Origin: Macrostomum lignano
Lineage: Eukaryota
Assembly (NCBI GenBank): GCA_002269645.1
Contig: NIVC01000841.1
Coordinates: 124,001 to 188,000 of the forward strand
Direction of reading: 5' to 3'
Length of the DNA: 64,000 nucleotides
A model generated the notes under the pieces. That model was not told the DNA's origin. It was given only the letters and a program-made list of their open reading frames with translations, and ran no database searches. This document shows positions 1 through 64,000 of the stretch, one piece after another; the first letter of the stretch is position 1, and each line of letters starts with the position of its first letter. A program made the position numbers and the translations under genes.

Positions 1-74
1 ACCCGAACGCCTACCACGAACTCGGTGCCAAAACCCTACCCGAACGCCTACCACGAACTCGGTGCCAAAACCCT
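1..74. repeat. 37-bp tandem repeat, 2 copies visible, cut by window edge
   Basis: acccgaacgcctaccacgaactcggtgccaaaaccct occurs at 1-37 and 38-74. Confidence 0.9.
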
Positions 75-882
75 ACTCTTTAGCGATTCTTGTCACGGTA
101 TCGTTTTCAACGGTGTGTACATTAGAACCCCACATTAGAATTGTACATTAGAAAGTCAGAGGGTCGCTGTACACGCTGTGTGAGCTTGTGTATTGGCGCG
201 CTTGTCTGTGCCCGGGAGTCAGTGGAATGGGCAAGAATTGCCTCAGTGCTGGTTGCGGGACCATGTCGCTGAAGGTGTTGCGCCAGGGTACCCGAAACCC
301 GATGAATATGCCTGCCTGTAGACAAAAAAGTAGGAGAAAGTCTTATGACCACGCAGTACAGTGCGTGCATCCAATTGTATTAGCTTTAAACTGCATCAAA
401 TTAGGTTAGTAAAATTCAACTTTTGTTTTTAGCTTACTAAAAATGTTGGCCCTATTGGCATTTTTGCCATTTTTTCCATGGTTTCAATTCTTCGAAACAT
501 TATTTTCCAAAACCTGATGACATGATGAGATTTTTGGTCGAAATGCTGTAAATCCGAAAGCATGTATTAGGCACTTTTGAAAGCCACCGTTGACTACTAA
601 AAACATTTAGTAGTATTTGAAACTTGAAAGCATCATCATCAATGATTTCTAATAAAACAATGACAGGAGATTGTACTGTGGGGCCACTGGTGACATCATC
701 CCACAACCAGCGATAGGTGAGGCGATTCTGCCCATTTCGCTGACTCCCGCACTCATACACACGCTCACACAGGGTGATGTCGAAGCTCAAGAAAACTGTT
801 AAACTTTTTAGGATATTCCGATTAAAATCGCACAAAACACTTTTTGTTTTTTATAGAAGCGTTTATTTTCCTTAATAGTTGA

Positions 883-1314
883 TCAGATCTTCGGACACTC
901 GCCCTCATGCTTAACCTCAACCCCGGCAAGTCTAGCGTAGCATTCATTTGAGTAAGTACTTTCATCGACACCGCACACTGGCTGATAGACGTCCGGGCAC
1001 TGTTCAACGGCACACTCGCCAACATGTTGAATTTCAACTCCGGCTGACTTAGCAAAGCAATCATTTGGATACGTTTTGCCGTCCGATCCGCATACGGGCC
1101 GATAGATATTCAAGCACAATGAAATGCAAGGACCATTGTGACGAATTTCAACTCCGGCTAGTTCTGCATAGCAAGAATTCGGATAAGTGTTGTCATCGAC
1201 CCCGCAAACTGGACGATATTCTTCAGCGCACAGGTTTGGCGAAGCAAAAGTACAGCTTACTATGGCAAGAATCGCGCAGAACGCACAGACAAAAGGAGCG
1301 ACACTTGAAGACAT
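883..1314 (-). CDS. Secreted Kazal-type serine protease inhibitor, 3 tandem four-cysteine Kazal domains, single exon, 143 aa
   Basis: ATG at 1314 begins MSSSVAPFVCAFCAILAIVSCTFA (hydrophobic signal peptide). It is followed by three C-x7-CG(V/S)D-x-x-TY-x-N-x-C...G-x-C repeats (CAEEYRPVCGVDDNTYPNSC, CLNIYRPVCGSDGKTYPNDC, CPDVYQPVCGVDESTYSNEC). The ORF-track extension to 1413 is not ATG-initiated. Confidence 0.9.
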   Translation of the reverse strand: MSSSVAPFVCAFCAILAIVSCTFASPNLCAEEYRPVCGVDDNTYPNSCYAELAGVEIRHNGPCISLCLNIYRPVCGSDGKTYPNDCFAKSAGVEIQHVGECAVEQCPDVYQPVCGVDESTYSNECYARLAGVEVKHEGECPKI

Positions 1315-1661
1315 GTTAACTTGCTGTTCTTTGTTTATTCGCCGAATTCGATAGGCATAAAATAAGTCGAAGGAATACCAAATCACGTTTTTATACAACT
1401 CAGTATATGGCAATTCTTTCTCAGTAGCATTTTCTCAGCTTTATCAATCGCAGAAAACACACGTGGAAATTGCGTTGCCAATCTGTGTCCGTCACACCAG
1501 CTGGGCAAAGCAAACGTGTTGAAACCGTTCGGTGTTCCTGACAGACCATGCCGTAGCATAACAGCAAAACAACACAGGTTTTTTCACATTATCACACATT
1601 TCTGATACGAGCTAACATAATGGCCTATCGCGTTAAAGTACCCGATTATTGCTCACGAAAA

Positions 1662-1874
1662 TTGACTGTCAGTGACATTTGACTGTCAGCGACATTTGAC
1701 TGTCAGTGATATTTGATTGTCAGTGACATTTGATTTCCAGTGACATTTGATTTCCAGTGACATTTGACTGTCAGCGACATTTGACTGTCAGTGACATTTG
1801 ACTGTCAGTGACTTTTGACTGTCAGTGACATTTGACTTCCAGTGACTTTTGACTGTCAGTGACATTTGACTGTC
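1662..1874. repeat. 17-bp minisatellite (tttgactgtcagtgaca)n
   Basis: About 12 tandem units read directly. Confidence 0.9.
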
Positions 1875-3094
1875 GACCCGAATCCTAAATATAACCTTCC
1901 CCAAGACACAGTGTACACAGCCTTGGAATGGGAATGACTTGTTCCTTCTTCGCTAGATGTGAGGGTTTGAGCAGTGCTCAAAGTCATCTAGGGAACAAAC
2001 TTTTTAAAGTACTATACTACTGCTACAGGAAAAAATCTATAAATGAATATAAGCAAAGACAAAAAACATGAAACAAGAAAATCAAAATCAATCAGTTTTA
2101 AAGCATTTTATATTTATTTACAATTACTACACAAGCGTCATCTGTTAATATAGTAATTATTATTAGGTAAATTATAATTAATTATACATAATATATGCAA
2201 AAATACCGGTCTAGACAATTAACACGACAAGGACAGTCCACTGGCACTATAGTAGTTTTACAATACACGTTTGGTTTATGAATTATGAATAGCCTTTATA
2301 ATCGTATTATCATATGAAATTTGTATGTTAGATTATTACAAAAAATCAAATTATGCAATTAAGGCACGCCAAATAACAGGATCAACTTATTATTCGAAAT
2401 CTACCAATTGAATAAGCGATAAGATTAATTGAACTTTAGATAAGTATTTAAACAGATTCAAAATACGAGCTAATTGTCATTTAACTTCTGGAATTAAAGT
2501 ACAAGTTTAACATAAAGCGATTGGAAAGAATGGAAGAGCAAAGAGACTGACATAGAGAAAGGGATAATAGGGGGAGAGGAAGAAGGGAGAGAAGATCAAA
2601 CCACTTCTTGAACTAATCGAGATTTTTTCATTTTTCAGCTCTCCGCTTTATTAGTAGGAATACATGCACAACAAAGTCTACCGACATGTAGCGATTGCCA
2701 ATAATTTCAGGCAAGAAACACAAAAAAATTAGCCAGGGAATGAACCAATCGAGTTCATACTAACTCTACATTCCAAGAACATTTAAATTTTTATTGCCAG
2801 AAAATAATTAACTCATGCAATTCTTGTCACAGCGATAAAGTGAAATGATTAAACTTAAACCGAAAAAAAGTTTGCGTGCAAGTGAGACATTATTTCAATT
2901 TAGAAATGATTATCAAATTTATTAAAGATTTAACAACTTCATTAATCAAAACATTGATAGGAAGACGGATTGCAGGGAAAAAAATGGAAAGAAAAAGTCG
3001 ATAGAAAATAGTTTTTACTGTCAAACATTTTGTACTTTATGTAATACAAAAGCGCACCTGCAAGCATTAACTGGCCATAAATCTCTTGTAGTCC

Positions 3095-4110
3095 TGGAAT
3101 CCGCATCCCCGCCCTCTTCTCAGTATCCTTGAATCCGCCTATCCGCCCTCTTCTCAGCATCCTTGAATCCGCCTCTCCGCCCCTTCTCAGTATCCTTGAA
3201 TCCGCCTCTCCGCCCTCTTCTCAGCATCCTTGAATCCGCCTCTCCGCCCCCTTCTCAGTATCATTGAATCCGCCTCTCCGCCCCTTCTCAGTATCCTTGA
3301 ATCCGCCTCTCCGCCCCCTTCTCAGTATCATTGAATCCGCCTCTCCACCCCCTTCCCAGTATCCTTGAATCCGCCTCTCCGCCCCTTCTCAGCATCCTTG
3401 AATCCGCCTCTCCGCCCCCTTCTCAGCATCCTTGAATCCGCCTCTCCGCCCCCTTCTCAGTATCATTGAATCCGCCTCTCCGCCCCCTTCTCAGTATCAT
3501 TGAATCCACCTTTCCGCCCCCTTCTCAGCATCCTTGAATCCGCCTCTCCGCCCCTTCTCAGTATCATTGAATCCGCCTTTCCGCCTCTCCGCCCCTTCTC
3601 AGTATCATTGAATCCGCCTATCCGCCTCTCCGCCCTCTTCTCAGCATCCTTGAATCCGCCTCTCCGCCCCCTTCTCAGTATCCTTGAATCCGCCTCTCCG
3701 CCCCCTTCTCAGTATCCTTGAATCCGCCTCTCCGCCCCCTTCTCAGCATCCTTGAATCCGCCTCTCCGCCCCCTTCTCAGTATCCTTGAATCTGCCTCTC
3801 CGCCCCTTCTCAGTATCCTTGAATCCGCCTCTCCGCCCCCTTCTCAGTATCCTTGAATCCGCCTCTCCGCCCCTTCTCAGTATCCTTGAATCCGCCTCTC
3901 CGCCCCCTTCTCAGTATCCTTGAATCCGCCTCTCCGCCCCCTTCTCAGTATCCTTGAATCTGCCTCTCCGCCCCTTCTCAGTATCCTTGAATCCGCCTCT
4001 CCGCCCCCTTCTCAGTATCCTTGAATCCGCCTCTCCGCCCCTTCTCAGTATCCTTGAATCCGCCTTTCCGCCCCCTTCTCAGCATCCTTGAATCCGCATC
4101 TCCACTCCTG
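3095..4110. repeat. 33-34-bp minisatellite (tccttgaatccgcctctccgccccttctcagta)n
   Basis: About 30 tandem units, directly downstream of the AKAP10 stop codon. Confidence 0.9.
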
Positions 4111-4157
4111 AATTTCAAAAGCATTGAATCTTTAAAATGAAGCTTGGCACTGCTCAA

Positions 4158-10699
<6,542 letters not shown>

Positions 10700-11143
10700 A
10701 GAATTTCATTACAACATGGAACCGTTCTGTAAAAAATCAGCATTAGAGTTTATGCATTTAGTTTATGTGTTAAGTCGAAGGTATTCGAACTTAGGACCTA
10801 CTAAGGGGTGTAAAAACTAAAAAAATAAATATTAATTCAAACAAAAAGCTGATATTTGTTCATGAGGATATTGTAAATTTTATTTATCTTAATGTTAATT
10901 AGTAGATAGACGACGAGAGTACATTAAAATTGATACATTAAGATGACGACTAATAAGTATAAGCTGCAACAATAAAAAAATGAAAAAATGCACGCAACAC
11001 ACAAAGTTTGATTAAATTTGCTACCCACAAAAATACTTCACTGAAATATAAACAATTATGAACGAAGAAACAGTAAGAGTGCAAGCAAGTGCATAGCAAC
11101 TGACATATTTGCAAAATAAACAACAGATAGCTAACTAATAATA

Positions 11144-11889
11144 TAGCTTTTTGCAGCCCATTTGGGCCCACGCGCATTGAATTCAATCCAAGATATGTTT
11201 GCCAATGTAACGGAGCTCCTGTCTATGGTAGCAAGGCTGGCACAGCTGCATTCAATCCGGTCCAACAAGCATCAATTTGGTCCATTTAGTTCATTTGCAG
11301 CTCAGTCCCAGAATTGTGGACCATATGCTAGGCTGTTGAACAAATGTCATTGGCTTGTGATCGAAGCACTCGACGGAGGTGAACACCCAAAGGACATTGC
11401 AAGGTTGCTGAATGTAAAAGAAAAGGTGGTTTACAGCATCCAGGAGCGCCTTGAAACTCTGCCGGCAGAGATTGCCTGCGAAAGGGTGGCAATCGCCAAG
11501 GAAAGTTGCTCGAGAGCCTCAGGTCCAACTGCTACTCGATGCAGTGGAGACGAACCCTTTGTTGACGTTTCAGAAAATGCAGCAGAAGTTGAGGGAACAG
11601 CTCCAGTTGGTTATCAGATTTCGACTATCAGCAGAGCTCTGGAAAAGCGACTGAAAATTGTTGGTAGAGACGCTGACATTCCAGCGGTGCGCAACAACCG
11701 CAGACTGTTGCGAGAAGGCAGGAGTTTGTCCAATGGCTCACGAGTGTTTGGACCAAATGGATGCTTGTTGGACCAAATCAAATGCCGCTGCGCCAGCCTT
11801 GCTACCATAGACAAAAGCTCTGTTACATTCGCAAACATATCTTGGATTAAATTAAATGCGCGCAAGCCCAAGTAGGCTGCAAAATGCTA
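11144..11889 (+). mobile_element. Non-autonomous Tc1/IS630-like DNA transposon, about 746 bp, with ~150-bp imperfect TIRs and TA target duplication
   Basis: TA|TAGCTTTTTGCAGCCCA...GGCTGCAAAATGCTA|TA. Interior encodes paired HTH remnants (LVIEALDGGEHPKDIARLLNVKEKVVYSIQERL; ISTISRAL) and no DDE domain. A second copy lies at 32521-34896. Confidence 0.8.
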
Positions 11890-12043
11890 TAATAATGTTA
11901 GTTACAAAGAAACTTAGCATGAAATTACATAACCATAGCAACTACAACTAAGCGTTGCAACAATGCCAAACCTTTTACAAATAAAGTACATATGTTCAGT
12001 TACCATAGACACCAAGATAACAGACTCGATAAGAGAGTCAATC

Positions 12044-12186
12044 TATTGAAGAGTTGATCTTCATTGTCTATGGTCCAAAGGCTGGAACAACTGTAGAAAA
12101 TGTTAATTGCGCGGCCAAATCCTCGAATTGGTTGTTGCTTCACAGACCCCTGTTGGGCCATAGACAATGAAAATCAAGTCATCAAT
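12044..12186. mobile_element. Small MITE-like inverted repeat (~35-bp arms) in predicted KDM5-like 3' UTR
   Basis: tattgaagagttgatcttcattgtctatggtccaa (12044-12078) pairs with ttgggccatagacaatgaaaatcaagtcatcaata (12153-12186); TA at both ends. Confidence 0.55.
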
Positions 12187-12243
12187 AACTGTTCCATTCT
12201 TCCATTTAGGTTAATTCCTGGTACACGAACCATAAATTATTTC

Positions 12244-15200
12244 TCAATTCTCAGCCAATCCAGCTGATTCCTCGTCATCGTCAGCATCTTGTTGACTAAT
12301 CAGTTCCTCATGAGAATCCTCATCCGAGCCAGACTCTTCTCCATCAGGCGTAGGCAGCAGCTCTTCAATATCCTCGTTATCGAAGTCTTCTTCATCAAAG
12401 TCGCTCTGCTGTGACGCGTCGCGACTGTTAGACTGTTGCAAACAGGTGGGGCACAGGTAGGAGTCGGCCAGCTCGTCAACAGAGCGGACTCCAACGCAGA
12501 TCCAATGGAACCACTGCTGGCATTGATCGCATTCCACCCAGTTCACCTGCATGAGCGATAGATTTCTTGTTGTATTTAATAATTCTTAAAGTTGTATTTT
12601 AGGAGATCTATAGGTTTTTTAAGGATGAGATTTTGAGAATATAGGTGAGAATTTTTAGTATAATGGATTTTGAGGATTTAGATACGATTTTGAGGATGTA
12701 AGTGAGCTTTGAGGATATACATAGGATTTGGAGGATGTAGGTGGGAGTTGAGGATGTAGGTGAGATTTTGAGGATGTAGATGGAATTTTGAGGATGTAGG
12801 TGAGATTTTGAGGATGTAGGTGAGATTTTGAGGATGTAGGTGAGATTTTGAGGATGTAGGGGAGATTTTGAGGATCTAGGTGAGATTTTGAGGATCTAGG
12901 TGAGATTTTGAGGATGTAGGTGGGATTTTGAGAATGTAGGGGAGATTTTGAGGATCTAGATCGGATTTTGAGGATGTAGGGGAGAGTTGGAGAATATGGG
13001 TGAGATTTTTGAATTTATGGGGACTTTTGAGAATTTAGATGAAATTTTAAAGATATGGGGGAGATTCTGAGAATCTAGGTGAGATTTTTAAGATTTAGGT
13101 CATTTTTTTCAGGATGTAAGCGAGATTTAGTAAATCTATGTAAGATTTAAATCTAAACGAGATAGACGGGATATTGGTATCTAGATGCGATAATGATGGC
13201 ATATGAGATACTACGAGTACGAATTTGCACCTGAGTTCCAGTCGGCTGGTGACACTTCACCGCTGCGCAGTCCTCGCTCCAGCCGCCTTTTCGACGCTTC
13301 TGCTGTTGCTGCTGTTGAGGTCGGGCTTGCTGTCGCTTGGAAGCTGAGGCCGAAGATGAAGCCACAGAAGCGGCAGCGGACGAGGCAGCATGAGATGCCG
13401 CAGGTTGAGTATAGTGCTTTCTACGCCTCTCGGCTGCCTGCAAGAAGACCGAACAGTGAATGCTTGATAGAGCCTTAGTAGCTTAGGGATTAGTAGCCTA
13501 AGGATCAGTGGCTTAGGGATTAGTAGTTTGGGTATTAGTGGCTTAGGGATCAGTAGCTTAGGGATTAGTAGCTTAGGGATTAGTAGCTTAGGGATTAGTA
13601 GCTTAGGGATTAGTAGCTTAGGGATTAGTAGCTTAGGGATTAGTAGCTTAGGGATTAGTAGCTTAGGGATTAGTAGCTTAGGGATTAGTAGCTTAGAGAT
13701 TAGTAGCTTAGGGATTAGTAGCTTAGGGATTAGTGGCTTAGGGATTAGTAGCTTAGGGATTAGTAGCTTAGGGATTAGTAGCTTAGGGATTAGTAGCTTA
13801 GGGATTAGTACCGTAAGGATTAGTAGCTTAGGGATTAGTAGCTTAGGGATTAGTGGCTTAGGGATGAATAGCTTAGAGATTTTTAGATTACGGATTAGTA
13901 GCTTAGGGATTAGTAGCTTAGAGCTTTGTAGATTACGGATTAGTAGCTTTGCTTAGGGATTAGTAAAATAGAGATTAGTAGCTTATGGATTAGTGTCTTA
14001 GGTATTAGCAACTCAGGAATTAGTTACCCTAGAGATTAGTGGCTTAGGGAATATTGGCTTCGGGATTAGTAGTTTAGGGATTTGCAGTTTATGCGAGAAT
14101 TGCTGATATATCAAGGCTTATGGGACGAATTGCTGAGATGACAGAAAGTGAGGCATTAGCAGCTTAGAGCATAAAACTGTCAGACTCACCGCCTCAATAG
14201 GAGTCCGGACTTTGCGCCGACGCTTATCAGCTGGAGCGGCATCTTTGTCGGCGTCGGCTGAACCAGCCGGTCGCTTAGCAACCGACACCACAGATGAGCT
14301 ACCAGGTTTGCGACCTCTTCTAGCGTGCTGCCTTTGCTGCTGCGGCTGCTGCTGCTGAGAAAGTACAAGATGTCCTTTTGTTTGTCGTTTTGCCAATTTT
14401 GACTTCGACGACGACGACGCTATAGACGTAGTAGACGCCGCCGACGGGAGCATCACGGGGCCGAGAGCGATGGCCGACGTCGAATACGCGTCAGACATGT
14501 CGTCGCCATCGTCATCGTCAGCGGCGGAGGCAGCGGCGCCTGCGGCCGTGGAGGCGACCGCTTTAGCCGAGGACTGCACAGAGGAGGAGTCCATAGCGTC
14601 GTCACCTTCGCTGCTGCTCTCTTCGTCGTTGTCATTGTCCTCGTTGTCGCTGTCAGCTCCTCGGCCGCAGGCAATAAGACCGGCTCCTCTGTCGTCGTCG
14701 CCAAACTCATCAACGTCAGCGTCGGGCGCGCTTGCCTGCAGCAGGTGCCACAGCCAGGTGGACTCCTCCATGGAGACTTCCAATAGGTCGCCTTCGAGCA
14801 TGGAGGACTCGAGTTGAGACCGGGCCGCCGGGCTCAGAGTCAGGCAAGGCCTACGGGCCGGCATTAAAGAGGTTGGCGAGGTCATGGAATCGCCGGCGCC
14901 GCTTGTCGACATTGTCGGAGGCGGCGAGATGCTCAGGCTGCTGCTGCCAGGACCAGCTGGGGCGGCAGCCGACGTAGTCGAGGCCGCCGCAGTGTTGCCA
15001 CCGCCTGATTGCGACGGCCCGCGAGGAAACAGCGGCGACTTTCGCGGCTTTCTAGACGACGAAGACTGCGCCGCCGCCGCTGCAGCCGCAGCTGCCGATG
15101 CCGCCGATGACGAAGTGGCAGCGGCAGCGGCGGCGGCAGCGGCAGCCGCATTAGCGGCACCCCGCTCAGCCAGGGTTAGGCCGCTATTAGCGCTAATTGC

Positions 15201-17779
15201 AGCCACGCTAGAGGCCATAGCAGCCTCGCCACCCGAGGTAACCATGGTGTTTAGCTGGCGCAACAGTTTATCAGGCAGCTGCAGTTTCATAGTTCTAGCC
15301 AAGCAGACTAGCGCCCGGCGCAACTCGGGACTGCTTAACAATAGGCAATGGGTCCGATCCTGCCAGGACATCGCACGCTCGGTTAGACACTGCAGAGCCA
15401 CCCCGGCTAGCAGAGGACACGGTAGGCGTTGCAGAGCCAGCAGCAAACTGAGAATGGTTTCAACCCGAGGCCGCCTGCCGCGCTCGCAGGCCTGGCACAG
15501 ATATTTCAGATCCCTGAGAGCGGCCCGCATTGCCGATTGGCCGGCGTTAGTCAGCGTCTTCGGCTTCAAATACTTGGGCAAAGTGACGCACTGGGCGTGG
15601 TACCAGTGCCGGCACAGTTCGCACTGCAGCATGAAGCTGTTGCTGGAATTGGAGCTGCGCTGACCGCAGATGCACGTGGATGCCAGGACTAGATCGTGGC
15701 CTTTGCGGTGTCTGTAAGTATTGCAAATCGATCATCAAATGTCAGTGATCGATACATCAAGCAACAAATCGATCATAAATATCGTGAATCTATACTGAAT
15801 ATCATAAATCGATACTGGATATCAGAAATCGATACTGAATATCATAAATCGATATTGAATATCATAAATCGATATTGAATATCATAAATCGATACTGGAT
15901 ATCATAAATTGATACTATATATATCATAAATCGATACTGAATATATAAATAGATACTGGAAATCAGAAATTGATACGAAATATCATAAATCGACAATGAG
16001 TATCATTAATCGACATTGGGTATTAAAAATCGATAATTCATATCATACATCAATATTGAATATCACAAACCGATACTAAATATAAAAAGTCGTAAAAAGT
16101 AATGAACAATTTGACACAAGCATACGAAAAGGCATAAGAATAAACTAATACTCTGACTCACCTAGCAGCCATCGCACTTTTCAGTTCTGTAGCGGCCAGC
16201 TCCTGATAGAGAGCCACCCTTTCAGCGTCGGTAATATCGTCCGAGAAACGGTCAACCGGCTCCAAAAAGTTCTGCTGCTGCTGTTGGGCCGACTGACCGC
16301 CGTTGCTGCTCTCTTCTTTGGCAGGAGCTTTCTTCGACACCGCGCCCTTCTTTGGACCGGAGCTCTGCCCGCCTTGACCGGCGTTTGGCTTCGTGTAGTC
16401 GCGTAAAAACGAGCGAGACGATCGGGGCAAAAGAACCTGTGCGTGATGAATTTTTTAGGGAAATTTTGTATGTGCATCTACAGTGGCTGGCCCAGCAACT
16501 GACACTCTGGGAGGCTGGCACAGCAACTGAGGATCTGAGAGGCTGGCCTAGCAACTGAGGATCTGGGAGGCTGACACAGCAACTGACACTCTGGGAGGCT
16601 GGCCCAACACTGAGGATCTGGGAGGCTGGCCCAGCAACTGACACTCTGGGAGGCTGACCTAGCAACTGAGGATCTGGGAGGCTGGCCCAGCAACTGAGGA
16701 TCTGGGAGGCTGACACAGCAACTGACACTCTGGGAGGCTGGCCCAACACTGAGGATCTGGGAGGCTGGCCCAGCAACTGACACTCTGGGAGGCTGACCTA
16801 GCAACTGAGGATCTGGGAGGCTGGCCTAGCAACTGAGGATCTGAGAGGCTGGCCTAACAACTGAGGATCTGGGAGGCTGGCCCAGCAACTGACACTCTGG
16901 GAGGCTGGCACAGCAACTGACACTCTGGGAGGCTGGCCCAGCAACTGAGGATGTGGGAGGCTGGCCCAGCAACTGACACTCTGGGAGGCTGGCACAGCAA
17001 CTGAGGATCTGGGAGGTAAGCCTTAAGAGTTCCTAGCCTAGCAACCAAGAATCTACAAGAGTTCCCAGCCTAGCAACCAAGGATCTACAAGAGTTCCCAG
17101 CCTAGCAACCAAGAATCTACAACAGTCCCCAGCCTAGCAACTGAGGATCTACAAGAGTTCCCAGCCTAGCAACCAAGGATCTACAAGAGTTCCCAGCCTA
17201 GCAACCGAGGATCTACAAGAGTTCCCAGCCTAGCAAACAAGTATCTACAAGAGGATCTACAAGAGTTCCCAGCCTAGCAACCGAGGATCTACAAGAGTTC
17301 CCAGCCTAGCAACTGAGGATCTACAAGAGTTCCCAGCCTAGCAACTGGGGATCTACAAGAGTTCCTAGCCTAGCAACCAAGGATCTACAAGAGTTCCCAG
17401 CCTAGCAACTGAGGATGTAGCACTAAAAACTCAAGCAGGCGTACCTGTATAAGCGACAGAGGAGAGTACTTCTTTAGAAAGTTCCGGGCAGTCCGATCTA
17501 GCCAGCCCTTAGCTTGGGCCACGTGATTTTCTAGCTCCGCCAGCTGCTCCAGCTTCACGCAATACTTGCGACCCTCATCTAGCAGTCGCTCCAGCGTTCC
17601 CAGAGTCGGATAGGCTACCGCGCTACCCTGCCCAGTTTCCATAGCAACCGTCTCTGACCATTGTCGAATTCGAGCTAACAGATCGGCGGCTGATTTCACC
17701 GAAGTCAAACGAAGCGGCAGTCGCTCGGCGTCGTCAACCAGTTTTTGCAGATCGTCAAGGTCCAGTAGGGAGGCCTGCA

Positions 17780-17816
<37 letters not shown>

Positions 17817-20800
17817 CGAACTAGAAGAAGAAGACTGCTGCTGCTGCTGCTGGCGCTGCATCTTTTGCAGCCGTTGACGTGTCTCCAGGCAGTTGCGTGC
17901 TCTGCGTGTACAGAGAAATGACTGGGATTTGTAAATTTTCAATTGTTAGGTAGAGACTAAGGTGTTCCAGAGTAGGGTGTTACAGGTGTTAGGAGTAGGT
18001 GTTAGACACTATGGTAAGAGACTATTTAAAAATAAAATAATTATTATTAGATGCTTAGAGATAGCTTTATATGCTGTTTATAAGTAGCTTTAGAATTTTT
18101 TAAAATGTTAATCTCTAAGCTGTTTAAGGGTGGGTTTAGAGACTGTTTATAAGTAAGATTAAAAGATGTTCATGAGTAGGTTAATAAGCTAAAAGTGTGT
18201 TTAGGTTCACAGATGCATATGAGTAGGTTTACAGGATGTTTATGAGTAGGTTTACAGGATGTTTGTGAGTAGGTTTACAGGTTGTTTATGAGTAGGTTTA
18301 CAGGATGTTTATGAGTAGGTTTACAGGATGATTATGAGTGGTTGTACAGTATGTTTATAAAAAGGTTTACATGATGTTTATGAGTTAGTTTACAGAATGT
18401 TTATGAGTAGGTTTACAGGATGTTTATAAGTCGGCTAACAGGATGTTTATAAGCAGGTTTACAGGGTGTTTAAAAACGGCTGCACAGGATGTTTATGAAC
18501 AGGTTTCCAGACTGTTTTTGGGTAGACTAATAGGTTAAGGGTGTGTTTATAGGCTGCTTTATGAGTAGGTTTAGAAGATGTTTATGAGTAGATTAGTTGG
18601 ATAATGGTGTGTTTATAGGCTGTTTATTATCGATAGGTTAGATGAGTATAAAACCTGTGTAAAAATCAGCTGTTTATGAATACGTTTACAAGACTGTTTA
18701 GAAGGCTTTTTATTTAAAAAAGAACCCACGAGTATAATGTACCAGAATGGTTGCAAAACTACACAAAATTACAACTTACTTAGCCTCCAAATCCTGACCG
18801 GTTCTCAGCAAATTCAACAGCCCTGCCAGAGCTGCTTCTGACTTAGACGTCTGCTCTCGCAGCGATGAACCTTTGGCGCATAACTGCGACAACTCGCTTG
18901 GAAACAGCTTTCTTCTATTAGTAGAAGACTTCTTAACAGTAGATTTCTCTTCGCCATCATCTTGCTCTTTGTTATCAGCTTCGAGTTCGTTTAAAATCGA
19001 TTGAGCCTCGGTTAAAAACAGCTGACGCTCGTACACAGCGGCTAGCCAGGGCCAAGCGTCCATAGCAACCGGCAGTCGACTAGCCGCTTCGGTTGCTAAG
19101 GAAGCTACAATGTCAAAATCCGGTTCCACGCTAGGATCGGCTTCGAAGTTCTGCATCAGAGCCTGGCAACGGGAGCGCCAACTGTCGACCTGAGTTCGAA
19201 GACCGGCAAAACCGGATTCCTCATGGTCCGATAGTCGACACGGCAGCCGGTCTAACCGGCGACACACGGCGACAAAGCTGGCCTCGTCGATTTTGTTGAC
19301 GCATCGGCCGACCCGGCCGCCGCATCTGGGAAACCGCAGCCGTTTGCGCAGCTGGCGAACTCGAACTGTTTCGCTAGGCGACCCCTCGTCGGAGTCTTCC
19401 TGCTCCGCTTCGATTGGTTCGTCTTCTTTTTTAATAGCAACAGTAGGCGACTCTTTCTCTTCGACAATTTCTTCTTCGGCAATGTCTTCTTTAACGAAAG
19501 AAGATGATGCGGTGGCAGCAACAGTGGAGGCTGCCGCGGCAGTCAGCAGGGCGCTGACAACTTGTTGGGCTCGCCGACAGGAACGCACCCGATTGCGTAA
19601 CCGAGCCAAAGGTGCGCAACTAACCGGGGACAGGTGCAATTCGGCAACCCCGCGCCAGGCTAGCAACTCAAGCTCGGATAGTTCCGGCTTATTATCATTG
19701 TCAGACTCTTCCGAATGCCCATTGTCCGGCTTCTTAGCTATGCTAGATTTCCTACTGATAGAATCTACCGTAGATCGCCACTCATTGTACTGATCGCGTA
19801 GGGAGATTAGTTGAATTCGAGATTGACTGAGCAAATCGTTTTGCGCAACTGCGGCTTCTGTTTGTTGTTGTTGTTGCTGTTGTTCATCAGAGCTCGACTT
19901 TAGCAGAGACTGTGGATTGATCATAGATTATACAGTATGAGCGCAGATGCGTTCACAATACTTTCTTGTGTCTAAAACAATATTATTTGAGTCTGTAGTA
20001 CAGCCTTAGAGAATATATCGGTTGAGTCTGAAGGATTAATTCTGTCCAGACAGGATTGGTTGTGTACAGAGATGAGTCATTGTGTTAAGAGAAGACTGGT
20101 TGTGTCCAGTATAATTGGTTGTGTCCAGAGATAATTAGTTGTGTCCAGAGATAATTAGTTGTGTCCAGAGAAGATTAGTTGTGTCCAGAGATAATTAGTT
20201 GTGTCCAGAGATAATTAGTTCTGTCCAAAGAAAATTAGTTGTGTCCAGAGATAATTAGTTGTGTCCAGATATAATTAGTTGTGTCCAGAGATAATTAGTT
20301 GTGTCCAGAGAAAATTAGTTGTGTCCAGATATAATTAGTTGTGTCCAGAGATAATTAGTTGTGTTTAGAGATAATTAGTTGTGTCCAGATATAATTAGTT
20401 GTGTCCAGAGAAGATTAGTTGTGTCCAGAGATAATTAGTTGTGTCCAGATATAATTAGTTGTGTCCAGAGATAATTAGTTGTGTCCAGATATAATTAGTT
20501 GTGTCCAGAGAAGATTAGTTGTGTCCAGAGATAATTAGTTCTGTCCAAAGAAAATTAGTTGTGTCCAGAGAAAATTAGTTGTGTCCAGAGATAATTAGTT
20601 GTGTCCAGAGATAATTAGTTGTGTCCAGAGATAATTAGTTGTGTCCAGAGATAATTAGTTGTGTCCAGAGATAATTAGTTGTGTCCAGAGATAATTAGTT
20701 GTGTCCAGAGATAATTAGTTGTGTCCAGAGATAATTAGTTGTGTCCAGAGATAATTAGTTGTGTCCAGAGAAGATTAGTTGTGTCCAGAGATAATTAGTT

Positions 20801-22935
20801 ATGTCCAGATATAATTAGCTGTGTCCAGATATAATTAATTGTGTCCAGATATAATTAGTTGTGTCCAGAGATAATTAGTTGTGTCCAGAGATAATTAGTT
20901 GTGTCCGGAGATAATTAGTTGTGTCCAGATATAATTAGTTGTGTCCAGAGATAATTAGTTGTGTCCATATATAATTAGTTGTGTCCAGAGATAATTAGTT
21001 GTGTCCAGAGATAATTAGTTGTGTCCAGAGATAATTAATTGTGTCCAGAGAAGATTAGTTGTGTCCAAAGAAAATTAGTTGTGTCCAAAGAAAATTAGTT
21101 GTGTCCAGAGATAATTAGTTGTGTCCAGAGAAGATTAGTTGTGTCCAGAGATAATTAGTTGTGTCCAGAGATAATTAGTTGTGTCCAGATATAATTAGTT
21201 GTGTCCAGAGAAGATTAGTTGTGTCCAGAGATAATTAGTTGTGTCCAGAGATAATTAATTGTGTCCAGAGAAGCTTGGTTGTGTCGAAAAAAAAGATCGG
21301 TTGTATCCAGATAAGAATAGTTGTGTCCAGAGAACAGTTGTCGATAAAATAAAGCGCCTGTAACTTGAAAATGAAACACCCCCAACCCAACCCTAATCTC
21401 TCACCTCAATCTCATTGAGTAGCAACTCAGCTAGATCAGCAGACAGCAACAGTCGTGTCTGTTGCTGCTGTCTCGATGCATTATTAACTTCAACAGTAGC
21501 TAAAGACTCCTCAACCACAGCTTGAGCTGCTTCTAGCACAGCCCTACGCCGAACTTCTTGAGGCATGCCAGCAGTCAGAGCTCCCGGCAGCCAGTTGAAT
21601 GGACAAAACCGAGCCAATTCTAAAAAATTAACGCCGCAGTCAAGCCAAGCATACCTGGCGCCAGGCATCAGCACAACAAACTCGCCAGGTCTTTGTTCTA
21701 GACGCCATCCAACATTTCCATTGTCATTGGAAGCCAGACAATACCAAATCCTGGCCTCACCCCAGTGCAGGTAGGACACTGAGCCTGACCAGTCACACTG
21801 CCAGGCACCGGCTCCATTGCCAGTTGAAGACAAAAATCTTGAACCGATTTGACAGCGCCACCAGTCATTTGGCGACTCAGTGCTTGCAATATTGATAACG
21901 CCTGAACAGTCAGATAAACTGTTGGCTAGTTCCCAGCCGTCTTCTTCTACTAGAGGCAATTGCTTGCCGTACTCAACTGTTGAAGATGAAGACGCTAAAA
22001 ATGAGGAACACCAATATGCTTTTTCACTCAGTTTTTCTATTTACATAGTATTCATGTTTTAAGAATGAATACTGCACCATTCCTTCAGATCCTTCAGGTG
22101 AGCTAGTGCACCTTCCCATTCCTTCCCGATCCTTCATGTGAGCTAGTGCACCTTCCCATTCCTTCAAGATCCTTCAGGTGAGCTAGTGCACCTTCCCATT
22201 CCTTCCAGATCCTTCAGGTGAGCTAGTGCACCTTCCCATTCCTTCCAGATCCTTCAGGTGAGCTAGTGCACCTTCCCATTCCTTCCAGATCCTTCAGGTG
22301 AGCTAGTGCACCTTCCCATTCCTTCCAGATCCTTCAGGTGAGCTAGTGCACCTTCCCATTCCTTCAGGTGAGCTAGTGCACCTTCCCATTCCTTCAAGAT
22401 CCTTCAGGTGAGCTAGTGCACCTTCCTTCCAAATCCTTCAGATGGGCTAGTGCAATATTATTCCATAATGACACACTAGAGTCCTATTCGCTTCAGATGT
22501 AGTAAACTTACCCGACTCAAAGTGGCTCCAGAACTCAGCCTCAACAGCTGCAGGTGTCATGGAAAACTGCCCACACTCAGTTGCCTCATTGCGGGCAACA
22601 AACTCAGCCAGATGGCATTCTGCAGCCAGGCCCAGTAAATCATTACCACCAATTCTTTGCCTAGTAGGACAAAAGTTAAACAAATCAATGTCCAAACAGA
22701 ATGGCAGCAGACATCCGCTGAAGTTGGGTTCAACCTCACTATTCTCAAAATTAGAGGATGCTACTGATTTTTGTTCAGGTGGACACAGCTTGCATATCAG
22801 ACAACCAGTACCCAAGGCAGACAGTTTCTGTTTAACAATTTCAGTTACATAACCAGCCAGGTCATCCAACTCATCTGGTGTGGCAATGAAAACTGGACCC
22901 AAATTCAGCTTTGATAAGCGAGTAGAGAAACTCAT
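12244..22935 (-). CDS. KDM5: KDM5 (JARID1/lid)-family protein, divergent: JmjN, degenerate JmjC, PLU-1, PHD2, PHD3; about 1635 aa. Exons 22512-22935, 21405-21994, 18780-19909, 17445-17901, 16162-16436, 14190-15711, 13231-13437, 12244-12546
   Basis: JmjN-like [13 protein letters not shown]...ICKLCPP; AVEAEFW; TVEYG; [14 protein letters not shown]; [11 protein letters not shown]...FCPFNWLP; YNEW; [15 protein letters not shown]; PHD2 [24 protein letters not shown] followed by [11 protein letters not shown]; PHD3 [29 protein letters not shown]. The 8 exons sum to 4908 nt (divisible by 3) and all introns are GT-AG with consistent phase. Confidence 0.9.
12660..13140. repeat. 20-bp minisatellite (gagattttgaggatgtaggt)n
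   Basis: Direct read, last KDM5 intron. Confidence 0.9.
13470..14085. repeat. 15-bp minisatellite (gggattagtagctta)n
   Basis: Direct read; fills the KDM5 intron between 13437 and 14190. Confidence 0.9.
15745..16080. repeat. About 22-bp minisatellite (atatcataaatcgatactga)n
   Basis: Direct read, KDM5 intron. Confidence 0.85.
16483..17420. repeat. Two related adjacent minisatellites: (ggctggcccagcaactgaggatctggga)n, then (tctacaagagttcccagcctagcaaccaagga)n
   Basis: Direct read; both share the tagcaactgaggatct core; fills KDM5 intron 16437-17444. Confidence 0.9.
18165..18700. repeat. About 22-bp minisatellite (gtttatgagtaggtttacaggat)n
   Basis: Direct read, KDM5 intron. Confidence 0.85.
20095..21335. 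repeat. 20-bp minisatellite (gtgtccagagataattagtt)n, about 60 units
   Basis: Direct read, KDM5 intron 19910-21404. Confidence 0.95.
22070..22448. repeat. About 39-bp minisatellite (ccttcaggtgagctagtgcaccttcccattccttccagat)n
   Basis: About 9 units in KDM5 intron 21995-22511. Confidence 0.9.
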
Positions 22936-23681
22936 GCTAATAGAGTAATCTGAAATTGATTTCAAAGATAATTTTGGCTTATTTTTATCTATTAAAGTCT
23001 AGAAATCTTCCTAAAATACTTTTCTATAACTTGTTTGCATAATATTATTCATTTTATTACAAATTATAAAAGGCCATTGGGAGTTTTTCTGAATAAGTAA
23101 CCATATATCAAAAGGTATTATAAAAACAGTTTTGACATTTTATAGATTACTATATCATCTTATAATAAAAAATAATTTCTAAAACCAGTAACTGAACTAA
23201 AAAATCATTGTTTTATCTTATTACATTTTTGATCATTTTTTGTTTCTTTAATAGTCTTTTTTTAGTTATTTCACTTGCCTTAATAAAAGCATTTAAAAAT
23301 TTTTTGAGGAAAAGCAAATAATATTATATGCAAAAAAGCATAAAAAGCTGAACAAAATTCAGTATCCCTAGGCATTTGGTGACCATTGCCTATTGGAATA
23401 AATTCTAAAAATGTGCAGACACATTAAGGGTCCAGCAAACATGTGCCAAGGGGTCACTTTCCAAGGTACATATATGGGTTGCATCAAAGGGTTACCAAGT
23501 GTGCGCCAAGGGCCTAGGAGTCATTGAAACAATAAAGGACCCTTCTTTTTTGGTACTCTGTATTGCTCTAGCAATGGTAGCACACCAACAAAATAGCACT
23601 GCTATGTGGAGCATATAAGTGTTGCACTGCACTAGATCATACCATACTGCACTCTACCAAATGCTGCCTCATAGAAATGTA

Positions 23682-24866
23682 TGAGGGGTGTTCTATAAGT
23701 ACTTACTAGTATACTTTTGCATGCTGCTAATGAACTACTCAACCAATCATCACAGTCTTGGTGTTGATAGAAAGTGGCTTTATCATTCTATCATTTGATG
23801 CAAGAACCATCTTTTTTAGTCAACTTGTTCAAAAGTTACAATACAATATGTAGTCAAGGGTCACCCTCAGACTTATAAGAAAATTTTTAGAGCTATAAAT
23901 CAGTTTTTAGCATTCTGGTTTATTTAAAATATTGCCCAAAATTTTATTCTTTGCTTCACAACACCCATCATAGTGCATCAGATAATATTTTTCTATGGAA
24001 AATACTGGCATCAGCTTAGCTGAGAACTTTGTTTCTTCATACTGGCTTTTTGCAATCTTGAGCAACATTCCCAGCCTTGTTTGTTGTTCCACCATGGATG
24101 TGCACTCAAAAGGACAACGTGCTGCAATTTTCACTCTTTGGATACTTAGAAAAAAGCAGTCAGAGATATATGCTGATTTGTACAATATTCATGGTGCTAG
24201 TGCGGTAAGCAAGACATCAAGACATCCAAAACAAGCCCCAGGCAGAACCAAAACCTTTTATTCTCCATCACGACAATGCAAAACCTCATATGGCACAAAG
24301 GACAATGGAGGCAATCAGCAAGCTGAAATTTAAGGTTCTGCCACATCCTCTTTACTCACTAGACCTGGCTCTAGCGGACTTTGCTTTGTTCCCAGAGCTG
24401 AAGCGCCACCTAAAAGGTCATGTATATGACCACAAGCATCAGATCAAGGAGGAAGTTCACCGCATTCTGCTACATGTTATCCCCCAATAGCTGTACACAG
24501 AAGCCATTGACAACATGCTTGCCTGATGGACCAAGTGCATCAACTCAGCTGGCAACTATATTGAGAAGGCCTCTGTACCCACTGAGAACAAGTGACCAAG
24601 AAACCAGTGTTCATGTCATTCACCATGTGTTTCGGTTTTCATTGTTTACTATTGGCATTCGTGGCTTTGAATTTCTTGTAAGTCTGAGAGTGACCCTTGA
24701 CTACATATTGTGTTGTAACTTTTGAACAAGTAGACTAAATAAGGTGGTTCTTGCGTCAAATGATAGAATTATAAAGCCACTTTCCATCAACACCAATACT
24801 GTGATGATCGGTTGAGTAGTTTATTAGCAGCATGCAAAAGTGTAAGTACTTAGGGAACACCCCTTG
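23682..24866 (+). mobile_element. Internally deleted, decayed mariner transposon with ~200-bp TIRs and TA TSD
   Basis: TA|TGAGGGGTGTTC...GAACACCCCTTG|TA; arms 23682-23890 and 24665-24866 are reverse complements. Interior has an N-terminal HTH remnant (QRAAIFTL..SEIYADLYNIHG) and C-terminal catalytic motifs HDNAKPH and LPHPLYSLDLALADFALF (canonical HDNARPH and HPPYSPDLAPSD). Confidence 0.85.
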
Positions 24867-26876
24867 TACCCCACCATGGTCATTTAGCAACTTTTTTTAA
24901 ATAGAGTAGCCATTGAGGCATAATTTTTTTCCTAAAAGTGGATTATCTATAGCTTTTGCAATCTTTTTTCTAAAGAAGGTTCACAGGACAATAGATATTT
25001 GATTACAAAGTTCAAAAACTGCAAAGCAGCTATGATTATCATAGTTAAACAAGTTGAATAAAAAAGTTCCAAATAAGCAAGTTATTCCATTTTTGTTCTT
25101 AAAGTAAATATACATGTTATCTTTTAGAAAAAAAACCACTCTAGACAATCAGGCAACTTAAACTAACAGAAATTCAAAATCAATTTGTTCATCCATATAC
25201 ATGCATGTTTCTATGCCTACAACATACCTATTAAACTGTGTCTTGCTTCCAAATACAATTATAGTTCAAAAACTTTTGTCTATGAACTAAAACTTAGACT
25301 TATTATTTTAAGACCAAAAAACATACTATCTTTCTTTGTATCACAATTTAGCATTATATTCTAAACCCTATAACTATTACACTTATGGATATTGACCCCA
25401 AGGAGTGCTCCTTGAGGCTCCAAGGAGCTTATTGGGGAATATTCCCTAGGGAATTGGACTGGGAACCCTAGGGAGAAAAAAATATTTAAAAATGCATTTG
25501 TAACTTAATGTTTGCAATTTAAATAAGAAAATGATTCACAGAAAGTTGACTGAAACTCTGTCTATGCTCTTTTATTGCATAACTGCTTATTTCAATGTAT
25601 TATTTCAAACACATTTAAATGTTTTTTTCACTAGGAGTCTTTCAACCAAGCAAATTGCATATAGAAACCCATAAAGAAAAAGAAGCCTTTAACTGACTAC
25701 TGTGTTGGTCTGCATTGATGGCTTGACACATTTGATGCAGGTGCAGCACTGCATTAGTCACCGATGCATAAAGGGGTGTCATACAATAACAAAATACTCC
25801 CTATTAGACAAGGACAAAATGGTGATTTGTCTGGAAGAAATAAAAATTCCAAATATAAACAGTCTTATTCATTAATTATCCTATCACAAGTGTGGCTGCT
25901 AAGCATGCATTTTCTATGAATTCTATTCTAGATGATGGCAAATATTCCATTGGATTCAATAGGACTTGAATTCTATGAGGGACTCCATTAGATCTATCTA
26001 ATAAACCACAAATGTATTATTGGGTAGTTCTAGTTAAGGACAGTTGTAACATTAGAAACTATAAAGTCTAATAATTAAAGAGAGACAGAAAGCCTGCACT
26101 AGAAAATGGCACATAATAAATAAAGTTGTCAATGTAATGTTTATTTAGAAAAAAAGCTGTTTCATTGCTCCATTTTTAAACTGTAGCTTAATTACTTACA
26201 ATCCTGGTCATAACTATAGAAAAGTAGTAGGTAATATTTTGAAAAGTTTTCCTTATATATTTTACTAAATATCTACAATGTGTATCAACTAAAAGGCTCA
26301 TATAATTGTAGAAAACAATCAATTAAATTGTTTCAGAGAAACAGATCACAGCTTTTTAGTTTATGGCTATTGCGATTTGATTTTAATGATATCCCAGTCA
26401 TAATGGATGAAACCTATTAGAAACAACCCTAATTATTAGAGCTCTAGATATTGCCACATCAGTTTTAAAGGCTTCTATAGAAAGCTACATATCTATATCT
26501 GATAATTGAAATACATTTAGAAGTCTAGTAATCATATTAGATATATAGAATACTTATAAAGCTGTGAAGCTCTTAATTTTTTTAAATAAAATGGTAAATA
26601 GTAGCTCACTATTGAACATATATGTTAGGCCTAACAGTTGAAAAAAACAACCATCAAAGCAATATACATTAGTCATTTGATAAATGTAGCAAACCTAAAC
26701 ATGTTTTTAGCAATTTCAATTGGTCTAATACCTAAATAATGCCTTTTTATTTTTTATACTGGTCAGTGACCATCTTTTGTGGATTTATCCTATTACAACT
26801 AATCAGCAGGGCATGCCTAGCTAGCCAATGTTAGCCTGGTCAATCAAATTGCAAGTGCAGAAGATATTAGAAGATA

Positions 26877-28094
26877 CTTTTTAAGGCCCAACCCTGGCTA
26901 GGCCAGATTTTTCAATTAAAAATTTCTAAAGATAAACAAAAAAGTGACTTAAAATTGGGAGGTATTTTTGTTGATGGGCATTGAGGAAATTCTTAGAGTT
27001 CTAAAATAGTATTAAACACATTCAAGTTATGTTTAAGGCTTTAAAATTAGTCACATATTTTTTAATTTTTGGCATGAAGACTGTGGCTAGGCCAAGCCGG
27101 GGTAGCCATTTGTCATCCATTGTTCATCTAAGCTCAACCACACCAAGCCTCACAAAACTAGTGAGGCAGTGTAGTATATATGCAAACAATATATTTCTTA
27201 GAAAATACGGTATTTGAATTTGCCAAATAATAATAACTTTGTTTAAATGTTGTATGCGCCAATAATATTCAACAAAATTAAAGTTTGTTTTAAATATATA
27301 GACAAATTATTATAAATAGAAGCCCCAAAGCAGGCCAAGAAGGCATCTTCTCTAACGGTCATTTGACTTCAAGCAAATTTAATAAGCAATTGTTCAAAAA
27401 AGACTTATTCAATTTCTAGAGTATTAAGCCCCTTATTTGGAGTATTAGAAACCGCTAAGAGCAAGAATCGCCTTAGGGCAAGAAATCACTATAAAGTAGT
27501 AAGATCACCTTAGGGCACGAAAATTGCCTCAGGGTAGGAAAATCGCAAGGCTATAACCCTCTGATCCAGGGACCGCCCAGGATAGAGACAACCCATAGGA
27601 GTAGACAATGCCATTAGACTGCTCAGGCCAAAGAATACAATACATTTACAGACACTACCAATAAGATAAGTAGACGCTACCAGTAGAAGTAGATAGAAAA
27701 GCAGATACGCTAGGCCCAATAATAAGAGTACAAGTTTATATACAAATGTACATTAATTAAATAGGACAACCAGTGGCTAACCAATGAGATTATTTATAAG
27801 GACAGAAGAAAGCCCTACATCAACTTTGGTGGCAAAAGTAAGATTTTTAGAGAGAGCTAAAAGGCCTGTTACAACTTTGGTGGCAGCAGTAGGATTTAGT
27901 ATTGTATAAGAACATTGCTAGAATATTAGTTGCAGCCCATTTATATTATAATTATTATTAGTACAGACTTGCATTTTATATTTCCTCTGTTTATACTTTT
28001 CAGTTTATAACTTGCATGCTATTTCTTTTTTGTTCATCTTTTAGAAATTTTAAATCAAAAAATCTGGACCAATTAGGATTGGGCCTTAAAAAAG
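26877..28094. mobile_element. Non-autonomous TIR element, about 1.2 kb, ~70-bp imperfect TIRs, TA-flanked
   Basis: TA|cttttttaaggccccaaccctggctaggccagatttttcaattaaaaatttctaaagataaacaaaaaag matches the reverse complement of 28022-28094 followed by TA. No recognisable transposase. Confidence 0.6.
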
Positions 28095-28959
28095 TAATAT
28101 CCAAAAATACTGCCATTTTCCAAATGTGCTATTGATTTTTCAGTTGCTAAATTATTTCAATTATTATTTTTAGTTCCTAAAAATGCATTTATATGAATAT
28201 ATTCAAATGTAATACTAATACTATAGTATAGATAGGCCTAGATATATTTCACTTAAGAGCAATTGAGCAAAATGTCATTCTTTACTTTTTTAATTATGCT
28301 ATTTAGAAGTTTAGAGGCTGTATATCTAAATCTTTTAATTCTTGTATTGTTGAATAATTTTAATGTAATCATACTCAATTTGTATTTACACTATAACCCC
28401 TCATTCCCCCAAAGCCAAAGGCCTTATTTATACTTTATACTTTATATATACTATTTATATTTGTATTCTGTTTCAATTTTCTATACTTTTTATTGTGTAT
28501 ACTAATTTTTATATAATTTTGCATAATTTTTATAATTAGGCCTAAGTTTGTTTCATTACTCAATATTCACTAATATATAGGCCTAATAAATCGTCATATG
28601 GCTCATAAAAGTTTATGCTCTGATTTGGCACTCTTGACTGAAAATTCAAATGAGGCTCCTCAACAAATTCATTTCATTACATAATCAATATTTAATATAA
28701 TTTGTCCCGGCCATTCATGCCCACCCACAGGCATAGGGCACAGGCTTTGCCTTGCAATGCCAATGGTATACCATGGTAACAATGATAGGCCTAATATGAT
28801 TGATTATGACTGTAGGTTCTAAGAAAGGTTTTTGACTTCATTGTTGTAAATAGCTAGGGCAAACCAAGATTTTGAGCAATTTATGAAATAACATTCAAAT
28901 TAGCAAAGTGTCTGCAGAGTGCTGAGTCTTTTCATGCATTTTTCAAAAACTTTAAAAAA

Positions 28960-29200
28960 CGGAATAAACGAAAAGCTATAAACAACACAACGTTACCTGT
29001 GGATTCTAAGAGAGGAGACTAGAGCAACTTTCACTGGCCTACTACCTACTACTGCACTGCACTGGCAAAAGTGGCAATAACGAAGGCTTGCCGCCGTTGC
29101 CGGTTGTATTACTATGACCGTGCGGAGCGTGAGCGTGAGGTCTAATTTGTTTCTTATAAATCATCGCTTATTTTTGGTTTAAATATTGTGCAGTTTAAGC
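28960..29200 (-). promoter_or_regulatory. Putative promoter and non-coding first exon of the KDM5-like gene (donor at 28996)
   Basis: CpG-rich patch ending a ~6-kb CpG-poor tract; CAG|GTAACG donor on the minus strand; matching tttcag acceptor at 22950-22951, 14 nt upstream of the KDM5 ATG. Confidence 0.35.
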
Positions 29201-29586
29201 AAATGTAAATGCTAGAATAAATGTTTCTACTGAGCCACTTAGGTATAGCATCTTTAAAAAATTGCTTTAGCTATAACATATTACAATTCCTGGCTCGGTT
29301 TCTGAAACCTTTTTTAAATATTAGGGTTTGTCAATAACACGCATAGATCCTTAGGGTGTCATTGCTCCTTAGATGGCTTTTCTGTGCAATAGAATCTAAA
29401 GTAAATTTTAAGAGCTAGGATGCTCCTTAAGGGCGTAGGAGACTCTTTTGGTGTATTTATAGGAGACCTCATTAAAGTTTTGTCGCGTGCTATAATAATG
29501 CAGTAGAATAAGATCAAGTGGGGATCTACGAGCTAGGAGCTAGGAGTTGCCGTTTAGAAGTAAATTTTAAGTGCACGTATCCTATA

Positions 29587-29885
29587 CAAGGACTACTCCA
29601 GTAACATTATATAGGACGCTACACTCGAAATCTATGGTAAATGTTTTGAAGGCTACTTTTCGCCGAAAAATACACTACAGAGATAGGAGGTTTTAATTTT
29701 TTCAGCACAAAAAATGTTATTGCTTTTGATAGGAGGCAGATCCAGTGTTAATCTTTTGATATGTTGTGCCTTTCTTATTGCTCTATCGATATTCATAAAG
29801 CTTTTTGTTCAGAAATAGTTTTTAAGGCAGGTTTCACTGGAAAAATACACTGCGGAGATAGGAAATTTCACGATTTTCAACACTA
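29587..29885. repeat. Single arm of the foldback element at 31430-32096
   Basis: Shares caaggactact, ttttcgccgaaaaatacacta, gataggaggcag and gatattcataaagctttttgttc with that element. Confidence 0.7.
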
Positions 29886-30299
29886 AAACAGTGATTGGGG
29901 GTGGGTCTCTAAACAGTGTCAGAGAAAGTTCTAATCCCACTATTTTGTGCCTCACATGCTGCTCTAACGACGCATTAATCGATTTTTCATTTAGGTGCAC
30001 GTTCATTAAATTCGTCTGTCACTTGAAAAAACGTTCAAAATAATGACAAGACCGGACAGAGACCTATGCATGTATAGGCTCGGACAACGAGGGAGACAAT
30101 GATAGGTGATGCACACGGAGTCTCAAAAGTACCATAAAAGTCGTAAGTGCCGTGAATGAGACTATGTATTTTGAAGTTGGTTGACTTCCAACATGAGTTT
30201 GAAGCCGTTGTTAATTGGATAGTTTTATAGCATATAGCAGCTATCACCTTTACACACTCTTTAGAACTCCTTCCTCACTCCTACGCTGCACTCCTTGGA

Positions 30300-30780
30300 A
30301 CAAACTCAATCAATTCACTCCTTGCTAGGAGCACTCTGACTCCTTGCTCTTAAATCTATAGCAGGGGCCCCTGGTGAAAAACGGGCAGTGAAAGATGTAC
30401 GTACCAAAGAGGCATCGCTTCTCCAGACCTCGCCCTGAAGGGAAAGGTGGCGAGAGAATTGGCCATGCATGCTGCCTGCTTTGAGGTCTCTGCAGTTGAG
30501 TCCTAAGGAGGGTTCTAAGGGGACGGACGGACAGTCGGAAGCACCGGGATTGCCTGAAATCCCCGCGAGTGTCATGCCACCTGCGGAGTCTGCTTAGCGT
30601 TTGAGGCGGGAGTTGATCACTGAGGTGAAGATGGGTGTCCCTGCGCAGGGCCCGATCCCCCAACACAGCGCGCGCCTTGGCAAGCAGGTCTGCACACTCG
30701 TTGCCAAGAAATCTATAGCGTGGCTTGATTGGGATCCATTTGAGCTCCACTTTCACATTCAAAACCCGTAGCAAGAGCCG
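30300..30780 (-). mobile_element. Decayed non-LTR retrotransposon 3' fragment (RNase H-like domain)
   Basis: VELKWIP...GNECADLLAK resembles the RNase H motif WIPGH..GNE.AD.LAK of R1/LOA/I-group LINEs. Confidence 0.55.
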
Positions 30781-30995
30781 TTTACAAGAACGCCAGATCT
30801 ACAAGTCTATGAATAGATTCCTCGATATAACTACTTGCCTTCATCAAAATTTCTATTTCAAACAGTCTATGGCTAGCATCAAATGTCTTTACAAGTACGC
30901 GCGTAGATCGTTTAGCGATGAAAAAGTAAAATTTAGTAAAACCATAACAAAAATCGATCTACATGTAAACACTATTAAGCAACCTTCATAGAAAA

Positions 30996-33900
30996 ATGTT
31001 GTACAGTTTCTGGTGCAACCTAAGTAGCACCAGGATGGCTTTGCTGTCAATTAATGTTGCCTTTCTTCTAGCCGGCATCGCTTTGAGAGTCGCCATTCAG
31101 TTGACAATCAACTCGCCAGTGGTGTCCAAGATCAACCTGCTGGATTCGTTGGACGCGTGCTCGAATTCTCTGATTCCGATATCGATTGTTGGTTTCGCTG
31201 GTGCCTGGATGAAGAATCACACTGTACTGTTTATGTACCTGTTGTGCACGTTCCCCCTCTGTCTAATTCAGTTCTCAGTCTCGTGCAGCTGCTTAGCAGC
31301 CGATTCGAATCAGATCAAAACCATTATTGAGGCCGGCTGGAACCGGGCCGGCGATGCAAAGCGAGCAGAGGCTCAGGTAAATTCGCATCAATAAAACTTT
31401 GATGGCCTGCTATTTTTTGAAGTACATAACAAGGACAACTAAAGCAACGTACGAGCGTATGTAGAGGACGCGACACTCCCGTTTCATGGAAAAATACACT
31501 ACGGAGACAGGAAGTTTTCAGCTTTTCAGCACAAAAATAGTTATTGCTTTCGATAGGAGGCAGACCAAATGTTCATCTTTTGATATGCTGTGCATTTCTT
31601 ATAACTATATTGATATTCATAAAGCTTTTTGTTCGGAGAAATACTATTCTATGTTAGTTTTTCCTGTACCATTAAAATCGCACGGCTCAGCTCCATTGGT
31701 TTTATGAATCTATTTAATCATTCTTAGCTGACAGTGTAACAATATGTGTAAAAGAGATGATAAAATAGATTCATAAAACCAAAGAGTCGAGCTATGCCAT
31801 TTATTTCTAATATTTTTAGGCACAGGACATATGCAATTGTACATAATTAATAAAAATTAACATAGAATTCTAATTTTCTGAACAAAAAGCTTTATGAATA
31901 TCGATAGAGCAATAAGAAAGACACAACATATCAAAAGATGTACATTAGATCTGCCTCCTATCGAAAGCAATAACAATTTTTGTGCTGAAAAACTGAAAAC
32001 TTCCTATCTCCGTAGTGTATTTTTCGGCGAAAAGTGGCCTTCAAGACATTTTCCAAAGATTTCAAGTGTTGCATCCTTATACTTTAGTAGTCCTTGGTGC
32101 ATCACCAAAACAAGAACTACATGTTTTTTGTTAAAAGTTTAGTAAAATTATGGTTTGTTGATGTTCTCGACTTAATTTGCATTCAACCGTCGAAGACATG
32201 CGCGCGCACTTGTCGGCGCTTCGGCAACTCCGTCACTCCGTCTTTCGTCAGTTCCTGAAGCGCGCCCCCTACGACGCTATAACATTACCAGCTCCATTGT
32301 TTCTTTCCAGACTTTCGAAACGAACTAGTCCCTCCGGTTAAGTCTAAGTCATCATTTTTTCAGATCTCTGTCCGAAGTGACGCAATTTTCTGGCGTGGAG
32401 AGAGTGAAGATTTATGGCCTAGAGATCGGGATTATTAAAGCTTCCCTATGTTTTCCACTGCGTGTTTCGGAGTGGAATTATTCTACTTTTCGTTGAGTGT
32501 ATTTTATATCGCTTTTAATATAGCATTTTGCAGCCCATTTGGGCTTACGCGCATTTAATTTAATCCAAGATATGTTTGCGAATGTAACGGAGCTTTTGTC
32601 TATGGTAGCAAGGCTGGCGCAGCGGCATTTAATTTGGTCCAAAAGGCATCCATTTGGTCCAAAAACTCGTGAGCCATTGGACAAACTCCTGCCTTCTCGC
32701 AACAGTCTGCAGGTTGTTGCGCACCGCTGGAATGTCAGCGTCTCTACCAAAAGTTTTCAGTTGCTTTTCCAGAGCTCTGCTGATAGTCGAAATCTGATAA
32801 CCAACTGGAGCTGTTCCCTCAACTTCTGCTGCATTTTCTGAAACGTCAACAAAGGGTTCGTCTCCACTGCATCGAGTAGCAGTTGGACCCACAGAATATA
32901 GACAGAATGCCCGATCGGCTGTCGCGGGATGTTTGGAAATTAATATGCAAACAAACTACTTATGTGGTGAAGCGGAGCAGTAGTTATGAAAATTCGATAT
33001 GCATATATATATATTTATAATATATGTAGACTCTGCGTATGATTCTATAAACTTAGATACTGCTTCAGAATTTAAAATTAACAGGTTTGGCAGTGCCCAA
33101 ATTGGAATAAAACCGTAGACGTTGTCACCAACCATTTATTTGAAACAAATAACATATTTGAAACATTTTAATTATTATTATTAACAATTCACCAATTTAC
33201 TCCAATTTGTATTCGCTGCTCCAGTCCAGTGCCGCTATAATCAAATTCAATGCAATGCTTATGCAGAGCATTTCGCATGTTCTTTAAGCAATGAGGAACA
33301 TCGATGAAAGCTGGAATCAGTGACTGAACTCCGTCTACTTCGATGCACACGGAAGGGCGATCAGGATTCGCCCCTAACTGTCGCAAGCAATGCCACTGAG
33401 TAGACTCCTGGTCACACACGATGCCGGAAAGCGTGAGTCCCATTCTTTTAACTGCAGCAACAGACTCAGAGAGGATCTGTTTGAATCTCAGTGCCCCAGG
33501 TGCGTGGTGGATGAGATAGTGCCCAATCGGCTGCTTCCATCTTGAGCAAGTGCCTTTGAGCCATACAGCGACAAACTCATCAGCAGTAGTCGCAGTTCGA
33601 CCCCCAGCGGACGTGCCACAGTCTTCGAAGCCGATGATCTGGTCCGCGTTCTTATCGTAGCGAAGCGAAGGCCTCACAGACAAGCTCTGTACGCGACAGA
33701 CACTTTCGTCCTCTCAATTTCGCCGAATCTGCAGCTGAGACGACTGGTTCTCCATCAAAACACTGCACATTGTCCTCAGTGCGACCTTCTCTCGGCCTCC
33801 TCTCCTTCGCAAGTGGAGAAACTCTTACTCTCGGACGCGAGCGTCGGTAAGGTTCTGCTGTTTCTTTGTACAGCTGGAGCGTCGGGTATGCCGTGGGCAT

Positions 33901-35364
33901 CAGTCTGACCCCAGGCTCATGTCTCTGGTCAGGACACACGTGGGGAACATGCTGTCGGGAAAATGGTGGCTGCACACGACAGCGTTCTTCCACCTCGCTT
34001 CGTTTTTCTTGCCCAAGAGGTCTGATCGGAAAATGCGCCGAGCCCAATCTTCACACCTACAGTACTTAGGTTTCAGTGAATGACTGTGGCAATAGCAGGC
34101 AAGTCACGCATGTACATGAACATACCTTTCACGGTTTGCTGTGAAACGATAAAATCTCGTTTGTGCAGGACATTTGTTTGCGTAATTCTGGCAGCCATAA
34201 GCAGCGCATTGCCTTCTTGATGCTGTCATAATGTTAAAGTTGTCTCTGTTAATGCCTACGTTGCTGCCAATCACTGCCTTATTAATGTCAGTAGCAGCAG
34301 CCGCTGCCACAGAATATACTGTATATTCTATGGCATCGGCTGCTGCTACTCGCAGTCTCAGTCGTCTATGGCAGAACCTTTCCGAGCCGCATACGAGTAA
34401 GTATAAGTGACTACTATCTTTCTTCACCACAAAAGTAGCTAAATATGCAAATACTTTTTGCGGCAGATTTTTCTGCGAGAGGGCTGATCGGCCATTCTGT
34501 CTATATTCTGTGGTTGGACCTGAGGCTCTCGAGCAACTTTCCTTGGCGATTGCCACCCTTTCGCAGGCAATCTCTGCCGGCAGAGTTTCAAGGCGCTCCT
34601 GGATGCTGTAAACCACCTTTTCTTTTACATTCAGCAACCTTGCAATGTCCTTTGGGTGTTCACCTCCGTCGAGTGCTTCGATCACAAGCCAATGACATTT
34701 GTTCAACAGCCTAGCATATGGTCCACAATTGGGACTGAGCTGCAAATGAACTAAATGGACCAAATTGATGCTTGTTGGACCAAATTAAATGCCGCTGCGC
34801 CAGCCTTGCTACCATAGACAAAAGCTCCGTTACATTGACAAACATATCTTGGATTAAATTCAATGCGCGTAAGCCCAAATGGGCTGCAAAAAGCTATAGT
34901 GAATCTAAGCAAAATAGTTATTAATATTCAGTGCTTTCACTTTACTCAACAGTAGCATGATACGAGTGGTATGCGCGTGAGACGCAACACAAAACAATTC
35001 TTCGAATCAAATTTTGCAGACAAAATACAAATGCTGCGGCCTGTACCATTCCGGGTACGTCAGCGATCCGCTGGGGCATCCACCCTGCTCGGAGCAGGAC
35101 TGCTGCACTCAGGCTAAAGTGCAGCATCTCTGCTGCATAAATAAATTAAATAAATCGACTATTTCGAGCGAAGAAATTCAAAGCTGTCCCTGTACTGACT
35201 TCTGTATGGAGAAAATTAGTGATAAATTTACGGTAATAGTCTGTTCTCTTGGCACTTCGGGCCTGCTGCTTTCCTTTGCCGAAGTTGCTGCCATTGTGCT
35301 GTCAATAGCCATGCGAGATCTCATGAATTTGAACTTTGATAGAGCCAGGGCCTTGTATCGGTAG
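30996..35364 (+). CDS. Tetraspanin, TSPAN13/31-like, 241 aa. Exons 30996-31376 and 35020-35364
   Basis: LFMYLL...IQFSVSCSCLA...IEAGWN (TSPAN13 VQFSVSCACLA..LEVGWN); EC2 CCG motif; hydrophobic TM4 (GLLLSFAEVAAIVLSI); phase-0 CAG|GTAAAT and ttttgcag| junctions. Confidence 0.85.
31430..32096. mobile_element. Foldback/MITE-like palindromic element, about 670 bp, in the tetraspanin intron
   Basis: 31430-31730 and 31760-32096 are imperfect reverse complements (ttttatgaatctattt / aaatagattcataaaa at the centre; caaggac / gtccttg at the ends). Confidence 0.7.
32521..34896 (-). mobile_element. Second copy of the long-TIR Tc1-like element in reverse orientation, split by a P-element insertion
   Basis: TA|TAGCATTTTGCAGCCC...GGGCTGCAAAAAGCTA|TA. 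Segments 32521-32889 and 34521-34896 together reconstitute the 11144-11889 element. Confidence 0.85.
32890..34512 (-). mobile_element. P-element superfamily transposon, internally deleted (1623 bp), with THAP and transposase remnants
   Basis: 8-bp TSD GTTGGACC at 32882-32889 and 34513-34520; TIR CACAGAATATAGACAGAATG. THAP C2CH: MTASRRQCAAYGC..RFYRF..W...CSHHF..PTAYPT, with a 69-nt GT-AG intron (34057-34125) and a frameshift. Transposase core: YDKNADQIIGFEDCG, WKQPIGHY, GIVCDQ, DVPHCLKNMRN. Confidence 0.9.
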
Positions 35365-35649
35365 TTTTGTAACTTTATCTTCGTATCAGTAAAGCTGCTT
35401 CACCTTAGTAATCAAATCAGTAATTTTCTACCATTGTCTATTAAAATATAATGTTAGAATCGTCAAAAAGTTGATTTTATTATTCAATACATTCAAGAAC
35501 TCTGTTTGCTTCCCATTTGGTTTTTACCGCGTCCAATACATTTGATACAATGAAGGGTTCATAATCACTACCGGTACTCGTATAGACTAAGAACTGAAAT
35601 CAACAGGCAATTCGGTTTTTCGCTATCTATTTGATTTATTTAACGAACA

Positions 35650-35930
35650 TCAAACTCCGAATGCATGAATTCACTGTCCTCTCTGTCCACCGAAAGGATC
35701 GATTGGACGTCAATTCTCTAGCAAACGCAGTCAAGGAGCTCCTGAGGCACGTAGCACCAGATGACACGTCGCGCTACACTAACCAGAGCTTGCTAAAGAC
35801 GTGCGCGACCTCGTCTGCATCAGGCGGGGTGGAGCGCGCTGAAATTTGTCGAGTTACTGCATGGCGTTGAGCGTTCCATCGTGCAAGTTCAGCGCGCACT
35901 TGATGAAGCTCAGTCTCTGAGATTTCAACT
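35650..35930 (+). pseudogene. Tyrosine-recombinase C-terminal remnant (Crypton/DUF3504-like), frameshifted
   Basis: SRYTNQSLLKTCATSSASGGVERAEICRVT followed by a frameshifted H resembles the YTNHSLR.T.AT.L...G....I...TGH box of Crypton-type recombinases. Confidence 0.5.
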
Positions 35931-36599
35931 CGAGCGGACTCGTGCCGCTCGCAACACCGCACAAAGCCAGTCGGAGGAACTGGACGACGGCACGGCTCAG
36001 CCATCCAACTGATGGGATTGCGTTGTGCGAAGGATGTGGTAAAAAGATGGCTGCCACTAACCTGGCACGCCACAGAAAGATCTGCCGAAACTGACCGGAC
36101 CGGCCCGTGACGGGACGGCGCGCCTATGCCGCAAGGCGATAAAAAGGCGAGAAGAAGAAGAAGAAGAAGAACTGATGGGATTGCCTCCAGGATGTTGCCG
36201 GCCGAGTTCAGACTTTTGACGGCCGGGCGCAAGGCAAAGGCAGCAGCCGTAACTCAGTTGCAGTGCGGCTAAGTGTCTCACCTGCGACGGGTGCCGCGTC
36301 CACCTCCACGACTCAACCCTCACCGAGAAGGCTAAGAAATGAGGATGAGTTGCTTTTCTCCGACCCTGGACAGTAGACATGACCGTCTCTCAGGGCATTC
36401 ACTGCTTGCAGGTCAACCTGCAGCACAGCGTTGCTGCTTCAGTCAACCTCATGAAGCACAACGCACCAGGAATCATTCTTATCCAGTAACCTTGGACGCT
36501 CAGGGGCAGCCCACAACACCGCTGGGGCTTTTAACCGCTGACACCCGGGAGGAAAACCTGGCACCAAGATCCTGTATCGTGGTGTCCAGCTCTGATCGT

Positions 36600-37145
36600 T
36601 AAAGCGTTTACGCAGGACAAAATGTCCAAACTTTCCTCAGTCAAGAGAGCCGACGACTCGCCCACTGAAAACCCAGGAGAAACACTGGAGGCGATGCTTA
36701 CAGCGTTTATCTCGAACGAGCCAGCCAGGCCCGACCCCCTGATCACTCCCACTCGCACCTTACCTGGTGGATCATGCATACGATCAGTTTTCGTACTGCC
36801 ACCGCGCACCTGCTGGGCCACCAACGGATGATAAACATCTGCAAAGGCAGCCCCCAAGGCGGTGTTCTTTCTCCAGTTCTCTGGAACATGGTAATCGATG
36901 AGCTCCATGGACAGCCATCTTGACTACAGAACACAGACACAGACCACAGGCCACAGACCACAGTAAGTTCTGTGATCTTGACCCCATCATTAAGGTCGGT
37001 TATGTCGATGATGTCACAGCCGTGCATGGCATCCGGGCCGTCACCTGAAACCCTTAGAGATCTTTTACAAAACTTTATTCGCTCTGCTGAACAATGGACG
37101 GACAGGTCCGAGACCAAAACTGTCGCGATCATATTCGCCAGCAGG
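36600..37145 (+). mobile_element. Decayed LINE (R1/LOA-like) reverse transcriptase fragment
   Basis: GSPQGGVLSPVLWNMVIDEL (RT domain 4) and VGYVDDV (YxDD) in broken frames; TKTVAIIF downstream. Confidence 0.75.
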
Positions 37146-38205
37146 GTCAATTGGCGTATTCGTCCATTAAATCATTATGGAGAGGAAAGAGGAGAAAATA
37201 GAGCAGAGAAGGAGAAGAGAGGAGAGAAGGAGAGGAGAGAGGAGCGAAGAGAGAAGAGAGAAGAGAGAAGAGGGGGAGAGGAGAGAGGAGATGAGATAAA
37301 AGAAGGAGTAAGGAGCAGAGACGGGGCACAAACCTTCAGCAGGCCGAATTGCTATTGTGACGTTTAAAAGGATCCGAGGGCCGGATAGAGAGGCTTTGCA
37401 GGCTACATGCGGGTGCCGGAATTTGCCCGCACCTGGTCTATGGTGCTTTGTTTGCTTGTATTTTGGTCTCAGTTCTGGCAAAGTTTTCTGAGATTAGTCT
37501 ATGGCTCAAGCTGGGTTGATAATGGTACGAGCGTACATGAATAGAGATTGCGTTTTTGGCAAAGTAAAGATCGCAAAAAGGTATCATTAATCTTGGATTT
37601 AATTACAAGTTTTGATTAGTCCATAAAAAGTACACGTACACATTTCAAATAAACCGAAAAAATAAAGCAACCAACGTCATCTGTACTTTTCTGCTGCGGC
37701 GGAGATGCTATCAAAATATCTATTATCAAAGTCTCGTGTTGACCGCGTGTTCGATTAGCATTATCTTTTTAAAAAATTCTCAAGTCTTGCCGCTAAACAC
37801 AAGCTCTGTGTCAAATATGACGTCCGCACCATTGCAATCAAGTTAAAGCCGAAACGAGTTCAAGTAGGCACAAGCCGATAAGCCTCGCATGCCACGCGCT
37901 GTAATCAAAATCGGAAGACTTTTTTACAAGATAACTTACAGACTGGTAAATAGAAATTGCTAGGCGTGCACTTAGATCACGCGTGATCTGCTTTACAAGC
38001 CCTTTTCTGACCCACCGACTAGGGTGAACGTCCGAACTCGGGCTCGCACTCGCCTCGTGGGTGAGTGCTGCACTGCGACATTATTCGGCTATAAATACTC
38101 TCGAAAAAGCATACAATTGTGGCATGACCTGGCAGACTCTCGCTGCACTAATCTACCTTATTCAAGACAATTGCTTCGAACTAAGACTCTTTGCATCTTT
38201 CACCC

Positions 38206-41617
<3,412 letters not shown>

Positions 41618-42109
41618 GACAAAACTGGATGCTAGCTCGTACTTAGAAAAAAACCGTATGAAATGGTCAAAATTTACACAAGACCTGTTTTCAAATATAT
41701 TTAATGATTAAGTTTCGCCGCTATGAAAAACTGATAGTGCATATGCTCATAAGTTACTTCACCTGCGTGTAATATTAACAATTCTGTGTTAATAAAGCTT
41801 TCTGTCTATCACTTCTTTCCATAGCTTTCACACGGTGCTAACGTTATTTCATTTGAGTGCATCTGAACCGTTCACGTCAAATTTCTATTGTATATTTTGT
41901 TTGTTTTCACCGGTGCTAAAAATTACTTTTTTGTTACTGTTTCATGTGGTATTGAAACGATTGAATGAAGTATATGTAGCTATCTGTACCTTTTCTTTGT
42001 CAATTACTTACATTGTTGCATTGACTATCACAATTGGCATAATATTGACTTTTTTGTTTTTTTATTTTCGAATTAAAAGAAAAATCTCACGGCTGAATTT
42101 CTCCGCTAA

Positions 42110-42625
42110 GCTCACAACTAGATTATCTCACAACTGGATAATCTCACAACTGGATAATCTCACAACTGGATAATCTCACAACTGGATAATCTCACAACTG
42201 GATAATCTCACAACTGGATAATCTCACAACTGGATAATCTCACAACTGGATAATCTCACAACTGGATAATCTCACAACTGGATAATCTCACAACTAGATA
42301 ATCTCACAACTAGATAATCTCAAAATTCGATAATCTCACAACTAGATAATCTCAAAATTCGATAATCTCACAACTAGATAATTTCACAACTGGATAATCT
42401 CAACTGGATAATCTCACAACTCGATAATCTCACAACTAGATAATCTCATAACCAGATAATCCCACAACTATATAATCTCACAACTATATAATCTCATGGC
42501 TCGATAATCTCACAACTCGATAATTACACAACTCTATAATCTCACACCTCGATATTATCGAGGTAATCTCGATAATCTCACAGGTCTTTAATCTCATAGC
42601 CTGTTTATCTCATCTTGATAATCTC
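42110..42625. repeat. 17-bp minisatellite (ggataatctcacaact)n
   Basis: Direct read. Confidence 0.9.
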
Positions 42626-43254
42626 ATAGCTTTAAAATATAGTGCCTATGTGAATAATAAGTTGAAAAAACTCAATTGCTTTCATTTCAATCGCCTTACG
42701 AGCGTAAATGTTTCAAATCTAGCCAAAATTTACCCCACTTATACCATCAGTGCCGCTAATAAGTAGGCAGATAAGCACGCAGCAGACATATTTGCGCTAG
42801 CCACTAAAAAACCTATTTAAGCATAAATCGAAAAGGAAAGATCTTGTTCAGTGAGCTTACTGAGAGGCAAATGGTTCGAACTGGTGGGCCGAACAGTTTT
42901 GTTTTAGTCAGTCAGCCGAAACTAAACAGATTGCAGGGGACACGAAATCGGCCTCTTTCATATTTCTCTATTACGATACGCATCAGCGATATGATATAAG
43001 AATCTGAAATACAGAGATCATGTTGATCAATTATGCCTTGTAGGGAGAGTGTGTTTGAGAAATGCTAGCACAAAAAAGCAGACTAAGGTTATCCTCGTGG
43101 GGATAACTTATATCCAGAAGCCAAAAAGAAGAACATGAAATGCCAGCTTTGGCAAATGGGAGGCGGAAGATATTCACGGAGAATAAACAAGACTGCAGTG
43201 AGATAAGTCAGTTTTGCTTGGCTGGCGACTCCAATGGTGGAGTGATAGACTTAT

Positions 43255-45150
43255 CATCTACTAATATGGGATTTCTAATCTACTAATATGGGATTTCTTA
43301 TCCACTAATATGGGATTTCTTATCTACTAATCTGGGATTTAAAATCTACTAATCTAGGATTTAAAATCTACTAATCTAGGATTTAAAATCTACTAATCTA
43401 GGATTTAAAATCTACTAATCTAGGATTTCTAATCTACTAATCTTGGATTTAAAATTTACTAATCTAGGATTTCTAATCTACTAATCTTGGATTTCAAATC
43501 TACTAATCTGGGATTTCTAATCTACTAATCTTGGATTTCAAATCTACTAATCTAGGATTTCTAATCTACTAATCTTGGATTTCTAATCTACTAATCTAGG
43601 ATTTCTAATCTACTAATCTAGGATTTCTAATCTACTAATCTAGGATTTCTAATCTACTAATCTAGGATTTCTAATCTACTAATCTGGGATTTCTAATCTA
43701 CTAATCTAGGATTTCTAATCTACTAATCTGGGATTTCTAATCTACTAATCTAGGATTTCTAATCTACTAATCTAGGATTTCTAATCTACTAATCTGGGAT
43801 TTCTAATCTACTAATCTAGGATTTCTAATCTACTAATCTAGGATTTCTAATCTAGTAATCTAGGATTTCTTATCTACTAATCTAGGATTTTTAATCTACT
43901 AATCTGGGATTTCTAATCTACTAATCTAGGATTTATAATCTACTAATCTAGGATTTAAAATCTACTAATCTTGGATTTCGAATCTACTAATCTAGGGTTT
44001 CTAGCCTACTAATATGGGATTTCTAATCTGCTAATATGGGATTTCTAATCTACTAATCTAGGATTTCTAATCTACTAATCTGGGATTTCTAATCTACTAA
44101 TCTAGGATTTCTAATCTACTAATCTAGGGTTTCTAGCCTACTAATCTAGGATTTCTAATCTACTAATCTAGGATTTCTAATCTACTAATCTGGGATTTCT
44201 AATCTACTAATCTAGGATTTCTAATCTACTAATCTAGGATTTCTAATCTAGTAATCTAGGATTTCTTATCTACTAATCTAGGATTTCTAATCTACTAATC
44301 TGGGATTTCTAATCTACTAATCTAGGATTTATAATCTACTAATCTAGGATTTAAAATCTACTAATCTTGGATTTCGAATCTACTAATCTAGGGTTTCTAG
44401 CCTACTAATATGGGATTTCTAATCTGCTAATATGGGATTTCTAATCTACTAATCTAGGATTTCTAATCTACTAATCTGGGATTTCTAATCTACTAATCTA
44501 GGATTTCTAATCTACTAATCTAGGGTTTCTAGCCTACTAATCTAGGATTTCTAATCTACTAATCTAGGATTTCTAATCTACTAATCTGGGATTTCTAATC
44601 TACTAATCTAGGATTTCTAATCTACTAATCTGGGATTTCTAATCTACTAATCTAGGATTTCTAGTCTGCTAATCTAGGATTTCTAATCTACTAATCTAGG
44701 ATTTATAATCTACTAATCTTGGATTTCTAATCTACTAATCTAGGATTTCTAATCTACTAATCTAGGATTTCTAATCTACTAATCTAGGATTTCTTATCTA
44801 CTAATCTAGGATTTCTAATCTAGTAATCTAGGATTTCTAATCTACTAATCTAGGATTTATAATCTACTAATCTAGGATTTATAATCTACTAATCTAGGAT
44901 TTCGAATCTACTAATCTAGGGTTTCTAGCCTACTAATATGGGATTTCTAATCTACTAATATGGGATTTCTAATCTACTAATATAGGATTTCTAATCTACT
45001 AATCTGGGATTTCTAATCTAATCTAGGATTTCTAATCTACTAATCTAGGGTTTCTAGCCTACTAATCTAGGATTTTTAATCTACTAATCTGGGCGACTTC
45101 TAATCTACTAATCTTGAATTTATAATCTACTAATCTGGGATTTCTAATCT
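43255..45150. repeat. 22-bp minisatellite (ctactaatctaggatttctaat)n, about 85 units, with 396-bp higher-order repeat
   Basis: Direct read; the variant series starting tctagtaatc recurs at 43851 and 44247. Confidence 0.95.
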
Positions 45151-45934
45151 ACAATTTTTGTTTACAATCTCCTAAGGTAAGTGTAAATATTTTTTTTCTT
45201 CAAAATTTTATATCTTAGCAACAATATTTCAGACCCTGCCAAAAACCATATCGCTCAAATCTGCAGTTTGCCCGAAGGCCTTGACAGCAAGACAGACAGA
45301 CAGTAATGATAGGTGCGCGGCTCATTTATTTGACGTGTCCAAACCAGACTCAACCCCTCAGGCTGCCATCTACTCCCCACAGAGTCAATTGGCGTAACCG
45401 GTCACTAAACCACAAGGAACAATTTCTGCATTTCTGCTCAAGCTCAAGCAGCTTGCGGGCTTACGGTGAAAGCAAAAAAACATGACGCTGTCTTCTTATA
45501 CTCTCGGAACTGCCAATTGAAGGTTATGAAGTCATAATGGGATTTTGTGCGGCAGGGTGCGAGTAGGCAGGCAGCTCGTCCTGGACAGCTCGAAATCTCA
45601 ACGGTTCGCTCGAGCGAGGAAAATCAGATTTGAAAATCTGCGCTCACAGGCCTCCGCCCGAACCTCTCATCCCACTTGATCGAGAATTTCCCAACCCCAT
45701 ACCCCCTCTCTGTATCCTGACCTTGCATACGTTAAAAAGAAAATTTCTAGTGGAATCCCCAATTCTCCGACTTCTTAGGGGGGCTGGGACTGCGGATCAA
45801 GGAGTCCTTGAAGGGAATCTGGGATTTCTAAAATCTTTGGCGAAGAAAGCAAGTTTTACAAGTTTTCTGTTCGGTCGAATAGGGATTTTGTTAAACTTTA
45901 TCTCACGAATTAAAACTTAATAAATTCTCTGAAT

Positions 45935-46618
45935 TATGCTGTGAATAAACTGGTTTATCCGATGTGAATAAACAGGTTTGTCTGCTATGAATAAACTGGT
46001 TTATCCGCTGTGAATAAACTGGTTTATCTGCTGTGAATAAACAGGTTTATCCGCTGTGAATAAACTGGTTTATCCAATATGAAAAACTGGTTTATCTGCT
46101 GTGCATAAACAGGTTTATCCGATGTGAATAAACTGGTTTATCCGATGTGAATAAACAGGTTTGTCTGCTATGAATAAACTGGTTTATCCGCTGTGAATAA
46201 ACTGGTTTATCTGCTGTGAATAAACAGGTTTATCCGCTGTGAATAAACTGGTTTATCCAATATGAAAAACTGGTTTATCTGCTGTGCATAAACAGGTTTA
46301 TCCGATGTGAATAAACTGGTTTATCCGCTGTGAATAAACTGGTTTATGTGCTGTGAATAAACAGGTTTATCCGCTGTGAATAAACTGGTTTATCCAATAT
46401 GAAAAACTGGTTTATCTGCTGTGAATAAACAGGTTTATCCGATGTGAATAAACTGGTTTATCTGCTGTGAATAAACAGGTTTATCCGATGTGAATAAACT
46501 GGTTTATCTACTGTGAATAAACTGGTTTATCTGCTATGAATAAACTGGTTTATCCGATGTCAATAAACTGGTTTATCCGTTATGAATAAACTGGTTTATC
46601 CGATGTGAATAAACGAGT
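45935..46618. repeat. 23-bp minisatellite (tgtgaataaactggtttatccgc)n with 183-bp higher-order repeat
   Basis: Direct read; variant series recurs at 45961 and 46144. Confidence 0.9.
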
Positions 46619-47389
46619 TTCAAAAAGCCTTCGCGCTCCAAATTCTTGTAAAAGATCTCCTTGAGATGAGAAGACACAAATCCTGAGAAATATGGACAGG
46701 TTGAAGGCAGAAGGACACTGCGATGGGACAGACAGTAAGTAGTAAAGAGGAAAGGGGAGAAGGGACGCAAAAAACACACTGCAGGCTTGATTTCCCGCTC
46801 AATCGTCTTCCCCTTTTCTCTTTCGGTCCCCCAAAACCGCTCCCGAGATTCCCAATTATTCTCCCATCTCTTCCCCCAGCCATCCCGTATACGCCTCTGT
46901 CGTATTCGCCTTCATGATCTCTCCCTCTTCCCTCTGCATCCCCAAGCGCCCGGGACCCCCCCCCCGGCCACAAAGACTGGCTGGCTAGGCGGCAACTTTG
47001 ACTCGGCAATCTCATTAATCCCTAAGCCGATTATGTCGAGCCTCCTCTCTCTCCTTCTCTCTGCCTCATTCTTCCTCTTTCTGTCTGTCTGTCAGACCTC
47101 AAAGTGGCTTTGGAGAGAAATTGAGACACAAAAAGCGCGGATGAAGTTATAGGTGGAAGATTTAAATCCGCGCGATTGCATCTGATGCTCTCCTACACTC
47201 CCTTAATCTGATCCGGTTTCACTCATTTTTTTGTTATAAATCCCGACTTCTGCGCTGTTCGTTCTAGTGAGAAAGCGGTTGCTTTTTTTACCGGAAGCTT
47301 TGCGCTGCGACTGATTTGTGTGTTTGCATTGCTGAGACCGGCTGACCGGCGAGCTGATGCTCCCCTCTCCAACACCGGCTGCCCTTCCC

Positions 47390-47880
47390 GGCTGTCCCTC
47401 TCCCTCTCTGTCTCTCCCTCTCCCTCTCTGCCTCTCCCTCTCCCTCTCTGCCTCTCCCTCTCTGCTTCTCCCTCTCTGCCTCTCCCTCTCTGCCTCTCCC
47501 TCTCTGTCTCTCCCTCTATGCCTCTCCCTCTCCCTCTCTACCTCTCCCTCTCCCTCTCTACCTCTCCCTCTCCCTCTCTACCTCTCCCTCTCCCTCTCTA
47601 CCTCTCCCTCTCCCTCTCTACCTCTCCCTCTCCCTCTCTACCTCTCCCTCTCCCTCTCTACCTCTCCCTCTCCCTCTCTACCTCTCCCTCTCCCTCTCTA
47701 CCTCTCCCTCTCCCTCTCTACCTCTCCCTCTCCCTCTCTACCTCTCCCTTTCCCTCTCTACCTCTCCCTCTCCCTCTCTACCTCTCCCTCACCCTCTCTA
47801 CCTCTCTACCTCTCTCTTTCTAACTCTCACTCTCCCTATATCTCCCCCTCTCCCTCTCTCCCTCCCTCTCGATCTCTCTC
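47390..47880. repeat. Pyrimidine-rich 22-bp minisatellite (cctctccctctccctctctac)n
   Basis: Direct read. Confidence 0.9.
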
Positions 47881-48441
47881 TCCTTTGCTTCTCTCCTACT
47901 TTCTCAATCTCATTCGCAATTTCATAAAGAAATTATGCAAAGCAATCGAGAACTTTTTCTCAAGCTAAAAACTTTCGACAAATGGCAGTTGTAGTTGATT
48001 ATTGGTTTTGACATTGATTTTTTTTCCAGTGTATTGTAGTGCAGATATTTTACGGTAATTTCCGAGCAAATATGTGTATGCGAGTGGGAGGTCAACAACG
48101 TATAAAGCTGAAAATTAATAACAAATTTATTTACCTATAGCGTAGGTAGAGACGCATGTAGATTGCATACAATATTAGAACAACAATTAAAAAGTCTATT
48201 ATTATAATTATTGTGAACAAATTTAATCGCTCATAGAAGGGGTTATGGTTAGTTTGATAAAAGTATTTGCAGGGGAATATGCCTTAAATTAAACAATGCC
48301 AACTTACGTACAATACACAGGACGAAAGTATTTGTAATGTTTTTTTTTCAAACTCACCCACCAAAAAACAATAGAATTACACAGTTTAATATTTTACTCA
48401 AATAATTCAGTAACTCTTAATGCAGTTTTAGTGTTAGCAAA

Positions 48442-60857
<12,416 letters not shown>

Positions 60858-61239
60858 CTCCAGGCAAGAGGGGGTCACTAGAAAGAGAGAGAGACAGATA
60901 AAAGAAAAGAAAACACAGAATTTTCGAAGAAAATTTCTGCCTCTAAAAGCAGAGCCGAAAGAAGTCCCCCCAGTCGTCGTGGCGCCTCTCAACGGCACTT
61001 TCTGCCCTGCGCTGCCATTTTTTCTGTTTGCCAGAAATCTAAAAATGGAACAAATACCGACGGAATTTCTCTCGGCAGTTTGCGCTTCTTGAGTCAGAAG
61101 TCTTCATGCAGCCTCTCGCGCATTTTTCACATCTCATTCTCTCTGCCTCTCAGGCTGGTCTGGTCTGATCTCTTTCTGCCATTCTCACTCTGACACCTTT
61201 TTGTCATTTCTTGTCCACTTAATTAACGTCTATTTCTCA

Positions 61240-62060
61240 CTCTACCTCTCTAACACCCCACTCTACCTCTCTAACACCCCACTCTACCTCTCTAACACCC
61301 ACTCTACCTCTCTAACACCCCACTCTACCTCTCTAATACCCACTCTACCTCTCTAACACCCACTCTACCTCTCTAACACCCACTCTACCTCTCTAACACC
61401 CACTCTACCTCTCTAATACACACTCTACCTCTCTAACACCCACTCTACCTCTCTAATACACACTCTACCTCTCTAACACCCACTCTACCTCTCTAATACA
61501 CACTCTACCTCTCTAACACCCACTCTACCTCTCTAATACACACTCTACCTCTCTAACACCCACTCTACCTCTCTAATACACACTCTACCTCTCTAACACC
61601 CACTCTACCTCTCTAATACACACTCTACCTCTCTAATACACACTCTACCTCTCTAATACACACTCTACCTCTCTAACACCCACTCTACCTCTCTAATACA
61701 CACTCTACCTCTCTAACACCCACTCTACCTCTCTAATACACACTCTACCTCTCTAACACCCACTCTACCTCTCTAACACCCACTCTACCTCTCTAATACA
61801 CACTCTACCTCTCTAACACCCACTCTACCTCTCTAATACACACTCTACCTCTCTAATACACACTCTACCTCTCTAATACACACTCTACCTCTCTAACACC
61901 CACTCTACCTCTCTAATACACACTCTACCTCTCTAACACCCACTCTACCTCTCTAATACACACTCTACCTCTCTAATACACACTCTACCTCTCTAATACA
62001 CACTCTACCTCTCTAACACCCACTCTACCTCTCTAATACACACTCTACCTCTCTAACACC
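61240..62060. repeat. 22-bp minisatellite (cactctacctctctaa(c/t)ac(c/a))n
   Basis: Direct read. Confidence 0.92.
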
Positions 62061-62929
62061 AACTCCTTGAAAATTGAAAGCAACAAAATTGGTATAAACT
62101 TGTTTATTCTAACAAAATTTTCCCCGATAAAGCATAGAGAAAACTGCATAGACTGTGGGATGCAGAGCTATCCATACAGGCGACTCTCACAGCAGTCACA
62201 GCTAGCAGTTTCCATATTTGCTAATCGTGCGATCCAAACTGTTTGGATTAATTTTTCGCCAAAAAAGAAGGAGAAGACGAAAAATAGAAAAGGAAAATAT
62301 TTTTGACAGAATGACAGACAGGGAGTGAGAGCTTGGCTTGCTTTGAGAAAAATTTGAATATCAATATAGGAAGCAGTCTTTTATATTTGCTAGCTCGGCA
62401 ACTTTGTCCGTTAATTTATCTGGCTTACTGCAGTGTATCGCTGAGATGAAGCGCCTGACTCTGACTCCTCTCTTCTCCCCACTCATTCAGCTCACAATAA
62501 TATGATTTTTTAAATAGACAGCCAAGCCCGAGCCTCATCTCTCATCTTGAAGCCGCGACCCAATTGGGAAGAGTTAATTAGATTGCCGCCATGGCAGGGC
62601 AGACTCCTGTGGGGCTGGACAGCATACTTGAAGGACTCAGCGCTGGGGGAGGGGGTTGTGCGTGTTTTGCTGACACTTCCCTCGAATTCCGAAACATGTC
62701 TGCCAGACAGCGCCTGCAGCCTTATCAAGGGGTCAACACAAGAGTTCTGCCCCGAAACCCTGTGCTGTAATGCTATCAGAGTCAGAGTCACAAGTTACTT
62801 TAGACATTGAAAATAATTACTGAGCTGACACGCCTCAAAACGCTTTTTTGGGGAATTTCTTCGATCAGATTTGAGCAATTATCGATTCAGATCAAATGCA
62901 ATTCACCCGAACTGCGGGAATTTTGGATA

Positions 62930-63310
62930 GAAAAGTAGACTGATCGGTATAGAGAGTAGATAGAAAAGTTGACTGATCGGTATAGAGAGTAGATAGAAAA
63001 GTTGACTGATCGGTATAGAGAGTAGATAGAAAAGTAGACTGATCGGTATAGAGAGTAGATAGAAAAGTAGACTGATCGGTATAGAGAGTAGACAGAAAAG
63101 TAGACTGATCGGTATAGAGAGTAGACAGAAAAGTAGAGAGTAGACAAAAAAGTAGAGAGGAGACAGAAAAGTAGAGAGTAGACAGGAAAGTAGAGAGTAG
63201 ACTGAAAAGTAGAGAGTAGACAGAAAAGCAGACTGAAAAGTAGAGAGTAGACAGGAAAGTAGAGAGTAGACTGAAAAGCAGAGTAGACAGAAAAGCAGAC
63301 TTAAAAGTAG
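62930..63310. repeat. 31-bp minisatellite (gtagactgatcggtatagagagtagatagaaaa) decaying into shorter 18-bp units
   Basis: Direct read. Confidence 0.85.
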
Positions 63311-64000
63311 ACAGCAATTAGACCGAATAACGGGTGCTTGAATCTGCAGTGGCTATGCTATATTTCAACGAATTATCAATTATATAGGGCACAGGAATCT
63401 TATGAGGCGTAAAAATCCCATAAAAATGCCTTTTTGGCCTTGGAACATATGTCCAAGTGGCTGTCTGCGACAAAGCGAACGTTATAATAGTCATGAATGT
63501 TCCTTTTCATCGTATCTATAGTTGAGTGAGCAGTTTCACTTCTCAACAATCTGGTGCCCTGTGTGTGTGAGAATTTCAAACCCTATGATTATACGGCTTT
63601 TGATAATATACTCGTAGTTATATAGGGATAAAATCTATAGAAGATATTTGCTGCTAAGATAGTGCGCTCAAAATGAAAACAATCAAGATTCTGTCAGAGT
63701 GGCATGTGACCGTATATAGCATTGGCTATAGTTCCCCTATATGGATCAGGTGCTCTGAAGTGCTCAGCAATGCAGCTCAGCTTCTGCTCCCTTCGTGGCC
63801 CCAATTAATTAGGGCAAAAGAAATTTTTGATCCGGTGGGATGTGGGGTCCTTATATTTAGAATCCGATTGTCTTGTTAGAAATGGCTATGATTTTGTAGG
63901 CGGGGGGAGAATTAGCAGGTGTTTTGTAACTTCCTGGAGGCCTCTTCAATACGGCGAAACGGAGGAAAATAAATTTAGTAAAGCATGGGAAGCGAATTGA

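What the first reader, a model, noticed from the sequence alone, without database searches (positions are those of the whole stretch)
12244..22935. KDM5-family pseudo-demethylase: no iron ligands, ARID, PHD1 or zf-C5HC2, but PHD2 and PHD3 intact
Seen in sequence: the reading frame is intact (about 1635 aa). The segment matching KDM5 [24 protein letters not shown] reads [25 protein letters not shown], with no His-x-Glu. FPRAYHSGFN reads [10 protein letters not shown] (distal His to Tyr), the 2OG-binding Lys is Arg, and about 35 aa of the JmjC loop are missing. Within exon 1, JmjN (..PTRQRIG) runs straight into the pre-JmjC helix (..AVEAEFW), so the loss of ARID and PHD1 cannot be a missed exon. 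No Cys-rich zinc-finger exon is visible between ..LLNEIE and ..YNEW. PHD3 retains its tryptophans (NWVEC, QWFH). Established: H483/E485/H571 of KDM5A are required for demethylation, and PHD3 reads H3K4me3. Inference: this may be a reader-only scaffold that binds or shields H3K4me3, or a natural antagonist of a catalytic paralogue. I know of no description of this architecture in animals.
Basis: partly seen in the sequence, partly recalled or inferred. Interest (0 to 1): 0.72.

Follow-up and report, generated by a model that had tools for sequence, protein, structure and literature searches.

The report
Catalytically dead KDM5 paralogue in flatworm
The flatworm Macrostomum lignano carries, next to two normal-looking KDM5 histone demethylase genes, an old and still intact third copy that has lost everything needed to remove methyl groups but has kept the parts that recognise methylated histone H3; this makes it a likely natural "reader-only" version of the enzyme, though nobody has yet tested it.

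Summary
Window 22935-12244 (minus strand) holds an 8-exon, all GT-AG, 1635-codon open gene. Its product is KDM5-derived. It has a PLU-1 domain and two complete C4HC3 PHD fingers. It gives no Pfam hit to JmjN, ARID or zf-C5HC2, and the JmjC domain is only a remnant: no HxE, distal His is Tyr, 2OG Lys is Arg, and about 37 residues are deleted. The window is Macrostomum lignano. No ARID, PHD1 or C5HC2 coding sequence exists anywhere in the 64 kb.

New here: the genome also encodes a complete canonical KDM5 (Mlig012680, "B") and a catalytic copy that lacks PHD2 and PHD3 (Mlig015885, "A"). The window gene ("C") is an old duplicate closest to B (synonymous sites saturated, two shared intron positions). 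Its N-terminal half has diverged about twice as far from outgroups as B's. Its C-terminal reader half is as conserved as B's.

The open frame could not have survived that much divergence without selection, so C is a maintained pseudo-enzyme. It most likely acts as an H3K4me3-reading scaffold or a competitor of the catalytic paralogues.

Expression, current constraint on the N-terminus and histone binding are untested. I class it as a new variant of a known kind, of moderate interest.

The parts
12244..22935 (-). Whole coding region of the pseudo-KDM5 gene ('C'), 1635 aa. Exons: E1 22935-22512, E2 21994-21405, E3 19909-18780, E4 17901-17445, E5 16436-16162, E6 15711-14190, E7 13437-13231, E8 12546-12244 (stop 12246-12244).
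   Evidence: all introns GT-AG and phases consistent. The E1/E2 junction is also used in UniRef A0A1I8H5U3 (P0110, 100% identical). The E5/E6 and E7/E8 junctions are used in A0A1I8HTA7 (P0120). The E2/E3 and E4/E5 introns sit at the same positions as introns of paralogue B.
22648..22908 (-). Degenerate JmjN with its C-terminal extension (aa 10-96), carrying a ~20-aa insertion. It runs directly into the pre-JmjC helix, with no ARID or PHD1.
   Evidence: phmmer alignment to KDM5B chains, tblastn, no Pfam JmjN hit.
22513..22620 (-). Pre-JmjC helical segment (aa 106-141, ..[21 protein letters not shown]), in the same exon as JmjN.
21600..21977 (-). JmjC remnant (aa 148-273). The HxE position reads A205-W-Q207-C-D209 (21806-21792). 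Arg223 replaces the 2OG Lys (21752-21750). A 37-residue deletion falls after D232 (junction near 21722). Tyr256 replaces the distal His (21653-21651).
   Evidence: AF2 model: beta core at pLDDT 70-87, with best PDB matches to KDM5B/C catalytic domains.
21405..21599 (-). Helical segment after JmjC (aa 274-338, diverged equivalent of KDM5_C-hel), ending at ..LLNEIE. The zf-C5HC2 that follows in canonical KDM5 is absent.
   Evidence: The intron after it is shared with paralogue B.
17448..19276 (-). PLU-1 domain (aa 550-866; spans intron 3), with acidic and polyQ insertions.
   Evidence: Pfam PF08429, 75.5 bits, E 5.6e-21.
15486..15674 (-). PHD2 (aa 972-1034), C-x-C-x14-C-x2-C-x4-H-x2-C-x30-C-x2-C.
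   Evidence: Pfam PHD, pattern search, 57% identical to paralogue B.
15252..15479 (-). Conserved helical block after PHD2 (aa 1037-1112; ..[34 protein letters not shown]..).
   Evidence: 65% identical to B with dN/dS about 0.18. As similar to outgroups as B is.
14727..14840 (-). Conserved C-terminal motif (aa 1250-1287; [35 protein letters not shown]).
   Evidence: 69% identical to B.
12442..13269 (-). PHD3 (aa 1523-1570; spans intron 7). Complete C4HC3 pattern and both cage tryptophans (W1538 in VNWVEC, W1547 in QQWFH).
   Evidence: Pfam PHD, pattern search, alignment.
12247..12405 (-). Acidic C-terminal tail (aa 1583-1635; 25 of 53 residues are D or E). Paralogue B has a basic tail at the same place.
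20035..21333 (.). 20-bp minisatellite (65 copies) filling intron 2, at the place where the C5HC2 zinc-finger coding sequence lies in paralogue B.

Best explanation
The gene is a lineage-specific, catalytically dead paralogue of the KDM5 (JARID1/Lid) H3K4 demethylase of Macrostomum lignano.

Shown here:
- It arose by an old DNA-level duplication of a complete KDM5 resembling today's Mlig012680.
- It then lost ARID, PHD1, the C5HC2 zinc finger, a 37-residue JmjC insert, both iron-binding histidines and several 2OG contacts.
- Its PLU-1, PHD2, post-PHD2 helices and PHD3 stayed as conserved as in the canonical paralogue.
- The 1635-codon frame stayed open throughout.

Inferred:
- The protein is made.
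- Its PHD3 brings it to H3K4me3-marked chromatin, and it cannot erase the mark.
- There it acts as a non-enzymatic KDM5: a scaffold for KDM5 partners, or a competitor that shields H3K4me3 from the two catalytic paralogues.
- The shrunken JmjN-JmjC core serves at most as a structural module.
For: - Intact 8-exon gene.
- KDM5 homology with PLU-1 and two PHD fingers, but no JmjN, ARID or zf-C5HC2, and only a sub-threshold JmjC fragment.
- Active-site substitutions and the deletion. H218 is the only His in aa 148-300.
- No hidden exons in the 64 kb. Intron 2 is a minisatellite.
- Organism identified as M. lignano.
- Canonical paralogues B and A exist with intact HIEDH...H.
- C is closest to B: 37% identity over 611 aa at E 3e-71, many shared lineage-specific motifs and two identical intron positions.
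- Synonymous sites against B are saturated (pS 0.67-0.84), while dN/dS is about 0.2-0.4 in the C-terminal blocks.
- Relative rates: N-terminal identity to five outgroups is 28-31% for C and 57-63% for B. The C-terminal blocks are equal for C and B, for example 42% and 40%.
- The amount of divergence could not accumulate in a dead 4.9-kb frame without stops or frameshifts (my calculation).
- In the second C-terminal copy, no differences fall in PHD2 or the following helices.
- Precedents: the catalytically inactive KDM5B-NTT isoform raises bulk H3K4 methylation when overexpressed (PMC10281864), and Drosophila Kdm5/Lid has demethylase-independent functions (PMC4975413, listed).
Against: - No RNA evidence was obtainable. 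No exact products were on record in the contig collection.
- I found no GenBank protein for this gene. However, that annotation excluded transcripts overlapping repeat annotations (PMC5730564), so this absence is uninformative.
- The window copy and copy P0003 differ at 12 of 338 N-terminal residues. That gives dN of about 0.015, at or above the dS of 0.011-0.013 measured for the A and B homeolog pairs. If these copies are the same age, the N-terminal part is evolving near neutrality.
- The C-terminal copies differ at 14 of 616 residues, mostly in low-complexity linkers.
- H3K4me3 binding is inferred only from conserved residues.
Confidence: 0.55

Rival explanations
1. Specifically a competitive antagonist. 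C occupies H3K4me3 nucleosomes or shared partner proteins in place of the catalytic paralogues A and B, and so protects the mark, acting as a dominant-negative regulator. This is a sub-case of the best explanation, contrasted with an independent scaffold role.
For: - PHD2 and PHD3 of C and B are 55-57% identical, with identical ligand and cage positions.
- Catalytic paralogues co-exist in the genome.
- Overexpressed inactive KDM5B-NTT increases bulk H3K4 methylation (PMC10281864).
Against: Nothing here bears on co-expression, stoichiometry or chromatin occupancy. C has also gained an acidic tail and acidic and polyQ inserts that B lacks, which points to functions of its own.
Confidence: 0.2
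2. A duplicate that was functional for most of its history but has recently lost constraint and is now decaying, or is kept only as an open frame with no role for the N-terminal half.
For: - Amino-acid divergence between recent C copies (2.3-3.6%) is 5-10 times that of the A and B copy pairs (0.35-0.45%). For the N-terminal part it is about what neutrality predicts at dS of about 0.012.
- No transcript-based protein record was found.
Against: - All three N-terminal and both C-terminal predicted copies are open.
- The window copy has no stop or frameshift in 4905 nt and 14 canonical splice sites. At roughly 600 disabling events per substitution per site for a frame of this length, loss of function older than about 0.005 substitutions per site is unlikely (my estimate).
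- PHD2 and the helical block show no changes between copies.
- The age of the compared copies is unknown.
- The GenBank absence is explained by the repeat filter.
Confidence: 0.2
3. The protein still has oxygenase or demethylase activity through a non-canonical metal site.
For: The AF2 model keeps a JmjC-like beta core. Asp209 lies near the HxE position in one alignment.
Against: - There is only one His in aa 148-300, and it is the structural His of YLHWG.
- The distal His is Tyr, the 2OG Lys is Arg, and the Tyr of the WxYVG strand is Gln.
- 37 residues of the JmjC insert and the C5HC2 finger are gone.
- The AF2 model was guided by a KDM5 alignment, so fold resemblance is partly built in.
Confidence: 0.03
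4. Artefact of the gene model: further exons, or trans-splicing to another locus, supply ARID, PHD1, HxE or the zinc finger.
For: No RNA evidence was available, and M. lignano does use SL trans-splicing (PMC5730564).
Against: - JmjN and the pre-JmjC helix are in one exon, and the degenerate HxE and His positions lie inside exon 2 itself.
- tblastn with two canonical KDM5s finds no ARID, PHD1 or C5HC2 in 64 kb.
- Intron 2 is almost entirely minisatellite.
- The N-terminus aligns from residue ~10 with KDM5 N-termini.
Confidence: 0.02

Closest known systems
KDM5/JARID1/Lid H3K4me2/3 demethylases; nearest relative is M. lignano Mlig012680 (PAA67014.1, 1641 aa)
   Same: Common descent. They share JmjN-like, pre-JmjC, JmjC C-terminal strands, PLU-1, PHD2, post-PHD2 helices, the LLEV motif and PHD3, plus two intron positions and many lineage-specific motifs.
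   Different: C has no ARID, PHD1 or zf-C5HC2, none of the three iron ligands, Lys to Arg at the 2OG site and a 37-residue JmjC deletion. It has an acidic instead of basic C-terminal tail, and polyQ, polyA and acidic insertions.
JARID2 (Jumonji), the classical catalytically inactive member of the JARID group
   Same: A JmjN/JmjC protein of the same superfamily branch that lacks the iron and 2OG residues and acts non-enzymatically on chromatin.
   Different: JARID2 keeps ARID and zf-C5HC2, lacks PLU-1 and PHD2/PHD3, and works with PRC2. C matches JARID2 chains only at E about 1e-3, against 3e-12 for KDM5B. C is an independent, much younger loss inside the KDM5 clade.
KDM5B-NTT, a truncated catalytically inactive isoform of human KDM5B (PMC10281864)
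   Same: A KDM5 product without catalytic activity that keeps the C-terminal half. Its overexpression raises bulk H3K4 methylation and derepresses genes. This is the behaviour predicted for C.
   Different: NTT is an isoform of a catalytic gene, made from an alternative start. It is not a separate, fixed gene with mutated ligands and deleted domains.
Engineered 'linked JmjN-JmjC' KDM5A/KDM5B crystallisation constructs (e.g. PDB 5E6H, 5A1F)
   Same: JmjN is joined directly to JmjC without ARID-PHD1. These are the best sequence and fold matches of the N-terminal half of C.
   Different: Those constructs keep HxE...H and, to my knowledge, are catalytically active in vitro. C has lost the ligands.
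M. lignano Mlig015885 (PAA72229.1, 1425 aa), paralogue 'A'
   Same: Another KDM5 duplicate in the same genome with a partial domain set.
   Different: It shows the mirror-image loss. It has JmjN, ARID, PHD1, an intact JmjC, C-hel, zf-C5HC2 and PLU-1, but no PHD2 (deleted inside a continuous exon) and no PHD3.

Membership tests
KDM5/JARID1 demethylases | JmjN domain | tested here: inconclusive
   No Pfam JmjN hit even at E<=1. phmmer and tblastn do align aa 12-96 to the JmjN of KDM5B, P0001 and P0004, so a diverged remnant is present.
KDM5/JARID1 demethylases | ARID DNA-binding domain | tested here: not met
   No Pfam hit. No tblastn match anywhere in the window. Both flanks of its position lie in one exon.
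KDM5/JARID1 demethylases | PHD1 between ARID and JmjC | tested here: not met
   MAFFT's placement of aa 45-90 against PHD1 is an artefact. The same residues align to the JmjN extension, and they lack the C4HC3 pattern.
KDM5/JARID1 demethylases | JmjC domain with the Fe(II) triad HxE...H and the 2OG-binding Lys | tested here: not met
   Pfam JmjC matches only profile positions 77-111, at 22.1 bits against a 24-bit cut-off. The first His is Ala or Gln, the Glu is Gln or Asp (depending on the alignment), the distal His is Tyr256, the Lys is Arg223, and 37 residues are deleted.
KDM5/JARID1 demethylases | zf-C5HC2 after the JmjC helical domain | tested here: not met
KDM5/JARID1 demethylases | PLU-1 domain | tested here: met
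   PF08429, 75.5 bits, E 5.6e-21, aa 550-866.
KDM5/JARID1 demethylases | C-terminal PHD2 and PHD3 (the latter with an aromatic cage for H3K4me3) | tested here: met
   PF00628, 45.5 bits in 2 stretches. Both C4HC3 patterns are complete and both Trp are present. Binding itself was not tested.
KDM5/JARID1 demethylases | H3K4me2/3 demethylase activity | not testable with these tools
   Predicted absent from the missing ligands. Needs an enzyme assay.
KDM5/JARID1 demethylases | Descent from a KDM5 gene (homology) | tested here: met
   The best relatives in 1.84 billion representatives are KDM5 proteins, topped by M. lignano KDM5s. Intron positions are shared with B.
JARID2 | JmjN-ARID-JmjC(inactive)-zf-C5HC2 architecture and orthology to Jumonji | tested here: not met
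   No ARID or zinc finger. JARID2 chains match at E about 1e-3, against 2.7e-12 for KDM5B.

The most novel reading that the evidence does not exclude
M. lignano has split the eraser and reader halves of KDM5 into separate genes while also keeping an intact copy. Paralogue A (Mlig015885) is an eraser without PHD2 and PHD3. Paralogue C (this gene) is a PHD2/PHD3 reader without ARID, PHD1, zinc finger or catalysis. Paralogue B (Mlig012680) is complete. If all three are expressed and C binds H3K4me3, the animal is a natural separation-of-function series for KDM5. C would then tune H3K4me3 turnover by competing with B and A, for example in neoblasts or germline. M. lignano can be manipulated by RNAi and transgenesis.
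Probability: 0.3. Interest if true: 0.6.

Novelty: new variant of a known kind. Interest (0 to 1): 0.45.

Why it matters
Non-enzymatic roles of KDM5 proteins are well documented. So far they are studied with engineered point mutants or with isoforms of catalytic genes. A gene that evolution itself has stripped of ARID, PHD1, the zinc finger and the active site, while holding PLU-1, PHD2 and PHD3 at the same conservation as the full enzyme, shows which half of KDM5 can stand alone. It also offers a natural reagent for testing reader-only or antagonist functions.

Together with the mirror-image paralogue A, it is a clear example of complementary domain loss after duplication in a chromatin regulator. 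It occurs in a flatworm model where RNAi, in situ hybridisation and transgenesis are routine.

The public protein predictions that I found cover this gene only as fragments (341, 286, 643 and 620 aa), so its architecture is not visible in them.

Tried and rejected
1. The full-length protein search was swamped by polyQ and polyA words and returned only two distant KDM5s. I re-ran it with the N-terminal part and with a low-complexity-free concatenate.

2. I looked for DNA or transcripts of this gene or its copies in the contig collection. P0003, the E6 and E3 ORFs and the neighbouring Kazal ORF are not on record. The spliced model was not accepted. As a result I have no RNA evidence, no codon-level dN/dS between C copies, and no placement of the window in the GenBank assembly.

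3. My first idea was strict two-way subfunctionalisation between A and C. I modified it when the complete paralogue B turned up.

4. I first read the absence of a GenBank (PAA) protein as a sign of no expression. I rejected this because that annotation dropped transcripts overlapping repeat annotations.

5. No orthologues in other species were found. The exhaustive search shows nothing between the M. lignano cluster and E 3e-10, and the word search found nothing at 60-90% identity. Cross-species conservation could therefore not be tested.

6. Synteny between the C and B loci: none seen. The neighbours differ.

7. Literature searches for a flatworm or Macrostomum KDM5 description, or for a KDM5 pseudo-enzyme, found nothing specific.

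8. The regular-expression screen for HxE among the hits was badly designed, and I ignored it.

Full report
OBSERVATION. Six-frame inspection and splice-site reading of the minus strand between 23000 and 12200 give a coherent 8-exon gene:
- E1 22935-22512
- E2 21994-21405
- E3 19909-18780
- E4 17901-17445
- E5 16436-16162
- E6 15711-14190
- E7 13437-13231
- E8 12546-12244

Every intron is GT..AG and all phases match. Public predictions support some junctions: E1/E2 (P0110/P0003), and E5/E6 and E7/E8 (P0120). P0120 and P0121 use an earlier donor inside E6, so that junction needs RNA evidence. It does not affect any domain.

ORGANISM. The N-terminal 316 aa hit only UniRef entries of the free-living flatworm Macrostomum lignano. 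One cluster member, A0A1I8H5U3 (P0110), is 100% identical to E1+E2 of the window. A0A1I8HTA7 (P0120) differs at 1 of 643 residues. The window is therefore M. lignano. These public predictions are fragments (341, 286, 643 and 620 aa), auto-named 'JmjC domain-containing' and 'PHD-type domain-containing'. I found no single record with the full architecture.

DOMAINS AND RESIDUES. Pfam on the full model gives:
- PLU-1 at 75.5 bits.
- PHD at 45.5 bits, in two stretches.
- A JmjC fragment covering only profile positions 77-111, at 22.1 bits (cut-off 24).
- Nothing for JmjN, ARID, KDM5_C-hel or zf-C5HC2.

phmmer against PDB chains aligns three islands to KDM5B: the JmjN extension with the pre-JmjC helix, [19 protein letters not shown], and [41 protein letters not shown]. 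Together with MAFFT, this shows:
- The first iron His is Ala or Gln, and the Glu is Gln or Asp, depending on gap placement. H218, the structural His of YLHWG, is the only His in aa 148-300, so a 2-His-1-carboxylate site is impossible.
- The distal His is Tyr256.
- The Lys of GEPKTWY is Arg223.
- The Tyr of the W-x-Y-V-G strand is Gln.
- 37 alignment columns between ..CLASND and NGNVGW.. are deleted.

JmjN-like sequence (to ..PTRQRIG, aa 96) and ..AVEAEFW (aa 130-136) lie in the single exon E1. PHD2 (aa 972-1034) and PHD3 (aa 1523-1570) have complete C4HC3 patterns. PHD3 keeps W1538 and W1547. To my knowledge, the equivalent residues in KDM5A form the H3K4me3 cage.

NO HIDDEN EXONS. I ran tblastn of Procambarus KDM5A (P0001) and of the canonical M. 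lignano KDM5 (P0004) against all 64 kb at E<=1. It finds the JmjN, JmjC, PLU-1, PHD2-helical and PHD3 pieces, but nothing for ARID, PHD1 or zf-C5HC2. Intron 2, where the zinc finger should be, is 1495 bp, of which 1299 bp is a 20-bp minisatellite.

PARALOGUES. An exhaustive HMMER search of 1.84 billion representatives with P0003 found nothing between its own cluster and E 3e-10. The top distant hit and one further hit are M. lignano proteins.
- 'A' is Mlig015885 (PAA72229.1, 1425 aa; three gene copies). It has JmjN, ARID, PHD1, a full JmjC with CWHIEDH...PRAYHAGFN, C-hel, zf-C5HC2 and PLU-1, but only one PHD. PHD2 is deleted inside a continuous last exon. No PHD3 is found within 10 kb downstream.
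- 'B' is Mlig012680 (PAA67014.1, 1641 aa). It is a complete KDM5, including PHD2 and PHD3.

ORIGIN OF C.
- C is closest to B: 37% identity over 611 aa at E 3e-71, against E 2e-30 for the best non-Macrostomum KDM5.
- C and B share motifs absent from outgroups: LPKYLKP and RAALRxLKYLC inside PHD2, VLLPRSxxSF, [12 protein letters not shown], QVNWVxCD and YHWxCVGVRS.
- Two of C's seven introns are at exactly B's positions: after ..LLNEIE / ..LLDEIK, and at ..SLIQ|VLLPRS. This argues for a DNA-level duplication rather than retroposition.
- Nei-Gojobori counts against B show saturated synonymous sites (pS 0.67-0.84). The duplication is therefore old, far older than the recent polyploidy, whose A and B copy pairs have dS 0.011-0.013.
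- I could not date the duplication against other flatworms, because none were retrievable.

SELECTION. Relative-rate comparison with five outgroups gives these identities:

| Region | C | B | A |
|---|---|---|---|
| JmjN-JmjC half | 28-31% | 57-63% | 55-61% |
| PLU-1 | 18-27% | 18-25% | lower than B in most comparisons |
| PHD2 + helices | 32-42% | 29-43% | lower than B |
| LLEV motif | 29-41% | 28-42% | similar to or lower than B |
| PHD3 | 35-43% | 34-39% | absent |

C equals B in every C-terminal block.

dN for the N-terminal half against B is about 0.8. Most of this lies on the C branch, since B stays close to the outgroups. A dead 4.9-kb frame would acquire roughly 600 disabling changes per substitution per site (my estimate: about 4-5% of substitutions create stops, plus frameshifting indels). 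That amount of change can therefore only have accumulated while the frame was under selection. In other words, the pseudo-enzyme state has been maintained as a coding gene.

There is a caveat. The only recent comparison available is protein-level.
- Window against P0003: 12 differences in 338 aa.
- Window against P0121: 14 differences in 616 aa. None fall in PHD2 or the following helices. Two fall in the LLEV region and the rest in low-complexity linkers.
- The A and B pairs are 99.55-99.65% identical.

If the C copies are as young as the A and B pairs, the N-terminal part is now near neutral (omega about 1.3, wide interval). The structured C-terminal blocks would be at about 0.4, which is not significant. 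The age of the copies is unknown, so this stays open.

STRUCTURE. I ran AlphaFold2 on P0110 with a 50-sequence KDM5 alignment. It gives mean pLDDT 61 and pTM 0.62. The beta core (aa 187-273) has blocks at 70-87, and aa 40-104 is disordered. Foldseek's best PDB matches are KDM5B and KDM5C catalytic-domain constructs (TM about 0.5 normalised to the query, E about 5e-10). This is compatible with a shrunken JmjN/JmjC fold. It is partly circular, because the alignment consisted of KDM5s.

MECHANISM (inference). With no iron triad the protein cannot demethylate. With PLU-1, PHD2, the conserved helices and a cage-competent PHD3 held at canonical conservation, the most economical reading is a non-enzymatic KDM5. 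It would be recruited to H3K4me3 chromatin and would act as a scaffold for KDM5 partners or as a competitor that shields the mark from B and A.

Precedents:
- The inactive human KDM5B-NTT isoform raises bulk H3K4 methylation and derepresses genes when overexpressed (PMC10281864).
- Drosophila Kdm5/Lid has demethylase-independent roles (PMC4975413 and bioRxiv 10.1101/297804, listed).
- Engineered linked JmjN-JmjC constructs without ARID-PHD1 exist and are the best matches of C's N-terminus (PDB 5E6H, 5A1F). Loss of ARID-PHD1 alone would therefore not explain inactivity; the ligand losses do.

Features private to C suggest added functions that I cannot specify: an acidic tail directly after PHD3 (25 D/E in 53 residues, where B's tail is basic), and acidic and polyQ inserts in PLU-1.

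EXPRESSION. Not verified. No GenBank protein for C appeared in the searches. However, the GenBank annotation of Mlig_3_7 excluded transcripts overlapping repeat annotations (PMC5730564). This gene has a minisatellite in every intron and coding microsatellites, so its absence there is uninformative.

COMPARISON AND NOVELTY. C is a KDM5 by descent but fails five of the family's defining features: ARID, PHD1, catalytic JmjC, zf-C5HC2, and JmjN at Pfam level. It works like known JmjC pseudo-enzymes such as JARID2 and like inactive KDM5 isoforms, but it is not a JARID2 orthologue. Searches of the paper library found no description of it or of a comparable fixed KDM5 pseudo-demethylase. I rate it a new variant of a known kind. 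Interest is moderate, raised by the mirror-image paralogue A and by the experimental tractability of M. lignano, and lowered by the missing expression and binding data and by the generally duplication-rich genome.

Noticed in passing
L001 10001-16994 (GCA_002269645.1 NIVC01001103.1), protein P0004 / PAA72229.1: The M. lignano KDM5 paralogue Mlig015885 shows the mirror-image loss. All catalytic-side domains are intact, but PHD2 is deleted within a continuous last exon and PHD3 is absent (none within 10 kb downstream). Together with the window gene, this looks like complementary domain loss around an intact third paralogue (Mlig012680, L002).
   Followed up: partly
window 12666-13128, 13475-14082, 15766-16084, 16485-17416, 18202-18591, 20035-21333, 22077-22465: Each of the seven introns of the gene is largely filled by its own minisatellite, with unit lengths of 15, 20, 20, 28/32, 23, 20 and 40 bp. 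Five of these introns have no counterpart in paralogue B. The arrays may be linked to intron gain or growth, or to the loss of the zinc-finger coding segment at intron 2.
   Followed up: partly
window 58220-58690 (-) and 49012-50753 (-): Exons of a nuclear receptor gene. One exon encodes a zf-C4 DNA-binding domain ([36 protein letters not shown]; from memory, NR2E3/FAX-1-like). Others encode ligand-binding-domain pieces, separated by a long polyQ/polyA/His-rich region.
   Followed up: partly
window 883-1413 (-): ORF with a signal-peptide-like start and three Kazal-type serine protease inhibitor domains (Pfam Kazal_1/Kazal_2, E about 1e-20).
   Followed up: partly
window 11162-11875 (+) and 34104-34763 (-); 33189-33683 (-): Two inverted copies of an ORF share an identical stretch of about 80 aa with a weak HTH_29 match. 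One copy lies only about 370 bp beyond the 3' end of the KDM5-like gene. Next to the second copy is a TNP-like (P-element-type) transposase RNase H N-terminal domain. These are probably fragments of one DNA transposon family.
   Followed up: partly
window 40510-41617 (+) and 51756-52640 (-): Two long arrays of about 0.9 kb each read as the same ...LSIYLSIY... peptide repeat on opposite strands. They are therefore the same short tandem repeat in inverted orientation, flanking the nuclear-receptor ligand-binding exons.
   Followed up: no
L005 (Logan SRR31628403 contig, 1009 bp): A 275-aa ORF is 90% identical to the JmjC region of paralogue A. It presumably comes from another Macrostomum species or strain. 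No equivalent relative of the pseudo-KDM5 was seen in the protein collections.
   Followed up: no
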